Virus record (IMG/VR): IMGVR_UViG_3300028654_000001
Location: 448,572 to 512,571 of that record
Length of the DNA: 64,000 bases
Strand: one strand, 5' to 3'
The notes beneath the pieces are model-generated. The model searched no databases. It saw only the letters and a program-made list of their open reading frames with translations, and had not been told where the DNA came from. Position numbers and translations under genes: made by a program. This document shows, one piece after another, positions 1 through 64,000 of the stretch. How positions within the stretch are numbered: the first letter of the stretch is position 1; every line of letters begins with the position of its first letter.

Positions 1-193
1 TGTTAGTAGGATCATCATAGTCAATGTGGTAAGTCTCACACGCTCCGACAACTGTTGCTTCATTTACTAAGGCACCATCCAACCTAGTAATTGCATAACC
101 CTTCTGGTCACGGAACGCATTCAAATCTCGGTCTAATAGAAAGGGCTCCTCTCCAAAAGACACGACTACTGGGGTTGTGAACCTATATCCCAT
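1..193 (-). CDS. holA: DNA polymerase III delta subunit-like, N-terminal part (runs off window)
   Basis: Manual translation MGYRFTTPVVVSFGEEPFLLDRDL...; GEEPFLL resembles the HolA N-terminus; directly downstream of holB. Confidence 0.6.
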   Translation of the reverse strand, partial: MGYRFTTPVVVSFGEEPFLLDRDLNAFRDQKGYAITRLDGALVNEATVVGACETYHIDYDDPTN

Positions 194-196
194 GAT

Positions 197-1147
197 TCAC
201 TTCCCGCAAAACGTAGTTGCAAGAGCCGTTTTGAGCTGAAACCCTAAGTTTATGTAGGCAGACTCATTACGTTCAATCACACTACGGACAGCCACCCATA
301 ATTTGATCCAAGTACTCTGGGGGGCTCTAGCTCTCATAGTTGTTAGGTCTTCTTCTATATCCTGATTGACTACTCGAGACTTATCGACCTCTCCTATGAG
401 CACATCGTGTATGAGGAAGGTCAGAAAAAGAAGAGCAAGAGATAGCTCTTTAGCTAACTCATCGATTGCAGAAAATGCAGAAGGAACGTCTCCTTGGACG
501 CTGCTGTCCAACATATTGAACACACGATCTCTAACTGTGAGGCGGCTCGAACCCCAGTACCTAGTGGCCCGGCCTACCGAACCTTCTCCTAGTCTTGAGT
601 AGACAAGGGCTTTACCGGGATCACTCTCGAACTTGGAGAGTCTCTCGAAAATGAAGGATTCTGGCAATCTACTATAATTGACTCTGCCACACCGTGACCG
701 AATAGTAGGGATCACTCGATCAAAGGATTCTGCCAGCATGAAAAACCTGGATTGCGCTGGTGGCTCCTCTAACTTCTTGAGAATTGCGTTAGAAGCCGCT
801 GGTGTCATCCTATCTACACCATCAACAATGAAAAATCTGTATGGAGCTGAAACTGGGTAGCTTGTAGTCTTGAGCAATAATTCTCGAATCGGCTCAACTC
901 CTATTTCTTTGTCTTCAACAGCAGATACTACTAGTACATCAGGGTGACACCCATTATCCAGTTGTAATAGGTCAGGACTCGAAGCCCCGCGTTGAGCTAT
1001 TAGGAGTTCTCTGATGGTCTCCACCACAGAAAACTTACGACCTACGCCCTCATCACCCACAAGAAGTAAGGGTTTCTGTGCGGAGCCCTCAATGAACTTC
1101 CTGAGATAGATAACGGCCGATTCCTGTCCAACTACGTCACTTAACAC
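197..1147 (-). CDS. holB: DNA polymerase III delta' (clamp loader) subunit
   Basis: DVVGQE, GDEGVGR Walker-A-like, HPD, SNAILKKLEEPP and IPTIRSRC motifs; start moved to GTG at 1147. Confidence 0.9.
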   Translation of the reverse strand: MLSDVVGQESAVIYLRKFIEGSAQKPLLLVGDEGVGRKFSVVETIRELLIAQRGASSPDLLQLDNGCHPDVLVVSAVEDKEIGVEPIRELLLKTTSYPVSAPYRFFIVDGVDRMTPAASNAILKKLEEPPAQSRFFMLAESFDRVIPTIRSRCGRVNYSRLPESFIFERLSKFESDPGKALVYSRLGEGSVGRATRYWGSSRLTVRDRVFNMLDSSVQGDVPSAFSAIDELAKELSLALLFLTFLIHDVLIGEVDKSRVVNQDIEEDLTTMRARAPQSTWIKLWVAVRSVIERNESAYINLGFQLKTALATTFCGK

Positions 1148-1334
1148 AGTCTTCCGGTGCTGGGAGGAGTGATTCGGGCTTGTCTGGTTCAACTGGATGC
1201 AAGACAACACGGACTTGATAGTTCTGACCGCACTTCACACAAACTAACCGTGTTACTTCCTGACCACTTGACCCGAGACTGCCTCCACAACCATCACGAG
1301 TACACCGCATCACGCCAGCTGCAGGATTCATCAC
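1137..1334 (-). CDS. small zinc-ribbon protein
   Basis: CTRDGC...CVKC; overlaps neighbouring genes in operon fashion. Confidence 0.5.
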   Translation of the reverse strand: MMNPAAGVMRCTRDGCGGSLGSSGQEVTRLVCVKCGQNYQVRVVLHPVEPDKPESLLPAPEDCVK

Positions 1335-2011
1335 GTCTTCAGTAACCCGCGATTGACCAAAAACTGAAGTACATCCCCATAAATAGGATTATCAATGAGG
1401 GTACCAGACCTGACGGATTGCTCAGTAGTGGCCAACCAAGTATCGATATCAGCTGAGTTCCAGGACATCTTGTAATAAGACCACCCGACAAAGTAGCTCT
1501 TGATATTCTGCTTAAACTCAGTAGGTATCTCATTCGTCAACCAATACCGGACAGCTATAGTCATCGCATACCCACGCTTTTCAAGCTTAGTACGCCAGAA
1601 GCTTGGCCAAGGTAGCGCGGAGAGAATAGTCAGACCCAGTAAGATCAGCGATGACTTACAGGAGATGAAAGATGTAATGAGGGTTAGAATCAAGAAGGGG
1701 ACAACCAACACTTGAGGTAATAGGTAGGAAATCCTGAACCATAGGGGTTGTCGTTTAGTGTCTAAGAGATGGACCCTTTCATGAGCCAATACCGAAAAGG
1801 ATCCAGTAGGATCCTTTTCATACCCGATCTTTGTCGGAAAATAGACTATAGGGTAATAGGTACTAAAATACTTGGTCATGTAGGTTGGGTTGAAGAATAG
1901 CAACTTACCTAATAGTCTTTGACTCCAAGAATCAGACTTCCAGGCAATTTGAAAGTCGGGGATGAATCGTTTAGTATCTTCCTCAAAAGCTTGGAGATTA
2001 GATTGGTCCAT
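1331..2011 (-). CDS. membrane protein with HExxH (putative Zn metallopeptidase) motif
   Basis: LAHERVH followed by two hydrophobic helices and a downstream Glu (LEKRGY). Confidence 0.55.
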   Translation of the reverse strand: MDQSNLQAFEEDTKRFIPDFQIAWKSDSWSQRLLGKLLFFNPTYMTKYFSTYYPIVYFPTKIGYEKDPTGSFSVLAHERVHLLDTKRQPLWFRISYLLPQVLVVPFLILTLITSFISCKSSLILLGLTILSALPWPSFWRTKLEKRGYAMTIAVRYWLTNEIPTEFKQNIKSYFVGWSYYKMSWNSADIDTWLATTEQSVRSGTLIDNPIYGDVLQFLVNRGLLKT

Positions 2012-2021
2012 TTGTACCTAC

Positions 2022-2267
2022 TCAGAATCCTGCGTATCCGCCCGTGTTTACTGTCCAGGTATGCAGACACTTAATGCACTGGTAAGTCCTGTGATGGGGC
2101 TTTCCCATCACAGGGTTGTTAGCCCCACCAATCACAACTTCAATAGCTTGAACTGAATCACATTGCATCTCCGAGCGACACTTCATGTGAATGATGTTCT
2201 GCTTATTGACTTCAGCTTTGTTTGCTAGCCCGGGAGATGTACCTGCTGGGTCGAATCGATCTGCCAT
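2022..2267 (-). CDS. small zinc-ribbon protein
   Basis: CRSEMQC...YQCIKCLHTW. Confidence 0.55.
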   Translation of the reverse strand: MADRFDPAGTSPGLANKAEVNKQNIIHMKCRSEMQCDSVQAIEVVIGGANNPVMGKPHHRTYQCIKCLHTWTVNTGGYAGF

Positions 2268-2278
2268 TTGATCTAATC

Positions 2279-2665
2279 CTAGTATGATGTTGGAAACTCT
2301 ACAGTGAAGATCCCATTCAATGTATCCAAGATACGCTTATAGAGGGGATCCGTGATGTCAACGATTGATGCATCAAACACCTGATTAGAGGGGGTGAAGC
2401 ACCAACTTGACTCAGGAACAATAGTGGTATCAAAACTACCATCACTCAAGTAAGGAATGATCTTTACCCAATCATCCCACCTGACTATTACACTGAACAG
2501 ACCAGGGTTGAATACCCGGACATAGGGAACATCATTGAGTACACCTTTGGTAACCGAAGCCTGACGGCGGAAGTATGCCGTCATGGCTTTTGCTAACTCA
2601 GGAGTCTCTCGACGAGTCAGCCTCTCTGGGCGTTGTCCTGCAATGTAGAACAGCCTTTGATCCAC
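2279..2665 (-). CDS. hypothetical protein
   Basis: 128-aa ORF in a tightly packed minus-strand run. Confidence 0.6.
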   Translation of the reverse strand: MDQRLFYIAGQRPERLTRRETPELAKAMTAYFRRQASVTKGVLNDVPYVRVFNPGLFSVIVRWDDWVKIIPYLSDGSFDTTIVPESSWCFTPSNQVFDASIVDITDPLYKRILDTLNGIFTVEFPTSY

Positions 2666-2695
2666 ATCGTGGTGGATAGATAACTAATTTCGTAC

Positions 2696-4342
<1,647 letters not shown>

Positions 4343-4355
4343 TTAATCCTCAGAG

Positions 4356-4739
4356 CTACGTTTTATGAGACTTGTACACCGCTTCAATTTCCGCGGGGTC
4401 GAGATCAGGAATCTCTTCTGTCACGTAAGTTTTCGAGTAAACTAAATCGTGAACCCGTTGAGGGTTCAGGTCCCCTCGTCTTCGAATCCAAGGGCTAGAA
4501 TCAGAAAGATTGCTGGTACGAACCTCCAACCAACCAAGAAGATTCAGTAAAGCTAATTGGGTGGTTAGTGCAACACTTGACCATAATTCGACTTGTTGAT
4601 CATCAATTATTGACACAACCCATTGTTTTTGGTCTTCGGTTGAGTTTACCTTGAAACCCCAGCCGGCTGGCAATCTGATAGTAATCTCTTGCTGAAGACG
4701 ATCAGCATCCCAACTTGAAGCATCAAAGCCTAGCGACAT
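4356..4739 (-). CDS. hypothetical protein
   Basis: 127-aa ORF, co-oriented and packed. Confidence 0.55.
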   Translation of the reverse strand: MSLGFDASSWDADRLQQEITIRLPAGWGFKVNSTEDQKQWVVSIIDDQQVELWSSVALTTQLALLNLLGWLEVRTSNLSDSSPWIRRRGDLNPQRVHDLVYSKTYVTEEIPDLDPAEIEAVYKSHKT

Positions 4740-4742
4740 CAG

Positions 4743-5297
4743 CTAGGCTTTAATACACCAGAAGTCTAGCCCCAGAATGTACTTCGGGGGCACTGTTTCA
4801 ACAAGCCAGACTTGGTTAGTGGATACGCGAAACAAGTATCCTTCCAGAACCATCTCTCGAGCTTGAACAGTGAGAACCGCTGGCTTGGGTCGCCGCTTGG
4901 TGGCTATTTCTAGGGCTTTGTCCTTGTTAGCAAAGAGATGAACATCGTGACGGTCCATCTTCAGAAGGCCCTTCTCCCTTATAGAATCGAAGTGATTCTT
5001 GGAGGTCCCATGATACAGAAACTCTGGGGGCTCTGAAGCTTCGTACTCGAGGTCTACCTCGATCGAGTGACCCTGACTTGCACGAATCCTCTTCTGATCT
5101 TCGCTGAACTCGAACCTTTTCTTGTCGTTCTTCGAGACTACCTCAGTCAAATCGAAGAACGACCAGCCCACTGCCTTCAGGAGCTCATTCACTGAGGCCC
5201 AGCCGGCCGAGTCCAGAGCAAGCCCAACTTTACCAGGGTTGTGCCGGAGGATTAGGCTCAAGTACTTGCTCTTCTTGACTAATGACTTAGCATCCAT
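4743..5297 (-). CDS. kptA: RNA 2'-phosphotransferase Tpt1/KptA
   Basis: SKYLSLILRH, DKKRF, IRASQGHS, LYHGT, GLLKMDRHDVHL, NQVWL. Confidence 0.95.
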   Translation of the reverse strand: MDAKSLVKKSKYLSLILRHNPGKVGLALDSAGWASVNELLKAVGWSFFDLTEVVSKNDKKRFEFSEDQKRIRASQGHSIEVDLEYEASEPPEFLYHGTSKNHFDSIREKGLLKMDRHDVHLFANKDKALEIATKRRPKPAVLTVQAREMVLEGYLFRVSTNQVWLVETVPPKYILGLDFWCIKA

Positions 5298-5331
5298 AGG
5301 ATCTCAGACATTCTTATTCCTTGGGCCTAAC

Positions 5332-5574
5332 TTAACTCCAAGCTTTCAACCTATGAAAGACAAACGACTCTTCTCCATACTTGTTCCAAGCGGATTGAAG
5401 ATGAGGTGAGTGATGCCTCCCACTCCTGAGTAGATGAACATGTAAAACCCATCTTTTCCTGAAGTTACTAGTGCTACTTACATAAAAGTTGTGATTCACC
5501 TTATTGTGAATCACGTACACACCACCAAGAGGTAGAGGATCTTCTTGGTACGTCTTGTAGCACTCACAGGTCAT
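5332..5574 (-). pseudogene. truncated GIY-YIG homing endonuclease
   Basis: GVYVIHNKVN..FYVSS..RKRW..H..LQSAWNKYGEESF, then stops early; YIG glycine lost. Confidence 0.65.
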
Positions 5575-6134
5575 CGATTACGGGACTCCTGAAGCATTCT
5601 AATGAATAAAGCCCCTTGTTCTACGGCATCATCCAATGCAACATGAGTGTGCGGAGGAAGCCCCTCAAACCACCTTCGAGGCATGGTCTTCTTCGTGGTT
5701 CCTCTAAAGTTGGTCTTTAGTAGTGCCATAGCGAAGGTTTTCATATCCAAAGCTGAGAAGCTGAAGATACTAGTACCTAGGAATCGCACCAAATACCAGT
5801 GGACGAACTCAAAGTCAAACCCAGCCGGATATCCGACAAAAACAGGACTCAACTTAATACGTTTTACCCAATCAGCATACATGCTCATAGCCTCCCTTGG
5901 GGGAACAATAGCCTTCCGGCATTCAGCCCATTGCTTCGGACGCTCGCTCCACCATTTCATAGTGTCAGGGTGTCCAGAAGCTTCAGGGAGGGTTTCAAGG
6001 TTTACAGTGAAAGTACTCACTAAGTCCCCGTTAGCCCTGTAAGCTGCTGCCCCAAGACTAAGCATTGAATGTGGACCTGGGATAGGCCCGTCGGTTTCCA
6101 CATCGGTGGAAACATAGATTTCGTCATTATACAT
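5571..6134 (-). CDS. DEDDh 3'-5' exo(ribo)nuclease
   Basis: STDVETDG (ExoI), AGFDF (ExoII), HVALDDA (ExoIII). Confidence 0.85.
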
Positions 6135-6151
6135 TTTCCCCTCAAATACAC

Positions 6152-6181
6152 CAAGGGCTCCGATTCACACCGGAGCCCTTG
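6152..6181. terminator. 11-bp hairpin downstream of VWA gene
   Basis: CAAGGGCTCCG-N8-CGGAGCCCTTG; U-tract weak. Confidence 0.5.
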
Positions 6182-6193
6182 ACTATCACCTTA

Positions 6194-7633
6194 CTACCAC
6201 TGATTAATTCGACGCTTTGATAGGCTACCCTTACTCTCCACCTTGATAGGTTCAGGAGGGGTGATCACCGGAGTATTCACTACTGGATCCGGAGCCACGA
6301 AGTTGGATACCATGGCTTCCTGAACGTAGTTCATCCCGCCACCATAACCAGCATCCTTCAGTACAGCTGAATCCTCCACAGCCAGACCAGAGGTACCAAC
6401 CCGACGGCGCATGGCATTATGTAAACCCAATCGATTACCACCACTGGAAGAATACTGATGGGAATCCACGTACATGCCTTGAACGTGAGCTGCAACCGCT
6501 GCAACCCCAACGTGACCTCGGTCAGTCAAACCAAGCCCGTCGAACATACCTCTGGCCGCAGAGAAGTCACCTCGAGTAGCAGCTTCTTCCGCTCGAGTCT
6601 GAACCTTGACCAACTGGGCTCGTGCCACCAACTCGTCAACAGCTTTGGTTGGAGTCGTCTGCTCCTCCCCAGGCTTCACGAACTGAATCTTGGCGTTAAC
6701 CTCTTCGTTCTTCTGCTCAAACTGACCATCATAACCTAGAACCTTATAGGCCAGCTTCAGACCAATAGCATTAACCTGACGCGGACCCGGTTGCTTCTGA
6801 GTAGCCAGCTTCACCGCGATTACGACGTCCATAGTCTCCTCAGAAAGGATCTGAGGGATCTTAATCAGGGCTTCGCCAGTGGTCTCTTCCTCCACCTCGA
6901 GGTCAGAGACGACCTCGATAACCTGGTTGCCATTATGAGGGGCTACCTCGATGGTCAGGTTCTGAGCATAGCTGCTCAGCAGCCCACCAAGCTCCTTACC
7001 GAAGGCCGCGAGGGCATCATCTGGGTTCTGAACCCAGGCAAAGTTACCCTTACCCTTCTCAGCGAGGTTGGACAGCAGGGAGTGCACAACATCCTGACCG
7101 TAACCAAAAGCGGAGACAGTTGCTCGACCCGCTTGCTTCTCAACCAACGTACAGATTCCATCTGCGTTGGTCACCCCGTGCGTGGGTTGCCCGTCGGTGA
7201 ACATGATCACTCGAACGAGGGTGGTAGTCGACACATCGAGCTCATTGGCAGTCTTAAACCCAAGGAGCATCCCATCTGAGAAATTGGTGCACCCTTGTAC
7301 CTGGTACTGATTGATGATGCTCTTAGCCTTAGCTTTGAACTCAGCTGTCACCTTTTCAGGTGGAAGATCGACCTTGGCCGTATCAGAAAAGCTCACCAAG
7401 CCAAAAGTATCTTCACTAGTCAGATTCTCAACCATCTTGTGGAGAGAACGCTTTGCATACTCGAGCTTGCTACCCCTCATCGAGGTTGAAGTATCGAGGA
7501 CTGGGATTATGCAGAGTGGGGGCCGTTTAGCCTGCCAATCACTTCGCGGGGCCGTAAGGCTCAAAACGAGGTGAAGGTTATTGTCTTGGTCAAAACGGAC
7601 TTTTTCAAATGTAAATTGGGGATTTAGTTTCAT
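6194..7633 (-). CDS. von Willebrand factor A (VWA) domain protein
   Basis: MIDAS DTSTSM, GCTN, FTDGQP, FGYG, LAEKGKGNF. Confidence 0.9.
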   Translation of the reverse strand: MKLNPQFTFEKVRFDQDNNLHLVLSLTAPRSDWQAKRPPLCIIPVLDTSTSMRGSKLEYAKRSLHKMVENLTSEDTFGLVSFSDTAKVDLPPEKVTAEFKAKAKSIINQYQVQGCTNFSDGMLLGFKTANELDVSTTTLVRVIMFTDGQPTHGVTNADGICTLVEKQAGRATVSAFGYGQDVVHSLLSNLAEKGKGNFAWVQNPDDALAAFGKELGGLLSSYAQNLTIEVAPHNGNQVIEVVSDLEVEEETTGEALIKIPQILSEETMDVVIAVKLATQKQPGPRQVNAIGLKLAYKVLGYDGQFEQKNEEVNAKIQFVKPGEEQTTPTKAVDELVARAQLVKVQTRAEEAATRGDFSAARGMFDGLGLTDRGHVGVAAVAAHVQGMYVDSHQYSSSGGNRLGLHNAMRRRVGTSGLAVEDSAVLKDAGYGGGMNYVQEAMVSNFVAPDPVVNTPVITPPEPIKVESKGSLSKRRINQW

Positions 7634-7809
7634 GGGGCACTTTCGCTAATGCAATGGGTTTTGCTTCAGATGTGGAACCTGGACAGTGGTTCCCAAATCC
7701 AAAACGATCCGATTACGTCCGCGACTTTGCCCAAACCCCTCAGGGTGCGACTAGGTCGATTCAAGAGACCCAAGCGTGAGCGCGGTCTCGGTACTGACTA
7801 TTACACCAA

Positions 7810-8088
7810 TCATGTCTTTGGCAAGACCAGAATTAGCTCTTCAGCTTCAAGAATAGCTTTGGCCACACAGCCAATGCAATAAGGTTCCATGGCTGATGAC
7901 TCATTGGTAACTTGAAGGAGAAGAAATTTCTCACCCTTTCGAATGTGAATACCACACTCGTGACAACTTGTGTCCCAAGCTATGACTTCAGTAAGACCTC
8001 TTCTAGTAAGCATGAGGTACCTACTAGGAAGAGTCTTAGAAAAGAAAAGGTGGGCTCCCCACCCATGGGAAACCCCACCTACTTGCAT
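7810..8088 (-). CDS. hypothetical zinc-binding protein
   Basis: CHEC...CIGC; coupled to upstream HNH stop. Confidence 0.45.
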   Translation of the reverse strand: MQVGGVSHGWGAHLFFSKTLPSRYLMLTRRGLTEVIAWDTSCHECGIHIRKGEKFLLLQVTNESSAMEPYCIGCVAKAILEAEELILVLPKT

Positions 8089-8651
8089 TATGCCGCGTTA
8101 GAAGTCACTAGGTAGTAACCATTGCCATGAGGTTGAGCTTTTGCCCAATCAAGGTAAGGCTCCCACACGGGCGGGATTTTACCTGCTTCGATAAAGACCG
8201 CATGAAGGGGGAGAGCGTGTGGTCGAGCCGGCTTCCTAAGAAGCTTCATACCGGCTTGCTCAGGTGTCCTGCCTGCTTTTCTCTCATTGCAAGGATAGCA
8301 GCACGTGGCAATATTATCCCAAGTAGTGACCCCACCTTGCTTCCGAGGGATTACGTGGTCGTAGTTCAGTTCACGCATGGTGAACCTCTCACCACAGTAC
8401 TGACACTTGAAGCCATCACGGGTGAAGATATTGATACGTGAAAACTTGACACCCTTCTTCATCGTGGCAACCGCGTGTTTAAGCTGAGCTACCGCTGGAA
8501 TGAAGTATGATATCGATGGGGAGCTGATGATCTCATCATACTCCTCCATGACTGTTACTTTACCTTGGTAGGCCAGGCAGATCGCGTCCTGCCAACAGAG
8601 GATTGCATGAGGCAAACCCCAAGAATTCAAGAGAAGTGTTCGAGTTTCCAT
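8088..8651 (-). CDS. HNH endonuclease (McrA-like)
   Basis: FSRINIFTRDGFKCQYCG, DHVIP, WDNIATCCYPCN..KAGRTP. Confidence 0.9.
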   Translation of the reverse strand: METRTLLLNSWGLPHAILCWQDAICLAYQGKVTVMEEYDEIISSPSISYFIPAVAQLKHAVATMKKGVKFSRINIFTRDGFKCQYCGERFTMRELNYDHVIPRKQGGVTTWDNIATCCYPCNERKAGRTPEQAGMKLLRKPARPHALPLHAVFIEAGKIPPVWEPYLDWAKAQPHGNGYYLVTSNAA

Positions 8652-8703
8652 TGTGCACCTTTACCTTCGCCGTCTCTTTTTCATGGCTTTCTCCACTAAC
8701 AGT

Positions 8704-9318
8704 TTACAAACCATCGATAGCACTGGGTTCAATAACCGAAGCAGGCCTAACTGCACGGCGAACCACTACAAATCCGTGTCTTTGTGCAACTAGATCCTTA
8801 GCTTGATCCACTATACACTGTTGGCTCCCAGAATGGTAGGGGCCGTCGAACTCCACGAGGATGTTAGCATCAAGTAGAGCCAGATCAAAAACATAAGACT
8901 CAAGTTCATATTCGAACTGATGAGGCCTACCCACAAGATACCCCTGAAGAGCCAGATACTTCCAGCCTTCCCTCCTACGAAGGACTTCTTCTTGGCTCAG
9001 CAAATTACCAACTTGTTGGAGTCCGCCTTGACGTTGAGCCTCACGTCGCTCTTCGCTCATGCTGTACCTACTGGAACAAGAGGGCGAACAATGCCGAGCA
9101 GCTTTCTCTTTGAGTGTAGTAGTGAACCTATTACCACAGGGGCAAGTCAGAACTACCTCAGCCTTTCTGGTCCTCAAAGCCGCATACAACCCAGAACAAG
9201 TAAGGTTGCAGAAGTGTCCTGACCCCTTCTTGTTGGACCGGTTGATCTCTCGATTCTCTTTAGGGAATGGTTTTCCGCAGTAGGTACAACTAACAATACT
9301 CGTCGCCATCGTCCCCAC
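8704..9318 (-). CDS. zinc-finger + DUF559/Vsr-like endonuclease next to tmRNA 3' end
   Basis: CTYCG..FCNLTC repeats then FEY, FDLAL, VEFDGPYH, DQAKD. Confidence 0.7.
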   Translation of the reverse strand: MGTMATSIVSCTYCGKPFPKENREINRSNKKGSGHFCNLTCSGLYAALRTRKAEVVLTCPCGNRFTTTLKEKAARHCSPSCSSRYSMSEERREAQRQGGLQQVGNLLSQEEVLRRREGWKYLALQGYLVGRPHQFEYELESYVFDLALLDANILVEFDGPYHSGSQQCIVDQAKDLVAQRHGFVVVRRAVRPASVIEPSAIDGL

Positions 9319-9363
9319 TACACCAAGGTGGAGACGATGGGACTTGCTAATTGTGGAGGTGGT

Positions 9364-9710
9364 TGGAAGTGCGGGGAATCGAACCCCGGTCCTTCAGTCG
9401 TCTGAGATCTCTTTCATTCACGTGCGTAGTTGCCACATCCCTGGCAACTGAGTTCGTGGATTCGGCCTACGACCTATTCTCCTGTTGATTTCATCAGAGG
9501 CTCCGGTGACCCGAGCCCCAAACTATCCCTAGTGGTTGGCAATCTTACCCGCTACCAAGACTATCTCGCGGAAGATCGGCCACAGTTACTCACGCAACCG
9601 CAGCATATGCGTTATCGTTCGCAATCACGTTTGCTTGATTGATCAAAGCGGGTCAAGCACCGCTTACACGCAAAAGATCCTTCCTTCCAAAGTCGAAACC
9701 TATCACTCCC
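9364..9710 (-). ncRNA. ssrA: tmRNA, tag (A)ANDNAYAAVA*
   Basis: 5' GGGAGTG-ATAGGTTTCGAC; 3' GACCGGGGTTCGATTCCCCG-CACTTCC-A with G3.U70; tag ORF 9622..9590. Confidence 0.95.
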
Positions 9711-9721
9711 ATACAATGACA

Positions 9722-9750
9722 CGTATACACCTGCTTTCTCCTAGGGTCAA
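9722..9750 (-). promoter_or_regulatory. sigma70-like promoter for tmRNA
   Basis: TTGACC-17 nt ending GGTG-TATACG. Confidence 0.7.
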
Positions 9751-9795
9751 CAAAAAGGTCAAGCACCCAAGCTTTTGACCAGGGTGCCTGATAAC

Positions 9796-9972
9796 GGTGA
9801 GGGAGATCAGATTCGAGATATGGCTTCAGTCTAAACTGGTAGTCGACTTAGCGGCCCTTCAACTCGAGCAAAAGTTGCCCTGATCCAGGTTTGAGTGCAA
9901 TTAGTGGACTCCACGCAGAACTGATTCCGTACCAATGCCTCTCAGCATAAATTTTGTGGGGCCTCTCTCACC
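9796..9972 (-). ncRNA. candidate rod-shaped structured RNA
   Basis: Non-coding gap; terminal pairing GGTGAGAGAG/CTCCCTCACC plus nested inner stems. Confidence 0.45.
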
Positions 9973-9994
9973 AACAAGGTCTCGCGACCTTGCT

Positions 9995-10534
9995 CTAATC
10001 CGACACCTCAGTGATGAGGGTCGAATCAAAGTCCAATTCGATCTCCGTAGCATTAGCCGTAGCTATCGCCGCCCGGAGACGTCCAGCCTTCCTCGCCAGT
10101 TTTGACGAGAGAGTGGCTGCATCCTTCTGGCTGATCTGAGCCTCAGCCCGTTCCTTAGTCGGGTCTCGCTCCCGATCTGAGTCATCGTAGCCGTACCGAT
10201 CCTTCTTCGGGGAAGCGACCGACCGCCACATCTTCTCGGCTCGAGCCAGACCCCCAATCATCTTGACCGCTTGGGTCAAAGAGATCTGGGAGCCGTCAAC
10301 AGTCAGGAATACCTTAAGGTTATACTCGGCTTGGACGGTTTGAAGCCTGGCAACAGCCAACTCAGAGGCCAGGAAACGGTCAACCACTTCCTGGGGCTTG
10401 TCCTTCAACCCCTTCTCGATCTCACTCGGGAAAGCTCGGAGGGTTCGATCAAAGCCGGTTGCCGCCGCACTTGACCGAAGTTCGTACTCTTTGATCGCTT
10501 CTCGAAGAGTGTATCCTGAAACTTTCATCTTCAT
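9995..10534 (-). CDS. DIP1984/DUF6847-like coiled-coil protein
   Basis: TLREAI N-terminus, ISLTQAV, C-terminal LRAAIATANATEIEL pattern; own TTGACC-17-TAAAGC promoter. Confidence 0.55.
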   Translation of the reverse strand: MKMKVSGYTLREAIKEYELRSSAAATGFDRTLRAFPSEIEKGLKDKPQEVVDRFLASELAVARLQTVQAEYNLKVFLTVDGSQISLTQAVKMIGGLARAEKMWRSVASPKKDRYGYDDSDRERDPTKERAEAQISQKDAATLSSKLARKAGRLRAAIATANATEIELDFDSTLITEVSD

Positions 10535-10589
10535 ACCATCCGATTGTCGGTGCTTTACACCGGAAATAATCAAAGGTCAATACATTTTG

Positions 10590-10662
10590 TGAGAGACATG
10601 GGACTCGAACCCATCATCAACGCCGTGTCACAGCGTGCTCAACACCCGTAGAGAGGTCTCCC
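10590..10662 (-). tRNA. atypical tRNA-Val(GAC)
   Basis: Acceptor GGGAGAC/GTCTCTC, T-arm ATGGG-TTCGAGT-CCCAT, loop GT-GAC-AC; non-canonical D arm, C8. Confidence 0.6.
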
Positions 10663-10672
10663 ATAATGAGCA

Positions 10673-10749
10673 TGGTAGGTTCACTCGGGTTCGAACCGAG
10701 AACAACCCGGTTATGAGCCGGGGGCTCTGACCAATTGAGCTATGAACCT
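10673..10749 (-). tRNA. tRNA(CAT), probably Ile2 (lysidine type)
   Basis: Canonical cloverleaf, loop CT-CAT-AA, AGG acceptor, CCA encoded. Confidence 0.85.
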
Positions 10750-10754
10750 GCTAG

Positions 10755-10825
10755 TCCGAGTGCCCGGGATTGAACCGGGAGCAGAGATTTATAAGAACTC
10801 CTGTGGCTACCAGCCCCACACCCGG
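10755..10825 (-). tRNA. tRNA-Ile(TAT), atypical
   Basis: Acceptor CCGGGTG/CACTCGG, loop CT-TAT-AA, T-arm CCCGG-TTCAATC-CCGGG, short D loop. Confidence 0.7.
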
Positions 10826-10882
10826 AGAGGTGTTTGATGGTAGCCATCGTATCTTGAACATAACACTAACTCCTTGTTGAGT

Positions 10883-10970
10883 TGGTGCACCAGAAAGGAA
10901 TCGAACCTTCACGAGTGTAACCTCTCCAGATCCTAAATCTGGCGCGTCTGCCTAGTTCCGCCACTGGTGC
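10883..10970 (-). tRNA. tRNA-Leu(TAG)
   Basis: Type II cloverleaf, loop TT-TAG-GA, CCA. Confidence 0.95.
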
Positions 10971-10972
10971 AT

Positions 10973-11049
10973 TGGTAGCCCCGATACGACTTGAACGTAC
11001 AAAACCTCCCGCTTGTAGGGCGGGCGCTCTACCCTTGAGCTACGGGGCC
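10973..11049 (-). tRNA. tRNA-Val(TAC)
   Basis: Loop CC-TAC-AA (C33), CCA. Confidence 0.9.
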
Positions 11050-11828
11050 GTAAGTGATTGAGCTTGATTTGGTAAATGGTGTCTACCCCCTGACCAGTAC
11101 CCGCGAGGTGGGGTCTTTATATTAAACCGCGTACACATGCGCTTCACAGCAACACCTGAAACACCAATAAGTTTTGAAACTTTAGCTACTGGATTTGACC
11201 AGACCAAGTTCCGGAGAACTTCAGGACTCGGCCAACTTCCCTTTCTTGGACGTCTAGGTGATCCATTAGAGTTCCTACAAGAAGACGAGCAGTACTCAGT
11301 AGTAACTTGACCGTTCTGCCTCTGCTTGGCCTGAAACTCAGAATGGCATACAACACAACCTATCGTAATATACTTAGAATTACTAGAAGTTGGCATCTGA
11401 GAGTGGCAGTTAGGGCATAGGAACCTGAGGTTAGAAGGAACATTATTAGCCCAAATCCCATCAATATGATCAACCTCCAGAGTCAACTTCTTCCCTTTCC
11501 AAACAGGAGAGCAGTTACACTCACTACAAATGTAGGGAACCCCAGATTCAATCAGAGCGTTCCGTAACCTACGCCCACTCTGGCGATACTTGGCGTTGTA
11601 GACCAAGATGGCTTTCCAGTCTTTCCGGGCATGGAGTCCTCTTTCACAATAACGATTACCAACGAAATGTGAATGGTCTATCTCAAACAAATCAAGTCTA
11701 CCACGTAAGTAGGTGCTCATCCCCCCTGAGTAAGATCCAATACCCAGATAACGAAGAACATCTGCCATATTATGAGACCTCAGAGCCGCTTCAGTTAGTA
11801 ACTCTTTGGTGTACTGGGATCGTTTCAT
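11040..11828 (-). CDS. HNH homing endonuclease
   Basis: CSECN..WKGKKLTLEVDHIDG..NNVPSNLRFLCPNCHSQ; stop inside tRNA-Val 5' end. Confidence 0.9.
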   Translation of the reverse strand: MKRSQYTKELLTEAALRSHNMADVLRYLGIGSYSGGMSTYLRGRLDLFEIDHSHFVGNRYCERGLHARKDWKAILVYNAKYRQSGRRLRNALIESGVPYICSECNCSPVWKGKKLTLEVDHIDGIWANNVPSNLRFLCPNCHSQMPTSSNSKYITIGCVVCHSEFQAKQRQNGQVTTEYCSSSCRNSNGSPRRPRKGSWPSPEVLRNLVWSNPVAKVSKLIGVSGVAVKRMCTRFNIKTPPRGYWSGGRHHLPNQAQSLTAP

Positions 11829-11892
11829 AGTAGAGATCCTAGCACAAGAGAAGATATGTTTCTACTCTCAGAAGTTAGCAGTATTAGTGTAG

Positions 11893-11966
11893 TGCTGAAA
11901 GAGGGACTCGAACCCTCAACCTACGGCTTATGAAACCGTCGCTCTAGCCTGTTGAGCTACATCAGC
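11893..11966 (-). tRNA. tRNA-Met(CAT) with Thr-like body
   Basis: Loop TT-CAT-AA; 5' GCTGATGTAGCTCAA identical to the Thr(TGT/CGT) genes. Confidence 0.85.
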
Positions 11967-11977
11967 ATGAAGAGAGG

Positions 11978-12166
11978 TTACGCCAAACCTCTACTCTTTA
12001 GCTTGAATATCACCTGCATGACAGCAGGGTCATCCTTGCTTGGTAACTTGATCTTGTGCAGGATCTTGTACTTACCACTAGAATCAGTGGTATCTTGACG
12101 TTCGTCACTAGGACTCGACTGGCCTCGCAGCCAAGAGTCATTCTTTGGGTCAAACTTAATGTTCAT
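11978..12166 (-). CDS. hypothetical protein
   Basis: ATGA-coupled to upstream ART gene. Confidence 0.5.
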   Translation of the reverse strand: MNIKFDPKNDSWLRGQSSPSDERQDTTDSSGKYKILHKIKLPSKDDPAVMQVIFKLKSRGLA

Positions 12167-13353
12167 ATAACCCGCCCCTCATGAGCCCCACCCACAACCA
12201 ATATTTCAGCCTCAGTCTCGAGCTCTGGGTGTGTGATATTTGACATCAAGACTTTTTCTACTGGGATCTTAAATTCAAGTGCGGTGCCAAAGGCGGATGC
12301 ACGAGAAGAATCGTAACTGAAAGACGAGATGGACCTTGTGTCCAAACTGGCTTCCTGCCCTTTTTTAGACTTCTCGAGCCCTTGACCTTGAACCCCTCTG
12401 AACAGAGTTAGCTCTTTGATCCCCAAGTGCTTGTAGTAGGCCTGAGAGAAGTCATAGGCATCTTGTAGGTACTTCTTGAGTTCTTTGCTTTTAGCCCCAT
12501 CCTCACGGAATCCCTTAGCTTCATCCTCATCCTCTTTTGGAGTACGAGATCCACTAACCCCCCAGGATTCAACCGCTCCAACCATATTCTGAACAGACTC
12601 TGAATCAGCAAAGTCTCCCGCGATCCTCCACCCAGCAACAGCACCCCTACCGACTTTTTGAGCCTCAGCATCCTTTTTCGACAGGTATTGCTGGAAGTAC
12701 TCGCCGAGTTTATCGCCACCAGCCCATAGAGCTTGTTCCTGAGGGCTGAGACGATCAAAGGCCTTCTTAAACTTGTTAGGATACTGATCCCCAGGAGATC
12801 TCTTCTTCATATGGGCACTCTTGAAGGACTTGACTGCCTTAGTCATCTCAGCAGTGATCCTATCAAAGTGCTCCTTGTTTTCTGCTATGATCGCATCAAG
12901 TTTTTTGGCATCAGGCTTAAATGGATTGGTTGATACCTCTTCGTCGGAGTCACCCTTTGGTTTTGCCTCTGAAACTGGTTCCTTAGTTTCAGGCTTTTTA
13001 TCATCCTGATCTTCAGGATCCTTTGACCTGCCACCAGAGGTGTCCTCTTCCTTCTGCTTGCCAAGCCACTCATAGTACTCTTTTATGGCCTTAGAGTAGA
13101 AGCTAGGGTTCTTCAAAGCAGTACTAAAGGAGACTTCCTTGTTCTTCTTACGAGAATCAGAATCGGAGCTCGGGTTGGGTACTCTTCGCTTACCACCCTC
13201 TTGAGTGGAATCTAACCACTCTTTCCACCTAGGAGGGATCTTACCCTTCTTTGAAGACTCTTCACCTTCCTCCTCACCAGTGCTAAACGCAAGCTTGGTT
13301 TGGGCTCGAGCGTATCGAGCGGCAACACGAAGGATCAGGGCAGCTTCTGACAC
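12163..13353 (-). CDS. putative ADP-ribosyltransferase (R-S-ExE type) with N-terminal RVAARY motif
   Basis: C-terminal LTLFRGV...SISSFS...ASAFG...ETEAEILV; acidic/basic linker. Confidence 0.7.
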   Translation of the reverse strand: MSEAALILRVAARYARAQTKLAFSTGEEEGEESSKKGKIPPRWKEWLDSTQEGGKRRVPNPSSDSDSRKKNKEVSFSTALKNPSFYSKAIKEYYEWLGKQKEEDTSGGRSKDPEDQDDKKPETKEPVSEAKPKGDSDEEVSTNPFKPDAKKLDAIIAENKEHFDRITAEMTKAVKSFKSAHMKKRSPGDQYPNKFKKAFDRLSPQEQALWAGGDKLGEYFQQYLSKKDAEAQKVGRGAVAGWRIAGDFADSESVQNMVGAVESWGVSGSRTPKEDEDEAKGFREDGAKSKELKKYLQDAYDFSQAYYKHLGIKELTLFRGVQGQGLEKSKKGQEASLDTRSISSFSYDSSRASAFGTALEFKIPVEKVLMSNITHPELETEAEILVVGGAHEGRVI

Positions 13354-13382
13354 ACAAGTTCAACCCTATAAGTCAATTAGAT

Positions 13383-13459
13383 TGGCACCCCCAGAAGAAC
13401 TCGAATCTTCAACCTCTGGCTTCGAAGGCCAACGCTCTATCCAATTGAGCTATAGGGGC
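13383..13459 (-). tRNA. tRNA-Arg(TCG)
   Basis: Loop CT-TCG-AA, A20, CCA. Confidence 0.95.
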
Positions 13460-13463
13460 ATGA

Positions 13464-13796
13464 CTAACGGGAACGATTACTACAGTGGATGCTACCACCG
13501 GCATTGGCATTCCCATGAATATCTTGACAGTTGACGCTACCACCCGCGCTAGCTGATCCCTGGATGTTCTCAGCATGAACACTCCCTCCAGCACTCACGT
13601 TACCCGCGACATCTCCACAAGTGACAGACCCGTCAGCACGAAGGTTGACGAGAGGGGCTTCCCAGTTGATGTTGACAACACCTTGAAGACCACCCTCTAC
13701 CACCACCCCATCGATAGAGACTACCCCGTCGATTACCGAAAGGTTGGAGCCAGAGGGGCTTTCTATACGCTTACCGTTGATTACAATTACAGGCAT
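13464..13796 (-). CDS. small beta-solenoid-like repeat protein
   Basis: Repeated (S/N)AGGS(V/I) units; GGTGTA promoter just upstream. Confidence 0.65.
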   Translation of the reverse strand: MPVIVINGKRIESPSGSNLSVIDGVVSIDGVVVEGGLQGVVNINWEAPLVNLRADGSVTCGDVAGNVSAGGSVHAENIQGSASAGGSVNCQDIHGNANAGGSIHCSNRSR

Positions 13797-13816
13797 AGCC
13801 AGTAATACACCGTAGT

Positions 13817-13893
13817 TGGCGATCCTGGGGAGACTCGAACTCCCGACGTTTTGATTCGGAATCAAAGACTCTATCCAACTGAGCTACAGGATC
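13817..13893 (-). tRNA. tRNA-Arg(CCG)
   Basis: Loop TT-CCG-AA, CCA. Confidence 0.95.
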
Positions 13894-13895
13894 AT

Positions 13896-13971
13896 TGGTG
13901 TCCACAGGTGGGATCGAACCACCGGCCTCTCGGTTCGCAGCCGAACGCTCTATCCTCTGAGCTATGCGGAC
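13896..13971 (-). tRNA. tRNA-Arg(GCG)
   Basis: Loop CT-GCG-AA, GGATAGAGC D arm, CCA. Confidence 0.92.
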
Positions 13972-14008
13972 ATGTTAGTAACGGGGTACCGCTACTAACT
14001 TGACCTAG

Positions 14009-14518
14009 CTAGTAGCGGTAGAGTTGAGCCTCTAGGGGAACAGTATCCTTACTGAAGGTTCCCTCTTGACCCTCAGGAATCAGTACAATACTGAGATCTG
14101 GAATACTCCTCGAGAGGAACACCTCGGTACTCCAAAGGAGACCTTGCAGACCAGACCTCAGGAACTCTATCTTCGTCTCTGGGGTGAAGATATCCCTACA
14201 ATGCTTACGAACATTGCAGAAAGTACTTGCAGTCATCCAAACCCGGCTCACTCTCTTATCTAACCGCTCAACTGAAAGGAAAGCGTCAGCAATTAAGTCA
14301 GGAGTGAGTAGGGTAGGAGTTGTAAGAGATCTCTCGAAACAATGAAGGGCTTCCTTCAAGTGTTCGAGACCCTTATCTTGCATCGGGTTCTTGTTGGTCT
14401 TCTTACCAACATTAGTAGCCAGCAAGAGGAAGTCCCCTCTCATCTGATTGATGATCTCGAGCTGGCTGTCAGTGAATAACTTCTTCGGGCCAAAAACAGA
14501 CTGAATATCTAAAGGCAT
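14009..14518 (-). CDS. hypothetical protein; helical hairpin + capsid-protein-like segment
   Basis: SD GGAGG; ADAFLSVERLDKRVSRVWM...GLLWSTEVFLSRSIP recalls a major-capsid A-domain segment. Confidence 0.55.
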   Translation of the reverse strand: MPLDIQSVFGPKKLFTDSQLEIINQMRGDFLLLATNVGKKTNKNPMQDKGLEHLKEALHCFERSLTTPTLLTPDLIADAFLSVERLDKRVSRVWMTASTFCNVRKHCRDIFTPETKIEFLRSGLQGLLWSTEVFLSRSIPDLSIVLIPEGQEGTFSKDTVPLEAQLYRY

Positions 14519-14545
14519 GATAACCTCCAGAACTCAAATACACCA

Positions 14546-14621
14546 TGGTACCTCCGGCAGGATTCGAACCTGCAATAAACAGTTTAGAAAACTGCGAGTC
14601 TATCCGTTGACCTACGGAGGC
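14546..14621 (-). tRNA. tRNA-Arg(TCT)
   Basis: Loop TT-TCT-AA, CCA. Confidence 0.95.
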
Positions 14622-14627
14622 ATGAAC

Positions 14628-15185
14628 TCAAACAACGAATCCGCCCAGGTTCCCAGCCATGAGCTCTTCATAGTCATACGTCTTTCCAAGACAATCCTTG
14701 ATGGTAACATCCTTGGTTCCGAACCCCATGAGATGCCCATCGTAGATTAGGATCTTGTCCGGTACCTTGGACTCACACCGAACGAACTTCTGACCTCTCT
14801 CGGTGATTCGGTACCGACCCGTCATGTCGACAACGGGCTTGTTACTCAAGACCGACTTCTTCACCGGCTGGTGCTCTTCAATGAGCTTCCAGCACTTGAG
14901 CTTGGACCACTCTCCGCCACGGACCTCAGACCCGACTGCAGCCATGTTCTCGAGGTACTTGGACACGTGAAGCCAATCCTCCGGAGTGTCCAGGAAGTGT
15001 CGGTACATCAAGATGAGTACGTAGGCCATCGTTGGGGATAAGTCCTTCTCGAGCACCCTCACCAACTGCTTGCAACAAGGGCAGATGACTCCAGAGCCCC
15101 GGACCCTTTGCTGCATCTGCTCCTGAGCTTTTGCAACCGTAGTGGTCTTAGGGTCAAGGTTGATCTCGAAGGGCTTCTTCGGCAT
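14628..15185 (-). CDS. conserved phage protein (Zn knuckle + winged-helix-like)
   Basis: CPCCKQ, WSKLKCWKLIE, GRYRITERGQKFV. Confidence 0.65.
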   Translation of the reverse strand: MPKKPFEINLDPKTTTVAKAQEQMQQRVRGSGVICPCCKQLVRVLEKDLSPTMAYVLILMYRHFLDTPEDWLHVSKYLENMAAVGSEVRGGEWSKLKCWKLIEEHQPVKKSVLSNKPVVDMTGRYRITERGQKFVRCESKVPDKILIYDGHLMGFGTKDVTIKDCLGKTYDYEELMAGNLGGFVV

Positions 15186-15210
15186 GCGATGTGATTACAC
15201 CTAAAAGATC

Positions 15211-15312
15211 AGGAGAGACAAGAAGAGCGAAAAGAGTGCTCACCTAATGAGCTACCCACCCGAAGGCGGCTACGGAGTTGAACCATTGTACTTCTCGCGG
15301 GCATTCTCCCCT
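15211..15312 (-). ncRNA. Y RNA (YrlA-like) copy A
   Basis: GAATGC..GAAGTACAAT..CTTGTC stem enclosing T-loop GGTTCAACTCC, closed acceptor hairpin, D arm TAGCTCATTAGGTGAGC. Confidence 0.85.
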
Positions 15313-15316
15313 TTAG

Positions 15317-15388
15317 AGCGGGTAACCAGACTCGAACTGGTGACATTCAACTTGGAAGGATGACGTTCTACCACTGAACTATACCCGC
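15317..15388 (-). tRNA. tRNA-Gly(TCC)
   Basis: GCG start, loop CT-TCC-AA, U73. Confidence 0.95.
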
Positions 15389-15393
15389 ATTAG

Positions 15394-15465
15394 AGTCGAG
15401 GATGAGATTCGAACTCACATACAACGGTTTTGCAAACCGCCCCCTGACCATTCGGGCACCTCGAC
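15394..15465 (-). tRNA. tRNA-Cys(GCA)
   Basis: Loop TT-GCA-AA, U73. Confidence 0.93.
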
Positions 15466-15476
15466 GTAATGTATAG

Positions 15477-15549
15477 AGCGGGCGATCGGGATCGAACCGA
15501 CCAGATCCTGATTGGCAACCAGGTACCTCACCGTTGAGGAGTCACCCGC
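15477..15549 (-). tRNA. tRNA-Gly(GCC), possibly 8/4 fold
   Basis: Loop TT-GCC-AA; acceptor GCGGGTG(A)/(T)CGCCCGC. Confidence 0.85.
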
Positions 15550-15551
15550 AC

Positions 15552-15586
15552 AAAAAGAAGGAAGCCCGGTTCTCACTAGGCTTCCT
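15552..15586 (-). terminator. intrinsic terminator inside tRNA array
   Basis: AGGAAGCC..GGCTTCCT followed by TCTTTTT. Confidence 0.6.
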
Positions 15587-15657
15587 ACAGGGGCGAACCG
15601 GTTTCCCAGTTTTGCCCTCCACCACGGATTACCCACGTTTTACGGGGTTATCTCCGG

Positions 15658-15730
15658 AGCCCACACCCGGACTTGAACCGGGCACCCCGTCCTTACCAAG
15701 GACGTGCTCTACCAAATGAGCTATGCGGGC
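15658..15730 (-). tRNA. tRNA-Thr(GGT)
   Basis: Loop TT-GGT-AA. Confidence 0.95.
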
Positions 15731-15731
15731 A

Positions 15732-16046
15732 TTATGACTTACGGTTAGGGAACTTTGACTTGGGGTTGACTGAGAACCCCAAAAGAAGGTTGTGGTCATT
15801 ATCATCGTAGTTCCCGCAAAGGTACCCAACCTCGGTACCCGGGATGGTCCCTATGACCCCATTGAGGAGGCCTAGGATGCTAAGAGTGGTTCGGTTAGCC
15901 ACCCGAACTTGAACCGTAGGGTGATCTGCTAGGACCTCATTCGCCGGAACTCGATGGGCGAACAAGGCCTTGATGGCCTCAGGATCAATCTGAAAGTATT
16001 CATTGAGGCACTTCACAATGTGCTCTGCTAGCTCTATCTGATCCAT
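15732..16046 (-). CDS. conserved phage hypothetical protein
   Basis: DPEAIKALFAHRVPANEVLADHPTVQV..LGLLNG; start at ATG after GGTGTA promoter. Confidence 0.7.
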   Translation of the reverse strand: MDQIELAEHIVKCLNEYFQIDPEAIKALFAHRVPANEVLADHPTVQVRVANRTTLSILGLLNGVIGTIPGTEVGYLCGNYDDNDHNLLLGFSVNPKSKFPNRKS

Positions 16047-16064
16047 GATAACCAGATACACCAG

Positions 16065-16137
16065 AGCGGGAAAAGGGACTCGAACCCTCGACATTTTGGT
16101 TGGGAACCAAGTACTCTACCAACTGAGTTACTCCCGC
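16065..16137 (-). tRNA. tRNA-Gly(CCC)
   Basis: Loop TT-CCC-AA. Confidence 0.95.
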
Positions 16138-16141
16138 AAAA

Positions 16142-16693
16142 TCAGATCTTCTTCTCGATCTCTTCCCACACCTCGAGTGCGGCCTGAGTCCTCTTCATAT
16201 CAGCTTCTGACTCAGGCCTAGGTATGCCATTGATCTCAAAGACAGCGGTAGCGGAGATCAATGCTTTGAGCAACTTGATTTTCTGCTTGGTGAAAGCCTT
16301 GAGAACCTTGAAGTCAGCTTTGGGGAAAGCTTCTACGAAGTCCAGGACATCCGTCTCGTCCGTGTACTCAGTGATGGCTGCCCAAGTCACATGCTCCTGA
16401 TTGTCCAAGTACATGCACGCGGCTATCATCACGTAGGTACTTGCCTTGGGCTTGTTCCACGTACCAGGACGAGCCTTCGGATTCATTGTCTGACTACAGA
16501 ATCGCCACCCTTTCTTTGGAGCATACTCGAGCCAGTAACGAATGGTTGTTCGAAGCTTGAACCCATAGGGGTAGTCATTGACGAAGTACCCATTCTCCTT
16601 GCTGTCGTAGCCATACAGGGGCTTGCCAAACTTGTTGGCAAGCTTGACTGTTTGCAGATACCCCTTTATGACCCGAGCAACTAGAAGATCCAT
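16142..16693 (-). CDS. hypothetical protein with N-terminal LVARVI motif
   Basis: DYPYGFKLRTTIRYWLE..WNKPKASTY; class-2 promoter upstream. Confidence 0.7.
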   Translation of the reverse strand: MDLLVARVIKGYLQTVKLANKFGKPLYGYDSKENGYFVNDYPYGFKLRTTIRYWLEYAPKKGWRFCSQTMNPKARPGTWNKPKASTYVMIAACMYLDNQEHVTWAAITEYTDETDVLDFVEAFPKADFKVLKAFTKQKIKLLKALISATAVFEINGIPRPESEADMKRTQAALEVWEEIEKKI

Positions 16694-16721
16694 ACCTGAT
16701 TGATTGAGATAAGAGGATTAG

Positions 16722-16795
16722 AGCTGACGAGGAGAATCGAACTCCTAACCCCTGGTTTACAAAACCAGAGCTCTACCGGATTGAGCTACATCAGC
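16722..16795 (-). tRNA. tRNA-Thr(TGT)
   Basis: Loop TT-TGT-AA. Confidence 0.95.
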
Positions 16796-16797
16796 AT

Positions 16798-16928
16798 TGG
16801 GTTACTATTGCCAGTGGATTATCCCCGTTCTGGCCCGGAGTAACCACCGGTATTGGCAGCGATTGTACATTACTCTCTAGGTTCACGCGTAGTACCCAGA
16901 TCATCTGGCCTAAGGCATTGCCAGATCC
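16798..16928 (-). ncRNA. candidate structured RNA between tRNAs
   Basis: Stems ATCTGGC/GCCAGAT, TGGGT-ACTA/TAGTAACCCA, TGCCA/TGGCA, CCGG/CCGG. Confidence 0.45.
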
Positions 16929-16930
16929 AG

Positions 16931-17003
16931 TGGATCGGAGGAGAGTTGAACTCCTGCTCTCTCCCGTGCGAGGGGAGCGTTTTCCCAATTAAACTACCGA
17001 CCC
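16931..17003 (-). tRNA. tRNA-Ala(CGC)
   Basis: G3.U70, loop CT-CGC-AC. Confidence 0.93.
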
Positions 17004-17015
17004 CATGAAGTTTAG

Positions 17016-17116
17016 TGCCGAGTGCATTGCCGAGTCGAACGGCTTCTCAATCCAGAGCGAGGGAGGAAATGAACCTCCACAGGGCGTCCCCTGCACGACC
17101 AATCATACACTCGACA
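17016..17116 (-). ncRNA. aberrant tRNA-like RNA with 12-bp acceptor-like stem
   Basis: TGTCGAGTGTAT/ATGCACTCGGCA, 6-bp D-like stem, GGAGG-TTCATTT-CCTCC, T-arm GCCG-TTCGACT-CGGC. Confidence 0.55.
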
Positions 17117-17193
17117 TGGTGGAAGTGAAGGGACTCGAACCCTCAACCTTTGGCTTGCAAAGCCACTGCTCTCCCAAATTGAGCTACACCCCC
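17117..17193 (-). tRNA. tRNA-Ala(TGC)
   Basis: G3.U70, loop TT-TGC-AA, CCA. Confidence 0.95.
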
Positions 17194-17196
17194 ATA

Positions 17197-17406
17197 TTAC
17201 TGGTCAACAATCTCTACTTCACTCTCTTTCCACCAGTAGAGTGGAAAGTCCAACATCACATACCCTATGTAAGGTGGGTGATTTGGCATACTTGTAACAA
17301 CTCGTGTACTGGGTAATGGCTTTTCGATATCAAGCCCATTACGTAACAGGTAGTTATTCCAGGCCTCGGGTTTAATCTTTACGAGTGTACCTACTGAAAG
17401 ATCCAT
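17197..17406 (-). CDS. small SH3/KOW-like hypothetical protein
   Basis: LSVGTLVKIK..WWKESEVEIV; GGTGTA promoter 11 nt upstream. Confidence 0.6.
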   Translation of the reverse strand: MDLSVGTLVKIKPEAWNNYLLRNGLDIEKPLPSTRVVTSMPNHPPYIGYVMLDFPLYWWKESEVEIVDQ

Positions 17407-17604
17407 ACGGATCTATACACCATATCAGTGATAATTATCAGGACGCTGACAACTACTATCATGATGAAGATACTCACCTTGATAGCACCAAGAATCACAG
17501 TAACCACAGACTTGAACGGTGGGTTCCTTTTTGGGTTCCGACTTATGTTCCTTCAAAATCTCTGCTTCCATGGTAACCTCAACTGAGTCACAAAAAAAGA
17601 AGAT

Positions 17605-17848
17605 TGGTGGACAGGATCGGAATCGAACCGACAATCAACACATTGACCTCTTAGGACAACACGCTTCCCTAGCGACCTGGGGTCTCCATGCCATTCGGTG
17701 CTTCTGAAACCTTGGTCAAACCTTCCAGAGTTGTCAAGGCCCGAGCCGCGCCCTGCCTCGCTCCCCTCTTTCCAGCTATGCGTTGGGGAGTCAACCCAAT
17801 CACAACCTTGTTTTTAGTGGTGCCTTCCCAATTTAGGCTATCCAGCCC
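17605..17848 (-). ncRNA. 244-nt Ala-acceptor tRNA-like RNA with ~170-nt insert in place of anticodon arm
   Basis: 5' GGGCTGGA-TAGCCTAAATTGGGAAGGC; 3' GTCGGTTCGATTCCGAT-CCTGTCC-ACCA; G3.U70, A73. Confidence 0.75.
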
Positions 17849-18330
17849 ATAGTGGAACATGCCGGACTCGAACCGGCCACCTCTTGCCTGCCAGGCAAGC
17901 GCTCTCCCAGATGAGCTAATGCCCCATTCTTTCTACCGTGACCTACGTTAAGAGACCCAAATGTTGGGGTAAGCGAGTGACAGTTTGGACATAAGAAGGT
18001 CAGGTTGGTTTCGATTGAGTTGTGAGGATTTCCGTCTAGGTGCTCAACATTCACAGGGACCTTACCTGTTACCGGGTTCTTCTCAGCCCAATCACACCTA
18101 GTACAGTTTTCTCCGTACTTACTTATGAGGTACCTGCGAACATGACTTGAGACCCTAAGGTCTCGGCCATGACTGATGTTACCTGTTTCAAGACCCGACT
18201 TCCATCGATCAATGTACTCAAGGTACTGTTGCTCAAGCTGGCAGTAGTTCGAACAGTACTTGCTCCTGAGGTTGGTGACAGATTTGCCGCATATTGGGCA
18301 TGGTTTTCTATCCCTACGGGGTCTAGCCAT
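17833..18330 (-). CDS. HNH homing endonuclease (reads through tRNA-Ala)
   Basis: CTRCDW..VPVNVEHLDGN..NLTFLCPNCHSLTPTF. Confidence 0.88.
   Translation of the reverse strand: MARPRRDRKPCPICGKSVTNLRSKYCSNYCQLEQQYLEYIDRWKSGLETGNISHGRDLRVSSHVRRYLISKYGENCTRCDWAEKNPVTGKVPVNVEHLDGNPHNSIETNLTFLCPNCHSLTPTFGSLNVGHGRKNGALAHLGERLPGRQEVAGSSPACSTMGWIA
17853..17925 (-). tRNA. tRNA-Ala(GGC)
   Basis: G3.U70, loop CT-GGC-AG. Confidence 0.95.
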
Positions 18331-18372
18331 GCTTTATGGAGAGCATAGGTGAATTACCAGACCGCTCTCACA

Positions 18373-18861
18373 TTACTTACGAATCTTGGACATGAGCTTT
18401 CGACCCATGTTCATCATGTGCATACCTACAACCTCTGGATCAGCTACAATCTCTTTCAATTCAACTAGCTTTGAAAAGTCTGGCTTACCACTGATTGTGA
18501 ATGGTATGTATGACATGCTGATAGTTGTCATCTCTCCACGAATCCCTAGGTGCATCGCTATTGAGTCAACGGGTTGGGGTGGGGCAAAAAAGTAATAGAT
18601 CTCATGTAAACGCGCTGAAGCGTTCACTGAGTATTTATCCCCAAGAGTCTTCCGAAACAAGTTCAGCAAATTAGGTAGGAGTAAGTTTACGGACTCCTTA
18701 GCCAGAGCAAAAATAGGTTTATCACCAGAGGGGGCAAAAGCTAGCTTGTCCTGAAACCTAGAGAAAACCCAATCAGGGATTGGTGGGTTCCACCCTGACA
18801 TGGCTACCCGGAAGTTCCAGCTGGCGACAACTCTTCTAACTAGAGGATCCATTCTAGCCAA
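18373..18861 (-). CDS. hypothetical protein with N-terminal DPLVRRVVA motif
   Basis: 162-aa ORF; class-2 promoter. Confidence 0.65.
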   Translation of the reverse strand: MARMDPLVRRVVASWNFRVAMSGWNPPIPDWVFSRFQDKLAFAPSGDKPIFALAKESVNLLLPNLLNLFRKTLGDKYSVNASARLHEIYYFFAPPQPVDSIAMHLGIRGEMTTISMSYIPFTISGKPDFSKLVELKEIVADPEVVGMHMMNMGRKLMSKIRK

Positions 18862-18880
18862 GGAAGGCTATAGATAGTTC

Positions 18881-19096
18881 CTACTTGCTGTACTTCCGGA
18901 TGTGATGCACAACCCCTTGAGGGTCATATTGATCAAAGTAATCAGCAACTTGCTCACGCTCCGTGTGAAGTTCAGCAAGCTCTTTGATTGTCAACTTGCG
19001 GTGATTGCGAATGCCATCCGTTGTTTGGAGCATACACATTCCACAGCAGCCCTTGATTCCAGCTCTACGCCGGTGATTCCGTTTGAAGTTTGCCAT
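18881..19096 (-). CDS. small basic Cys-rich protein
   Basis: MANFKRNHRRR..CCGMC; SD GGAG upstream. Confidence 0.55.
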   Translation of the reverse strand: MANFKRNHRRRAGIKGCCGMCMLQTTDGIRNHRKLTIKELAELHTEREQVADYFDQYDPQGVVHHIRKYSK

Positions 19097-19142
19097 GAGA
19101 TCTCCGTGCCGCCGTCAGCGGCTTGAACGTGATCTCAGACAA

Positions 19143-19218
19143 TGGTTGGGATGCAGGGATTCGAACCCCGATACACGGCACCAGAAACCGCGGCCCTAGC
19201 CAGTTAGACGACATCCCA
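19143..19218 (-). tRNA. tRNA-Gln(CTG)
   Basis: U1-A72, loop TT-CTG-GT, CCA. Confidence 0.92.
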
Positions 19219-19223
19219 ATGCG

Positions 19224-19460
19224 TTATGAACCTTGAAGGAAGCCAGCGAGTAAGTCAAGTTGATTTGTTCTAGGTAGTGGCTTGAGTAACTCGAGCTCCG
19301 CCTCGAACTCCCTCAAGGGGGCTAGAGCTGCTTCTAGATCCACATCCACTACATCTTCGGACACTGCCCTTAGTGAAGAGGCCCAGCAGGCATAGCTGCA
19401 GTATTCGGCTCTAGGATAGACAACCGGTCTGACACCACACCACGGACAAGGTCTCTTCAT
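19224..19460 (-). CDS. small zinc-finger protein
   Basis: CPWC..YCSYAC. Confidence 0.5.
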   Translation of the reverse strand: MKRPCPWCGVRPVVYPRAEYCSYACWASSLRAVSEDVVDVDLEAALAPLREFEAELELLKPLPRTNQLDLLAGFLQGS

Positions 19461-19470
19461 AGGACATTAG

Positions 19471-19543
19471 CAGGGGCACAGAGACTCGAACTCATGATTG
19501 GCGGTTTTGGAGACCGCTTTCCTACCAATTGAAAGATACCCCT
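19471..19543 (-). tRNA. tRNA-Trp(CCA)
   Basis: AGGGG start, loop CT-CCA-AA, G73. Confidence 0.9.
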
Positions 19544-19579
19544 AGAGTTACACCAAGTAATTGAAACAAGTAAAAAGGT

Positions 19580-19658
19580 TGGCGGAGCTGATGGGATTCG
19601 AACCCACGATCTATACCTTGACAGGGTACTGGGGACGGCCGGACTCCCCTACAGCTCC
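19580..19658 (-). tRNA. tRNA-Asp(GTC)
   Basis: GGAGC start, loop CT-GTC-AA, GCCA end. Confidence 0.93.
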
Positions 19659-19712
19659 GTAGTATCACCACAATCGCCAGAATCGCTATCCATAAAGCAT
19701 CTCCTTTCGTTT

Positions 19713-20249
19713 TCAGTAATCGTAATAGGAACTCTCCCTAGGGAGTTCCAGGTGGTAAAGCTTCAACTTCGCAACATTAGAGGGTGCGTGAGTGTACTTC
19801 GAGAACAGGTCCCAGGCATGAGTAAGCCCGCAACCAGGACGTTTCTCTGGCCAGGGTTGGATATTATCCCAGATCCTCTCGAGACGAGTAGGTGGAGGGA
19901 TATGTTCCTCGTGGAACAATAGAAGGAACTCTGGCTTGAGCAAAGGATCACTTGGCTCATTGTAGATCTTCATCCCGTAGCCGCCGAACATCCCAGTGCA
20001 GGTCATCTCGATGGGAGGGTCATACTCTTCAATGAGTCGGATCACCCTCTCGAACTCTGCGGTCTCGTAGGCCTGAACAACAGGCTTGGAGAACCCACCC
20101 TTCTCGTAAGGGTAGTACTTGTTGTGAAGCTCTTTGAGCCACACCACAGCTTCATCAGGGAAGGTGCTCAATACAGAGTGTCCATTGAGAAAAGGTCTCC
20201 GTACTTTGAGTCCCTCACCATACAGTAAGGAGGCGTAGGGTGCCCGCAA
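19713..20249 (-). CDS. hypothetical protein (start uncertain)
   Basis: Open frame with phage-like composition. Confidence 0.5.
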   Translation of the reverse strand: MRAPYASLLYGEGLKVRRPFLNGHSVLSTFPDEAVVWLKELHNKYYPYEKGGFSKPVVQAYETAEFERVIRLIEEYDPPIEMTCTGMFGGYGMKIYNEPSDPLLKPEFLLLFHEEHIPPPTRLERIWDNIQPWPEKRPGCGLTHAWDLFSKYTHAPSNVAKLKLYHLELPRESSYYDY

Positions 20250-20437
20250 TTGCAGATTGGAGCAACCAAGCCCCTCATTGTACCCTGTACGAAAGGGATC
20301 GTAGTCTCAGTCATCTTTCCACATTTGTAACAGGGGTAGCTAAATGGTTCTAGGTCATAACGCTTTGCCCAGAGCTTAGGGTCTACCCCGTAGCAGATCA
20401 ACCGATGAGGTATTGGAGGGTAGCGTCTACGTGCCAT
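20168..20437 (-). CDS. small zinc-binding protein
   Basis: MARRRYPP..CYKCG..CNCGH; the ORF-track N-terminus overlaps RNA genes, so start moved to 20437. Confidence 0.55.
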   Translation of the reverse strand: MARRRYPPIPHRLICYGVDPKLWAKRYDLEPFSYPCYKCGKMTETTIPFVQGTMRGLVAPICNCGHPTPPYCMVRDSKYGDLFSMDTLY

Positions 20438-20446
20438 AAGAGTTAC

Positions 20447-20577
20447 GCGGAGACAAGAAGTGCAGGGACTGTTTTGGGACCATTGCTCTGCCAGTTGAGC
20501 TACGCCTGCCAAAGCTGACGACGGGAATCGAACCCGCAACCCACGGTTTAGATTGTAGTCTCTACGATATTCTCCGC
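20447..20577 (-). ncRNA. Y RNA (YrlA-like) copy B
   Basis: GAATAT..GACTACAAT..CTTGTC stem; T-arm GCGGGTTCGATTCCCGT, closed acceptor, D arm TAGCTCAACTGGCAGAGC. Confidence 0.9.
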
Positions 20578-20581
20578 ATAG

Positions 20582-20653
20582 TACCCCCGACAGGAGTCGA
20601 ACCTGTGACCTTGAACTTAGGAAGTTCCTGCTCTTCCTCTGAGCTACGAGGGC
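20582..20653 (-). tRNA. tRNA-Arg(CCT)
   Basis: Loop TT-CCT-AA. Confidence 0.93.
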
Positions 20654-20776
20654 GTTATTTAAGTGAGTAGAAAGAATTAAGCCACCTCGAAGATGGTGGT
20701 TCTTGAACTTTACCAAAAGGTTTGGCGGTCACCCAGATAGAGGCTGACTTTTTACCATCAACCTCAGAATAAGGTA

Positions 20777-21115
20777 CTACATATACACCGTCGTTTCGAG
20801 GCAAGGGTTTTTGTAAAGAACCGCAGGGATAGCCTCTAACCACCCGTGCATGATAGCAGGCCTCAATCTCTTTAGGTCTAATCGACGGGCAAAGTGCTTT
20901 TCATCAACGTAGATAAACTCATCATCACCACCCGTTCTATAAAGGATGGCTCCCTGCTCCAAGGTTGTGTCCTCATGCCCAACATGGAAGGTTTTCGTAA
21001 CACGAAAGGCTGCAGTCTTGGACAACCTAATGCCCCATGTTGGGTCGAGTCCTGGGACTCGATTCACATCAGGTGGGATGAAACTAGGCATCGTAGGCAG
21101 TTTGAATCTTATCAA
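20777..21115 (-). CDS. hypothetical protein
   Basis: 112-aa ORF. Confidence 0.5.
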   Translation of the reverse strand: MIRFKLPTMPSFIPPDVNRVPGLDPTWGIRLSKTAAFRVTKTFHVGHEDTTLEQGAILYRTGGDDEFIYVDEKHFARRLDLKRLRPAIMHGWLEAIPAVLYKNPCLETTVYM

Positions 21116-21437
21116 ACCGATCCCAATCAGTCCAGGGGAGATACCCTTTTGCGAGAGCCCAGCCTATTTTGGCTCGGCCTAAGACCTCCCTCGTCACGAG
21201 GGATAGTCGATCAAGGTCTTCCTTCGGAAGGGTTCCCTTGGAGATTGACTCCCTGAGATCTTTGAGCTTGATCACCCACCACGGGTACGGGTCCTCCTCG
21301 TTGTCAGTGACGTACCCAATCTCTAGGAGCTTGGGGTCATCATTGAGGAGGATGTTACCACCGTGCTGCTTGACATACTCCAAGATGGAGTTGCACATCT
21401 CGAAGAAGTCAGTGCATCTAGTCTGAGTCATTGGCAT
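21084..21437 (-). CDS. hypothetical protein
   Basis: Start at ATG after GGTGTA promoter. Confidence 0.55.
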   Translation of the reverse strand: MPMTQTRCTDFFEMCNSILEYVKQHGGNILLNDDPKLLEIGYVTDNEEDPYPWWVIKLKDLRESISKGTLPKEDLDRLSLVTREVLGRAKIGWALAKGYLPWTDWDRFDKIQTAYDA

Positions 21438-21558
21438 ACCTAGAACCAGTACACCAAAAGAAGTATGTGGATTGAACCCCACGACGCATCTCAAGCCACC
21501 CCTCACCACTCTTCACCCAGACCCTGATGATGTCTCCTTTGGCTAGAGGACTTTTAGG

Positions 21559-21849
21559 TTACCTATTAGGCTTACTCTTGAACTTTGCAGCAAGTCTTCG
21601 AGCTGCATCCAAGAAAGAATTATCGTTATTGTCTGAAGTCTCTGTTTTACCTTTACACTCTAATAGATAACCATCAGTAACTGAGGTGACTTTGGTTGGT
21701 CCAATAACGATTTGAAGTGCTTGCTTGGCCGCCTCCCGGATCCCCTTGCTCCGTCGAATAACCTCATACTCCTGATCGAACGTTGTCTCTAGGTTATGCT
21801 TAGCTGCAAACCTAGAGACAACGTTGGAGATACTAACCACGTCTTCCAT
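21559..21849 (-). CDS. hypothetical protein with NVVSRFAA motif
   Basis: Class-2 promoter CACTTATAGG 14 nt upstream. Confidence 0.6.
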   Translation of the reverse strand: MEDVVSISNVVSRFAAKHNLETTFDQEYEVIRRSKGIREAAKQALQIVIGPTKVTSVTDGYLLECKGKTETSDNNDNSFLDAARRLAAKFKSKPNR

Positions 21850-21892
21850 AACAAGGAAATCCTATAAGTGAGAAATTGACTGAACCATAAGT

Positions 21893-21970
21893 TGGGGTGA
21901 TGTACGGGTATCGAACCCGCCAATATAAGGGCCACGACCTTACCCCGTCACCATGCTGGGTCACACCACC
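21893..21970 (-). tRNA. tRNA-His(GTG)
   Basis: G-1:C73, loop TC-GTG-GC (C33), CCA. Confidence 0.88.
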
Positions 21971-21992
21971 ATAAAGTTGTTAGGGATTAATC

Positions 21993-22862
21993 TCAGGGGT
22001 TGAGCCCAAGACGTTCTGGATGAGGTTCCCAAGAAGTTAGTTTACTGCTAACCAAAGCACGGACACTGGATACCTCTCGAATCTGAGCTTTTTCATGGCT
22101 TATAACCATCTCCCGGTAGCGTTCCCAATCTACAGGAGAGGTATCTTTTCTAGTGTAGGCCTTCAGGAATCCGATGACTAAAGTGTCTTCCTCATCTCGT
22201 TCAAGTCTGCCGAGTCGAACATTGAGATCCTTCAGAAAAGAGTCCAATTGGATGAGGTACTCTTTGGTTCCTTCAGCACTAAGCTCGAAAGGTGGCCACC
22301 CGTTACCGAAACACTCCCCTTGAAGGTACCCTGTCCCAGGACGTTTGTATCCGTGAAGAACGACCCCGGGCATTGACCGATCACCCTTCTTGGCTCTTGG
22401 AAGCAGCATGAAGGGTCTGAAACAACACGGACAGGTTGCCCTGCCAACTCGAGCCCTCTCCTCACGCTCTTGCTTCTTCCTCTCGGTCTCAGCTTCGTAG
22501 GACTCCATCTGCAGAGCTTCGAGTACTTGATCCTGGAAGTGATTCTTCGTCAACCACTTCTCTAGGGTCTCACCCTCAGCGTTTCGAATGATGAATAGGT
22601 ACTCCCTCCCGATGTAATCGAAGAAGACTCCAGTCTCGAATACAGCTCCGTTTGGGGCAGTGAACTTGGTTCCTCCCCTGAGGGGCTCGATTGTCCAACC
22701 AAGATAGTCGAAGACTGGCCATAGCTCCTTGAGTGTTTTCCCTAGCTTTGGATTCTTTCGAACCCAGAGTAAGAGCTTTGTCATCTTCTCTGGATCCAGA
22801 GGTCTCTTACGAGCAGCCGCTTGAAAACGACGGGCCACTCTCTGGACAATAGGATCTTCCAC
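21993..22862 (-). CDS. hypothetical protein with N-terminal DPIVQRVARRF motif
   Basis: TCPCCFR..VLHGYKRPGTGY..GECFG zinc module. Confidence 0.7.
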   Translation of the reverse strand: MEDPIVQRVARRFQAAARKRPLDPEKMTKLLLWVRKNPKLGKTLKELWPVFDYLGWTIEPLRGGTKFTAPNGAVFETGVFFDYIGREYLFIIRNAEGETLEKWLTKNHFQDQVLEALQMESYEAETERKKQEREERARVGRATCPCCFRPFMLLPRAKKGDRSMPGVVLHGYKRPGTGYLQGECFGNGWPPFELSAEGTKEYLIQLDSFLKDLNVRLGRLERDEEDTLVIGFLKAYTRKDTSPVDWERYREMVISHEKAQIREVSSVRALVSSKLTSWEPHPERLGLNP

Positions 22863-22900
22863 ACCAAGAAGTACCCTATAAGTGAAACTTGATCAAGTAG

Positions 22901-22983
22901 CGGAAGAGAGCAGAGTCGAACTGCGGTCCTTACGGGCATCCAGGTTTCCAAGCTGGCGGGCGACCACTCACCCCATCCCTTCC
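22901..22983 (-). tRNA. tRNA-Ser(GGA), 8/4 cloverleaf
   Basis: Acceptor GGAAGGGA/TCTCTTCC, T stem GCAG/CTGC, 6-bp D stem, G73. Confidence 0.88.
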
Positions 22984-23490
22984 ATTTGTCCGATTACCCA
23001 CACCACAAGTCCAAGAACCAAATAAACCAGACTCTCGAACTAATCGAAGAAATGGACTCAATAGAATCCAAGCCTCATAAGGCATATCTCTTCTTATGTA
23101 GTTACATCGTATACAACACGGTATTACATTGGACTCAAGATGCCCAAGTGAGTTACCTCTACGATCCAAAGTCATTTTAAGTGAGGTCTCACCACAATAC
23201 TGACACTCTTGTGAGATTAACTTCTCGATAATCTCTTTGGTCAAGTCATTTGACCGCCCTGCCCTCCTATCTGACTGTTTAGAGTCCTTGAGTATGAACC
23301 CGGATCTGAATCTAGGATTAGCTCTTCGATCCCGATCAAGTCTATTATACATATCCCTAATTCGTTGGTTATCTCGATAGATCTTAGCAGTACCCTCCTT
23401 CTTCAAGTAGTAGCACTTCCTACAGACAGCACTCTTATCGTAAAAAGGCTCATCTGGGGTTTCTTCTTTACCACAAGAGCAGACTCGCAT
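22930..23490 (-). CDS. HNH-family endonuclease
   Basis: CQYCG..TLDRRGNSLGHLESNVIPCCIRCN; start at ATG after GGTGTA promoter; ends inside tRNA-Ser. Confidence 0.8.
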   Translation of the reverse strand: MRVCSCGKEETPDEPFYDKSAVCRKCYYLKKEGTAKIYRDNQRIRDMYNRLDRDRRANPRFRSGFILKDSKQSDRRAGRSNDLTKEIIEKLISQECQYCGETSLKMTLDRRGNSLGHLESNVIPCCIRCNYIRRDMPYEAWILLSPFLRLVRESGLFGSWTCGVGNRTNGRDGVSGRPPAWKPGCP

Positions 23491-23506
23491 ACTAAAGTTA
23501 CACCAG

Positions 23507-23591
23507 CGGAAGGCAGACGATTCGAACGCCATAGTGTTACCTACGCACCGCTCAGCAGGCGGGCTCCAGACCAGATCCAGATTTACCTTCC
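23507..23591 (-). tRNA. tRNA-Ser(GCT), 8/4 cloverleaf
   Basis: Acceptor GGAAGGTA/TGCCTTCC, T stem GGCG/CGTC, loop CT-GCT-GA. Confidence 0.85.
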
Positions 23592-23597
23592 ATAAAG

Positions 23598-23762
23598 TTT
23601 GGCAGGATCTCATTATTGGGTGCGCACCCTCAGAAATCTTGCTGGATCGGACCCTCAAGACCGACTGCCATTCAGCTTCCGCTTCCCTCATCTTACAAGA
23701 GTTCAGCAGCTTCAGCCCAAGTCAGGTAACAGAGGTAAGATGATCCCTGATGATTCGGGCTT
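23598..23762 (-). ncRNA. candidate pseudoknotted RNA between Ser tRNAs
   Basis: AGCCCGA..TCAGG/CCTGA.TTGGGCT crossed by TCATCTTAC/GTAAGATGA; then TGGCAG/CTGCCA multibranch. Confidence 0.5.
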
Positions 23763-23764
23763 AG

Positions 23765-23852
23765 CGGAAAGTGTAGGAATCGAACCCTTACCCCTTACGA
23801 GGTACCCACCAGTTTTCGAAGCTGGTTGCCATCCGGTTAGCTGGCACCTTCC
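23765..23852 (-). tRNA. tRNA-Ser(CGA), 8/4-like cloverleaf
   Basis: Acceptor GGAAGGTG/CACTTTCC, loop TT-CGA-AA, long V arm. Confidence 0.85.
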
Positions 23853-23865
23853 GTAAAATTGTGAT

Positions 23866-24636
23866 CTAAATCTCGAGATCATCTAAAAGAGACTCTAGGT
23901 CACCTTGGATGTACTCGAAGATCGACTGGTTGCCATCAAAGTACTTAGTCACACCCTGACCAACCTTGGTCTCTACTACATCAGTGCTAATCTCTTCAAA
24001 GTTAGATGGAAGTGCATCCTCCCACTCATCATAGTTAGTAGGAAGGTTGTGTATCCACTCCTTGAAGAAAGCGAAACTACCGTAATCATGGTCAGAAGGT
24101 GAGAAGTCTGGGATGTAGCTATGAACCTGATCCAGAGCCCTCTGTTGTTTAGAGAAGTCTAATGACTTCAACCAACTTAGATCCTCCTCTGTAGGAGCAT
24201 CCTCAGGGAATGACCCAATACGATCTATCAGATCGTTCCGATCAAAATCAACAAGTACTTTGGCTATAGGAGAATCATCAATATCACTGTAGATATCGTC
24301 AGCATTGAAGTCATATCGTTGAAGAAGAAGCCCGATTAGCTTAAGTTCTCGCTTGAGTTCTTTTTGTAGGTTGGGTAAGTCAGAGGGATCATCTATTAAA
24401 GACTTGAATCGATGAGTGTATTCCTTGTCTAACTTCTTCAACCTAGAATCAATGTCCAGGAGTTTTCTGGTCTTATCACTCAAGGGTTTCGAGTCGAACG
24501 CTTTACTCATGGTATCTAATAAAGAGAGAGGCCCCGATAGATTCCACTCCTTGAATGTATACCAAGCTAGATTGAGTCTTCGGACATCAACCGCAGCTTT
24601 ATACCTAGCAACCACCCGAGAAACTAGAGAACTCAT
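23866..24636 (-). CDS. acidic hypothetical protein with N-terminal LVSRVVARY motif
   Basis: 256-aa ORF; class-2-like promoter. Confidence 0.65.
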   Translation of the reverse strand: MSSLVSRVVARYKAAVDVRRLNLAWYTFKEWNLSGPLSLLDTMSKAFDSKPLSDKTRKLLDIDSRLKKLDKEYTHRFKSLIDDPSDLPNLQKELKRELKLIGLLLQRYDFNADDIYSDIDDSPIAKVLVDFDRNDLIDRIGSFPEDAPTEEDLSWLKSLDFSKQQRALDQVHSYIPDFSPSDHDYGSFAFFKEWIHNLPTNYDEWEDALPSNFEEISTDVVETKVGQGVTKYFDGNQSIFEYIQGDLESLLDDLEI

Positions 24637-24664
24637 ATTGTAGATCTGAATACGAAAAGAATAG

Positions 24665-24736
24665 TCGGGGTGGTCAGACTTGAACTGACGGCCTCATGCT
24701 CCCAAAGCACGCGATCTACCACTGATCTACACCCCG
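24665..24736 (-). tRNA. tRNA-Pro(TGG)
   Basis: CGGGGTG start, loop TT-TGG-GA. Confidence 0.93.
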
Positions 24737-24799
24737 GTAACGATTACTCTTCTAGCACTTGGAGGGCAGGGTACCACATTACCCATCAAGTGGTATTAG

Positions 24800-24883
24800 T
24801 GCATCAGAGAGGACTTGAACCTCCACGGGTATTACCCCACTTGCACCTCAAGCAAGCGTGTTTGCCAGTTACACCACTGATGC
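24800..24883 (-). tRNA. tRNA-Leu(GAG)
   Basis: Type II, loop TT-GAG-GT. Confidence 0.93.
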
Positions 24884-24940
24884 ATATGTTAGTAAGATAT
24901 GTCTAGGAAACCAAAGGTTTAACCCAAACAAAAAAAATTC

Positions 24941-25049
24941 AAGGAAAAAGCCGCTAAGTCACCCCTGACAAGGGGTGCATAAGACTCGTTTTCAACCATA
25001 GAATGTAGTCCCACACAGTATTCAGGGGCTACTTAGCGGCTATTTCCTT
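24941..25049 (-). ncRNA. Y RNA-like copy C (minimal core on extended ~19-bp stem)
   Basis: CCCCT-GAATAC..GACTACATT..CTTGTC-AGGGG; outer stem AAGGAAATAGCCGCTAAGT/ACTTAGCGGCTTTTTCCTT. Confidence 0.75.
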
Positions 25050-25057
25050 AAAAGTTT

Positions 25058-25285
25058 GACCTCGACAAGTGGTGACAGAGAGGGTTTTTGTGGCCTACAC
25101 ATTGATGGCCCATCTTTCGATGGGTGACATCCGTTCGTCCCGAGCCTTCGGCTCCCGACTAGTCTAAGTAGACGAGAGTCTCTGAGCCCTTGTTAAAGGG
25201 GCTACTGGCTCCATCGCTAGTCCCTCACGGGGCATCGCTACCTTAGGACCGTTATCGATTGTACTCCTTGTCGGTATTCGAGGTC
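25058..25285 (-). ncRNA. Y RNA-like copy D with large non-tRNA multi-hairpin domain
   Basis: GACCTC-GAATAC..GAGTACAAT..CTTGTC-GAGGTC; own promoter. Confidence 0.8.
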
Positions 25286-25291
25286 GAACGA

Positions 25292-25321
25292 GATATACAC
25301 CGATCTGATACCCAAGTGCAA
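25292..25321 (-). promoter_or_regulatory. promoter for Y RNA D/C
   Basis: TTGCAC-18 nt ending GGTG-TATATC, RNA starts ~7 nt later. Confidence 0.65.
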
Positions 25322-25369
25322 TAGGGAAAGTTGTCGGGGTGAAAGGATCTTCAACCTAGGTCAGCTAAT

Positions 25370-25446
25370 TGGTCAGGGCAGCCAGAGTTGAACTGGCGAT
25401 CTTGTGTTCCCGAAACACACGCTTTACCAGGCTAAGCTATACCCTG
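25370..25446 (-). tRNA. tRNA-Pro(CGG)
   Basis: Loop TT-CGG-GA, CCA. Confidence 0.93.
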
Positions 25447-25956
25447 AAGAGATAATTTCCCCTCGTGCACCCCAGCGTGACAGTTTCTACATAAGAGCAC
25501 ACAATTTTGAAGTTCTTGCTCTATCCGTTGCCAAGACCAACCCCTCCAACCTGAAAAGTTTGGGTCTTTCTTGCTAGGATCAAGGTGGTGCATATCTAGA
25601 GCTGACTTAAAAACATCAAACCCACAAATACGACAGTTACCACCGAGGTAAGCTATAACCTTACCCTTCTTTTCTTGACCCTTAGTTATGCAGTAATTAT
25701 TGTGACACCTACCGCACACTTTTAGCTTATGCCCATAAAACTTGGTGAGGTCGTCTTCACCACAGTATATACACTTGCGGGGTTTCCCATTAGGGTTTGG
25801 ATCATTCGGAAGTTTTCCATATGGGCCTCGTTTGGTATGAAGCTCATACTTATTAAGCCAATATCTAACATTTGTGAAAGAGGTGTTTAGATCTATGGCA
25901 ATCTGCCTTACACTCTTCCATTGCTGAAGATGTAGGATAAGAACTTCTTTTTCCAT
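25432..25956 (-). CDS. HTH + HNH homing endonuclease
   Basis: SVRQIAIDL HTH; LGGNCRICG..ALDMHHLDP..CVLLCRNCHAGVH; stop inside tRNA-Pro. Confidence 0.88.
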   Translation of the reverse strand: MEKEVLILHLQQWKSVRQIAIDLNTSFTNVRYWLNKYELHTKRGPYGKLPNDPNPNGKPRKCIYCGEDDLTKFYGHKLKVCGRCHNNYCITKGQEKKGKVIAYLGGNCRICGFDVFKSALDMHHLDPSKKDPNFSGWRGWSWQRIEQELQNCVLLCRNCHAGVHEGKLSLQGIA

Positions 25957-26014
25957 TATTCAGAGTGTAGCTCAGATTAGTAAAGGTACCAGATTGAGCT
26001 ATACCCTGATGAAA

Positions 26015-26178
26015 GTTGGCCGCTACTGGCGGGTTTCCCCGGCCAGTTACCAGAGCTTGCCTCTATCCGCTGCTTGCAACGGGGTCTACGGCAAGATGCC
26101 CAAGCCCGCGGTCTTTGCCAGGCTTGGAGATTCAGCTAGCCCGGTCCTTGTAGAGGCCCGGATGATCATTGCTAGCCT
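26015..26178 (-). ncRNA. candidate GC-rich multi-hairpin RNA
   Basis: GGCTAGC/GCTAGCT, CCAAGCCTG/CGGGCTTGG, CTTGCC/GGCAAG, ACTGGC/GCCAGT. Confidence 0.5.
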
Positions 26179-26540
26179 TATGAAAGTTCTTTGGAATCGT
26201 GTAGTCGACGCATCTGAATCTCGGCAGTATTCAGGGCGGCTTGGTAAACTGTGGATTCCCAGGGACTCAAGGACGCTTTATTTGGCTTGAACAAAGCCTT
26301 CTTCAAGAAGATCCCATCCATGCGGCCACATCTCTTGAGCTCGATTGGATTATCGATGATGAGGCCCAGAATGCCCATCGAGGCGTCCGAGGCCCCGCAC
26401 CAAGAGTCATCCCCACTGTTATTGAAGATGGCCCCAGAGAGGGCTATCTTACCGCACTGGAGGATGGTCAGGTGCCTCACCACAGGGGCGGGCATCCTAG
26501 CCAGGGTATCACCGATGAGGGTTCCTCGTTTGAGTGACAT
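26178..26540 (-). CDS. hypothetical protein
   Basis: ATG 11 nt after GGTG-TATTAT promoter. Confidence 0.55.
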   Translation of the reverse strand: MSLKRGTLIGDTLARMPAPVVRHLTILQCGKIALSGAIFNNSGDDSWCGASDASMGILGLIIDNPIELKRCGRMDGIFLKKALFKPNKASLSPWESTVYQAALNTAEIQMRRLHDSKELS

Positions 26541-26557
26541 GCTGAATAATACACCAG

Positions 26558-26631
26558 TCAGGGTAAATGGACTCGAACCATCGACCTCTTGCTCCCCGAG
26601 CAAGCGCTCTACCAAACTGAGCTACACCCTG
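26558..26631 (-). tRNA. tRNA-Pro(GGG)
   Basis: Loop TC-GGG-GA (C33). Confidence 0.9.
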
Positions 26632-26636
26632 ATAGT

Positions 26637-26776
26637 CACGAAGACAAGAATTCGAAAGAGAAACGTACGGCGTCTTGACCGCTAGACGACCCCCGCATAG
26701 GCTTGAGCGGAGGGAGGGATTCGAACCCCCGATATCCGGCTTGGATGGCAATGTACTCCTTCAGGCATTCTTCGTG
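26637..26776 (-). ncRNA. Y RNA (YrlA-like) copy E
   Basis: GAATGC..GAGTACATT..CTTGTC stem; T-arm GGGGGTTCGAATCCCTC, closed acceptor, Glu-type D arm TCGTCTAGCGGTCAAGAC. Confidence 0.88.
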
Positions 26777-27366
26777 GTGGTTGGAGGCGGAGTTGAACCG
26801 CCGACACCTTGATTTTCAGTCAAGTGCTCTACCGACTGAGCTATCCAACCGTTAGGCAAATCAAAGTCAAGAAGATCTCCTTCATACCTCTCTGCCTCAG
26901 CAATAAGCAATGAGTCCTCTCTGGTTGAATGCTCTATTCTGTGGCAACAAGAGCAGAGCAACTCACACTTCTCAAGTTCTTTCTTCAGTACACTCCAACT
27001 CTTGTTAGCTAAACCACCAAAGTTGAAGTCCTTATCACGTAGGTGGTGGAACTCAAAGGCTGACTGATGCCCAGACCACCCACACCTAATACATTTCCCA
27101 CCCAGCATCTTGATCCCAGTAGCTTTAGCTCGATATCTACGGATCTTGGTGTTGCAAGAGTTGCATCTACGTCTACGACTACTCCCATTAAGTCTACCGC
27201 AAATCACACATGAGTCATACGTTGGTGATTGAATCAACTCGACCCTAAGACCTGACTTGAATGGGACACAAGTAAGGCAAGCTCTTCTCCTGTTGAGAAC
27301 CCTAATGGTACCATCAACAATGACCCGATTAGGGAAGTTTACCTTGCATACTCGACAGGTAGGCAT
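26761..27366 (-). CDS. HNH homing endonuclease (reads through tRNA-Phe)
   Basis: LGGKCIRCG..AFEFHH..ELEKCELLCSCCHRIEH. Confidence 0.88.
   Translation of the reverse strand: MPTCRVCKVNFPNRVIVDGTIRVLNRRRACLTCVPFKSGLRVELIQSPTYDSCVICGRLNGSSRRRRCNSCNTKIRRYRAKATGIKMLGGKCIRCGWSGHQSAFEFHHLRDKDFNFGGLANKSWSVLKKELEKCELLCSCCHRIEHSTREDSLLIAEAERYEGDLLDFDLPNGWIAQSVEHLTENQGVGGSTPPPTTTKNA
26775..26850 (-). tRNA. tRNA-Phe(GAA)
   Basis: Loop CT-GAA-AA, CCA. Confidence 0.96.
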
Positions 27367-27385
27367 ACCAAAAATATAGCACAAT

Positions 27386-27471
27386 TGGTATCGGAGGAGG
27401 GACTCGAACCCTCAAGGGATTTCTCCCAGCAGTATTTGAAGCTGCCGCGTTTGCCTTTTCGCCACTCCGGC
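27386..27471 (-). tRNA. tRNA-Leu(CAA)
   Basis: Type II, loop TT-CAA-AT, CCA; C2.A71 mismatch. Confidence 0.88.
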
Positions 27472-27477
27472 ATGTAG

Positions 27478-27559
27478 TACCCAAGGAGAGACTTGAACTC
27501 TCACGTCACAAGGACCACCGGTTCTGAGCCGGCGCTGTACGCCATTCCAGCACTTGGGC
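27478..27559 (-). tRNA. tRNA-Leu(CAG)
   Basis: Type II, loop CT-CAG-AA. Confidence 0.92.
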
Positions 27560-27563
27560 ATGG

Positions 27564-27633
27564 ACCAGAGACAAGAAGTGCAGAGAGGGTGTTTTCTCCA
27601 ATTGAATTGTACTCCCCACGAGCATTCTCTGGT
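27564..27633 (-). ncRNA. Y RNA-like copy F (minimal)
   Basis: ACCAGA-GAATGC..GAGTACAAT..CTTGTC-TCTGGT. Confidence 0.75.
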
Positions 27634-27634
27634 T

Positions 27635-27709
27635 TGGTCGGCCGAGGTGGACTTGAACCACCGTTACACGCGTATCAGGCGTAGATCCTAACCATTAGAA
27701 GACCGGCCG
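27635..27709 (-). tRNA. tRNA-Ile(GAT), atypical body
   Basis: Loop CT-GAT-AC, acceptor CGGCCGG/TCGGCCG, CCA. Confidence 0.85.
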
Positions 27710-28093
27710 TCGTCGCATCCCATTGGTTCGATACCTGTGACAGAGAGCGCAAACAAGCTCACACTTGGCGATCTCCTCAAGTAATCTTTCAACGGAGGTG
27801 CATTTTGAATTTGCACGAGCTATCTCAAAAGACTTTGTTGTTGGGTCAAGATGATCAAAGTCCATAGCCCAGTAAGGGTGTGGCTCTCCACAATCTGTAC
27901 AAGGCTTGCCACTCTTGGCCTCCTGGATGACCCTCTTGATTTCAGCTCTGATCTTTACCTTATCCTTTCTAACTCTGGCACATTGACACAACTTGCAGTA
28001 CCCCATGAGGTACTTACCCCTCCCGTGAAACTCACGTTCGGACTTAGTTTGAGTGCAAGCCGGGCAATACTTGGTGCGCTTAGCTTTCGGTAT
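27695..28093 (-). CDS. zinc-finger + HNH endonuclease (non-ATG start or decaying)
   Basis: KYCPACTQTK..EF upstream of first ATG; PCTDCG..MDFDHLDP..EIAKCELVCALCHRYRT. Confidence 0.75.
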   Translation of the reverse strand: MPKAKRTKYCPACTQTKSEREFHGRGKYLMGYCKLCQCARVRKDKVKIRAEIKRVIQEAKSGKPCTDCGEPHPYWAMDFDHLDPTTKSFEIARANSKCTSVERLLEEIAKCELVCALCHRYRTNGMRRRPVF

Positions 28094-28132
28094 ACTGGTG
28101 ATAACTACACCAATGAGTTATCACCGAAAGTG

Positions 28133-28271
28133 AGCGAAGACAAGAGAGTGAAAGACAAGGGAACCCTTCTAAATACCACTCGTGAAGCTTTCACTTCACG
28201 GCAGGATCTGCCCCTGCAAAGCTCCCGGGCGTAAGCCCCCGGATAATGAAGTCCTTCTTGCATTCTTCGCT
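28133..28271 (-). ncRNA. Y RNA-like copy G (three-hairpin domain)
   Basis: AGCGAA-GAATGC..GACTTCATT..CTTGTC-TTCGCT; inner CCGGG, GCAGG/CCTGC, CGTGAAG/CTTCACG hairpins. Confidence 0.75.
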
Positions 28272-28358
28272 TGGTAGCCCCTCCCGGACTCGAACCGGGA
28301 CGTCACGAAGGACAGGAGGGTTTAAGCCTCCCCCGTCTGCCAGTTCCAGCAAGGAGCC
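28272..28358 (-). tRNA. tRNA-Leu(TAA)
   Basis: Type II, loop CT-TAA-AC, CCA. Confidence 0.92.
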
Positions 28359-28361
28359 ATG

Positions 28362-28550
28362 TTAGTCTTTGGTCTTCCAGATCTCGTCTGTAATTGGAGG
28401 GAGCAGCTCGCCAGCCTCAAGGGCTCTTCGACGGTCTTCCTCCATACGAATCTTCATCTCTTCATAACGGAGGCGATCCTCCTCCGTCTCCTCGGGCTCT
28501 GGGATGATCCCACCCTCTTCAGCTATCACCCTAGTCTGAACTATAACCAT
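28362..28550 (-). CDS. small acidic protein
   Basis: 62-aa ORF between FmdB-like gene and tRNA. Confidence 0.5.
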   Translation of the reverse strand: MVIVQTRVIAEEGGIIPEPEETEEDRLRYEEMKIRMEEDRRRALEAGELLPPITDEIWKTKD

Positions 28551-28719
28551 CGGAGGCCCAACCCTTCCCTTGAAGTTGAAAACCTGTGCCGCCGCTTATG
28601 AGCCTCTTGGCTTCTGGCTTGTCGCACTTGGGGCAATCCGTCAACGGAGGCTCCGTAATCTTCTGGTCAGCCTCCCAGGTGTGTTGGCAGGCCTTGCATT
28701 GGTACTCGTAAGTCGGCAC
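28531..28719 (-). CDS. FmdB-family zinc-ribbon protein
   Basis: (M)PTYEYQCKACQH..QKITEPPLTDCPKC..KRLIS..FQLQGKGW; GTG start. Confidence 0.85.
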   Translation of the reverse strand: MPTYEYQCKACQHTWEADQKITEPPLTDCPKCDKPEAKRLISGGTGFQLQGKGWASDGYSSD

Positions 28720-28729
28720 TTGATTACCC

Positions 28730-29191
28730 TTAGGATGGCATTGGGCCTGGGCCAATGTTGACTTCGTGTTTGACCCGGGTGAACCTATCGAACAGCGGCT
28801 TACCACCAAGGAGTTTGATGAGTCGGCACCGGGTCTTGAAGATGATCCTATGAAGACGGTTTGGATCTGGAGGTGGTGGTGGCTCATACTTGTGCCAATG
28901 ATTTCTTGCAGAACTCAAAGATGCTATTAGACATTGAACACCACCAGGGTCAGGTATCGCATCCGGGTACCCAGCTTCGACCTTGGTAGTACTAATCACC
29001 GAGGTTCCCCAAAGGTGCCCTACTAAATTACCACCCCACTCTGGTCTGGGTTCTGACTTACCAAGTAACTCATAGTCACCATGAGCAGCAAGAACTGGTA
29101 CATCTTCTGGGTGAACAAGAAGTACTGCTACTCGCAGATCTTCACATTCAACCCTAGACAAGGTATCAGAAACATCATGAAGCGTGATCAT
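28730..29191 (-). CDS. hypothetical protein with capsid-like segment
   Basis: VECEDLRVAVLLVHPED..VGHLWGTSVISTTKV similar to 14009-14518; GGTGTA promoter. Confidence 0.55.
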   Translation of the reverse strand: MITLHDVSDTLSRVECEDLRVAVLLVHPEDVPVLAAHGDYELLGKSEPRPEWGGNLVGHLWGTSVISTTKVEAGYPDAIPDPGGVQCLIASLSSARNHWHKYEPPPPPDPNRLHRIIFKTRCRLIKLLGGKPLFDRFTRVKHEVNIGPGPMPS

Positions 29192-29210
29192 AAAGATCAC
29201 TACACCGAAG

Positions 29211-29720
29211 CTATCGAATACTAGAACCAAGGAACCTGAACGCCACCCGTGTTTCAACAGAAGCCTCTTTGGCCTTCTGCACGAATTGACGCATCTTTCC
29301 CTTGAGGATATCTATGTCGTCTTGAGTAGCTGGACGTCCAAGTTGAGTACTCAGAGCCTTACTCCACTGTTGAACGAATGGATCCTTGGGGTCAGGCTTC
29401 GGAGCATCCTTGGGCTTCTTATCGAAGACTGGGGCATCTTTGGCCTTCTCCTTTTGGACAAACTGCTTCATCTGTCCTTTGAGAATGTCGATATCGGCCT
29501 CCGTTGCAGGCCTACCAAGATTATCACTAAGCGCCTTCTGCCACTGATTCTTAAAGTGGTCATCCTTGCCACCTTCAGACTTAGGAGCTGGAGGCTTACC
29601 CTTGTTCTCAACCACCCGGTGCTTGTGCTTGTCAGCTTTCGGGTGAGCTTTCAGATAGGTATCCAAAGCCTCTTGAGTTGGGAACTCCTTAGCAAGTTTG
29701 GTATCTTCCATAATGACCAC
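29211..29720 (-). CDS. repeat protein with EFPT..HPKAD module and C-terminal RVAFRF motif
   Basis: Two copies of QWxKALSxxLGRPATxxDIDILKGxMxQFVQK. Confidence 0.7.
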   Translation of the reverse strand: MVIMEDTKLAKEFPTQEALDTYLKAHPKADKHKHRVVENKGKPPAPKSEGGKDDHFKNQWQKALSDNLGRPATEADIDILKGQMKQFVQKEKAKDAPVFDKKPKDAPKPDPKDPFVQQWSKALSTQLGRPATQDDIDILKGKMRQFVQKAKEASVETRVAFRFLGSSIR

Positions 29721-29767
29721 ACTCAGGACAAGAATAAGAACTATACCGTGATCTCAAAGAAGAGTTT

Positions 29768-29841
29768 TGGTGACCCCACCGGAATTTGAATCCGGACCAC
29801 GGCCTTGAAAGGGCCGTCACCTACCGTTAGTGTATGGGGCC
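29768..29841 (-). tRNA. tRNA-Glu(TTC)
   Basis: Loop CT-TTC-AA, CCA. Confidence 0.9.
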
Positions 29842-29846
29842 GTTAG

Positions 29847-29921
29847 CGTCCCTGAGGGGCGATGATCCCCTTTCAGCAGCTTGAGAGGCTACTATCCTAA
29901 CCAAACGTAGACGACAGGGAC
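29847..29921 (-). tRNA. tRNA-Glu(CTC), atypical T loop
   Basis: Loop CT-CTC-AA; T loop ATCATCG. Confidence 0.85.
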
Positions 29922-29927
29922 ATGATA

Positions 29928-29994
29928 GGTGAGACAAGGGACAAACTAGAGAGGTTCAATTATCGAGATTGTACTCCAGTTCAGCATTCTCACC
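29928..29994 (-). ncRNA. Y RNA-like copy H (minimal)
   Basis: GGTGA-GAATGC..GAGTACAAT..CTTGTC-TCACC. Confidence 0.75.
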
Positions 29995-29996
29995 GG

Positions 29997-30080
29997 CGGA
30001 AGGAGCGGGATTCGAACTCGCAGAGCTGTTACGCTCGATTGTTTTCAGGACAATTCCCCTCACCAATAGGGAGCCCTTCC
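29997..30080 (-). tRNA. tRNA-Ser(TGA)
   Basis: Type II, loop CC-TGA-AA (C33), G73. Confidence 0.87.
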
Positions 30081-30091
30081 GTAAAGTAGAG

Positions 30092-30168
30092 TGGATGCAG
30101 GAATTGGATTTGAACCAATGACCTCCAGCTTATGAGGCTGGCAAGCTACCGGGCTGCTCTATCCTGCG
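30092..30168 (-). tRNA. tRNA-Met(CAT), initiator-like acceptor
   Basis: C1.A72 mismatch, GAGCAGCCCGGTAGCT D arm, lacks GGG/CCC anticodon stem, U73. Confidence 0.85.
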
Positions 30169-30169
30169 G

Positions 30170-30241
30170 AGCTGATGAGGGGACTTGAACCCGCAACCGC
30201 TGGTTTACGAAACCAGTGCTCTACCATTGAGCTACATCAGC
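30170..30241 (-). tRNA. tRNA-Thr(CGT)
   Basis: Loop TT-CGT-AA. Confidence 0.93.
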
Positions 30242-30244
30242 ATG

Positions 30245-30322
30245 GGGCACTCCCGGCTGTGCCAGGCGCCCAGGGGATCTCTACTTCCCCCACTCGTCTC
30301 CCGTAGAGATGAGGAAAACGAG
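30245..30322 (-). ncRNA. H-type pseudoknot + hairpin immediately 3' of tRNA-fMet
   Basis: CTCGTTT/AGACGAG crossed by ATCTCTAC/GTAGAGAT; GGGCGC..GTGCCC hairpin. Confidence 0.5.
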
Positions 30323-30323
30323 T

Positions 30324-30401
30324 TGGTTGCGGAGCCTTGGATTTGAACCAAGAACCTTCGGGTTATGAGCCCGACGCGCTACCGGGTTGCGCCAGCCCGC
30401 A
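30324..30401 (-). tRNA. tRNA-fMet(CAT)
   Basis: TCGGG-CTCATAA-CCCGA anticodon arm, CCA; acceptor bulge. Confidence 0.9.
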
Positions 30402-30445
30402 ATGCTGACCCTACCAGAGTGACTTGGAAGGGTCAAGAGACTTTG

Positions 30446-30518
30446 CTCCAGAGAAGGGACTCGAACCCCTAACACCGCGGTTAACAGCCGCGTGCTCTAC
30501 CAATTGAGCTACACTGGA
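30446..30518 (-). tRNA. tRNA-Asn(GTT)
   Basis: TCC start, loop CT-GTT-AA, G73. Confidence 0.95.
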
Positions 30519-30521
30519 ATA

Positions 30522-30725
30522 TGGAGGCTGTTTCAAGCCTCCCCCGACACGAGTTGGTGCTCGCGCCGTCGGCACTGTGCTTGCCCCTACGGGGCTTGCC
30601 AATGCCTTACTTCATTACGGTCAGGAATGAACAACTACCCCACAGGCACGGTCGCTGCAGCCCTCGGTTTACTTGAGGTCGATCACGGCACGTCTGCTAC
30701 CCTGGCCCACAACAGACCAGTAGAA
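30522..30725 (-). ncRNA. candidate ~200-nt structured RNA
   Basis: Six stems incl. CTGGTC/GGCCAG, TTCATT/AATGAA, GCCCC/GGGGC, GGAGGCT/AGCCTCC; long-range GTGCCGT/ACGGCGC. Confidence 0.5.
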
Positions 30726-30784
30726 TCAGAATTCATTCACTGTTTAGATTGTCAAGGATCTAGAAAGCAAGGTGCCTTCTTGAT

Positions 30785-30859
30785 TGGTTCCGACACCTGG
30801 ACTCGAACCAGGATAACGGGATTCAAAGTCCCGTGCCCTAACCATTGGACGATATCGGA
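30785..30859 (-). tRNA. tRNA-Gln(TTG)
   Basis: Loop CT-TTG-AA, CCA. Confidence 0.93.
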
Positions 30860-30871
30860 TCAATTACTTAG

Positions 30872-30942
30872 TGGGACATCACAGATTCGAACTGAAATCT
30901 ACGGTTTAAGAGACCGCTGCTCTACCATTGAGCTAATATCCC
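30872..30942 (-). tRNA. tRNA-Lys(CTT)
   Basis: Loop CT-CTT-AA. Confidence 0.88.
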
Positions 30943-30948
30943 ATTGAG

Positions 30949-31022
30949 TGGTAGAGGCAGAGAGATTCGAACTCACATTAACGGGTTAAAAGCCCGCTGG
31001 TCTACCGTTGACCTATACCTCC
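30949..31022 (-). tRNA. tRNA-Lys(TTT)
   Basis: Loop CT-TTT-AA, CCA. Confidence 0.9.
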
Positions 31023-31105
31023 ATATCGTTTTGGCCCGTCTTCCACGGGCTTGTTCTTGCGTTTCATTCTGGCCTTCTTCTTTCTCATCTCATCTAGTGT
31101 CTTTG

Positions 31106-31188
31106 TGGGGCATGGTGGAGTTGAACCACTTAACCTGAGGCGACAGTTTTACAGACTGCTACTACTTCCGCGTAGTTAATCACACCCC
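31106..31188 (-). tRNA. tRNA-Tyr(GTA), 8/4 cloverleaf
   Basis: Acceptor GGGGTGTG/CATGCCCC, T stem GTGG/CCAC, loop CT-GTA-AA. Confidence 0.82.
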
Positions 31189-31359
31189 ATAGAGATTGGG
31201 TCTAGCTGCGGTTACGAGTCGATAGCGATCTGTGATTCCCATTGTCCTTTGCTTTCCTAACGAACTGACAAACCTATCCTGATGCCACTGTGTGTGGCAG
31301 ACGAAACTCTAGTTTGCACACAGTCTCTGTGTGGTGTGTTTTATTGGAAAAAGAGCCCT

Positions 31360-31400
31360 AAAACGACTGAAGCCACCGTGGGTTCTCCCAGGGCGGCTTC
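31360..31400 (-). terminator. attenuator terminator in tRNA-array leader
   Basis: GAAGCCGCC-CTGGGAGAACCCAC-GGTGGCTTC-AGTCGTTTT; 5' arm AGCCGCCCT also complements AGGGCGGCT at 31430-31438. Confidence 0.7.
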
Positions 31401-31436
31401 TGTTTACGGACATTCCGTATGTTCAGTCTAGCCGCC

Positions 31437-31589
31437 CTATTTTCCCACCTCTTCTGGACGCATTGTATGATAAGAGGTGGGTGCCCAAGGCTTTGCAATA
31501 AAAAGTCCACTATTACCCTGGGCGCACGTATCCAATAGCGATAATCTCGCTGATTTGGATTGTGATATGAGCCTGGATAGAGAGGACAC
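31437..31589 (-). CDS. leader peptide using all 20 amino acids (putative pan-codon attenuator)
   Basis: GTG start after AGGTAGGT; MSSLSRLISQSKSARLSLLDTCAQGNSGLFIAKPWAPTSYHTMRPEEVGK*; stop overlaps antiterminator strand. Confidence 0.7.
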   Translation of the reverse strand: MSSLSRLISQSKSARLSLLDTCAQGNSGLFIAKPWAPTSYHTMRPEEVGK

Positions 31590-31635
31590 GTTTACCTACC
31601 TGTGGGGCACACCTAAACGATGCGCCAACTCAAGA

Positions 31636-31664
31636 ACCATACACCGAAGGAACAAGGGGGTCAA
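31636..31664 (-). promoter_or_regulatory. main promoter of tRNA/ncRNA array
   Basis: TTGACC-17 nt ending GGTG-TATGGT, A-rich UP-like tract upstream. Confidence 0.8.
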
Positions 31665-31754
31665 GGGGGTCAAGCACTTTTTTGAAAATTCTTTTTTTTG
31701 ACCACATGCCCGCCCCTCGGGGACAGAAAGTTCTTATCCAACTTCCTAGAAAGG

Positions 31755-32360
31755 ATGCTCACTCCGATCACACCCAAGACGGCTTCTGTAAAGGCTAGCT
31801 CAGAAAACACCAAGAAATTCAAAAGCTTGGTGTTCAATTCTGATTGGGACAAGTTCGTCGAAGAGTGGACACCCAAGATCTACTACTACCTTATAGGGGC
31901 TCTAGGCCCCTTTGGACGCGAACCTCTTCCCACAATCCTCCCCATGAGTGATGGTCCACACATGAGTGGGGCGACCGCCTCCTTCAACATGGATACGGGT
32001 CAGGTGAGGCTTTGTCCTTCTGTTGAGGGTAACCCAGGGCAAACTCTCGAGAAGCTTACTCATGAGTTTACACACGGAAGTTATGCTCTCTTTCCTTCCA
32101 ATGACGAGTTCTATGACGAGGGTTATGTCGACTTCTCGACCTGGGTTTTAGTGCACGCACCTACCTATGGTGAATACCGACAACAAGCTATTGATGCTGC
32201 TGCTTACAATATCAAGATGCGCCGAGAGAGGGCAATGAAGAACCTCTCCAACTATGATCGGAAAAGGTGGGCAGGAGGGTGTTATGCCTCTATGTTCCTA
32301 GGGCCTATGATCCTACATCGAATGAGAATGAAAAAGTCTGAGGGTGACTACACTTGGTAG
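31755..32360 (+). CDS. HExxH zincin-like metallopeptidase domain protein
   Basis: LTHEFTH..YDEGYVD. Confidence 0.6.
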   Translation: MLTPITPKTASVKASSENTKKFKSLVFNSDWDKFVEEWTPKIYYYLIGALGPFGREPLPTILPMSDGPHMSGATASFNMDTGQVRLCPSVEGNPGQTLEKLTHEFTHGSYALFPSNDEFYDEGYVDFSTWVLVHAPTYGEYRQQAIDAAAYNIKMRRERAMKNLSNYDRKRWAGGCYASMFLGPMILHRMRMKKSEGDYTW

Positions 32361-32364
32361 TTCT

Positions 32365-32643
32365 ATGTCAAGTCTAACCATAATATCCAATGTTGTTAGA
32401 AGATATTCGAATAAGTCAAAGGATCAGGACGAGGATTACATACCATTCGGCCCTGTTGCACGTGGAAAACTGAACAATCAAGCTCAATATGCCAGGCACT
32501 GGTTAAAAGACCCTGAAGTGAATGATGGTATTCGATGGAGGGGTGACTTCTCTAATTACCATACCCTTGAGATTCACAGGGATGATGTAGAGGATCTAGT
32601 AAAACGAGTCAAAGATAAAGAGAAGGAACGAGGGATTAGGTAG
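32365..32643 (+). CDS. hypothetical protein with NVVRRY motif
   Basis: Co-oriented small ORF. Confidence 0.55.
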   Translation: MSSLTIISNVVRRYSNKSKDQDEDYIPFGPVARGKLNNQAQYARHWLKDPEVNDGIRWRGDFSNYHTLEIHRDDVEDLVKRVKDKEKERGIR

Positions 32644-32656
32644 TACCTAGGGTAGT

Positions 32657-33235
32657 TCACATCTCGAGCATCATTCTAAATGCATCCGTGTACTCAGGTC
32701 TAGACCCCAAGAATATCTTCTTCTGATCCGGATTCCCATCGAGTCCAGCGAGTACCCCTCTCCACAGACCGTCTTCGGAATCGAAGGCTAGTGATTTGAT
32801 CCCATGCATCACACTAGTTGACTCCCAAATGGATAACTTCTCAGATGGGTAGTTGTCCATTAAGTAAGCTAGTTTTCTCAGGTCAAAACCAACCTTGAAC
32901 ATCTTACCCTGCAGCTTACTAACAGGGTCATCATCAAACCCAATCAATCCAGGGTTAGATACTCCAGCCCACTCAAGAAGCTCTTTTCGAGAAGCTTGAA
33001 TGCCGTTAGAGTCTCTAGTAACCCATAAGAATGGGAGTTTTGGGGAGCCTAACATTGGCTCAGCCACTCTCCCCTTATAGGCCATCAGTGTATGACCACA
33101 GGTGCCAACTGACCAAAAGACATCAGCATCTTGTAATGGAAACTCAGGTTCGGCCAAGAAAGGTCTGTCCCTCCAAGGATCTGAGAATCCCTTGAAGATT
33201 CCAACAAACTTGCTGAGTACTTCAATTGGTTCCAT
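32657..33235 (-). CDS. hypothetical protein
   Basis: 192-aa ORF. Confidence 0.6.
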   Translation of the reverse strand: MEPIEVLSKFVGIFKGFSDPWRDRPFLAEPEFPLQDADVFWSVGTCGHTLMAYKGRVAEPMLGSPKLPFLWVTRDSNGIQASRKELLEWAGVSNPGLIGFDDDPVSKLQGKMFKVGFDLRKLAYLMDNYPSEKLSIWESTSVMHGIKSLAFDSEDGLWRGVLAGLDGNPDQKKIFLGSRPEYTDAFRMMLEM

Positions 33236-33527
33236 ATGGAATGTCTACATTATTCAGAGCGAGATCTCTGGTAAGCTTTACACCGGAATCACCAACAACC
33301 CACAAAAAAGGCTTAAAGCCCATAACCAAGGGACTGGAGCCAAGGCTACCCGATCTGGAAGGCCCTGGCACTTCGTTTACCTCGAGGTTGTTCCAGATAA
33401 GGGGTCTGCCCTTCGAAGGGAACTAGCAATCAAGAAGCTTACTCGTCTGAAGAAGCTTACTCTGATTCAAGCTCAAGCATCAAGTCAAAAGCTTCCCGTT
33501 GAAGCTCTTCTTCGTTGCGTTCCTTAA
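33210..33527 (+). CDS. GIY-YIG nuclease (UPF0213/YhbQ-like), start uncertain
   Basis: WNVYII..LYTGITNN..RLKAHNQGTGAKATR..ALRRELAIKKL. Confidence 0.85.
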   Translation: MLSTSIGSIWNVYIIQSEISGKLYTGITNNPQKRLKAHNQGTGAKATRSGRPWHFVYLEVVPDKGSALRRELAIKKLTRLKKLTLIQAQASSQKLPVEALLRCVP

Positions 33528-34848
33528 GGGCATGATCAACCCTCACTTGGGCGGTATAAGCTGAAGCAGATTCCTTTTCGATCCCAATGAAGTCGAAGCC
33601 CTTATGGACAGCAGCCACGCACGTAGTACCTGATCCACAATAAGGGTCGAGTATCAAACCCTTCACAGGAGTAGCCATGGTGACCAAGTACTCCATTAAC
33701 CTAACGGGCTTTACCGTCGCATGCTCGTTCTCATCATCCTGTTCAAGACCCTCATTCTTTTCAGCCTGACTCGGCTTTGGAACATAGAAGAAAGTTGACT
33801 CAGGGTCGATGTTGACGAAGTACTTTGAGGCACCATTAGGAGACTTAGTAGGAGCTATAGATTTGGACCCCTTCCTAGCTCTAGTAGGCTTCCCAATAGC
33901 TCCACTATGAAAGTGAAGCCAACGGATCGGACAGGAGTGGTGACAATCCCAGATCTCTATCTCTTCATCGTCTCTCGTAATGGTCGTATACTTGTGTCCA
34001 GCTCCACCACCAAATGGTTTAGCACCATCATCAAATCGATTGATGGGTGGCATAGCAACCATCTCGGACCCGACTTTACGACACAAATCGGAGTGAACCA
34101 TGATGAGGTTTGGGGGAAACCTACCAGACGTCTTTACGTCATTGGCTCCAGAGAGATCTGAACTATTCTTCCAACTATTGCCCATCTTCCCCCCGCGGGC
34201 CTTGATAGCATCTACGCCTGCTTTATGCTTCTCAAAGTCCTCTGGGGATGAGTGCTTAACTCGAGAAGACTCGATGTTGATCCCGCCGGTACCCGTCTTC
34301 TTGATCTGCTCAATCACTGAGCTCTCTTTGACTGGCTTGCGGAACATCAAGATGGGTTCCCAGTAAGGCTTCAAAGCTGTACCAAAACCATCCCATTGCT
34401 CAAGAAGATCATCGAGATTGAGTTCTCGCATCTTCTTTCCAATGTCTGAACTCTTCGGCATCCCTTGAGCTCGAATCCACCTCAAGATAGGCGGACCCAT
34501 CTCAGCTGGAATCACATCCCTGTTCTCAAACCCTGCAGCTCGAATCCCAATCGACAAGATGTCTTGGGTACGAGTACCGGCGAAGCAGAAGAGAAAAGCT
34601 CCTGGTTTGAGTACTCGGAAGCATTCCTTCCAAACCGCAACAGAAGGTAAATCCCAATCCTTGTGCATGAACTCGCCCATATCGAGTTCTGAACCCAATA
34701 GGTAAGCAACAATCTCCTCAATTGTTGGGTCTCGGTCACCTAGGCCATAAGGAGGGTCTGTGACAATAGAGTCAACCGACTCATTAGGGATCAGCTTGAG
34801 AGTGGGTAGACAAAGGCCATGGACGATGGTGTTGTTTGGTACTGTCAC
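33457..34848 (-). CDS. N6A/N4C DNA methyltransferase (beta class)
   Basis: SVDSIVTDPPY near N-terminus; HATVKP, ILDPYCGSGTT, FIGIE near C-terminus. Confidence 0.92.
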   Translation of the reverse strand: MTVPNNTIVHGLCLPTLKLIPNESVDSIVTDPPYGLGDRDPTIEEIVAYLLGSELDMGEFMHKDWDLPSVAVWKECFRVLKPGAFLFCFAGTRTQDILSIGIRAAGFENRDVIPAEMGPPILRWIRAQGMPKSSDIGKKMRELNLDDLLEQWDGFGTALKPYWEPILMFRKPVKESSVIEQIKKTGTGGINIESSRVKHSSPEDFEKHKAGVDAIKARGGKMGNSWKNSSDLSGANDVKTSGRFPPNLIMVHSDLCRKVGSEMVAMPPINRFDDGAKPFGGGAGHKYTTITRDDEEIEIWDCHHSCPIRWLHFHSGAIGKPTRARKGSKSIAPTKSPNGASKYFVNIDPESTFFYVPKPSQAEKNEGLEQDDENEHATVKPVRLMEYLVTMATPVKGLILDPYCGSGTTCVAAVHKGFDFIGIEKESASAYTAQVRVDHALKERNEEELQREAFDLMLELESE

Positions 34849-34868
34849 AAGGTTGACTTACACCAGAG

Positions 34869-35672
34869 TCACAAGTCAAAGTGCTGTTCTAAGACGTTTT
34901 TGATAGTTCGCTTGTATTTGTCCAATCGGCTATCAGCCCTGTTATCAGGAAACTCTTTACCCTCTAGGTAGGGAAGCATTCTACCACGTGTAATCTCGAC
35001 ATCACTATACCCATCTAGAATCAACTTGAAGTAAAGGCCAATGTCTTCCGCGTAATCAGAACTAACCGAACTCTCGAGCTCAGTTATGATCTGCTGCTGT
35101 TCTGATTGAGGTATCAAATCCCCAAGGTTATCCCAAGCTGACGGTTGCTCAACAACGTCGTCGAGGGTGTCGTGTTCCCTAAGCTTCTCACGCCTAAGTG
35201 TGTTGATGGTCTCATTCTTTACAGCGCTCAATGTGTAGTTCTCGGCATAGCTCAAGGACTGCCCTTGAATCTTGTTCTTGAAGTTCTTGTCCGAATAGAG
35301 CTTGAGAGACACTCTCGAGAGTACATCCTCGATAGCATCGTCCCTGGTAAAGGAGTTCTGGGATCTGGTTCGGAAGTCATTCTTCAAGTACCTGAACGCG
35401 GCTCCTCTGGCTCTCTTACCAAAGTCTAGACCGTAACCCTTTAGCCGAGTGATCTCCCTTGTATTCTTCGGCATGAATGGAGCCGGTGGCATATCCGTCA
35501 CGCCATACAACAAGAAAAGTCCATACATGAGCTGACCGAACTCAGCTGGCTCAGTAGCAAACTTGACTCGATGAAGTAGTCTGGCTACTCGCAGCCCCCA
35601 AGGTAGAGAGGCAGCAACCTTTGCCCGAAGATCTCTGGTAGCTCGCACTAAACGAGGAAGGGTGTCCATCAC
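34869..35672 (-). CDS. sigma-factor-like protein
   Basis: AIEDVLSRVSLKLY..YTLSAVKNETINTLRRE (region 2-like); LILDGYSDVEI (region 4-like). Confidence 0.55.
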   Translation of the reverse strand: MMDTLPRLVRATRDLRAKVAASLPWGLRVARLLHRVKFATEPAEFGQLMYGLFLLYGVTDMPPAPFMPKNTREITRLKGYGLDFGKRARGAAFRYLKNDFRTRSQNSFTRDDAIEDVLSRVSLKLYSDKNFKNKIQGQSLSYAENYTLSAVKNETINTLRREKLREHDTLDDVVEQPSAWDNLGDLIPQSEQQQIITELESSVSSDYAEDIGLYFKLILDGYSDVEITRGRMLPYLEGKEFPDNRADSRLDKYKRTIKNVLEQHFDL

Positions 35673-35696
35673 ACCAGATTTCGAATAAAGAGATCC

Positions 35697-36851
35697 TCAA
35701 TTCAAGTGAGCGAGTACTTTGAGTACTCGCTTCGGAAGCCTCATCCTGCTAACAATCTCTTCTGCAGTAAGCCCTCGAGCGACAAGTGACAGGATCTCCT
35801 CATGCTTTGCAGCAATTAGGTCTTCTTTCCCGTTGAAAAAGAACCCTAGTGCTTCATGTAGGGCATACATATTCTCTTGGCGAGGCCCATAGTTGTCAAC
35901 CAGAGTGTCTTCCCAGGACTTGCCAGTATCCAAGTCCATACCTGGGAAGTGCTCCTTGTACTTCCGATCTCTAGTGCGGCACCAATTAGCGTAAATGTTG
36001 TGAACTGACCTAGCTAAGTACAACTTGAAGTAAGGTTTTGGTTGAAGCTTGAGAGGTTGGACACTTGGATTACTCTTGCAACGAGGGTTGGTGTCCCGCT
36101 CACTCTTGAGCCGTTCAACGTCAGCCGTGTGGTAAGTGGCCACTCTGGAGCCATAAGTACCGCTAGCTGGAGTCAAGCACGGGCGCTCAGGAGGGCTATT
36201 TACAATTAGCAGTTCCTCTGGAACACCTCCGAACACCTTCACCACACAAGATGGGCAGAACACCTTGTATCTGACCTTGAAGGTATCGCCTTTCTTAAAG
36301 GAGATGGTCTCATCTAGGCCGACGTAACAGAATACTCGGTGGTTGCTTGGAACCCACATCCTGGCCATGACCTTTGCGTACTTGGCTCTATCGGAATACA
36401 ACCAATGGTCATCGAGGACGTGTTGAAGTTTCTTAGTGCTGTTCCCGCAGCAGTGACAATCAGGACCATCTCTCAGGAGTACTTCGTCTTTTAGGGTAGG
36501 GGAGGCTTGTCTAAAATACCCATTACTCTTACTTCGCGGATCGCCGTTCATACCTCTAATCTGCATGTACTTGAAACCCTCCCAGGTCATACCCAGAAAG
36601 GAGCAAGTTTGATCCGTGGTCAGAACTTTAGGGATTGAACCTGTAGACGAATTATACTTTGTTATTAAATCTACCCTGAGTATCTCGAGCCAGACATGTT
36701 GGAGTAGGTCATCGAAGTTGGCCGACACACGATTGTAACGAGTTACCAAACGAGTCACAAACGGTGCATATGACTTGTAAAGATCATCCCCGTTCTTAGG
36801 CACATAGTCGTCAGGTAAGCCAAAAGTAGCCTGATTAGCAGAATTAACCAC
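35697..36851 (-). CDS. sigma-factor-like protein with internal HTH/Zn insertion
   Basis: LYKSYAPFV..FDDLLQHVWL..[~200 aa]..FKLYLARSVHNIYANWCR..LVARGLTAEEIVSRM. Confidence 0.65.
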   Translation of the reverse strand: MVNSANQATFGLPDDYVPKNGDDLYKSYAPFVTRLVTRYNRVSANFDDLLQHVWLEILRVDLITKYNSSTGSIPKVLTTDQTCSFLGMTWEGFKYMQIRGMNGDPRSKSNGYFRQASPTLKDEVLLRDGPDCHCCGNSTKKLQHVLDDHWLYSDRAKYAKVMARMWVPSNHRVFCYVGLDETISFKKGDTFKVRYKVFCPSCVVKVFGGVPEELLIVNSPPERPCLTPASGTYGSRVATYHTADVERLKSERDTNPRCKSNPSVQPLKLQPKPYFKLYLARSVHNIYANWCRTRDRKYKEHFPGMDLDTGKSWEDTLVDNYGPRQENMYALHEALGFFFNGKEDLIAAKHEEILSLVARGLTAEEIVSRMRLPKRVLKVLAHLN

Positions 36852-36982
36852 AAGACCTCTGTTGGTTTCTACACTAGAAGTTGTTTCTTGAATTAGGTAC
36901 CAAGCCTAACCCCACATTGGTACACATAGGTGGTGAGGGGCTTAGTGTAATAACCCACTGGGTCGACCGGTGTCAATACTAA

Positions 36983-37675
36983 ATGAGAGAGCCAATGCAC
37001 GAAAATATTCTCCCTGGAGGTAGGAGGAAAACCCCTACCAAAATATTTGGATCTCACTCAAAGAGTAGTAGCTCTAACCCGATTAGTTCTACATATAAAA
37101 TCACTGAGAGCGGAGAGTATGACCTTGATTTACCGGATGATTCTGAAAATGTAGAGTCAATTCTTGCTGAAATGGAGGCTCAAAGATCTTTGTTCGATGT
37201 TGCCTTCCAAAGAGGATCACTTGAAAGAGCCATCTCTCTAGTGAGGGATGCTTTGAACCTTCAATCAGAGAACCCAGAGAAGTTCGAAACCAAACTTCTG
37301 GTTTTCTGTTTGAATCATTGCCTAGGTAACATCAGAAGTGAGTTAATCCCACATTCCCCAAGAGGAGCCAGTTGGTCCCAACTGGCTTTTGAGTCTTTAG
37401 CAATTGGTTGGATGCGCTGGATGTCTAATGGAGACAAAGGGGTCCTTAACTACATCAACCACATGAGCGAAGATGAACCCGAAGAGGGTGACAAGGCTGT
37501 CGAGACCCTCAGCTTGAACTTCTGGGCTAAAGCGATCGAGATGCTTGTGATTGGACGATCTGAAGATTCTCGAAGATTCTTCGAACGAGCTAATGAAGTT
37601 GGAGCCAACTACGGTACTCGAACCAATCCTTCTATCTGTTGGACTTATGCTACAAGCTTCTTTATGACTATCTGA
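36983..37675 (+). CDS. hypothetical helical protein
   Basis: 230-aa ORF. Confidence 0.6.
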   Translation: MREPMHENILPGGRRKTPTKIFGSHSKSSSSNPISSTYKITESGEYDLDLPDDSENVESILAEMEAQRSLFDVAFQRGSLERAISLVRDALNLQSENPEKFETKLLVFCLNHCLGNIRSELIPHSPRGASWSQLAFESLAIGWMRWMSNGDKGVLNYINHMSEDEPEEGDKAVETLSLNFWAKAIEMLVIGRSEDSRRFFERANEVGANYGTRTNPSICWTYATSFFMTI

Positions 37676-37847
37676 CTCGGGATTACTGATACTACTAAGA
37701 GGGGTGATTACTACTGATACAGTTGCGACTGGGGTTGCGATTAGGATTGTGATTGAGATTAGGATTCAGATATTAGTGATTGTTTGAGTTCTCAACTTCA
37801 CTACTACATACATACTCTATATAGAGTATGTTAAGAAGGATCTTAAT

Positions 37848-37893
37848 CGATCGATCAATAATTCTGATCGATCGATCAATAGTTCTGATCGAT
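37848..37893. repeat. GATC-rich 21-bp tandem duplication
   Basis: GATCGATCAATA(A/G)TTCTGATC twice in a low-coding gap. Confidence 0.7.
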
Positions 37894-38300
37894 CTTGAGC
37901 TACTTGGGTCATAGGATTGGACAAGGTAGAACGAATACCAAACCAATCTTCCCTAGGGATACCATTCGAGGTCACTAACTCCCTCTCAAATGGAAGAGCA
38001 ACTTCTGAAGCCAACAAACTTCTGAAGCCTAGGGTACAATCCCGAGAGACCATTCTTGAGGAATGGGTGTCCAGTTCTCGAGTTGAGACACGGAAGTTTT
38101 TCAAGAGCTGGCCTGAGGAGTAATTCAGGGTCTCTTGTACCTTCTTCAGCTCAATGTTATGTGCGCTGATTACGGTCATGGAGCAGGGAACCAACCTCAA
38201 CGGACACGTGAGGGTCTGTTGATATACACCGCTCAGATCACTCTGTCCAGTGTATTGTGAATGAAGTAATTTGACCAGCCACCTCGTAGGTAACTGTTAC

Positions 38301-38627
38301 ATGAACCACCCCACACTTCTCAAATTAGAAGACTTCGATGACCTAGCACCAATTAGAATTAGTCTTCCAGCGCCTCTTCACATCGGAACCAAATTGAAAC
38401 TTAGATTTCCAGTTCAACGAAAGAATGGAGGCAGAACAGAAGTGTTGAATGTCGACGGTGAGTTCAAGGTGACCGCGGTTGTAATCGATGCTCGTGGGAA
38501 TGCAAAGCAATTGATCTCGGTTGCTGCTGTCGGAGCTGCACCCACCTGGAAGTCGATCAAGAATCCTGCTACACGGAAGTTGAATCCAACTTCCCGAGCT
38601 AAGATCAAAAAGACAGAAGTCACATGA
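38301..38627 (+). CDS. hypothetical protein
   Basis: ATGA-coupled to next ORF. Confidence 0.55.
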   Translation: MNHPTLLKLEDFDDLAPIRISLPAPLHIGTKLKLRFPVQRKNGGRTEVLNVDGEFKVTAVVIDARGNAKQLISVAAVGAAPTWKSIKNPATRKLNPTSRAKIKKTEVT

Positions 38628-38923
38628 ACGACGTCAACCACTTCATTGATGGGAAGCAAGTGCTACCGATATCTGTCTGGTCACAATTTAGTGACTTCAA
38701 CATCTATCGGGGCACCCCTTCCGAGATGGTTCTGGAGATGATTGGCAGGGGACACCAGGGATCTGTGCGGGAAGCTCTTGAGCAGCTGGTGAATCATGTC
38801 TCTCAAACACGGAACATTCAGATTCAACTTCCTTGGCAGGTCCCCGATGACGAGATCTTAGCCAACTTGTTCATCTACACACTTCTGCAGGCCGGAATAG
38901 TTCACCCGACCCCACTCGCCTAG
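38624..38923 (+). CDS. hypothetical protein
   Basis: 99-aa ORF. Confidence 0.55.
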   Translation: MNDVNHFIDGKQVLPISVWSQFSDFNIYRGTPSEMVLEMIGRGHQGSVREALEQLVNHVSQTRNIQIQLPWQVPDDEILANLFIYTLLQAGIVHPTPLA

Positions 38924-39504
38924 GACCATCGCCGGCACAATTCTTTGGCCCAGGAATTCATCCAACCGCCCTTATCCAGATAGGTTCGGAATCGGCGCTC
39001 GAGTTTTGTCATCTGGTTCCGGTTGCTTAGACAGATGTTCGGCCAAATGTCGAAGTATATGGTCTGAAACTTAGCACCCTTGGCAGGCTTCCAAGAGTAG
39101 ATGTCTCCGCAGATGATCTGAAGACGGTCGTCTTTGAAGTTGGGTGCAATTAGGTCGACCACATCTTGATGAAGCTCAACCACGGTGACGCTTCTCACAT
39201 TGGTTTTGGCCAAGATAGGCACAAGGATGAGTCCGATGCCGAGCCCAGCTATCAGAATGTCACCAGAGGCCTTCCAAACCACCGTCTGATTGGTGTCATG
39301 CTCGAGCCTGGTGTCACTCATCATTAGTTCTCCGGCAACAATGAGCTGGCAGTAATCCCCAGGTGAGGTTGCTTTCTCACGTCCGTGGGTAATCAGCTCT
39401 CGGAGAAGCATACTCTTGGCTGCCTGTTCGGTGATGGTAATGTGCCTGACTTTGGCAACACCTTTGACGCCAGGGGAAACTAGCTTGACCATTGGTTCGA
39501 ACAT
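38920..39504 (-). CDS. class I SAM-dependent methyltransferase (spermidine-synthase-like)
   Basis: LMMSDT, ILIAGLGIG, VTVVELHQDVVDLI, IICGD, YFDIWP; SD GGAG. Confidence 0.8.
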   Translation of the reverse strand: MFEPMVKLVSPGVKGVAKVRHITITEQAAKSMLLRELITHGREKATSPGDYCQLIVAGELMMSDTRLEHDTNQTVVWKASGDILIAGLGIGLILVPILAKTNVRSVTVVELHQDVVDLIAPNFKDDRLQIICGDIYSWKPAKGAKFQTIYFDIWPNICLSNRNQMTKLERRFRTYLDKGGWMNSWAKELCRRWS

Positions 39505-39785
39505 ATTTGGCTCCAAGTTACTGGTTTGTGGTTGACAGATACTACACTTGGCGAGGCTGGATCTCCCCAAAACCTACAAGTTATCTGAGCAGTCTCCTAC
39601 ACGTAAGTGTTCATGAGAGGATCTGAATCTCAGATCTATTTTCGAACTGGCTTAAAATAAGCACCGGCCTTCTACTACTGAACATGGGAATTACGTCTTA
39701 AATTCAATTATTTTCTGGTATAGTTGTAGTAATCAACCTTGTCAGTAAAACCAACTCATAAGTCAGGGCGGTGTACTAATGCCTC

Positions 39786-40400
39786 ATGTCGATTGGTCTG
39801 CTCTCAAAAAGCGTCACAAATTTGATCAGGTCAGCCAAGGCTGCCTGGGGTCAGAGGTCAACCGGGATACTCTCCGGTAGGGCGATAGCCGCGGCCATCG
39901 ACGATGGGTCGATCATCATCGACCCATACGACCGGAAGCATTTGAACCCAGCCTCCTACGACTTGACTTTAGGTGATGAGGTTAAGATTTACGACATAAA
40001 CTCCATAGGAAACTGCACATTGGATTCGAAGAAGGCCAATCCGACCAGAGAGCTGAAGATCCCTCCAGAGGGGATTCGTCTCCTACCCGGTACTGGCTAC
40101 TTGATGCACACGCGCGAGAGGGTAGGGACCAAGAAGTTTGTCCCAATCATCGACGGAAAGTCAAGTATCGGTAGGCTTTTTGCTCTAATCCACTATACGG
40201 CCGGGTACGGTGACCCTGGGTTCTTCGGCCAATACACACTAGAGGTTTCGGTAGTACACTCTATCATCCTCTATGCGGGTATGCAGATTTGTCAGATTAG
40301 ATTCCAAACTATTAGTGGTGAAGTTGATCTTTACAACGGGCACTACAAGGGTGAAACAGCACAAGGAGCTGTAGCCTCTCACGCATATGAGCAGTTTTAG
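39786..40400 (+). CDS. dcd: dCTP deaminase
   Basis: LNPASYDLTLG, GKSSIGRL, TAGYGDPGFFGQYTLE, GMQICQI. Confidence 0.95.
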   Translation: MSIGLLSKSVTNLIRSAKAAWGQRSTGILSGRAIAAAIDDGSIIIDPYDRKHLNPASYDLTLGDEVKIYDINSIGNCTLDSKKANPTRELKIPPEGIRLLPGTGYLMHTRERVGTKKFVPIIDGKSSIGRLFALIHYTAGYGDPGFFGQYTLEVSVVHSIILYAGMQICQIRFQTISGEVDLYNGHYKGETAQGAVASHAYEQF

Positions 40401-40440
40401 TACTCGTTGAAACAACATGGTACATGAAAGGCACAAATAA

Positions 40441-41169
40441 ATGAACTTTCGTAACCCTATCGTCGCTGACTACATGTTCCACCAACCCAAAGACCACGCT
40501 ACAGAAGCGGGACCCGACGAACACACCCACGATGTCGACTGCGCTTGTGAAGAGAAGCTCAAGATCCTAACCCTCCGATACTTTCCAGACGAGATCCTGA
40601 AGAAGAAGTGCAACCCCATCCCCGAGGTTACTGAGGACATCGTAAGGTTGGCCAAGAACATGGTCTACACGATGATGATCGAAGGTGGTGTGGGTTTGTC
40701 TGGTCCCCAGGTGGGCAAGCTGCTCAAGATCTTCGTAGTTGACGTCTCGTGGCACGGGAAGGCCGAGGATGCTGACCCTCAAATCTTCATCAACCCCGAG
40801 GTTGAACCCTTTACGGAAGAAGCTGACGCTCTTGGGACCGACGTGGATTACTCCAAGGCAACCCCACGGATCACTTCTACCGAAGGATGCCTATCCTTCC
40901 CCGGCGGGCGCGGGAAGGTCGAACGGTATGAATCCATTCGGGTGAAGTACCTCGATATTGATGGGAAGCCCTGTACCATGAATGCCCAAGGGTATCTTGC
41001 CAGAGCTATCCAACACGAGAATGATCACCTAGATGGGATCACTATTCAGTCGAGTATCCCCGCTTTCGATATGCGGAATGTCCATGAGAACGTCAAGATA
41101 CTCCTCCGCAAGCGGGTCCGCGATCTGAAGCCGGCACCCAAGAAAACGAAGGCTAAGACCCACCGTTAG
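40441..41169 (+). CDS. def: peptide deformylase
   Basis: GVGLSGPQVG, FINPE, EGCLS, QHENDHLDG. Confidence 0.95.
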   Translation: MNFRNPIVADYMFHQPKDHATEAGPDEHTHDVDCACEEKLKILTLRYFPDEILKKKCNPIPEVTEDIVRLAKNMVYTMMIEGGVGLSGPQVGKLLKIFVVDVSWHGKAEDADPQIFINPEVEPFTEEADALGTDVDYSKATPRITSTEGCLSFPGGRGKVERYESIRVKYLDIDGKPCTMNAQGYLARAIQHENDHLDGITIQSSIPAFDMRNVHENVKILLRKRVRDLKPAPKKTKAKTHR

Positions 41170-42353
41170 TGTTGGTGATTCTTGTACTGATCTAAAAAGT
41201 AAAAGGCCCAAGCCAACTTATCCAGTACACGTTGACCAGTAGGTTGACTTTTTGACCATAACTCTAAGTTATCCGGATGATTATCCAACCGGTCTCCATT
41301 TTTATGGTGGACACTCTCATGTTTTAATAGGGGTCTCCCAATAATGGCTTCCATTACAACACGGTGCTCTAGTACTTGTTTACCGCCAACAGTAACGAGC
41401 CAATAACCATCCACATGTAAGGTACCAGTTCCTTTTGCACGACGATCTTGTCTGGGTTTGATCCCACCACTCCTGGATTGATTGTAGTGGTAGCAACACA
41501 TACCCTTTGCTTGGTAGGTCCCATTACAACCAGGCATCTCACAAACACGCTTAACCCTAACCGTTAGAATACCTGCTAGTACCAGCTTACTATAGTGCTT
41601 GCGGCAAAAACCTTGTGCATGAGTAGGCCGCGAGCAAATACTCATAGCACAAAATCCATCTGGGTTTACCTTGAGGGTATAGCCTGATTCGTCCTTCACT
41701 GATGTTGGTTTATACTTTGGAAGGTTAGCGAGCCCTGTTTGAGGAAGGTTACTTCCAAATAAGTGGTTGTAAGTAACCACAAGCTCCTCAGCATACCTGA
41801 TCTTGTCCTGCACTCGCTGTCCGCTTGGTTGGTAATTAGACCACAACTCTAGATTCCCTGGTCGATTATCTGATCTGTCACCATTTATGTGATGTACGGA
41901 CTCACCTCTGATGAGTTTCCTGTCTAAAATAGACTCCATCACGCAACGGTGTTCACTCTTTCCGTTGATGAGTCTATACCCGCTTGGGGTGGTATAACCG
42001 GAACCTTTTCTTGCTCGAAGCCTAACTAACGGATCTCCGTATCGCTTCCATTGGTCATAGTGTTCTAAGCAGAACCCCTTTGAGGCATAAAGGTTGGGAC
42101 AGCCCTCAACACTACATTGTTTCTTTTCTTGTACTCGTATTTTACCTAATCTCCAAAGTTCTTGGTTAAAGCAACCACAACTATAGAAGGCCCCTTTCTT
42201 AAAGTGTTCCGTGGGTAGAACCCTCTCTTGCCCACAATCACATCGACAAGCCCAAGCAGTAACAACCCTACCACCATACAAGACGTTCTCCGCTGGTTTA
42301 ATAGCGGTCCAATGGTGACTCCTCAAACCTGTGATATTGATGCGAGCAGGCAT
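41166..42353 (-). CDS. double-HNH homing endonuclease
   Basis: Two EHR.VME..ESVHH.NGDR.DN.P.NLELW modules with Cys/His zinc fingers. Confidence 0.9.
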   Translation of the reverse strand: MPARINITGLRSHHWTAIKPAENVLYGGRVVTAWACRCDCGQERVLPTEHFKKGAFYSCGCFNQELWRLGKIRVQEKKQCSVEGCPNLYASKGFCLEHYDQWKRYGDPLVRLRARKGSGYTTPSGYRLINGKSEHRCVMESILDRKLIRGESVHHINGDRSDNRPGNLELWSNYQPSGQRVQDKIRYAEELVVTYNHLFGSNLPQTGLANLPKYKPTSVKDESGYTLKVNPDGFCAMSICSRPTHAQGFCRKHYSKLVLAGILTVRVKRVCEMPGCNGTYQAKGMCCYHYNQSRSGGIKPRQDRRAKGTGTLHVDGYWLVTVGGKQVLEHRVVMEAIIGRPLLKHESVHHKNGDRLDNHPDNLELWSKSQPTGQRVLDKLAWAFYFLDQYKNHQH

Positions 42354-42395
42354 ACCTAAAGCAAGGCATAAGTACAATACCAAACTTTGGTTTGT

Positions 42396-42740
42396 CTACT
42401 TAAGATCTGGAAAGATTGGTTCAACCTCTTGCATTGCTTCGTTCACTGCTCGTTCTTTCACATCCGCCCTCCACAACTTGAATAAGCCGAACGTCTTTGG
42501 TTGCTTTCTTCCTAGAGGGATTGGTTCAACCGTTACAGTGGGGTTTCCCCACTTATCCTGTCCAAAACCAAGAATCCGACCACGGTGATTCTTATACTTC
42601 CCGTAGAGAACAATATCCCCCGGTGAAAAGTAGCTAGCCCTAATGAATCGCTCAGCAACTCTTGAGATCAGAGTGCTTGTCTTCGATTCCTCAGCAAAAC
42701 TACTTGCTACTTTATGGACAAGGAGATCTTGGTCAGACAC
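42396..42740 (-). CDS. small SH3/KOW-like protein with KVASSF/RVAERF motifs
   Basis: FSPGDIVLYGKYKNHRGRI. Confidence 0.6.
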   Translation of the reverse strand: MSDQDLLVHKVASSFAEESKTSTLISRVAERFIRASYFSPGDIVLYGKYKNHRGRILGFGQDKWGNPTVTVEPIPLGRKQPKTFGLFKLWRADVKERAVNEAMQEVEPIFPDLK

Positions 42741-42827
42741 GGGGTTCCACTTCACTAGGGATTGGAATATTAGAAGCTTATTGATGCTCACCTATCAATA
42801 AACTTTTGACGGTCACCACCTATTAGG

Positions 42828-44222
42828 ATGACTGTATCACCGCTTGTTAGAGTTCAGTTCTCTTCCGATCTCTCCCACGCTTGGAACCCTACGTCAGGAG
42901 GGGTGGATGTTACTCCTGGGGATACTGTTAGTATCCAGCTGGATGACACCCTCGGAGTTGGATCTTGGTATCTAACGGTGGTGGGTGTTGATGAAGTCAC
43001 GGCTAACCCTCCAGTCCTTGTCAATGTATTGACGAGCCCAGACACTCCTGGGCTCGTTGTCAGTCCAACCTCTATTGTATCCTTTACAGTTCCAGTTGGA
43101 CGTGGTCAAGCATACATACTAAGATCTTCAGTCAATGGCCCAAGTATCACCACTACTTTCGGGATATTCGTCAGAACTGCTGCTGGTTTTAGGGTAGGAG
43201 CTGTCGGAGAAAGGTTCGAGGGGGATCCAGTCTTTGGTTGGACCACAACCCTAAACCAATTCATTCGTAATGGAGGTGGTGGGGGTGGGGGGCCTGCAGC
43301 AGCCCTCCAAACAACAACGGGGAACGTAGATGTCTCCGGGGCAGCAGCCCCCTCTACTGGAGAGGTTCTCACAGCGGTTGATTCAACTCATGCTACCTGG
43401 CAACCAGGAGGCAGTGCACCCGCTCTGCCTTGGTCGGCAACCGGTAATAACCCAGGCGACGATATACTACCCAGTGAGATTTTTCCTGAACCTATCTACA
43501 GTCTCTTCTTTGACACCGCTGGTGATGGTAACCCGCTCGGGATAATGACGGATAGGCTAAGTGTTAGGGCTGTGGCTCTTAAATCATCCCCCGACCCAAC
43601 CATCCCATCAAACTTCGATGGAGTAACTTTGGTTGACTTCGATCGGGTTCTACTAACTAGAGAGTCCTCTGGTAACAATGGTATCCGCTTCTTTTTCAGA
43701 GGTTCTTTAGTTGCTTGGACCCCACCGTGGATGACATGTGGGTTCCAAGTTTATGTAACCGATGGTGAGATCTATAAAGGAAAGACCTTCAGACAGATAA
43801 CACCAGGAAATCCAGCCCCACCTTCGTCATTTGGTGCCCAGGTTTGGGAATGCGATATTGGACCTCACATTGCACCCCCACTTTCCACGTACAATGGTTC
43901 AGGAGACGCTGTTACCTGGCACCTACTTGACACTATTCCTGGACCTCCAGCAAATGGTTATGACCTGATTGTTGTAACAGACAGTGTTGCAACCAACACA
44001 GGTACTGGGGACAATCTCCAGAGAGAACGCGGAGCGGTCACCTACCACTTCGCAGGAGGGACTCTAACATTATCCGATGATAGTCGATCCCTCACATCAA
44101 CTGACTACTTCAAACAGGTGATCAACGTTAACACTGTTCAACTCCAGGTTGGCCAACAGACAACTGGAAACAATTACAGCTTCAGAGTCCGAGCTTGGTT
44201 TGAGTATGTGAGGTCGATCTAA
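42828..44222 (+). CDS. putative virion structural/fibre protein
   Basis: Gly/Thr/Pro-rich, poly-G linker, AAAPSTGEVLTA..ATWQ fibre motif, DRVLL..NNGI. Confidence 0.6.
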   Translation: MTVSPLVRVQFSSDLSHAWNPTSGGVDVTPGDTVSIQLDDTLGVGSWYLTVVGVDEVTANPPVLVNVLTSPDTPGLVVSPTSIVSFTVPVGRGQAYILRSSVNGPSITTTFGIFVRTAAGFRVGAVGERFEGDPVFGWTTTLNQFIRNGGGGGGGPAAALQTTTGNVDVSGAAAPSTGEVLTAVDSTHATWQPGGSAPALPWSATGNNPGDDILPSEIFPEPIYSLFFDTAGDGNPLGIMTDRLSVRAVALKSSPDPTIPSNFDGVTLVDFDRVLLTRESSGNNGIRFFFRGSLVAWTPPWMTCGFQVYVTDGEIYKGKTFRQITPGNPAPPSSFGAQVWECDIGPHIAPPLSTYNGSGDAVTWHLLDTIPGPPANGYDLIVVTDSVATNTGTGDNLQRERGAVTYHFAGGTLTLSDDSRSLTSTDYFKQVINVNTVQLQVGQQTTGNNYSFRVRAWFEYVRSI

Positions 44223-46045
44223 TGCGCACAATTGCAAGGGCCCCTGAGTGGGTTCTAGGAAGCAAACCTCCACTAAGTGGAGGTCATATGTGGGTTCCAC
44301 TTGGATCGACAGATCTAGTACCGCGCATCAATACCACTACTGGAATTATTGACAGCACAATTACAGTAGTAGGTGACCCTCAAGCAATAGTATGGGATGG
44401 GGGATCCTACATGTATGTGGCTGAAAAGGATAGTCAACTAGTCCAAAGAGTTAGTATCTTCAGATTAGCTATGGACACTACTACTAACATTGGGTCCCAT
44501 CCGGTTGAACTGGCTTGTGACGCCAACTTTGTGTATGCGGTTGGCGATGAGAACACACTCACCAGAATAAATATACTATCGGGGACCATCTTAGAGTCGG
44601 CTATCAATTTTAGTGGTAGTGATGGTGTCCCCAACAAAGTGGCCTGGGGCGGCAGCGATAGCATGTATGTCACTGCCAATAATATTAACCCAAACACGAA
44701 TAACCTCCTGAAAGTCTCGACGTCAAGCTGGCTTGACTTTTCTTCAATACGTTTACTGAACGCCCCCAACCCGTGGGGTGTTGCACGGGATGGATCAGAT
44801 CACATATACACAGCGAATTTTGGTCAAGGAACTGTCTCGAGGATCATTGCCTCCACTGGGGTCCTTGACCTGGTCATTCCTGTTGGTCAATCTCCAATTG
44901 ACCTTACATGGGATGGGGGTTCCTACATCTATGTAGTGGACCAGAGTGGGTCAGTTTACAGAATTCTGATCTCAACGGGAGTTGTTGACTCAATCATTCC
45001 TGTTGGAGAAAACTCATATAGGATCGCGTGGGATGGTGCAGATCATATGTATGTCACTAACAGTGGCACCAACACGGTATCACGTATCCTGATCTCTTCA
45101 GGAGCTGTTGATGCAACCATTAGTTTGGGTACCTCTAGCCCCTCAGGTATTGCATGGGATGGTGGTTCCTACATGTATGTTGCCTTTGAAAGCCCTGCAA
45201 ACATAGTCAAAAGGATTTTGATCTCTTCCGGTGCCGTAGTAGGTGGGTCTATCCCTGTGGGTAACGAACCAGTTGTTATTGCATGGGATGGTGGTTCCTA
45301 CATGTATGTTGTTAACCAAAATGACAACACAGTTACCAGGATAGCTATATCAGACTTGAGTACCACTACGATCATTAGTGCTGAAACCAACCCCTTCGGT
45401 GTTGCATGGGATGGTGGTTCCTACATGTATGTCGTTGGTCGTGGTGGGAATACTGCTCACCGGATTCAAGTATCGACGGGTTCTCTACTTGGCACTGCAA
45501 TAACACTTGGGAACTCTCCACGTGCTATCATGTGGGATGGTGGAACCCAGATGTTCGCTGTCAATAGTGTTGACGCTACAGTGTCCAGAATAGATATTAC
45601 CGGAACACCCTCAGTTGACATGACCATCCCGCTTCTCAACGACTTTGAGGGTGTTGCATGGGATGGCTCAGATCACATTTATGTGGTTAGTTCATTAACC
45701 AACCAAGTGATCAGAATCACATTGTTAGATAGTATTGATGCTAGGATCTCTGTAGGGAGTACTCCAAGGAAAGCCGCGTGGGATGGTGCAGATCATATGT
45801 ATATTACCAACTCAGGTGACGGAACCGTTTCACGTATACTAATCTCTTCAGGAGAGGTTGACGCCACTATCACTGTTGGGACAAGCCCAGATGAGATCGC
45901 ATGGGACGGAGCGGATCATATGTATGTGAACAACAGAGGTAGTAACAATGTTTCACGTATACTAATCTCCTCTGGAACGGTTGATGCCACTATTAGTGTG
46001 GCTGGTGTCCCGAGTGGCCTCGCATGGGATGGCCCTCTAAGGTAA
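44222..46045 (+). CDS. YVTN/YncE-like beta-propeller repeat protein
   Basis: ~14 repeats of P..IAWDG..YMYV.N....VSRI; consistent with two 7-bladed propellers. Confidence 0.85.
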   Translation: MRTIARAPEWVLGSKPPLSGGHMWVPLGSTDLVPRINTTTGIIDSTITVVGDPQAIVWDGGSYMYVAEKDSQLVQRVSIFRLAMDTTTNIGSHPVELACDANFVYAVGDENTLTRINILSGTILESAINFSGSDGVPNKVAWGGSDSMYVTANNINPNTNNLLKVSTSSWLDFSSIRLLNAPNPWGVARDGSDHIYTANFGQGTVSRIIASTGVLDLVIPVGQSPIDLTWDGGSYIYVVDQSGSVYRILISTGVVDSIIPVGENSYRIAWDGADHMYVTNSGTNTVSRILISSGAVDATISLGTSSPSGIAWDGGSYMYVAFESPANIVKRILISSGAVVGGSIPVGNEPVVIAWDGGSYMYVVNQNDNTVTRIAISDLSTTTIISAETNPFGVAWDGGSYMYVVGRGGNTAHRIQVSTGSLLGTAITLGNSPRAIMWDGGTQMFAVNSVDATVSRIDITGTPSVDMTIPLLNDFEGVAWDGSDHIYVVSSLTNQVIRITLLDSIDARISVGSTPRKAAWDGADHMYITNSGDGTVSRILISSGEVDATITVGTSPDEIAWDGADHMYVNNRGSNNVSRILISSGTVDATISVAGVPSGLAWDGPLR

Positions 46046-46063
46046 ACCAACCAAACTTGTGAC

Positions 46064-46531
46064 TTACTTTTGGAATGGTAGCACTCTAACTAAAACCTCT
46101 TGAAACTGTGGGTTACTTAATGCCCCAAATCTCTTCAATCTAATGAGTCTCATACAAGTACAACCTGAGTTCCCAGTAAGAAAGTGAAGGGCGAGGGCAT
46201 TTACGAGACCTGACCGGTTAAGTCCAGCCATGCACGTTGTCAAAACATTTTTCCCACTATGAACCGCGGCAGCAATCTCTTTACTTGTACTGATAGCCCT
46301 TAGAAGCTCATTACGGGTTGGCTCTCTGAAGGGGTCATCAGCATTAGGGGAGTAGATCACCGAAACGGAATCAGGAAATAGTGATCTTGGGGGCTGCCAT
46401 TCCTCAGCACACAAAACTAATACATTGAAGTTATACCTAACCAAGTATTTTGAGATGGAATGCCTGGAACCTTGCCATAGGTTTGGTACAATCTCGCTTA
46501 GGTCTTCAATCTTACCCATGCCAACTACCAT
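46064..46531 (-). CDS. dual-specificity (CX5R) phosphatase
   Basis: EIVPNLWQGS, VLTTCMAGLNRSG, NPQF. Confidence 0.88.
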   Translation of the reverse strand: MVVGMGKIEDLSEIVPNLWQGSRHSISKYLVRYNFNVLVLCAEEWQPPRSLFPDSVSVIYSPNADDPFREPTRNELLRAISTSKEIAAAVHSGKNVLTTCMAGLNRSGLVNALALHFLTGNSGCTCMRLIRLKRFGALSNPQFQEVLVRVLPFQK

Positions 46532-46612
46532 ACTAACACTCTAGATACTAGGTATCAACTGAGCCCTTGTTAAGAGAACAATTTTTCAATAAACCTTTGA
46601 CATAAGGTTGTT

Positions 46613-47236
46613 GTGACAGAACCAAAAGCACCCCCACCGCGGCCAATGAACCAGTTTAGAGCTACAGGTACCCACTATGATTTACCTAAAAGGGAACCAG
46701 ATCTTGAGATTGTTGATGTAGGGGCTCGTCAGGAATTACAAGAGCTCAACAGACAACTTGAGTTAGTCAGAGAGAATAACGAAGAGCTAGAGAGAGAGAA
46801 CAAGGATCTTGAGCACAAGGTTGACATACTCACAATCCGCCTCAATAACTTTGAATTCTCTACACTTGAGCGCCTGGCTAAGCCAAGTCAAAGCTCGCTG
46901 CCGGCCTCAACCAGAATCAAGAAGTGGACAGTAATAGGAAGTATCATTGCAGCTCTGATAGCAGCAGGCGGAGCAGTCACCTCTTCGGTCATCAATAGTA
47001 GGTCGAACACTCTAAGCAAAGCTCAATTGGCTACTCAAGCTGATGAGACCAGAAGACTCATTTCAGCCGCACAAAAAAGTACAGAAGAGTCATTCAATGC
47101 GGGTGCTCGAGAAGGTGCTCGTTTGACTGCGATTGATTATGAAAAGAACAAACCCATCCCACCCATCAAGAAACCACCAACACCTGTAAAAAAGAGAGTG
47201 GCACCAAAGCCTCCGGTAGTAATCCAGGTACCTTGA
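46613..47236 (+). CDS. coiled-coil membrane-anchored protein
   Basis: Heptad region, TM IGSIIAALIAAGGAV, Pro/Lys tail. Confidence 0.55.
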   Translation: MTEPKAPPPRPMNQFRATGTHYDLPKREPDLEIVDVGARQELQELNRQLELVRENNEELERENKDLEHKVDILTIRLNNFEFSTLERLAKPSQSSLPASTRIKKWTVIGSIIAALIAAGGAVTSSVINSRSNTLSKAQLATQADETRRLISAAQKSTEESFNAGAREGARLTAIDYEKNKPIPPIKKPPTPVKKRVAPKPPVVIQVP

Positions 47237-47261
47237 TGCCACTCGTCACTTAGTCAACTCG

Positions 47262-48911
47262 TTAGAGTTGAACTTGATTGATAGTCTCGATCCAGTGCCC
47301 ATTGCCTGTACCAGTGATGAACGCGTTCATCACTTTGAACACCTCATCGCTAAAACCCCCGATGTTGAGAACATCAACATTATCCTTCACTTGGGTGGTC
47401 GTGTGCGGGGTGATGTCAATGCAAACGAGCTTTGCATTCGGGTTACGGGTCTTGAGCTTCTCCCATTCGTCAGCCATTGAAGTCGGCTTCGGGCCTCGAC
47501 TCCCCCAGTAGGATTCATAGACCCTACCCATCCCGCCACCATGACTCCATGACTCATAATCGGAAACGAAGATCACAACATCTACCTTCCTATTATCTTT
47601 GTTCATCACCTGTAGAGGAGAGGCACAGTTCGTGGACCCACCGCCGACTGCCGCAAGAATCCCGGCGTTCTTCATGATGGTGTTGTTTGAGTTCAACTTC
47701 ACATCAGTCCGAACATCACCTTCGAACGGGTACACTTGAGCACGAGGATTCTTCCTCAGCAAGCAGGAAGAGATCAAAGCTGCCACATCGACACACATTA
47801 CGGTGGTTGTTGAGCCCTTTCGCTCACCCGTAACCGGGCTCCGCATTGACCCAGAGACGTCCGTGCAGATAGCTACCTCGAGACCCTCGAAGGCAGGAAC
47901 GTTAACCGTTGCCACCTCCATAGCTACCTCGAGAGCATGCTCAATCTCCTTGGGCATGTTGACCGGCTTCTCATCCTTGTGCCAGGTGCTACCCTCATTG
48001 ATGGCTTTGTAAGCCGTCATGATCTGGTATGGAAAGACATTCGCCTTCCTGATGAGATCCGTATGGTTTAGCTTCTCTACCACTAGCTTCACCATCTTGG
48101 GATCAGTGAAGACACCGTGACGAGCAAAGGTGTTGAGACTCCTGAAAGTCTGGAACCAAGAAGCCTTAGTAGCCACAGCTTTCCAGTCCTCCGGGCTTAA
48201 CTGGAGACCGAGCAGCATCTCGAAAGGTGCGTTCGGTATCTCACCTACCGGGGAAGCCTTGAAGGCCTCATACGAGGCAATCAGAGCTGGCACGGCCTCA
48301 CTCACAGTGAAGGGCAGACCTTCGAACTTACCCTCCTTCTTACCGATCAGGTAAGCATAGAGGGCAGACCTCTGAGCGGACGTCGGGGCTACCCGAGCCA
48401 TCTTTACGATATCACCCAGGGTCGGTTTATCACCAACTGACTGGAAGAAGATCTGCTCATCAGTCCTGGAATTAAACCAGGCCGTGACCATTCTCTTGAG
48501 CCGCTGAGCTGACAGATTATGCCGCCCAAAAGACCCAGACCGGATCATCTGCGCGAAGTTACGCAGCATCTTGCCATTATTGATGACCCTCGGGAACACC
48601 TGAGCACAGAGGTCAGGATCCCTAGCTGCTAGGTAGGAGACCAGGGCTGCCGGCATGTCCTTCATGAACCCACTCTCGCGGGCATAGACTGCCACCTTGG
48701 CCAGGAACAATGGATGTGCCTGACGTGCAAGGGTCAGAACCTGAGCCAACTGATCTTCGGCCTTCGTGTAATAAGTGTTGTTAAAACAACCAGTTACACT
48801 TAACTGTGCAAGAGCCGCTTCAGCTTCCATGCTGTAGGCCGCCGCCCCAGCATAGTTCACTACCGTCGCATCTTGGACAGACTTACGCCCTGCTTTCTTC
48901 GACGACTTCAT
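47262..48911 (-). CDS. Ro60/Rsr TROVE-domain RNA-binding protein
   Basis: LAQLSVTGCFNNTYY, AVYARESGFMKDMPA, GKMLRNF, VFPYQ, VWA DVSGSM, GGGSTNC, SDYESW, IGGFSD. Confidence 0.95.
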   Translation of the reverse strand: MKSSKKAGRKSVQDATVVNYAGAAAYSMEAEAALAQLSVTGCFNNTYYTKAEDQLAQVLTLARQAHPLFLAKVAVYARESGFMKDMPAALVSYLAARDPDLCAQVFPRVINNGKMLRNFAQMIRSGSFGRHNLSAQRLKRMVTAWFNSRTDEQIFFQSVGDKPTLGDIVKMARVAPTSAQRSALYAYLIGKKEGKFEGLPFTVSEAVPALIASYEAFKASPVGEIPNAPFEMLLGLQLSPEDWKAVATKASWFQTFRSLNTFARHGVFTDPKMVKLVVEKLNHTDLIRKANVFPYQIMTAYKAINEGSTWHKDEKPVNMPKEIEHALEVAMEVATVNVPAFEGLEVAICTDVSGSMRSPVTGERKGSTTTVMCVDVAALISSCLLRKNPRAQVYPFEGDVRTDVKLNSNNTIMKNAGILAAVGGGSTNCASPLQVMNKDNRKVDVVIFVSDYESWSHGGGMGRVYESYWGSRGPKPTSMADEWEKLKTRNPNAKLVCIDITPHTTTQVKDNVDVLNIGGFSDEVFKVMNAFITGTGNGHWIETINQVQL

Positions 48912-49093
48912 GATTATCTCTCCATTTCCACCGAAGTGGAACAAGTTGCCCCAATAATTGAGGACCGTCACTTATACACTACCTTTTGAGACGTGCAAGG
49001 TAAAATCGACAGGAACCTCAAAAAGGGTTATCCCACAATGTGGCCAAGTTATGAAAATTACTTGACTTTTTGAGACGCCCTTCGGTGTAGAGA

Positions 49094-50026
49094 GTGGACA
49101 TGGCTGAAGATCCGTCCACCCTGATAGGCCAGGGAGTTGCTGACGCTTTAGGAATGCCCTTCGAAACCCGGAAACCGGATGATCCTTTCCTGGTCAACTG
49201 GGATGGTACTTATCAGGCTAGTGAGTATCATCAACTAAGACCTGGACAGTGGACTGACGATACAATGATGGCCAAGATCGTCATGGAGAGCCTATACATC
49301 TGTGGTGGGTTTTACCCAAGGGACATCGCCCAAAGGTACCAACACTGGTACCTCGCTGGTCCTCTACGAGGCATGGGGACTACCACAAAGAAGGCAATGC
49401 AGAACCTTCGAGCTGGAATGTCTTGGAGCGAAAGTGGGATAGTTGGGGCTGAAGGAAACGGAACAGCCATGAGGGCAGCTCCGTTCGGAGCATTTTACCA
49501 AGAGGATCCTTTTACGGCTGCCCAGTTCGCTCGGATGGAAGCCAATATTACTCACAAGTCTCTTGAAGCTGAGGAGGGTTCCGCCGCGGTAGCTGTAGCC
49601 GTCTCCCTACTCTGGACAGGAGCGGAACCTAAGGAAGTTGTTGCAAAAACGATGGAGTACCTTCGGGAGTCTAAGGTGAAGCTTGCTTTGAATAGGCTTG
49701 TGTTCTATCAAAAAAGCAATGACGTCTCCGCCAGTGAAGCCCTCAAACTCTTTGGTACAAAGGCACACGTTGTTCAAACTGTACCATCAGCATTCGCAGC
49801 CTTTGTCCTCACGGCTTCTTATGAAGAAGCCGTTCTCACATCCATTAGATCGGGAGGGGACACGGATACAACAGCCGCCATTGCTGGGGCCCTTGCCGGA
49901 ACCTACTACGGATTCAAGGCCATCCCTAAAAAGTACCGAGAAGGACTCGAGGACTGGGAACATCTGAGAAAGATTGAGTCCAAGATTAACGTTGGGCCAA
50001 ATACCAGTGTTCTCTGGAGACTATGA
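49094..50026 (+). CDS. ADP-ribosylglycohydrolase (DraG/ARH family)
   Basis: ADALGMPFE, WTDDT, GNGTAMRAAP, ITH, GGDTDTTAAIAGALAG. Confidence 0.95.
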   Translation: MDMAEDPSTLIGQGVADALGMPFETRKPDDPFLVNWDGTYQASEYHQLRPGQWTDDTMMAKIVMESLYICGGFYPRDIAQRYQHWYLAGPLRGMGTTTKKAMQNLRAGMSWSESGIVGAEGNGTAMRAAPFGAFYQEDPFTAAQFARMEANITHKSLEAEEGSAAVAVAVSLLWTGAEPKEVVAKTMEYLRESKVKLALNRLVFYQKSNDVSASEALKLFGTKAHVVQTVPSAFAAFVLTASYEEAVLTSIRSGGDTDTTAAIAGALAGTYYGFKAIPKKYREGLEDWEHLRKIESKINVGPNTSVLWRL

Positions 50027-50031
50027 GTTAG

Positions 50032-50103
50032 AGACCCCAGGGGGGTTCGAACCCCCGCATATGGAGTTAGAGTCCGGTGTTCTGCCAATTGAACTATGGG
50101 GTC
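50032..50103 (-). tRNA. amber suppressor-type tRNA(CTA)
   Basis: Acceptor GACCCCA/TGGGGTC, D and T arms canonical, loop CT-CTA-AC, only 3-bp anticodon stem. Confidence 0.75.
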
Positions 50104-50108
50104 GTGAA

Positions 50109-50288
50109 TCATTTTTTCACTGGTGGATCTGATGGAAGACTCTTAATCTTCGCACGCGCTAACTTCCATGCCTTAGTTACCACCCACGAAAGTGATCTCT
50201 CAAGCCGTGCAGCCTCAGACTTAATTTCGTCATGCATATCTGTAGGAAAGTAAAGACTTTGCTTCTGATTATTGTTGGCGTCAACCAT
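50109..50288 (-). CDS. TIGR04563 (MXAN_4361/4362)-like small ribbon-helix-helix protein
   Basis: 59 aa, not in ORF track: KQSLYFPTDMHDEIKSEAARLERSLSWVVTKAWKLARAKIKSLP. Confidence 0.8.
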   Translation of the reverse strand: MVDANNNQKQSLYFPTDMHDEIKSEAARLERSLSWVVTKAWKLARAKIKSLPSDPPVKK

Positions 50289-50296
50289 GTGGTTGA

Positions 50297-50617
50297 CTAT
50301 ACCCCAAAGGCTAGGGGTAGGTTACTCAAAAGTGATCTGGCTTTCGGTTCGAGAGCTAGAGCGGTCAGTTCATTATCACGATCGGGCTCTCGAAATAATG
50401 AACATCGAACACCCATTCGACTAGCCTTGGAGGCTAGTCGAATTAGATCTTGTTCGTCCGGCACAACAAGGAGTGCCAAGGTGTTCGAGCTCGAGTGCCA
50501 CTGAGAGGCCCGCTCCTTGTGCTCAACAAGAAACTCAGTCATCGCATGACAGGCTTGAACTGCTTGTTGTCCAAGAGGTAAATCTAAACGGGTCACAAGA
50601 TACAGCTTCTCTGCCAT
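50297..50617 (-). CDS. peptidyl-tRNA hydrolase PTH2-like protein
   Basis: KLYLVTRLDL..GQQAVQACHA..FREPD..LTALAL. Confidence 0.8.
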   Translation of the reverse strand: MAEKLYLVTRLDLPLGQQAVQACHAMTEFLVEHKERASQWHSSSNTLALLVVPDEQDLIRLASKASRMGVRCSLFREPDRDNELTALALEPKARSLLSNLPLAFGV

Positions 50618-50790
50618 GGGCCAACCTCAGATAAAGGGCTTAAAATCCTCAATAGGACCTAGATTAAACCGAGTCACCTTCGAATTCACGCTGGGGGAGA
50701 AGATCTCAAAAAGCTTCGCCAACCAATCGATCTTCGACTGCTTCTTCTGGGACTCTCCCTGAAGCTTGGCAATCTCTTCGGATACGGTGG

Positions 50791-51861
50791 TCATGCTGCC
50801 TCTTTAGCTGCCTGGAAGGCTTGCTGCATTCCCTCTACGGAATGCTCGAACCACTTGTCTTCCACGTGGCTTCCGTCCTTGTAGATAACCAGCTTGATGG
50901 GACCTGTTTGCATCCCCCACTCCAGGTTAATTAGGATCCCTTCCTTACTCTTGTGCGTCACAATATTACGACAATAGCGCTGCTCTTGCACCTTGAAGTG
51001 GGGACACCAATTCTCGTGAGTGACACCAATTCCACAATGAGCTTCAGGGGAAAGAGCGGGATCCTTCACGAGCTCTATGTAGGCCAGGTACAGCGGGTCT
51101 TCAGCCTTGAACTTAGCCATCCTCTCATCGTACAGGCGTTGGGATTCAGCTTGCTGCTCTCGATGAACCCTCTCTTCTTCCGAAACCTCCTCGCGGACTA
51201 GGATCAGGTTAGGACCCTCTCGACGGAAGATTTTGGTTGCCCTCCACTCTCCTGGCTGGGCTACCTCCTCTTCGTCATCGTCATCGGTTTCAGTGGAGTA
51301 GGTCTGGATGGTTCCGTCCACTTCGAAGGTAGGCCACCTGCCATCCTCGTAGCAACACTCGTCACATTCAAGGACGGGCCACCCATTCATTGGGTCCGAG
51401 AAGTCATAGAACCGGAACTCGTAGGGGCACGCCCAACAGCAACCAAGGACTGTGAGGAGCTTGGTTCTCGGGTCCAATCGGTGCTTAACCCAACAGAAGC
51501 CCCAGCCATGCTCAGCCTCTTCAGGCAAGGAGTCCTTCCGCTTCCCGGTGTCCAACTCGAGCACGGTGCTCCCTTGGTAGTCAGCACCACAGACCAGATA
51601 CGGGTGTCCGTTCGGATGACCTATCCAAGAAAATGGGAACTGAGAGTAGTTCCGCTGAACCTCAAACAGAGGCTTGTCTTCGCCGACGCGGTAGACAAGT
51701 CCTTGAGTGAAGTCCCAACACCCTTCCTTCGTTGAGTAACTTCGGATGACAAGCTTGAACTTCCCATCCGGTGAGAGGTGCTCAGTGAACTTGTCACTTG
51801 CATTCTCGGGCTTGAAGTACTTGGCGAGTTCAGCCAGTCTTTCTTCATACTTGGTAGTCAT
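50791..51861 (-). CDS. hypothetical protein
   Basis: Long ORF, coupled to upstream gene. Confidence 0.65.
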   Translation of the reverse strand: MTTKYEERLAELAKYFKPENASDKFTEHLSPDGKFKLVIRSYSTKEGCWDFTQGLVYRVGEDKPLFEVQRNYSQFPFSWIGHPNGHPYLVCGADYQGSTVLELDTGKRKDSLPEEAEHGWGFCWVKHRLDPRTKLLTVLGCCWACPYEFRFYDFSDPMNGWPVLECDECCYEDGRWPTFEVDGTIQTYSTETDDDDEEEVAQPGEWRATKIFRREGPNLILVREEVSEEERVHREQQAESQRLYDERMAKFKAEDPLYLAYIELVKDPALSPEAHCGIGVTHENWCPHFKVQEQRYCRNIVTHKSKEGILINLEWGMQTGPIKLVIYKDGSHVEDKWFEHSVEGMQQAFQAAKEAA

Positions 51862-52328
51862 GCTGCCGCAACCTCGGTTCTCCAAACAGGGGCCGCGCCG
51901 CCGTCAATCCAAGATTTGATCTGCTCCTCAGTAATCGATGACTTGGGTAGGTACCGATCCAAGCACATTTTGAACAGGTATGTTCCCGGGAGGCAATCGT
52001 TCCCTGCATGATTTGGCTCAATCTTCGAGAACTTACGTCCTCGAAGCATCCCGTAGACCAAGAGGAGGTACCTGGCATCGTAACCAATGTCCCGCTTCTT
52101 GCTCCAAAGCTTGCTGCGTTCTTCACCGGTCTCAGGCCGTCGAAAAGGTGCAAGAGCCCGTTTTCCCTTGATTCTACGTCCCAGCTCATCCCGTTCAGAA
52201 CGAATCTTTTGGATCTCCGGAAGAGATCCTTCTCGCCACTTGAGCGAGGATATACTGGTACGAACCTGATTGCTCTTTGCAATCAATTCACAAACGTCAC
52301 TCTTTAGCTGCTGTATCACGGTATTCAT
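51858..52328 (-). CDS. conserved phage hypothetical protein
   Basis: ARYLLLVYGMLRGRKFSKIE; SD AGGAG. Confidence 0.65.
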   Translation of the reverse strand: MNTVIQQLKSDVCELIAKSNQVRTSISSLKWREGSLPEIQKIRSERDELGRRIKGKRALAPFRRPETGEERSKLWSKKRDIGYDARYLLLVYGMLRGRKFSKIEPNHAGNDCLPGTYLFKMCLDRYLPKSSITEEQIKSWIDGGAAPVWRTEVAAA

Positions 52329-52522
52329 CACACTAACTCCTTTTATTCTTGCAATTTCTGGTTGGAAGAGCAAGAAGGAGTGGTGGGCCGCGAGCACTAG
52401 CTAGCTGACAAAGGGCCGGATGTACCTACGTGAATTTTGACATGGTCTGGTTTTCGAAGGTTGACAGGATACTAACTACTCTACCCCGAGTTGTCAACAG
52501 GGCTGTTCCTGAAAACCCCTTA

Positions 52523-53932
52523 TCATGGGATTCCTTCGGAATTTGAAGCTATGCCAAGTTTCCTATTTGGAGATACCTTGGTAGTAAGCTTCCGGCTCGG
52601 AGCTACGAGCTCGTCTGACAGCCTTCCAGAGGAACTGTCCCGGCGAAGCCGGTATCGCTCTCTCAAGAGGGCCTTCACTTCGGAGGGGTAATCATCGAGA
52701 CCAATCTGTTTGTCCTCGGAACGTCCGAGCAAATTGATCCCTCCAACCACATCCGCGTGTGAAATCCTGCCGCATCCACGGCATCGAAACCTTGTCCCAG
52801 ATCGGTTTGACCTGGAGATGTACCCACATGAGGGGCACATCTGTGATGAATAAGCTGGGTTTACTACAATTGTAGGAGCCTTCGTGCTTAATGAGTGATG
52901 CAAGGCCCGATAAGCAAATCTCTTTTGACCACTACAACCAGAAAGATTCAGATCCTCAATGACGAAAGCATGACCTGGATACTTAGTAACTAGTTTGTTA
53001 GCAACAGTACCCGTTGCTGTCTTGATCAAACCCGATAGTTGATCTTCGAGACGGTTCAACCTAGGAGAGTTCTCTTTGAAACCTTGTCGTTGTCGATTGG
53101 CTCGAAGAGCTCTTACTCTCGTATAGAGTTCATTAAACCTAGGCTTAATGGAAGCCCCATAAAGATCCCCTTTAGATGTAGCCGCTATTACATTGAGACC
53201 AATATCAACCCCAATCCTTGGCATCCCAGGATAAAATTTAGGCTCTTCGATGATCTTCTTCTCTAGGACCTCAACTCGCCAACGACCCCTTTTGTCCTTA
53301 CGGATGAGGCACCCGTTGACGATCTCTTCTGGGGACTTGATGTGAGGGTTAGCTACAATTGGAACCCAAACCCGATGATTTTTCTTGAGGTTTGAGAATC
53401 CAAGCCACCAGGGAGAGAGCCTTGTTTCATTGACCTTGATGTCGCTCGTATGGATCGACATCCGTATCCCGATTCGGTTCGAAGACGTAGGACTCTTCCC
53501 ACTTACCTTTGGATCAAGTAAAAGAGACCAATAGAGGTCAATGGCTTCTTGAGTGATTATATCTGTTGGCCGGTCTACGTTGTACTTCCCGATAGTGAAG
53601 AGTTGAAAGCGGATGGCCTCAATGATCTGATCTTCTTTGAAGAATTTCTTTATGTGCTTCTTGATTCTTCTGGTATACAGAGAAGTCGTCCAAGTTAGAA
53701 CTATTTCTACGGCGTGCTGTTGACAGGCCATCACGAGATTGGTTGAAAGAACCTTCTCGACTGGGAAGAAACGAAGGATCTCTCCGCGAGGGACACGCAT
53801 CCTCCTGGATTGAATCATCAAGTCAATACAGGATTGAAGATACCGACGATATTCGATATGAAGGGCTTCGAGAGCCTGGATTTTTTCTGAGTTGGTCTCA
53901 GGGTGAAAGTAGAGGACGCGGGAGCGCTTCAC
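52523..53932 (-). mobile_element. tnpB: TnpB (IS200/IS605-family RNA-guided nuclease), no TnpA
   Basis: RuvC-I IGVDIGLN, RuvC-II VIEDLN, AYSSQMCPSCG..FRCRGCG, RuvC-III HADVVGGINL. Confidence 0.9.
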
Positions 53933-53975
53933 ACTAAGTGTAATCGATAGAGAGGTTATTGGTGTACTTCACAAA

Positions 53976-54353
53976 GTGGCTGACTTCTACAAGCTAAACG
54001 GAAAAGTAGCAGTTCCGATTGATACAGACGAATACATCCGGTGGCTTATTGATGATCCAGACCACGGGAGGAGGGTAGTAGCCTTCAACGAGTTCAATAA
54101 CAGAGAGGTCAGGGTATCGACGGTCTTCATACTTGGAATCAACCATGCGTTCGGTGAAGGGGACCCGCTCTTATTCGAGACCATGATCTTTGAGGGTACG
54201 ATGGATGGCTATCAGGTTAGGTACTCAACTTGGGAGCAAGCCGAAGCTGGTCACGCAGCAGCTCTAGAAGAACTGTTCAAGCAAATGCCTGAGATCAGAC
54301 CACCTATAGAAGGGTACGCCACCAGATTTGAAAGGATCCTTAGAGATGATTGA
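53976..54353 (+). CDS. conserved phage hypothetical protein
   Basis: VSTVF..PLLFETMIF..RYSTWEQAEAGH; GGTGTA promoter. Confidence 0.7.
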   Translation: MADFYKLNGKVAVPIDTDEYIRWLIDDPDHGRRVVAFNEFNNREVRVSTVFILGINHAFGEGDPLLFETMIFEGTMDGYQVRYSTWEQAEAGHAAALEELFKQMPEIRPPIEGYATRFERILRDD

Positions 54354-54579
54354 AACGATCTCTACCACGGAGTTGGCGCTACTCTTTGCTAAGTATCGCC
54401 AGAATGTCAAAATTAGTTGCGACGATGAGCATGCTCACTCGGCTGTTGATGGGTGTTTGTCCCCCAAGGAAAATGTAGGGGCCGATGAAAGGGACGTGAC
54501 TATTTGTAAGCTCTGTGAGATCATACTCCGAGAGCGACGAATAGCCAAAGACCTTCTTTCTAAGATAACTGGTGATTGA
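54346..54579 (+). CDS. hypothetical protein
   Basis: Overlap-coupled ORF. Confidence 0.45.
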   Translation: MIETISTTELALLFAKYRQNVKISCDDEHAHSAVDGCLSPKENVGADERDVTICKLCEIILRERRIAKDLLSKITGD

Positions 54580-55060
54580 CACGGTAACAACCGACCAACC
54601 TTGGAAGGTGGCCAGCATTAGCGGTCATCGAGCTATCGGCCCGAACAGTAAGAAACGGGTCTGGGACGCGATCCAGATGTTGGTCAATAACAGTGCCATC
54701 AGAGCAATATACTTTGGCGGTGCTCGAGGAACTGACACTGAAGCCCTCAAAGCTGCCCTCTACTACCGAAAGGGAGTATACCCCCGATTGATTGTTGTCC
54801 TCCCTGACACTCTTGATCAGCAGCCGGTATCTACTCACCAGTGGACTCGTAGGGCCGATGAGTTGATTGAGTTAAGGCGAAAAATCAACCCAGAAGATGG
54901 TTACTTGAGCTATCGGAAACGAAACGAGTACATGGTAGATAACGGAACGTTCCTAGTAGCATTCTTCAATGGGAACTTCCAGTCAGGGACAGGACAGGCA
55001 ATCGACTACTCAAATAAATTGGGTAAGCCAGTCTACAAGATCAACATCTCTTCGGCTTAG
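54572..55060 (+). CDS. SLOG-superfamily (YspA/DprA-like) protein
   Basis: ISGHR, FGGARGTD, RNEYMVD, SGTGQAI. Confidence 0.8.
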   Translation: MIDTVTTDQPWKVASISGHRAIGPNSKKRVWDAIQMLVNNSAIRAIYFGGARGTDTEALKAALYYRKGVYPRLIVVLPDTLDQQPVSTHQWTRRADELIELRRKINPEDGYLSYRKRNEYMVDNGTFLVAFFNGNFQSGTGQAIDYSNKLGKPVYKINISSA

Positions 55061-55090
55061 TCTGAATCCTTTTATAGGTTCCACGAAGTT

Positions 55091-55993
55091 ATGGATCCCA
55101 TCCTACGCTCATTCCAAGATGCCGTGATTGTTCGTAATGTGGTGGCCAAGAGCCTCAAGGCCTTTGCTAAGTACCACCCCATCCTCACCACGGTGGAAAG
55201 AGCGGCTAAGATCATCGAGAAGAACTACCAGTCTGCACTAAGGTTCTCTGAAATTGCGTCAAAACATGATAGTGCATACCACGGAGACCGAAGCAAGATC
55301 CAGCCCAACATGGATAAGGCTATCAAGTCCATCGAACTTATCCTTAGTACAGCTGGGTCTATCGAGGAACCCGTGGTTGCATTTAGGGATGAGCTTCAAC
55401 ATACATCAGGATCTAACCTCAATGATCAACTCACCAAGTGGGTTACTTGGTTTGTTAGTTCACTCAAGGAAGCAAGGGGCGAAGACTTTAGGGCTATGCG
55501 CCCATCTAGTTTGAATGACTTTGCAGAACGTGAGTTAGGAACTCTCATAGGCTCTGTTAAGAATTTGAGTGTCATCGTTCGCATGACCTCCAAGGTTCAA
55601 GAAGCAGGACCAGAGTATGAAGACACAGCCTCTGATGCCGACAAGTTCAAGGCCTATCAAACAAGTCAAGTCACCTCAATGGCTAAATCTTGTGCGAAGA
55701 AGTTGGGCAACGAAGCTGCTCCATGTATCACCCTAGGTCTAGGGGTTTTAGAGGACGTCAACGCGGATTCAGCTCTCAGACTCCTCAATAATACCATCGG
55801 ACATTACGAGAAGACGGTTTCCGATGAGGATTTGAAACTACTCAGGCCCTTAGTTGGCAAGGTTTCAACAGCCATTGACTTTGGAGTTGTTGAAGCCGGA
55901 GCTTTTCTCTGCGCTATCATGCAGATTGTTAGAGCCCCTGAGACAAGTAGGGTATTTGCAGAGCTAACGAAGTACTATAGTGAGTACATGTAA
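55091..55993 (+). CDS. hypothetical protein with MDPILRSFQDAVIVRNVVA leader
   Basis: Shares promoter and N-terminus with 56029 gene. Confidence 0.65.
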   Translation: MDPILRSFQDAVIVRNVVAKSLKAFAKYHPILTTVERAAKIIEKNYQSALRFSEIASKHDSAYHGDRSKIQPNMDKAIKSIELILSTAGSIEEPVVAFRDELQHTSGSNLNDQLTKWVTWFVSSLKEARGEDFRAMRPSSLNDFAERELGTLIGSVKNLSVIVRMTSKVQEAGPEYEDTASDADKFKAYQTSQVTSMAKSCAKKLGNEAAPCITLGLGVLEDVNADSALRLLNNTIGHYEKTVSDEDLKLLRPLVGKVSTAIDFGVVEAGAFLCAIMQIVRAPETSRVFAELTKYYSEYM

Positions 55994-56028
55994 CTTACCC
56001 TGAATCCTTTTATGGGTCTAACTAAGTT

Positions 56029-56547
56029 ATGGATCCCCTCCTACGTTCATTTCAAGATGCCGTGATCGTCTGCAATGTGGTGGCTAGAACCAAAGCGGCT
56101 ACAGAGTTTCCGACTGAAGAAGCTCGGAAGAAGTACCTGCAGAAACACCCAAAGGCGGATCCTCGGAAGCATACTGTCAAGAAACAAGAGGGTGGAGGCG
56201 CGAAGAGTGAGCCTGAGAGCAAGGAGCCTGCTAAAAAAGAGGAGTCACAGGATCACGATCAGGGCCACGAAAAAGAACAGTTCAAGCCAACATCCTACCA
56301 TAAGGACTTAGGGGGTAATATGTCTCAATGGCATGGACCCGGAAGCCCTGCAATCTCTGAGGTAGCTTCTCACCTTATAGCTGGGAAGCCGTTTAAGAAG
56401 GAGAAGTTATTGGAGGCTGCTAAAGAACTTGAGGGCTTCCTTCCTGCTGCCAAAGCTGGAAAACATGGGTGGGGTAAAAGCGAGGTTAAAGAGTTGAACA
56501 AGATGATCTCTCACTTGAAAAACCTCCATACACCTCAGAAGCTCTAA
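56029..56547 (+). CDS. hypothetical protein with same leader and EFPT..HPKAD module
   Basis: Module shared with 29211-29720. Confidence 0.65.
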   Translation: MDPLLRSFQDAVIVCNVVARTKAATEFPTEEARKKYLQKHPKADPRKHTVKKQEGGGAKSEPESKEPAKKEESQDHDQGHEKEQFKPTSYHKDLGGNMSQWHGPGSPAISEVASHLIAGKPFKKEKLLEAAKELEGFLPAAKAGKHGWGKSEVKELNKMISHLKNLHTPQKL

Positions 56548-56553
56548 TTAGAA

Positions 56554-56985
56554 TCAGGGAAGAACGAACTTGTAGTCCAGAGACCGAGAACAAGGCCAAG
56601 TCCTGTGACAATCTGGGCATTCCCAGAACTCAACCCTATCGGTGCCGCGGTCGACATGCCCTATCTGTCGTAACCCTGGCGGTCCATGCTCCAAGTCTCG
56701 GAGATCTGCCCTACAATGGGGGCACTCAAGGGTCGCCCCATCTCTCCACTTGTACCAGTAGGCCCCGTAGCTGTTCACCATCTCAAGAACGGTACGGTGG
56801 TTCCCTGGTACGGTTTCCTTTGGGTAAACTCCAAGTTCAGTTAGGGCATCAATGTAGATCTGGATCCTAGCCGGGTTGGCCGCTGAGTACTTCAAATGCT
56901 CTTCTTGGAGCATCTCTAGAAGTCTTTCGTTATCACCCATCTCTCTCAAAACCTCAATAATGTCTCGAACTTCATTCTCTTTCAT
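56554..56985 (-). CDS. zinc-ribbon hypothetical protein
   Basis: CPHC..WECPDC; GGTG-TATATT promoter. Confidence 0.6.
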   Translation of the reverse strand: MKENEVRDIIEVLREMGDNERLLEMLQEEHLKYSAANPARIQIYIDALTELGVYPKETVPGNHRTVLEMVNSYGAYWYKWRDGATLECPHCRADLRDLEHGPPGLRQIGHVDRGTDRVEFWECPDCHRTWPCSRSLDYKFVLP

Positions 56986-57005
56986 GCTTCAATATACACC
57001 GAGTT

Positions 57006-57743
57006 ATGAGAAAAGCTTACATCCGCTATAACGAAGAGCTTCCAGCATCTACTATGTTGGCATCTGCTCAACAGGGCCTTCATGAGCGTGGTGTTCACAC
57101 CACACCATTCTACGGGTTTGGTGATATCGAAGCCATATCAGATTTAGGCCCGGATGTTGGGTTAGTAGGCTTCGTCAACGATGTTCATCAAGCACTAGCT
57201 AGGATCAATCGTCCAGCCCCTCCCACTATAGACTACCCACCGGTCCTACAGGACTGGCTCCACAGATCGGTAACCAAGACAACCCTTGGCGAGGTACTTG
57301 CACGAAATGACAGGTTTTTTGTAAAACCTGTCTCGGAGAAACTGTTCACCGGATTCATCTGGCCAACCTACATTCAACGAGTCTGCGGACTATCTGAGGA
57401 TACCGAGCTCCTGATATCAGAAGTAGTTGACTTCAAGGCTGAATACAGGACCTTTGTCCTCGATGGAAGGGTACTAGATTGCCGGCGCTACAAGGGTGAT
57501 TGGAGCTTGGCTTTGGACAAGGACCTTACCCTGGCTGCTGTAGAGGCGATGTCCTCTTGGGAAGGCTGCCCGCGGGCTTATTGTCTTGATCTTGGGGTAG
57601 TAGACCAAAGCAATTGCTGCTTAGTAGAGGTAAATGATGCCTACTCTTTTGGAAACTATGGCTTGAATGACTGCCTGTATGCCCAGATGTTAGAAGCCAG
57701 GTGGGATGAGCTATCAATCAGTAGGAGACAGTTAGGCCCCTGA
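57006..57743 (+). CDS. ATP-grasp domain protein (R2K/DUF4343-like)
   Basis: DYP..L, FFVKP..KLFTG, ISEVVDFKAEYRTFV, YCLDLG, LVEVND..GNYG. Confidence 0.8.
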   Translation: MRKAYIRYNEELPASTMLASAQQGLHERGVHTTPFYGFGDIEAISDLGPDVGLVGFVNDVHQALARINRPAPPTIDYPPVLQDWLHRSVTKTTLGEVLARNDRFFVKPVSEKLFTGFIWPTYIQRVCGLSEDTELLISEVVDFKAEYRTFVLDGRVLDCRRYKGDWSLALDKDLTLAAVEAMSSWEGCPRAYCLDLGVVDQSNCCLVEVNDAYSFGNYGLNDCLYAQMLEARWDELSISRRQLGP

Positions 57744-57962
57744 GGTATCGGCCACGTTGAAGACCATCCCATCCTTCACGTTGATGCTCTCACCGGGAGT
57801 CAAAGAACCAGAAGACTTCCTAAACGGACCTCGATAGAAGGTAACAGTGAGTAGGTGACCTGGAGGATTCTCGTAGGCTAGCTTCACCACGTCCTCGTAC
57901 GAAACTGTTTTGGTGGTGGTAATCCTGGACCTCCCATTTACGATGATCGATGTATCAATCAT
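57732..57962 (-). CDS. multiubiquitin-domain (beta-grasp) protein
   Basis: IIVNGR..VSYEDVVKLA..TVTF..GSLTPGESINVKDGMVFNV..T. Confidence 0.75.
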   Translation of the reverse strand: MIDTSIIVNGRSRITTTKTVSYEDVVKLAYENPPGHLLTVTFYRGPFRKSSGSLTPGESINVKDGMVFNVADTSGA

Positions 57963-58348
57963 GACTTCTTCTTTGCCTTTTCTGGTACTTGGGTTTTGGC
58001 TAACTCCAACATTGCATCCAAAACATGCTTGTCCAGGGTCGACAAGGAGTTAGCCCACGCATAGGAGATGAACACCTCTGGATGCCTCATCACCTCTTGG
58101 TAGAAGGGTACCAAAACTTCCTCTCGCTCAACCTCGGTAGCAGTCTCTTTGAGGGCAACCGTCTTGAGCCAGAGATCTCGAACAGAAGCCACTTTTCCAA
58201 GCAGTTTAGTGGCATCTCTACGGGACTCCCTGCTTTTGATAGCAAGGTAAGCTCGGAGGGCAGATAGCTCTGCTTGAGTCAAAGAGGACAGATCCGGCAG
58301 TGGGACTTGAGTTGTCAATCGATTATCGGCCACGAGGGGAATTAACAC
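57959..58348 (-). CDS. hypothetical protein
   Basis: 129-aa ORF. Confidence 0.5.
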   Translation of the reverse strand: MLIPLVADNRLTTQVPLPDLSSLTQAELSALRAYLAIKSRESRRDATKLLGKVASVRDLWLKTVALKETATEVEREEVLVPFYQEVMRHPEVFISYAWANSLSTLDKHVLDAMLELAKTQVPEKAKKKS

Positions 58349-58775
58349 CTGTCGGCCTCATCTGAACAACCTTGTCGGCATTTGTTGAATATCTGTTCTG
58401 AGTTTCTGTTCCAGGGTACCCCACTGGGTAGTAGCGAGGCACCCCTGGCCTCTTGGGTGGAGGTGGTGGGATCGGACCTCCAAAAGTTGTTTTATATCGA
58501 ACTGTTGGCGGTGGTTTGATCTTCAAACTAGCAAACTCTTTAGCCACCGCCATGAGCAAGTGGAACTGAGCAGTCTTCTCTGGATCCCCGCCGTTTGTAT
58601 CTGGGTGCAGAAGAAGAACCAGTTTATTGAAACCTGTCTTGAACTTACCTCTCAGGGCAGTAAATATTTGTATAGCCTCTTCTCGGTTTCGGGCATCACC
58701 CACAGCGCTAAAGTCCTCTTGTTGAAGCCCCATTTGTAGCAACAGGTTTTGAACTTGCTGGGGATCGAACTGCAT
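58323..58775 (-). CDS. J-domain (DnaJ-like) protein
   Basis: FNKLVLLLHPDTNGGDPEKTAQF; Pro-rich tail. Confidence 0.65.
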   Translation of the reverse strand: MQFDPQQVQNLLLQMGLQQEDFSAVGDARNREEAIQIFTALRGKFKTGFNKLVLLLHPDTNGGDPEKTAQFHLLMAVAKEFASLKIKPPPTVRYKTTFGGPIPPPPPKRPGVPRYYPVGYPGTETQNRYSTNADKVVQMRPTGVNSPRGR

Positions 58776-59118
58776 GAATAGCCTCAACCAAGGCCTTCCC
58801 ATCAATAGGTTTTTTGAAGAGGCGGCACCCAGACTTGTTAATATACACCTCGAGATCCGACGGCATCCCACCAGAGCAGAAGAAGAACTTGTTTAGCAAG
58901 TACGGGCGATTCTTAGCTACCCACTCGTGAAGTTCAACCCCAGTGCCATTAGGCATTCTAACATCCGAGACCACTGCCAAGAATCTGTACTGACGCAAAG
59001 CTTCCTTTGCGTCTTCAATGCAACAAACTGCAGTGACCTTGACCCCACTTCTCTCAATAACCCTTTTTAGCGCCTCTCGGACAAGAGCATCATCATCTAC
59101 TAGTAGTATAAAAGACAT
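58708..59118 (-). CDS. single-domain response regulator receiver (CheY-like)
   Basis: ILLVDDD, VVSDVRMPNGTGVEL, CSG, KKPI. Confidence 0.9.
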   Translation of the reverse strand: MSFILLVDDDALVREALKRVIERSGVKVTAVCCIEDAKEALRQYRFLAVVSDVRMPNGTGVELHEWVAKNRPYLLNKFFFCSGGMPSDLEVYINKSGCRLFKKPIDGKALVEAIHAVRSPASSKPVATNGASTRGL

Positions 59119-59307
59119 TTGGTGTACTTACACCAATCTTTACCAGATTTAGTGCACATTTGTGGACCAAAATGAGTGCATTGTTGAAATAAGTACAGAT
59201 AACTACAGCATGCTACCTGAGTATTCGATAATCTATGATTGACTAAACCGGTGTAATGACTAAAGTTAGGTCAACTTAGACCTAACTTAGACCGAAGATC
59301 TCGAGCT

Positions 59308-59601
59308 ATGGAAGACACTCAGACTCAAACTACCGACACTACGATCAACTGCATCGACTGCCACCAAAACTTTACTTTCACAGTCAGAGAACAAGAGTTC
59401 TTTGCCAAGATGGGGTACAAACCAACGCGGCGATGCGTTCCTTGCCGAGCTAAGAGGCGAGCTGAATTTAACGGAACCGAGCAATCTGGAAATTCAGTCC
59501 AGAGCACTCCAGTTCGTGAAGAGCTTCCTCCAACTGGGGGTAAGAAGAAGAGTGGTGGTCGAGGTGGTCGACGTAATCAAAATGATTACGATGAAGACTG
59601 A
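59308..59601 (+). CDS. zinc-ribbon protein (CxxC..FTF..EQEFF..PRRC type)
   Basis: CIDCHQNFTFTVREQEFFAKMG..PTRRCVPCR. Confidence 0.8.
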   Translation: MEDTQTQTTDTTINCIDCHQNFTFTVREQEFFAKMGYKPTRRCVPCRAKRRAEFNGTEQSGNSVQSTPVREELPPTGGKKKSGGRGGRRNQNDYDED

Positions 59602-60008
59602 AAGCCTCTGATCGGGAACCGAATGAACGGTTCCTCGAAGTTCAGACTGTAGTTAACACTCGGGGTATCCCCTGCTGTGAGGTTCACCCCGAGTTCAAGA
59701 TCCATCCGCTGAGTGGGTACCGCTGTTGTTTCAGATGACCATATAGCGAGCCTAGCCAGGTGAATAGGCCCTGGAAGAGGTGGGAAGTTGAGGGTACCCA
59801 TTATGGATCCAACTCTAATCCTAGGGGTTTGCTCGCGGCCCTGACTATCAAGAAGTGATACCCAGAACTCGATATCAGATAATGCTGGCTCTAGTGTAGG
59901 GGGTTCGGGAGGATCCCTTTGGGAGAGTCTAACTGGTCTGACTATAACCCAGTACTCTTCGAGGTCGTCCGTATCACTCACGGGTTTCTCAGTTTGACTA
60001 GAACACAA
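59586..60008 (-). CDS. hypothetical protein (start uncertain)
   Basis: Follows coaE. Confidence 0.45.
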   Translation of the reverse strand: MCSSQTEKPVSDTDDLEEYWVIVRPVRLSQRDPPEPPTLEPALSDIEFWVSLLDSQGREQTPRIRVGSIMGTLNFPPLPGPIHLARLAIWSSETTAVPTQRMDLELGVNLTAGDTPSVNYSLNFEEPFIRFPIRGFQSSS

Positions 60009-60577
60009 AGAGCTTTTTGCAAAAGTTCATCTTTGGTTCCGTTATTCCAGATTACGTGGTTAGCTAACTTAACCTTCTCCTCCATCGGGATCTGCGCTGA
60101 AAGCCTAGCTCTGGCCTCCTCTTCTGTAAAGCCATCTCGCTCTTGAACCCTCTTCAGTTGAACCTCTGGGGAGACTGCAACGACTACAAGAGGGCGGTAT
60201 TCGTCCTGGTGTCCCTTCTCAATGATGAGGGCGGCGTCAAGCCCGACAAGCGGATGCGACTCAATGAGTTTCCTCAATTGAGATCCGATCTCATCAGACA
60301 GGATCCCTTGGACGATATTGTCAAGGGTCCCCCTTTTCTGGGGATCCAGAAAGACCATAGAACCTAACTTAGGACGGTTCAGAGAACCGTCGGGGAGGAG
60401 AATATGATCCCCAAAGGCACTGACCAACATTCTCAAAGCTGGCATCCCAGGAGCCACAATCGAGCGAGCTACCTCGTCAGCATCAACCATTGGAACGCCA
60501 TCCACACGAAATAACCTAGTAACTGTACTTTTTCCTGAAGCAATGCCACCAGTTAGGCCGAATACCCTACCTCGCAT
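59978..60577 (-). CDS. coaE: dephospho-CoA kinase
   Basis: GLTGGIASGKSTV, VDADEVAR, LNRPKLG, QLKRVQERD, IWNNG. Confidence 0.93.
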   Translation of the reverse strand: MRGRVFGLTGGIASGKSTVTRLFRVDGVPMVDADEVARSIVAPGMPALRMLVSAFGDHILLPDGSLNRPKLGSMVFLDPQKRGTLDNIVQGILSDEIGSQLRKLIESHPLVGLDAALIIEKGHQDEYRPLVVVAVSPEVQLKRVQERDGFTEEEARARLSAQIPMEEKVKLANHVIWNNGTKDELLQKALCVLVKLRNP

Positions 60578-60656
60578 AATTGGAGCATACACCAATGTCA
60601 CCGAATTGTGGATTTACTTTGAACTTTTCTTGGTGTAGTAGTCGATTATCAAGGAA

Positions 60657-61055
60657 ATGGCACAACAATCACTATTCTCCGTGCTCGGTTTGTTGATTAG
60701 AGATGGGAAGATTCTTGCGGTTTCCAGAAAGGACAATCACACAGATCTTGGGTTACCTGGGGGAAAGATTGATCCTGGTGAGACCCCTGAACAAGCTCTA
60801 ATTCGAGAGTTGGGGCAAGAGATTGGGGTTAGACCCAAGGAATTCAGAAAGATTTTCGAGGATCTAGACCGTATTGTGGGTGGGGAGCTTCGCCCATGTC
60901 GTACTTACCTGATTGAGTCCTGGGAAGGGGAGCCGGTTTCATTGGAGGCCGCCGTTATTGAGTGGGTACATCCTCCAAGGCTACTGGAACCAACCCACTC
61001 ATTCCACCAATACAACCAAAAGCTCTTTGATCACATCGGGCCGATCTGGCTCTGA
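60657..61055 (+). CDS. NUDIX hydrolase
   Basis: LPGGKIDPGETPEQALIRELGQEIG. Confidence 0.9.
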   Translation: MAQQSLFSVLGLLIRDGKILAVSRKDNHTDLGLPGGKIDPGETPEQALIRELGQEIGVRPKEFRKIFEDLDRIVGGELRPCRTYLIESWEGEPVSLEAAVIEWVHPPRLLEPTHSFHQYNQKLFDHIGPIWL

Positions 61056-61088
61056 CACCTAGAATTCCATCGTGGATCTGATAATCTA

Positions 61089-61748
61089 TTGTTGATGAGT
61101 ATAGTAGAGGTCCCGGTGGTAAAAACTAGAGAGTACCTTACAGCCCGTTGGGCTGAAACACTTAATCTTGTCGGTTCGACTGGGGCGCCTTCAAGTGTGT
61201 TTGAAGAGATCCTAACTAAGTACCAGGAACCTTGGCGCTTCTATCACACCTTGAAGCACCTTCGATCTGGGTTTGAAGTCTTGGACCATTTCTTCAAGTC
61301 AAAGGTAACGGGGCAAGTGGAGCTCGCCCTCTGGTACCATGACTTCGAGTATGACACCCACGCTTCGGACAACGAAAACAAGAGTGCCGAGGTAGCATCG
61401 GATAGGATCACCAAGATTCTTCAAATCCCACTGAACTTCGCTATTGAAGTTGGGCAGCTCATTCTAGCTACCAAGTACACGGCTGGCCCCAGTACGGATC
61501 AGGCTAAGATCTTGTTAGACGTAGATCTGTCCGTTCTTGGTGAGGCCCCTGCAGTATTTGATCAGTACGAGGAGGATGTTCGTAAGGAGTACTCTTGGGT
61601 TCCCGAGGTTGACTTCAGGAATGGCCGCAGAGAGATCTTGGAACGCTTCCTCAACCCGACTATCTACAACACCACTGAGATGCGCAGCAGCCTCTATGAA
61701 GTGAGAGCTCGAGAAAACCTGAAGAGGTCCATCGAGAAGCTCACTTAG
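61089..61748 (+). CDS. HD-superfamily phosphohydrolase
   Basis: RFYHTLKH, LWYHD, NENKSA, LLDVDLSVLG, VRKEY. Confidence 0.85.
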   Translation: MLMSIVEVPVVKTREYLTARWAETLNLVGSTGAPSSVFEEILTKYQEPWRFYHTLKHLRSGFEVLDHFFKSKVTGQVELALWYHDFEYDTHASDNENKSAEVASDRITKILQIPLNFAIEVGQLILATKYTAGPSTDQAKILLDVDLSVLGEAPAVFDQYEEDVRKEYSWVPEVDFRNGRREILERFLNPTIYNTTEMRSSLYEVRARENLKRSIEKLT

Positions 61749-62452
61749 GGGAATCCTTGCCATAGTAAGTAAGCGGTTACCGTTCCAGTTGTTGGGTCCC
61801 CTGACTGAGTTACATTTGCATAAATGACTTGGCTAGCTGGGTAAATAGCTTCAAAACCAGTGGTTTGGTTCATGTCAGCCCCCAGAGTTCCAAGGGCGAA
61901 ACCTCCAATGCTAGAACCAACGGTTGTCGAGGAGGTTACTTCTTGATCTATTACTACTTGTTGCCCACCTGAGGTTGACCCGATACTAAGGGTCGAACTT
62001 GGGCTACCACTTCCAGTTATTGCAACCTTCAATCGAAGATCGATTGACTTAAGTTTCCATCTACCTAGGCCTGTTGGGGTGGCAGGACGCGTATCAACAA
62101 CTGGATTACCAGTTGTTGTAAGGTCTATATCAACTGCGGTGGTTATTAGAGTAGTCTCAGCCTCAGTTAGAATATCGGACTTGAGCTGATTCAACCCTCC
62201 AGCAGTCAAGATATGGTTTATCGGTATCCCACTAGAATGAGGTACCGCTAACGTCCCTTCAACCCCTCTTTGTACGGTATAGTTGGCCCCACTGACCCCT
62301 GTTACTAGCATAAGTTCGCTCTCAGCCAGTAACCTAAATTGAGGTGAGGTGGGAAACTTAGAGGGATCTGCAACCACCAGGGAGTTTACAACCCCATCAA
62401 TACCTCCATTGAGGGTCGTGGTGGACTTGTTGGCAAACCTTTCGGTAGTCAT
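61745..62452 (-). CDS. putative virion structural protein
   Basis: TTLNGGI..ESELMLVT..TVQRGVEGT..H pattern typical of tail/fibre modules. Confidence 0.6.
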   Translation of the reverse strand: MTTERFANKSTTTLNGGIDGVVNSLVVADPSKFPTSPQFRLLAESELMLVTGVSGANYTVQRGVEGTLAVPHSSGIPINHILTAGGLNQLKSDILTEAETTLITTAVDIDLTTTGNPVVDTRPATPTGLGRWKLKSIDLRLKVAITGSGSPSSTLSIGSTSGGQQVVIDQEVTSSTTVGSSIGGFALGTLGADMNQTTGFEAIYPASQVIYANVTQSGDPTTGTVTAYLLWQGFP

Positions 62453-62530
62453 ACTAACCTGATCTTTGATATAAGAACTTCATCCGGGGTTCTGGAGTAG
62501 ACAGTGGTTCAATGGAACTTGGCAGCCTAA

Positions 62531-64000
62531 TTACCCATTCGTCGGGGTTTGGTCTAGTTGGTAAATATCCCAAATACCCAAAGAATTTGGGATATACTGA
62601 GTACCGACCCCCCAACGTGTTGGTATTATAGCTCCCCCACCCCAGTTGAATATGTTTGCACCCCCGACAGTACTAACACTCCAGGTAGCTCCATCAATGC
62701 TGTACTCTGAGATATAGTTTGTCCCATCAAAACGTAGACGTACCCACGTAATACCATTGGAAGTGTGTAAGTTGTTTGAAGTTAACCCGCCATAGTAGTT
62801 ACGATAATGACCTGAGAACCCACAGGCTGATGCTGATAGTAACAATGGCCCATAGGGGCTATCCTGTGGCCCAAACATGAACCTATGGTCACTCTCATCG
62901 AAAAGAACTATATTTATGCTGGAGTAGGGGTTACCATCACCACCACGTGCATCTGTTGGATGGTACCTGGTGCACATCTTAATAGTCCAGATTCCACCAG
63001 CGCCTACTTGCAAGGTAGGCACCGGAGGTAACCAGTCGACGTAATCTGGAGCCGAATTCGGCAGCAGGTTAGTCATCCTAGTGTATCCGTTATGTGCTTG
63101 TAAAATTGCTGCGTCAGCAATTCCACTTTCATAGGTCCAACCAGAGATATCACCAACGGACATTGGTATTGGTACCGCCCCAGGTATAAGCAGGTTCCAG
63201 TTGTGATCTATATTGACCAACTGCGTTGTATCATCAGTAGGGATGTATAGAGTCCCGTCTGGTAACCCTGCAGGATCCGGTAGACCTGAAACTGACCCAA
63301 CATAAATTGTACCACCTCCTCCACCACCTCCTCCACTAGGTCCTTGGAAGCCTTGAACTCCTTGATTACCACTACCCTGCCAACCTTGAGGACCTTGATA
63401 ACCTCCTCCTCCCCCACCTGAGCCCTGGAAGCCTTGAGAGCCTGTATCCCCTTGAGGGCCTTGATAACCGTCACCCTGAGCCCCTTGAGTTCCGGATCCT
63501 ACGTCCCCCTGAGCTCCTTGATTACCTTGAGTTCCGGATCCTACGTTTCCTTGAGCTCCTTGATTACCCTGAGTTCCGGATCCTACACTTCCTTGAGATC
63601 CTTGAGTACCTTGAGTTCCGGATCCTACACTTCCTTGAGATCCTTGAGTACCTTGAGTTCCAGATCCTACGTTTCCTTGAGCTCCTTGATTACCCTGAGT
63701 TCCAGATCCTACGTTCCCTTGAGCTCCTTGATTACCCTGAGTTCCAGATCCTACGTTTCCTTGAGCTCCTTGATTACCCTGAGTTCCAGATCCTACGTTC
63801 CCTTGGTTACCCTGAGTTCCGGATCCTACACTTCCTTGAGATCCTTGAGTACCCTGAGTTCCGGATCCTACACTTCCTTGAGATCCTTGAGTACCTTGAG
63901 TTCCAGATCCTACGTTTCCTTGAGCTCCTTGATTACCCTGAGTTCCAGATCCTACGTTCCCTTGAGCTCCTTGATTACCCTGAGTTCCAGATCCTACGTT
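62531..64000 (-). CDS. collagen-like fibre protein with C-terminal beta-sandwich domain (5' end beyond window)
   Basis: Frame of 62531..63220 stays open upstream through a poly-Gly linker into G-X-Q repeats. Confidence 0.85.
   Translation of the reverse strand, partial: NVGSGTQGNQGAQGNVGSGTQGNQGAQGNVGSGTQGTQGSQGSVGSGTQGTQGSQGSVGSGTQGNQGNVGSGTQGNQGAQGNVGSGTQGNQGAQGNVGSGTQGNQGAQGNVGSGTQGTQGSQGSVGSGTQGTQGSQGSVGSGTQGNQGAQGNVGSGTQGNQGAQGDVGSGTQGAQGDGYQGPQGDTGSQGFQGSGGGGGGYQGPQGWQGSGNQGVQGFQGPSGGGGGGGGTIYVGSVSGLPDPAGLPDGTLYIPTDDTTQLVNIDHNWNLLIPGAVPIPMSVGDISGWTYESGIADAAILQAHNGYTRMTNLLPNSAPDYVDWLPPVPTLQVGAGGIWTIKMCTRYHPTDARGGDGNPYSSINIVLFDESDHRFMFGPQDSPYGPLLLSASACGFSGHYRNYYGGLTSNNLHTSNGITWVRLRFDGTNYISEYSIDGATWSVSTVGGANIFNWGGGAIIPTRWGVGTQYIPNSLGIWDIYQLDQTPTNG
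63475..64000 (-). repeat. 42-bp tandem repeat (GTQGNQGAQGNVGS and variants)
   Basis: Near-identical units GAGTTCC(A/G)GATCCTAC...; about a dozen copies. Confidence 0.9.

What the first reader, a model, noticed from the sequence alone, without database searches (positions are those of the whole stretch)
25058..25321. 228-nt Y RNA with its own promoter and a non-tRNA multi-hairpin effector domain
Seen: the conserved Ro-type stem encloses about 170 nt of small hairpins (CCC-GTGA-GGG, GCCCCTTTAACAAGGGCT, GAGC-CGAA-GGCTC, CCCATC-GAAA-GATGGG) with no T or D arm. It has a dedicated TTGCAC-18-TATATC promoter and is followed by minimal copy C on a long stem and a U-rich end. Inference: a separately regulated Y RNA that recruits an unknown partner.
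Basis: partly seen in the sequence, partly recalled or inferred. Interest (0 to 1): 0.62.

Follow-up and report, generated by a model that had tools for sequence, protein, structure and literature searches.

The report
Y RNA carrying a 23S rRNA mimic
This 228-nt phage RNA is a genuine Y RNA (a partner of the Ro60 protein) whose middle part, instead of imitating a tRNA as known bacterial Y RNAs do, carries an exact copy of a universally conserved piece of 23S ribosomal RNA, and it belongs to a widespread family that appears to be undescribed.

Summary
Window 25058-25285 (minus strand) is a 228-nt RNA closed by an 8-bp stem, with no T or D arm. It is followed by a minimal Y copy inside a long hairpin that ends in U8.

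The stem is one of six paralogous YrlA-type stems in this 512-kb phage's tRNA array. The phage encodes Ro60 at 47262-48971.

The insert holds a 21-nt sense copy of 23S rRNA (about nt 1916-1936, helix 69 3' half and the strand after it), then a GNRA hairpin where helix 71 sits, then UAGCGA.

Pattern scans found at least 88 distinct relatives in phage and metagenome contigs and in bacterial genomes. Most carry the whole helix 69 hairpin. The helix-71-position hairpin covaries. In 22 of 46 bacterial loci an Ro60 gene lies on the same strand within 3 kb. A model built without this RNA finds it at E 2.5e-14.

Rfam 15 and the searchable literature hold no such family.

The "dedicated promoter" is a chance-level match, and relatives start directly after a tRNA. 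No RNA reads exist for this phage.

Verdict: a real Y RNA and a new variant, with an rRNA-mimic module. The module's partner is unknown.

The parts
25058..25285 (-). YD: the 228-nt Y RNA with the 23S rRNA-mimic module (whole RNA, from P1 5' strand to P1 3' strand)
   Evidence: Model R2, built from 17 homologs without this RNA, hits 25195-25285 at 68.9 bits, E 2.5e-14, starting exactly at 25285. It is the only such RNA in the 512-kb genome.
25278..25285 (-). P1 5' strand GACCUCGA. It contains the CGAA core of the Ro60-recognition motif and runs into the GAAUAC loop (25274-25279).
   Evidence: The motif GNCGAAN0-1G / CGAA is described in PMC4201824 and PMC12135203.
25264..25272 (-). P2 5' strand GACAAGGAG, followed by the conserved UACAAU (25258-25263)
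25249..25258 (-). Miniature helix-69 hairpin UCG-AUAA-CGG (3 bp). Most relatives have the full CCGU-AACUAUA-ACGG hairpin here.
25235..25255 (-). 21-nt exact sense copy of 23S rRNA (E. coli numbering about 1916-1936): helix 69 3' half plus the conserved strand that follows
   Evidence: It matched 100% in all 5426 E. coli genomes, always under '23S ribosomal RNA'.
25222..25231 (-). P3: the hairpin CCC-GUGA-GGG in the position of helix 71, flanked by GCGA and UAGCGA (25214-25219), which can form two G-C pairs around it
   Evidence: covariation in 43 sequences; GNRA loop in 75 of 88
25142..25211 (-). P4 sub-domain. The closing helix GAGCC (25207-25211) with GGCUC (25142-25146) encloses hairpin 25185-25203 and the extended hairpin 25157-25180.
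   Evidence: Compensatory: GAGCC/GGCUC here against GCACC/GGUGC in L036 and L013.
25092..25141 (-). Conserved GGGACGAACGG (25131-25141), the P5 hairpin with a GAAA loop (25104-25131) and the conserved AAUGUGUAGGCC (25092-25103)
25058..25082 (-). P2 3' strand CUCUCUGUC (25074-25082), internal loop ACCACUUG (25066-25073) and P1 3' strand UCGAGGUC (25058-25065)
24930..25053 (-). YC: a minimal Y stem (about 24955-25035) inside a long hairpin (24938-25053), directly followed by U8 (24930-24937). It looks like an intrinsic terminator.
   Evidence: (z -9.1)
25292..25321 (-). The match is chance-level and it is not accepted as a promoter.
47262..48971 (-). Ro60 (Rsr) homolog of the phage, the presumed protein partner
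   Evidence: vWA_Ro60 59.5 bits, TROVE 27.5 bits; 42.5% identity to the Myxococcus phage Mx1 TROVE protein; 46% identity to an Ro60 next to a mimic Y RNA in a Myxococcota MAG
20447..20577 (-). YA: a paralogous YrlA-like Y RNA with a permuted tRNA-like domain (T arm, then D arm)
   Evidence: (Rfam YrlA 41 bits, E 4e-8, full length)
15212..15311 (-). YE: a second Y RNA with a reduced tRNA-like domain
   Evidence: (35 bits, E 5e-6)
27565..27632 (-). YB: a minimal Y RNA between tRNA-Ile and tRNA-Leu
29928..29994 (-). YF: a minimal Y RNA (weaker match)
   Evidence: (25 bits, E 0.002)

Best explanation
YD (25058-25285, minus strand) is a Y RNA, a noncoding partner of the phage's Ro60 protein, and belongs to a subclass that appears to be undescribed.

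Its basal stem (P1, the GAAUAC / ACCACUUG internal loop, P2) is the YrlA-type Ro60-binding module. In place of the tRNA-like module of YrlA it carries a module copied from the centre of 23S rRNA domain IV:
- helix 69, here shrunk to a 3-bp mini-hairpin;
- the invariant strand ACGGUCCUAAGGUAGCGA;
- a GNRA-capped hairpin where helix 71 sits;
- UAGCGA and two further sub-domains.

Shown: the sequence identity to 23S rRNA, the family, the covariation, the linkage to Ro60 genes, and the location in tRNA arrays.

Inferred: the RNA is cut out of the polycistronic tRNA-array transcript, as its relatives that abut tRNAs must be. Transcription mostly ends at the YC hairpin with U8. The stem binds Ro60. 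The rRNA-like module gives that RNP its specificity.

My preferred mechanism is as follows. The module presents to Ro60, or to a host factor that reads this 23S segment, a look-alike of an exposed or damaged helix 69-71 region. It then acts as a pseudo-substrate or gate, or as a tether linking Ro60 (and the exonuclease it works with) to ribosomal particles. In this phage's version the helix 69 loop is dispensable and the strand GGUCCUAAGGUAGCGA is kept. I therefore weight recognition of that strand above docking through the helix 69 loop. The strand contains GGUCCUA, one base from the GGUCCGA that vertebrate Ro60 contacts.
For: Y stem:
- Four (later six) paralogs share invariant motifs. P1 is 100% paired, with double changes at 5 of 8 pairs, and the covariation score is 0.635 against 0.259 in shuffles.
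- One paralog matches Rfam YrlA full-length.

Ro60:
- It is encoded in the window.

23S copy:
- 21 of 21 nt are identical to 23S rRNA in the sense orientation. Chance expectation for the 246-nt stretch compared (25050-25295) is about 3e-7 (my arithmetic).

Family:
- Homologs lie in 7 viral contigs, more than 60 metagenome contigs and 46 loci of species genomes.
- In 88 distinct members the 18 nt upstream of the search pattern, which the pattern did not enforce, are 11.4/18 identical to 23S 1906-1923. The hairpin loop is GNRA in 75 of 88.
- The helix-71-position hairpin covaries: 66 double-change cells against 26 +/- 4 in shuffles, 0 of 500 shuffles as high, and slid controls far lower.
- P1, P3 and P4 show compensatory changes across 9 full-length homologs. 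Full-length homology to L036 and L013 is seen.
- The independent model R2 gives 68.9 bits, E 2.5e-14.

Ro60 linkage:
- 22 of 46 genomic loci have an Ro60 homolog on the same strand within 160 nt to 3 kb.
- Pfam confirms the neighbour as Ro60 in L099, L142 and L185, and a TROVE match lies next to L012's RNA.

Context:
- The same tRNA-array and HNH context occurs in L142.

Not already catalogued:
- No Rfam family covers these RNAs.
Against: - There are no expression data. No RNA run holds this phage, so the ends and even transcription are inferred.
- Binding to Ro60 is inferred from homology and gene linkage only.
- In this phage Ro60 lies 22 kb away, not adjacent.
- Rfam YrlA does not hit YD. 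The exact GNCGAAN0-1G motif is only partly present (CUCGAAUA).
- Folding energy is not exceptional: z -1.77 for the whole RNA and -0.69 for the insert. The homology-guided structure (-60 to -65 kcal/mol) is above the MFE (-74.5).
- YD lacks the 5' half and the loop of helix 69 that most relatives keep, so it may be a degenerate member.
- A closely related phage (L004/L005) lacks the whole cassette, so it is dispensable.
- The function of the module is not shown by anything here.
Confidence: 0.8

Rival explanations
1. It is a separately transcribed Y RNA, with its own sigma-70 promoter at 25292-25321 and a start at about 25285. A generic set of small hairpins recruits an unknown partner.
For: The hexamers are in the sequence, and a start 7 nt after the -10 element would coincide with the first base of P1. 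An 83-nt spacer separates YD from the upstream tRNA-Pro, unlike in relatives. A terminator-like hairpin with U8 follows.
Against: The hexamers match 3/6 and 4/6, the scan does not call them, and such matches occur once per 49 nt. Homologs start 0-3 nt after a tRNA. The other five Y RNAs here also abut tRNAs. The domain is not generic: it is a conserved copy of a 23S rRNA segment. The host and its promoter type are unknown.
Confidence: 0.12
2. The 23S-identical stretch matters as DNA, not RNA. It would be a copy of the rDNA site that many homing endonucleases recognise, kept as a landing pad, decoy or scar of mobile-element traffic. An HNH endonuclease gene lies just upstream.
For: From memory, the conserved span coincides with a stretch of rDNA known as a homing-endonuclease and intron hot spot; PMC2602781, listed but not read, deals with a common rDNA target site of homing endonucleases. 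An HNH gene lies at 25432-25956. The whole cassette (HNH, tRNA-Pro, YD, YC, tRNA-Leu) is an indel relative to a 97%-identical phage. HNH genes also sit in the related arrays.
Against: The stretch is always embedded in the same strand and position of a Y-type stem. It is followed by a hairpin that keeps pairing through compensatory changes, which is selection on RNA. It is linked to Ro60 on the same strand in 22 of 22 cases. No member was seen interrupted by an intron. The HNH gene is not consistently adjacent.
Confidence: 0.04
3. It is a structured spacer or processing element of the tRNA array, or a decaying Y RNA pseudogene, with no Ro60-related role. The rRNA piece would be a captured fragment without function.
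For: The folding energy is not exceptional. YD has a shrunken helix 69 and an extra duplicated GAGCC segment. The cassette is absent from a close relative. There are no expression data.
Against: Full-length conservation with L036 and L013 from unrelated samples, with compensatory changes in P1, P3, P4 and P5. The core strand is invariant across at least 88 members. Ro60 linkage is strong. The sequence is identical in four independent rhizosphere metagenomes.
Confidence: 0.06

Closest known systems
YrlA (Rfam RF02553; bacterial and phage Y RNAs that mimic tRNA; Chen et al. 2014, PMC4201824)
   Same: A basal stem with an internal loop carrying the CGAA / GAAUGC and CUUGUC motifs. Encoded near, and on the same strand as, Ro60. 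Occurs in phages. A mimic module sits on top of the stem. A YrlA-like paralog lies in the same array.
   Different: The module imitates 23S rRNA (helix 69, nt 1925-1936, a helix-71-position hairpin) rather than tRNA T, D and acceptor arms. YD is about twice as long. Rfam's model does not hit it.
YrlB of Salmonella and M. smegmatis and Yrn2 of D. radiodurans (second, non-tRNA-like Y RNAs; PMC4201824)
   Same: They are additional Y RNAs beside the tRNA-like one in the same genome and lack a full tRNA-like domain.
   Different: [quoted passage not shown] That description fits YB, YC and YF here, not YD, which has a 183-nt multi-helix module with rRNA identity.
23S rRNA domain IV, helix 69 to helix 71 (Rfam LSU_rRNA_bacteria RF02541)
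   Same: 21 nt are identical in YD, and up to 29 nt plus the complete helix 69 hairpin in relatives. A hairpin follows at the helix 71 position, closed by a G-C pair as G1935-C1962 does in the rRNA.
   Different: The 8-9 nt between nt 1936 and helix 71 are missing. The loop is GNRA rather than the helix 71 loop in most members. Nothing else of the rRNA is present; other short matches are at background level. The Rfam LSU model does not hit YD.
Yrl1 and Yrl2 of Thermus phage phiLo (PMC12135203)
   Same: Phage-encoded Y-like RNAs with a CGAA motif that bind a phage Ro60 and host PNPase in vitro.
   Different: They are encoded directly upstream of the phage Ro60 gene. No rRNA-like module is reported in the passages read.
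GOLLD and ROOL: large ornate RNAs of phage tRNA arrays
   Same: Structured noncoding RNAs located among phage tRNA genes. One relative (L069) lies 400 nt from a GOLLD RNA.
   Different: No sequence or model match to YD. No Ro60-type stem is known for them (my knowledge).

Membership tests
Bacterial/phage Y RNA (criteria of Chen et al. 2014, PMC4201824) | A long stem formed by the 5' and 3' ends, with a conserved internal loop or bulge region | tested here: met
   P1 8 bp and P2 9 bp flank the loop GAAUAC / ACCACUUG. They covary among paralogs and homologs.
Bacterial/phage Y RNA (criteria of Chen et al. 2014, PMC4201824) | The motif GNCGAAN0-1G near the 5' end | tested here: inconclusive
   YD has CUCGAAUA: the CGAA core is present, but the first G and the last G are not. 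Many relatives have a perfect match, for example GGCCGAAAGG or UCGAAUGC.
Bacterial/phage Y RNA (criteria of Chen et al. 2014, PMC4201824) | Encoded within 4 kb of an Ro60 gene on the same strand | tested here: not met
   For YD itself, Ro60 is on the same strand but 22 kb away. For the family the criterion is met in 22 of 46 genomic loci, all on the same strand, and in L099 and L012.
Bacterial/phage Y RNA (criteria of Chen et al. 2014, PMC4201824) | Physical association with Ro60 | not testable with these tools
   This needs immunoprecipitation or a gel shift.
YrlA (Rfam RF02553) | Score at or above the gathering threshold (69 bits) | tested here: not met
   There is no hit on YD even at E <= 10. 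The paralog YA reaches 41 bits.
YrlA (Rfam RF02553) | A tRNA-like module (T arm, D arm, acceptor-like stem) | tested here: not met
   No tRNA or T-loop match lies in 25085-25258. The module is rRNA-like instead.
New subclass: Y RNA with a 23S helix 69-71 mimic (defined here) | Y-type 5' strand, then (CCGUAACUAU)AACGGUCCUAAGGUAGCGA, then a hairpin, then UAGCGA, in that order | tested here: met
   The model built from 17 members without YD gives 68.9 bits, E 2.5e-14. See also the alignment.
New subclass: Y RNA with a 23S helix 69-71 mimic (defined here) | A complete helix 69 hairpin | tested here: not met
   YD keeps only AUAACGG (a 3-bp mini-hairpin), as do L007, L013 and L036.
LSU rRNA gene or fragment (Rfam RF02541) | Match to the LSU covariance model beyond the short identical stretch | tested here: not met
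   No LSU hit at E <= 10. Only the 1903-1936 region recurs across the family.

The most novel reading that the evidence does not exclude
Ro60 RNPs come in a second flavour aimed at the ribosome. A widespread class of Y RNAs, found in phages with tRNA arrays and in Myxococcota, Planctomycetota and Cyanobacteria, presents a faithful copy of 23S rRNA helix 69 and nt 1925-1936. This is the 50S face that forms the central intersubunit bridges. Either Ro60 itself recognises this strand in damaged or unassembled 50S particles and the Y RNA is its built-in pseudo-substrate or gate, or the module docks the Ro60-exonuclease complex onto 30S subunits or helix-69-reading factors. In a phage that would let it remodel or protect host ribosomes alongside its own tRNA set.
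Probability: 0.3. Interest if true: 0.9.

Novelty: new variant of a known kind. Interest (0 to 1): 0.8.

Why it matters
Bacterial Y RNAs are known as tRNA mimics. What Ro60 does in bacteria and phages, and how Y RNA modules give it specificity, is still largely open.

An rRNA-mimicking module with up to 29 nt of identity to the most conserved stretch of 23S rRNA is a concrete, testable clue. It points to the ribosome, or to factors that read helix 69-71, as a target of Ro60 RNPs.

The family is large: at least 88 distinct members across several bacterial phyla and many large phages. It has clear covariation and is absent from Rfam 15, so it can be added as a new family and used to annotate tRNA arrays.

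It also bears on what giant phages carry in their tRNA arrays besides tRNAs. This one has six Y RNAs of three kinds.

Tried and rejected
- **Rfam.** At gathering and at E <= 10 there was no family for YD or for 20 relatives.
- **BLAST against cultured phages.** The locus gave no match. A relative's 5' half hit only real 23S rRNA genes carried in phage records, including Paenibacillus phage Pd_22F, which I read and found to be true rRNA.
- **Wider 23S homology.** A 12-mer (GGGAGCCGAAGG) and a 10-mer (CCGUGAGGGA) of YD also occur in E. coli 23S. They do not recur across the family and are at the level of the antisense control. I rejected them as chance; the 12-mer partly reflects an internal duplication of GAGCC.
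- **RNAalifold pairing.** It proposed pairing of AGGA.U with GGUCCU and of UGCC with GGUA. All these columns are invariant, so this is untestable, and it competes with P2, which covaries. I did not adopt it.
- **Population variation.** Four other rhizosphere runs hold the locus without a single difference, so they carry no covariation signal.
- **RNA evidence.** No RNA run holds the stretch.
- **Promoter.** The match is chance-level.
- **Phage-encoded partners.** No RtcB and no RluD-type pseudouridine synthase is in the 512-kb genome.
- **Myxococcus phage Mx1 (closest cultured Ro60).** It has no mimic-type Y RNA, only two weak Y-stem candidates.
- **The protein next to the cyanobacterial versions.** There was no Pfam or PDB match.
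- **Reviews.** Two Wolin-lab reviews could not be read because they are not held. The claim 'not described' therefore rests on four full-text searches and on Rfam only.

Full report
**Setting.** The window is the last 64 kb of a 512,571-bp phage record with direct terminal repeats. Matching DNA occurs in many rhizosphere metagenomes. All 42 tRNA genes and a tmRNA gene lie on the minus strand. An Ro60 (Rsr) homolog lies at 47262-48971, also on the minus strand. It scores 59.5 bits for Pfam vWA_Ro60 and 27.5 bits for TROVE. Its best cultured relative is the TROVE protein of Myxococcus phage Mx1, at 42.5% identity.

**The observation.** On the minus strand, 25285-25058 is closed by an 8-bp helix, GACCUCGA with UCGAGGUC. 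A second helix, GACAAGGAG with CUCUCUGUC, lies inside it. Between the two helices lies the asymmetric loop GAAUAC / ACCACUUG.

The same architecture and the same invariant letters recur elsewhere on the same strand. A first alignment of four copies shows them. P1 is paired in every copy, with double changes at 5 of 8 pairs. The covariation score is 0.635 against 0.259 +/- 0.076 in shuffles, and at most 0.24 when the partner columns are slid. A model of the stem then found six copies in the whole genome, all in this array:
- YE, 15212-15311
- YA, 20447-20577
- YC, about 24955-25035
- YD, 25058-25285
- YB, 27565-27632
- YF, 29928-29994

YA matches Rfam YrlA over its full length (41 bits, E 4e-8, below the gathering score of 69). 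It has the permuted T-arm and D-arm module typical of YrlA.

No tRNA-like element lies in the 183-nt insert of YD. YC sits inside a very stable long hairpin (-60 kcal/mol, z -9.1) that runs directly into U8. This looks like an intrinsic terminator.

The insert begins with AUAACGGUCCUAAGGUAGCGA (25255-25235). These 21 nt are identical, in the sense orientation, to 23S rRNA in all 5426 complete E. coli genomes. The position is about 1916-1936. In the Rfam LSU structure this is the 3' half of helix 69, followed by the conserved strand that leads to helix 71. For the 246-nt stretch compared (25050-25295) against a 2.9-kb rRNA, a 21-mer match is expected about 3e-7 times by chance (my arithmetic).

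**The family.** Patterns built from this stretch found one, then seven, phage contigs in IMG/VR. They also found more than 120 metagenome contigs and 54 loci in species-representative genomes. About half of the metagenome hits are true LSU rRNA genes whose helix 71 happens to read GUCGC-AUAAGUA-GCGAC. I set these aside.

The rest number at least 88 distinct sequences and share one design. A Y-type 5' strand comes first (UCGAAUGC..GGACUACA or GGGCCGAAAGGC). Then follow CCGUAACUAUAACGG(U)CCUAAGGUAGCGA, a short hairpin, UAGCGA, a variable sub-domain and conserved 3' elements. The Y-type 3' strand (CUUGUC or CUCGUC plus the P1 complement) closes the RNA.

The 18 nt upstream of my pattern were not enforced by it. 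They are nevertheless 11.4/18 identical on average to 23S 1906-1923, and 34 of 88 reach at least 14/18. Most members therefore carry the whole helix 69 hairpin with its exact loop. The longest exact matches to E. coli 23S are 29 nt. No other part of the rRNA recurs above the antisense background.

The hairpin that follows sits where helix 71 sits in the rRNA. It has a GNRA loop in 75 of 88 members. It covaries strongly: all five stem pairs show double changes, with 66 double-change cells against 26 +/- 4.3 in shuffles. None of 500 shuffles reached this, and slid controls gave 13-35. Two AT-rich phage versions keep a helix-71-like loop, GUAAUU.

**YD is a member.** A covariance model built from the 5' halves of 17 members, without YD, hits 25285-25195 at 68.9 bits, E 2.5e-14. 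The hit starts at the first base of P1. It is the only such site in the 512-kb genome.

Over its full length YD aligns with L036:5234-5445 and L013:431-651. Compensatory changes support the main helices:
- The closing helix of the next sub-domain reads GAGCC/GGCUC in YD and GCACC/GGUGC in the other two. Other members differ again.
- The hairpin after GGGACGA(A/G)CGG reads GAUG..CAUC in YD, GCGG..CCGC in L036 and GUGG..CCAC in L013.

The homology-guided structure of YD costs -60.4 kcal/mol, or -65.5 when completed, against an MFE of -74.5. Thermodynamics alone would not have flagged the insert (z -0.69).

YD, L007, L013 and L036 form a phage sub-lineage in which helix 69 is shrunk to a 2-3-bp mini-hairpin, while ACGG(U/C)CCUAAGGUAGCGA stays invariant. 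Synteny is also kept: a tRNA, then the mimic Y RNA, then tRNA-Leu(gag) and a minimal Y RNA.

**Link to Ro60.** In L099 an ORF with TROVE (127 bits) and vWA_Ro60 (196 bits) starts about 180 nt after the motif. In the contig of L012 a TROVE match (142 bits) follows the RNA and a YrlA-like element.

Among 46 mimic-type loci of species genomes, 22 have an Ro60 homolog inside the fetched 8 kb or less. All 22 are on the same strand, at 160 nt to 3 kb. Fourteen have the RNA 160-841 nt downstream of the gene, mostly about 200 nt. These are mainly Myxococcota and Planctomycetota.

Ro60 proteins of the window's own type (34-46% identity) accompany type-I RNAs like YD in Myxococcota MAGs, for example L134 and L185. 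In L142, rsr and the RNA sit inside a 28-tRNA array with an HNH gene, the same kind of island as in this phage.

The cyanobacterial versions have instead a conserved unannotated neighbour with no Pfam or PDB match. A protein-language-model search places it near TROVE/VWA clusters. This is a lead, not a result.

**Promoter and transcript.** TTGCAC-18-TATATC is present, and a start 7 nt downstream would be the first base of P1. However, it matches the consensus only 3/6 and 4/6, and the scan does not call it. Matches that good occur once per 49 nt per strand in this window.

Relatives start 0-3 nt after the preceding tRNA. The five other Y RNAs here abut tRNAs as well. I therefore take YD to be processed from the array transcript. 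The 83-nt spacer before YD is unexplained.

No RNA run holds the locus. Four further DNA runs hold it without any difference. A 97%-identical phage (L004/L005) has the YA and YB homologs but lacks the cassette of HNH, tRNA-Pro(cgg), YD, YC and tRNA-Leu(gag). The cassette is therefore mobile or dispensable.

**How it most likely works.**

Shown:
- a Y-type stem;
- an rRNA-identical module under purifying and compensatory selection;
- linkage to Ro60 genes and to tRNA arrays.

Inferred from the established behaviour of Y RNAs (PMC4201824, PMC12135203):
- the stem binds Ro60;
- the module sets what the RNP does.

Two readings of the module fit the data.

(a) It is a look-alike of the Ro60 substrate or a second Ro60 site. 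The invariant strand contains GGUCCUA, one base from the GGUCCGA that vertebrate Ro60 contacts according to PMC4201824. The module would then gate the protein or compete with exposed 23S rRNA.

(b) It is a tether. It would be recognised by whatever reads helix 69-71, such as the 30S subunit face of the central bridges or helix-69-specific enzymes or factors (my knowledge of ribosome structure, not tested).

YD has lost the helix 69 loop but kept the strand, so for this phage I weight (a) above loop-dependent versions of (b).

The phage encodes no RtcB and no RluD-type synthase. Any enzyme partner would be the host's.

**Comparison with what is known.** It works like a Y RNA and meets the structural definition. 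It does not meet the YrlA definition, because it has no tRNA-like module and no Rfam hit. It is not an rRNA fragment beyond the short copy.

Rfam 15 has no family for it. Four full-text searches found no description of an rRNA-mimicking Y RNA. Two relevant reviews were not available.

**Verdict.** The element is real and is a Y RNA. The promoter claim is unsupported. The effector domain is a conserved 23S rRNA mimic that defines a new, widespread variant of Y RNA. I leave nothing for another person to decide.

Noticed in passing
window 15212-15311 (-) and 29928-29994 (-): There are two further Y RNA genes beyond the four alignable by eye. YE has a reduced tRNA-like domain (35 bits). YF is minimal (25 bits, E 0.002). 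The phage thus has six Y RNAs of three kinds, all in the tRNA array.
   Followed up: partly
window 50031-50103 (-): ARAGORN labels this good tRNA (58.6 bits) as tRNA-Pyl. Its anticodon is CUA, so it would read the amber codon. It lies 1 kb from the Ro60 gene. I did not test whether the phage recodes TAG.
   Followed up: no
window 9361-9710 (-): A phage-encoded tmRNA (96 bits) with an unusual predicted tag peptide lies at the edge of the tRNA array.
   Followed up: no
window 24806-28556 compared with L005:6980-9830: A phage 97% identical in the flanks lacks the cassette of HNH gene, tRNA-Pro(cgg), YD, YC and tRNA-Leu(gag), but keeps homologs of YA and YB. The array is mosaic, with HNH genes at the joints.
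   Followed up: partly
window 52523-53932 (-), 2696-4342 (-), 12163-13353 (-): The window also holds a TnpB/Cas12f-like ORF (Cas12f1-like_TNB plus OrfB_IS605), a Cpn60 chaperonin, and a protein with a DRAT-like ADP-ribosyltransferase domain inside the tRNA array.
   Followed up: no
L123:918-2075 (+), with homologs in L140, L145, L151, L163, L172, L176, L177, L179, L181, L182: The cyanobacterial versions of the mimic RNA are not next to a recognisable Ro60. They lie next to a conserved unannotated protein with no Pfam or PDB match. A language-model search places it near TROVE/VWA clusters, so it may be a very divergent Ro60.
   Followed up: partly
L069:427-905 and L069:1300-1334: A GOLLD RNA (154.6 bits) lies 400 nt upstream of a 23S-mimic motif in the same contig. 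Two kinds of ornate RNA are neighbours there.
   Followed up: no
L008:2366-2665 (-), L011:2857-3140 (-): AT-rich phage contigs carry a version of about 290 nt with a longer 23S match (AACUAUAACGGUCCUAAGGUAGCGA) and a helix-71-like loop (GUAAUU). It has no obvious YrlA-type stem, so the mimic module may also exist outside Y RNAs.
   Followed up: no
L071 about 2634-2700 (+), L167:7843-7883 (+): Short tandem repeats contain CCUAAGGUAGCGA or UAGCGA units. They are probably unrelated pattern hits.
   Followed up: no
window 25286-25369 (-): An 83-nt spacer lies between tRNA-Pro(cgg) and YD. It has no counterpart in relatives, where the RNA abuts the tRNA. Its origin is unexplained.
   Followed up: no

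What the first reader, a model, noticed from the sequence alone, without database searches (positions are those of the whole stretch)
34869..36851. Tandem sigma-like genes, one with a nested HTH and Zn/HNH-like insertion inside region 2
Seen: in 35697-36851 the region 2.1-2.2-like part (LYKSYAPFV..DDLLQHVWL) is separated from the 2.3-2.4-like part (FKLYLARSVHN) by about 200 aa. This insert starts like an excisionase-type HTH (VLTTDQTCSFLGMT), is interrupted by LKDEVLLRDGPDCHCCG..FCPSC (HNH-like zinc scaffold without catalytic His), and ends with ATYHTADVERL. The neighbouring sigma-like gene carries the RVA tag. Inference: two sigma factors could match the two promoter classes, with an unusual built-in DNA-binding module.
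Basis: inference. Interest (0 to 1): 0.6.

Follow-up and report, generated by a model that had tools for sequence, protein, structure and literature searches.

The report
Phage sigma factor with nested domains
A 512-kb soil phage encodes a sigma factor whose promoter-melting domain is interrupted, at the loop that normally reads the -10 base, by a winged-helix domain that itself carries a catalytically dead zinc HNH domain. This architecture is conserved across a large, undescribed family of uncultivated phages.

Summary
Gene A (35697-36851, minus, 384 aa) is a sigma-70-family protein with a split sigma2 domain. Residues 24-59 match the first half of Pfam Sigma70_r2. The second half (residues 275-296) lies 215 residues downstream.

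The AlphaFold model reassembles one sigma2 fold from both halves (Z 8.7). The insert is doubly nested. An excisionase/MerR-like winged helix (74-112 plus 223-255) encloses a ZRANB3-like HNH zinc domain (113-222). That domain keeps its four Cys but has no catalytic His in 67 of 67 relatives.

The insertion sits in the sigma2 "specificity loop". Relatives show all grades:
- one has no insert;
- about 104 have the winged helix only;
- about 60 have winged helix plus HNH.

The insert is under purifying selection (dN/dS 0.09).

Gene order A, then B, then DNA methyltransferase is conserved in 8 of 8 related phage loci. A sigma-70-like promoter precedes A and is conserved.

Gene B (266 aa) has no Pfam match, and its sigma-like fold is only moderately supported. 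It does not carry the genome's real N-terminal "RVA" tag.

No family member was found in 50,697 GenBank phage records or 185,579 prokaryote genomes.

What the insert does and which promoters A reads are inferred, not shown. I rate it a new variant of a known kind.

The parts
35697..36851 (-). Gene A: sigma-70-family protein of 384 aa with a doubly nested insertion in sigma2
   Evidence: ORF. Pfam Sigma70_r2, and in 23 of 23 relatives. AlphaFold model with pLDDT 75. Fold matches.
36666..36818 (-). Sigma2 N-terminal half (residues 12-62): regions 2.1-2.2 with the invariant DLLQH.W core-binding motif
   Evidence: Pfam profile positions 1-36. D48, L49, L50, Q51, H52 and W54 are invariant.
36516..36665 (-). 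Winged-helix N-terminal half (residues 63-112): strand 76-78, helix 79-86 and recognition helix 90-102
   Evidence: Secondary structure. Matches 8c3t excisionase at Z 5.3 (55 of 57 residues aligned, model range 74..255) and 3hh0 MerR at Z 5.1.
36186..36515 (-). Catalytically dead ZRANB3-like HNH zinc domain (residues 113-222), with CxxC at 132-135 and 199-202
   Evidence: Profile against 5mkw gives E=1.4e-7 and 4.2e-8. VIA Z 7.2. Atlas HNH clusters at TM 0.53-0.55 over residues 116-208. His is absent from both catalytic positions in 67 of 67 sequences, and the Cys ligands are present in 60-67 of 67.
36066..36185 (-). Winged-helix C-terminal half (residues 223-262): wing strands 228-230 and 239-241, helix 242-254
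   Evidence: P228, G231, S235, A238, Y240 and E246 are conserved.
35937..36047 (-). Sigma2 C-terminal half (residues 269-305): the region 2.3-2.4 helix and the most conserved block of the family
   Evidence: F275, K276, Y278, L279, A280, H284, N285, I286, N289, W290, C291 and R292 are invariant. The homologous block of the insert-less relative P0220 matches Pfam r2 positions 42-71.
35700..35936 (-). Conserved linker (SWEDTL block) and a short C-terminal sigma4/LuxR-like HTH (residues 306-384)
   Evidence: GerE hits in 2 of 23 members (E 0.0011) and Sigma70_r4_2 in 1 of 23 (E 0.19). LuxR-type HTH chains score E 0.05-1. pLDDT here is only 52-71.
34869..35669 (-). Gene B: 266-aa all-helical protein, a probable highly diverged sigma-like partner or second sigma
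   Evidence: 20 homologues. Model with pLDDT 79.5. ECF sigma2 matches at Z 6-6.5 over 49-168 and sigma4 matches at Z 5.2-5.4 over 186-267. Sigma clusters in the Atlas and BFVD. It always lies directly after gene A.
33457..34848 (-). N6/N4 DNA methyltransferase, third gene of the conserved block
   Evidence: Pfam N6_N4_Mtase at E=1e-30. It is syntenic in the related loci.
36947..36976 (-). Conserved sigma-70-like promoter upstream of gene A: TTGACA (36971-36976), an 18-nt spacer, then TATTAC (36947-36952)
   Evidence: TTGAC and a downstream TA (aligned here as G.TA) are invariant at fixed spacing in 8 of 8 aligned upstream regions that are otherwise 39% identical. It is one of only 5 such sites in non-coding DNA of the genome.
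34859..34864 (-). GGTGTA hexamer 16 nt before the GTG start of the methyltransferase, in the 20-nt gap after gene B
   Evidence: Sequence. The same motif and spacing precede the methyltransferase in L003-L007, L009 and L014.
36983..37675 (+). Divergently transcribed conserved gene of unknown function (230 aa) that always flanks gene A
   Evidence: tblastn hits in 8 of 8 loci. It has no Pfam match.

Best explanation
Gene A encodes a functional sigma-70-family factor of the two-domain, ECF-like type (sigma2 plus a short sigma4-like HTH) from a 512-kb rhizosphere phage that has no recognisable RNA polymerase of its own.

The loop of sigma2 between regions 2.2 and 2.3 is the specificity loop. In known sigmas it forms the pocket for the flipped -10 base. 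Here it is replaced by an excisionase/MerR-type winged-helix domain. In this subfamily that domain itself carries a zinc-binding but catalytically dead ZRANB3-like HNH domain, between its recognition helix and its wing.

Proposed mechanism:
1. The A-B-methyltransferase operon is transcribed early by host holoenzyme from a conserved sigma-70-like promoter.
2. A binds host core polymerase through its invariant region 2.2 motif.
3. Its region 2.3-2.4 helix and sigma4-like HTH read the phage promoter.
4. The inserted module projects from sigma2 at the upstream edge of the -10 element and supplies an extra, built-in DNA contact. This would be analogous to sigma3 on an extended -10, or to a MerR-type regulator bound in the spacer. 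The dead HNH domain would serve as a zinc-stabilised structural or DNA-clamping platform.
5. Gene B is a very diverged sigma-like protein that acts with A or after it.

Shown here: the architecture, its conservation, the selection on it, the synteny and the upstream promoter.
Inferred: core binding, and the DNA-reading role of the insert.

My sub-probabilities:
- nested architecture as described: 0.9
- A is a working sigma: 0.75
- the insert is a DNA-reading head: 0.4
For: Sigma identity:
- Pfam Sigma70_r2 in 23 of 23 family members.
- About 30 solved sigma2 domains are the top fold matches, at Z 8.7-6, with about 76 aligned residues spanning model residues 19..302.
- The DLLQH.W motif and the FK.YLA..HNI..NWCR helix are invariant.

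Insertion site:
- The N half matches profile positions 1-36/37 and the C half matches 42-71.

Nested folds:
- ZRANB3 HNH at E=4e-8, Z 7.2 and TM 0.53-0.55.
- Excisionase 8c3t at Z 5.3 with 55 of 57 residues aligned, bridging the HNH domain.
- Dead nuclease with retained zinc site: 0 of 67 sequences have His at either catalytic position, and the Cys ligands are present in 60-67 of 67.

Grades of insertion:
- Relatives with an 18-aa loop (n=1), an 80-140-aa winged helix (n=104) and a 160-240-aa winged helix plus HNH (n=60).
- The indels are clean in the alignment.
- The HNH grade is nearly monophyletic: 3 changes on the tree against a shuffled mean of 50.

Selection: dN/dS is 0.086 for the insert and 0.03 for the core.

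Context:
- A-B-methyltransferase synteny in 8 of 8 loci, and in the winged-helix-only and insert-less lineages.
- Conserved TTGACA-N18-TA promoter upstream.
- No RNA polymerase beta or beta-prime domain in the phage genome.
Against: - No binding to RNA polymerase or DNA was tested.
- The winged-helix assignment rests on a model and on middling Z scores (5.1-5.3). Sequence profiles of the contiguous winged-helix-only inserts hit nothing in the PDB, and only 1 of 33 hits HTH_17, at E 0.016.
- The sigma4 part is short, poorly modelled (pLDDT 52-71) and matches LuxR/GerE-type HTH only weakly.
- Replacing the specificity loop could just as well abolish -10 base capture as extend it.
- No cognate promoter motif has been linked to A.
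- The host is unknown, so "sigma-70-like promoter" assumes a host with a canonical primary sigma.
Confidence: 0.5

Rival explanations
1. The insert is a regulatory or protein-docking module rather than a DNA reader. It could be an autoinhibitory lid over the -10-binding face of sigma2, a zinc or redox switch comparable to zinc-binding anti-sigma domains, or a handle for another phage or host protein such as gene B, a clamp, or the beta lobe or beta-prime.
For: - The insert sits exactly on the surface that must capture the flipped -10 base, so occlusion is geometrically plausible.
- It has an invariant Cys4 site.
- The contiguous winged-helix inserts give no sequence-level match to DNA-binding HTH families.
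- Gene B always co-occurs.
Against: - The fold matches are to DNA-binding winged helices and to a DNA-binding nuclease fold.
- Basic residues on the putative recognition helix (the W..FK....R pattern) are conserved.
- Most relatives lack the zinc domain altogether, so a zinc switch cannot be the ancestral role of the insert.
Confidence: 0.28
2. A and B work as one unit: either a two-subunit sigma, or a sigma with a sigma-mimicking partner or anti-sigma. The pair would be comparable to T4 gp55 with gp33, rather than being two independent sigma factors for two promoter classes.
For: - B lies directly after A in 8 of 8 loci, and also after the winged-helix-only and insert-less relatives, down to 25% identity.
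- The gaps between the genes are 24 and 20 nt.
- B has no detectable sigma sequence signature, and its most conserved block (residues 45-85) is not sigma-like.
Against: - B's model has both sigma2-like and sigma4-like domains in the canonical order.
- A already has both domains.
- No interaction test could be run.
- Sigma cascades also place their genes side by side.
Confidence: 0.22
3. The insert is the decaying remnant of a selfish element, such as an HNH homing endonuclease, an intein or an intron ORF. It would be tolerated in a surface loop and have no function.
For: - HNH domains are typical of homing endonucleases.
- The catalytic residues are lost.
- PHROG HNH gives a weak hit at E 0.011.
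- GIY-YIG genes lie nearby.
Against: - dN/dS of the insert is 0.086.
- The zinc ligands and many other positions are conserved across 31-87% identity.
- The HNH grade is nearly monophyletic and old.
- No Rfam intron family occurs in the region.
- There are no intein junction residues.
- The reading frame is continuous and the fold is integrated.
Confidence: 0.04
4. Gene A is not a sigma factor but a sigma-derived DNA-binding regulator, or a structural protein, that no longer binds RNA polymerase.
For: - The canonical specificity loop is lost.
- The sigma4 signal is weak.
- The genome already has two canonical sigma genes.
Against: - The region 2.2 core-binding motif and the region 2.3-2.4 helix are the most conserved parts of the protein, with invariant positions in 23 sequences and dN/dS of 0.01-0.015.
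- That pattern is what one expects of a protein still constrained by polymerase and -10 DNA contacts.
Confidence: 0.06

Closest known systems
ECF (group 4) sigma factors, e.g. E. coli sigmaE and M. tuberculosis sigmaH
   Same: - Compact sigma2 plus sigma4 with no sigma1.1 or sigma3.
- A region 2.2 core-binding motif.
- A region 2.3-2.4 helix with an aromatic residue and an Asn at the positions of sigmaH W81 and N88. That register is by my reading of the alignment.
- Best fold matches at Z 8.7-7.3.
   Different: - The 8-to-15-residue specificity loop is replaced by a folded module of 206 residues, or about 90 residues in most relatives.
- The sigma2-sigma4 linker is long and strongly conserved.
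- No anti-sigma gene is recognisable.
- The family is found only in uncultivated phages.
Non-conserved region of primary sigma70 (between regions 1.2 and 2.1)
   Same: It is a precedent for a lineage-specific domain inserted into sigma2 (from my own knowledge).
   Different: It lies at a different site, on the opposite side of sigma2. It is not a DNA-binding fold and is not nested.
ZRANB3 HNH domain (PDB 5mkw)
   Same: - It is the closest solved relative of residues 113-222, at profile E=4e-8 and Z 7.2.
- It has the same helical insertion between the first CxxC and the beta-beta-alpha core.
   Different: The general-base His and the final metal-binding His are both absent here in 67 of 67 sequences. 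The domain is embedded inside another domain.
Excisionase / AlpA / MerR-type winged helix, e.g. GIsul2 excisionase 8c3t and MerR-family 3hh0
   Same: - The strand-helix-helix-wing-helix topology.
- 55 of 57 residues superpose at 2.4 A.
- MerR regulators act from the promoter spacer (own knowledge), which is a functional analogy.
   Different: There is no significant sequence membership. The domain is split by a 110-residue domain between the recognition helix and the wing, and is itself inserted into sigma2.
T4 late transcription pair gp55 / gp33
   Same: Adjacent small phage proteins that together replace host sigma functions on host core polymerase (own knowledge, and PMC7824862).
   Different: There is no sequence relation. 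A has both sigma2 and a sigma4-like HTH. An A-B interaction was not tested.

Membership tests
Sigma-70 family (gene A) | Region 2.1-2.2 helix pair with the core-binding motif | tested here: met
   PF04542 profile positions 1-36 at residues 24-59, 25 bits against a cut-off of 24. 23 of 23 relatives match, best E 4.7e-7. DLLQH.W is invariant.
Sigma-70 family (gene A) | Region 2.3-2.4 helix completing the sigma2 fold | tested here: met
   The model reassembles sigma2 from residues 19-60 plus 275-302. It scores Z 8.7-6 against about 30 solved sigma2 domains. The homologous block of P0220 matches PF04542 positions 42-71 at E 0.001.
Sigma-70 family (gene A) | Region 4 HTH | tested here: inconclusive
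   Only weak GerE, LuxR and Sigma70_r4_2 signals. No sigma4 chain is among the top 50 fold matches, and pLDDT is 52-71.
Sigma-70 family (gene A) | Binds core RNA polymerase and directs promoter-specific initiation | not tested
The host is unknown, and this needs biochemistry.
ECF (group 4) sigma | Short specificity loop between regions 2.2 and 2.3 | tested here: not met
   The loop is replaced by 206 residues. Only 1 of 179 scored relatives has a short (18-aa) loop.
HNH endonuclease (beta-beta-alpha-Me) | HNH fold with a Cys4 zinc site | tested here: met
   5mkw at E=1.4e-7 and 4.2e-8. Z 7.2. Atlas HNH clusters at TM 0.53-0.55. Cys ligands present in 60-67 of 67.
HNH endonuclease (beta-beta-alpha-Me) | Catalytic His (general base) and terminal metal-binding His | tested here: not met
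   0 of 67 sequences have His at either column. The general-base position is K, R or L, and the last position is L, V or A.
Excisionase / MerR-type winged helix (HTH_17, MerR_1) | Sequence match to the family models | tested here: not met
   MerR_1 hits 2 of 23 members at E 0.008-0.16. HTH_17 hits 1 of 33 at E 0.016. A PDB profile search gave nothing.
Excisionase / MerR-type winged helix (HTH_17, MerR_1) | Strand-helix-turn-helix-wing-helix fold | tested here: inconclusive
   8c3t at Z 5.3 with 55 of 57 residues aligned at rmsd 2.4, and 3hh0 at Z 5.1. These Z values are in the range the tool calls common.
Intein or self-splicing intron insertion | Splicing junction residues, or an intron RNA fold | tested here: not met
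   No Rfam family occurs in 34869-36851 at the gathering threshold. The frame is continuous, and dN/dS is 0.086 in frame.
Sigma-70 family (gene B) | Significant match to region 2 or region 4 models | tested here: not met
   No Pfam hit for B. Only 3 of 18 homologues hit Sigma70_r2, at E of 0.096 or worse. The PDB profile search found no sigma below E 6.8.
Sigma-70 family (gene B) | Sigma2 followed by sigma4 fold | tested here: inconclusive
   SigW and SigK sigma2 at Z 6.5 over residues 49-168. SigR and SigF sigma4 at Z 5.4 and 5.2 over 186-267. Sigma clusters appear in the Atlas and BFVD lists. hhalign of B against A is collinear but has probability 6.6%.

The most novel reading that the evidence does not exclude
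This would be a sigma factor with three DNA-reading heads. A built-in winged-helix and zinc module at the -10 specificity loop would set promoter choice. It might read an extra promoter element, or the methylation mark written by the methyltransferase(s) that always share its operon. On that reading, only phage-modified DNA would be transcribed by the redirected host polymerase. Living relatives would preserve each step of the nested domain accretion: no insert, then winged helix, then winged helix with a dead HNH domain.
Probability: 0.25. Interest if true: 0.82.

Novelty: new variant of a known kind. Interest (0 to 1): 0.6.

Why it matters
Sigma factors are the textbook case of modular promoter recognition, and the specificity loop of sigma2 is the element that captures the flipped -10 base during promoter melting. 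A large natural family replaces this loop with a folded domain of DNA-binding type: 716 representatives at E<=1e-3 and 176 at E<=1e-10. This shows that the melting module can tolerate, and perhaps exploit, a whole extra domain.

If the insert reads DNA, it defines a new promoter architecture for huge soil phages. It would also give a compact, highly specific, orthogonal sigma scaffold for synthetic biology.

The three surviving grades of insertion offer a rare, testable example of stepwise nested domain evolution and of a nuclease fold recruited as a zinc scaffold.

The conserved early operon of sigma, sigma-like protein and DNA methyltransferase suggests how these phages, which lack their own polymerase, take over host transcription.

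Tried and rejected
No result or not available:
No interaction claim is made.
- blastn and tblastn against 50,697 GenBank phage records with the region, P0001, P0093 and P0106 gave no match.
- A genome-contig scan with the conserved sigma2 C-half motif found no relative in 185,579 prokaryote species genomes. The broader alignment A5 had no searchable block.
- A word search for short (64-203 aa) insert-less kin found only an 80-aa fragment. The exhaustive profile search then found one insert-less relative, P0220.
- No RNA sequencing run holds the locus, so expression and 5' ends could not be examined.
- Literature searches found no description of a sigma with such an insertion. This covers only the held library.

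Weak or uninformative:
- Whole-model Foldseek searches of A and B against the PDB gave no hit at E<=0.001. The VIA search gave per-domain aligned ranges that resolved the nested domains.
- Sequence searches of the contiguous winged-helix inserts against the PDB and Pfam gave nothing significant, and Pfam on the full insert gave nothing.
- hhalign of A or B profiles against a single canonical sigma of the same genome was uninformative even for the positive control, although the short matches fell at homologous positions.
- The Atlas feature search with the insert gave no usable hit.

Considered and rejected:
- The sigma-70-like promoter pattern is not a genome-wide class: 13 sites against 17 in shuffles.
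- Intein, intron or assembly chimera: rejected.
- B as a carrier of the N-terminal tag: rejected.
Full report
**Context.** The window is the last 64 kb of a 512,571-bp IMG/VR virus record with direct terminal repeats. Near-identical DNA occurs in several rhizosphere and soil metagenomes. One independent assembly (run X2) covers the whole two-gene region on a single contig without a single difference, so the gene is not an assembly chimera. The phage genome has no recognisable RNA polymerase beta or beta-prime domain. It has two further canonical Sigma70_r2 genes elsewhere. It therefore presumably redirects host polymerase. This fits what is described for jumbo phages that lack their own polymerase (PMC7824862).

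**Observation check.** Gene A (35697-36851, minus strand) is an intact 384-aa ORF.
- Pfam Sigma70_r2 matches residues 24-59 to profile positions 1-36 of 71 and then stops.
- The FKLYLARSVHN... helix begins at residue 275.
- Gene B starts at the ATG at 35669 and encodes 266 aa.

**Family.** A word search found 55 clusters of 350-420-aa proteins, all from metagenomes. Many sit on contigs of 225-512 kb.
- In an alignment of 23 members down to 31% identity, the insert is present in every one.
- D48-L-L-Q-H52, W54, C132, C199, C202 and a block from F275 to R296 are invariant.
- All 23 match Sigma70_r2.

**Structure of A.** An AlphaFold model built from this alignment has mean pLDDT 75. An exhaustive structural comparison with 48,161 PDB representatives gave three separate signals.
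- About 30 solved sigma2 domains came top, including sigmaH, SigK, SigC, AlgU, sigma28, sigmaB and SigI. They score Z 8.7-6 and rmsd 2.4-3.1. Only about 76 residues align, but these span model residues 19 to 302. So the two halves come together as one sigma2 fold.
- The human ZRANB3 HNH domain scores Z 7.2 over residues 114-225.
- The GIsul2 excisionase (8c3t) scores Z 5.3 with 55 of its 57 residues aligned at 2.4 A, and a MerR-family protein (3hh0) scores Z 5.1. Both alignments span model residues 74 to about 257, bridging the HNH domain.

The predicted secondary structure fits an excisionase-type winged helix with the HNH domain inserted between recognition helix and wing:
- strand 76-78, helix 79-86, helix 90-102;
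- then the HNH domain;
- then strands 228-230 and 239-241 and helix 242-254.

**Independent support for the HNH domain.**
- The family profile hits 5mkw at E=1.4e-7, and at E=4.2e-8 with the insert alone.
- The ESM Atlas shape search puts residues 116-208 on clusters that are 95-99% PF01844, at TM 0.53-0.55.
- In 67 sequences of this grade, the four Cys ligands are present in 66, 60, 67 and 67.
- The position of the general-base His is K, R or L and never His. The last His position is L, V or A.
- So this is a zinc scaffold without nuclease chemistry.

**Limits of the winged-helix call.** Sequence support for the winged helix is absent. That assignment rests on the model and on middling Z scores.

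**Where the insertion lies.**
- The N half ends at Pfam r2 position 36-37.
- In the naturally insert-less relative P0220, the block homologous to residues 275-296 matches r2 positions 42-71.
- The insert therefore replaces r2 positions of about 37-42, the loop between regions 2.2 and 2.3.
- This loop is the specificity loop. It corresponds to residues 72-79 of M. tuberculosis sigmaH, just before W81. [quoted passage not shown]
- By my reading of the alignment, Y278 and N285 of gene A fall at the positions of sigmaH W81 and N88.

**Evolutionary series.** An exhaustive profile search of 1.84 billion representatives found 716 proteins at E<=1e-3 and 176 at E<=1e-10. I scored the fetched proteins with sub-profiles for each part.
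- One relative has an 18-residue loop.
- 104 have an 80-140-residue insert that matches only the two winged-helix halves.
- 60 have 160-240 residues including the HNH domain.
- 9 have other long inserts.
- A joint alignment shows the HNH module as a clean indel inside the winged helix, and the winged helix as a clean indel inside the sigma2 loop.
- On a FastTree tree of the core with the insert removed, the HNH grade needs 3 changes against a shuffled mean of 50. Well-supported branches force only one change. A single origin is therefore compatible but not proven.

**Selection.** Against an 87%-identical homologue, dN/dS is 0.086 for the insert, 0.089 for the HNH part, 0.044 for the first winged-helix half and 0.01-0.05 for the sigma core. 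dS is about 1.2, which is near saturation, so the ratios are only qualitative.

**Neighbourhood.** In all 8 related viral loci the order is the same: a divergent conserved gene, then A, then B, then an N6/N4 DNA methyltransferase.
- A B homologue also follows the winged-helix-only sigma on L014, where three methyltransferases come next.
- A B homologue also follows the insert-less sigma on L015.
- The gaps between the genes are 24 and 20 nt.

**Promoter upstream of A.** An alignment of 8 otherwise diverged upstream regions (39% identity) shows an invariant TTGAC(A/G). A TA follows after a fixed 18 nt, in the direction of gene A.
- In the window this is TTGACA at 36971-36976 and TATTAC at 36947-36952.
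- Such sites are rare in this genome, with 5 in non-coding DNA.
- I read this as a host-type early promoter for the operon. That reading is an inference, because the host is unknown.

**Gene B.** B has 20 homologues and no Pfam family. Its model (pLDDT 79.5) resembles ECF sigma2 domains over residues 49-168 (SigW and SigK at Z 6.5; RpoE and sigmaH at about 6). It resembles sigma4 domains over residues 186-267 (SigR at Z 5.4 with 61 of 65 residues; SigF at Z 5.2 with 56 of 57).
- Sigma clusters recur in the Atlas and BFVD lists.
- hhalign aligns B collinearly with A's region 2.4, linker and HTH, but at low probability.
- B is therefore probably a very diverged sigma-like protein.

**The "RVA tag".** The genome does have a real N-terminal tag of the form D-h-x-h-h-x-R-V-A-x-R-F/Y at residues 3-18.
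- 13 of 705 ORFs carry it, against about 1 expected. About a dozen weaker matches follow.
- Carriers include a DRAT-like ADP-ribosyltransferase, a type IB topoisomerase and a putative metallopeptidase.
- B scores 2.5 on the tag matrix against 30-42 for true carriers, and its RVA is at residue 28. B does not carry the tag.

**Promoter classes.**
- The hexamer GGTGTA is about 10-fold enriched upstream of genes. 48 of its 297 genomic occurrences begin 15-18 nt before a start codon.
- It precedes the methyltransferase here (34859-34864) and in related phages.
- Genes with it almost never have a Shine-Dalgarno-like sequence, and one-mismatch variants are not enriched.
- It could be a stringent -10-like element for leaderless transcripts or a translation signal. 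Nothing links it to A or B.

**Mechanism.** The most likely working, step by step:
1. Host holoenzyme transcribes the A-B-methyltransferase operon early.
2. A binds host core through region 2.2.
3. Its region 2.3-2.4 helix and C-terminal HTH contact the promoter.
4. The module that replaces the specificity loop projects at the upstream edge of the -10 element and adds a duplex-DNA contact.
5. The dead HNH domain acts as a zinc-stabilised platform.

The architecture, conservation, selection, synteny and promoter are shown here. Core binding and the DNA-reading role are inferred. The main rivals are a regulatory or docking role for the insert and an A-B two-protein unit. A selfish-element remnant and a non-sigma role are disfavoured by the selection and conservation data.

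**Novelty.**
- No member was found in 50,697 GenBank phage records or in 185,579 prokaryote species genomes.
- Pfam has no model for the insert.
- The held literature has no description.

It is still a sigma-70-family protein, so I rate it a new variant of a known kind.

Noticed in passing
Whole genome G000. In the window, e.g. 34859-34864 (minus, before the methyltransferase) and 16 nt before the dCTP deaminase start at 39786: The exact hexamer GGTGTA is about 10-fold enriched upstream of genes, and 48 of its 297 occurrences start 15-18 nt before a start codon. Such genes lack Shine-Dalgarno-like sequences (3 of 53), and one-mismatch variants are not enriched. The motif and its spacing are conserved in related phages. 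It is either a stringent -10-like element for leaderless mRNAs or an unusual translation signal.
   Followed up: partly
Window 12163-13353, 18373-18861, 21993-22862 and 23866-24636 (all minus), and at least 9 further genes in G000: There is a genuine N-terminal tag, D-h-x-h-h-x-R-V-A-x-R-F/Y at residues 3-18. 13 of 705 ORFs carry it against about 1 expected, and about 12 weaker matches follow. Carriers include a DRAT-like ADP-ribosyltransferase, a type IB topoisomerase and a putative zinc metallopeptidase that sits next to a canonical sigma gene. It might be a capsid-targeting or packaging signal for injected proteins, which is speculation.
   Followed up: partly
Window 9361-31022 (minus) and 50031-50103 (minus): There is a very large tRNA island of about 41 tRNA genes plus a tmRNA with tag peptide VADLPRDSLGSG. 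A separate tRNA has anticodon CTA, which reads TAG as an amber suppressor (ARAGORN calls it Pyl). I saw no sign of recoding in the genes studied here.
   Followed up: no
G000:C1:255886-256089 (minus; 188-aa ORF) and 77304-77516 (plus; 269-aa ORF): Two further sigma genes have complete, uninterrupted Sigma70_r2 matches and are sigma28/SigF-like by eye. With A and B, the phage therefore carries up to four sigma-like genes.
   Followed up: partly
L002:5986-7996: The methyltransferase homologue in the closest viral locus is split into three tblastn pieces with a gap of about 670 nt. This may be an insertion such as an intein, an intron or a homing-endonuclease gene.
   Followed up: no
Window 33102-33527 (plus) against 32657-33235 (minus): A GIY-YIG domain ORF (Pfam E=7e-22) overlaps the 5' part of a conserved ORF on the opposite strand by about 130 nt. 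Both have homologues in related loci, so the true starts need checking.
   Followed up: no
Window 31698-32360 (plus): A conserved 220-aa protein with an HExxH motif (HEFTH) travels with the sigma block, even next to the insert-less sigma on L015. It has no Pfam family and may be a metalloprotease.
   Followed up: no
Window 39786-41169 (plus): A dCTP deaminase-like gene and a peptide deformylase gene lie just beyond the block. The deaminase is syntenic in related phages.
   Followed up: no
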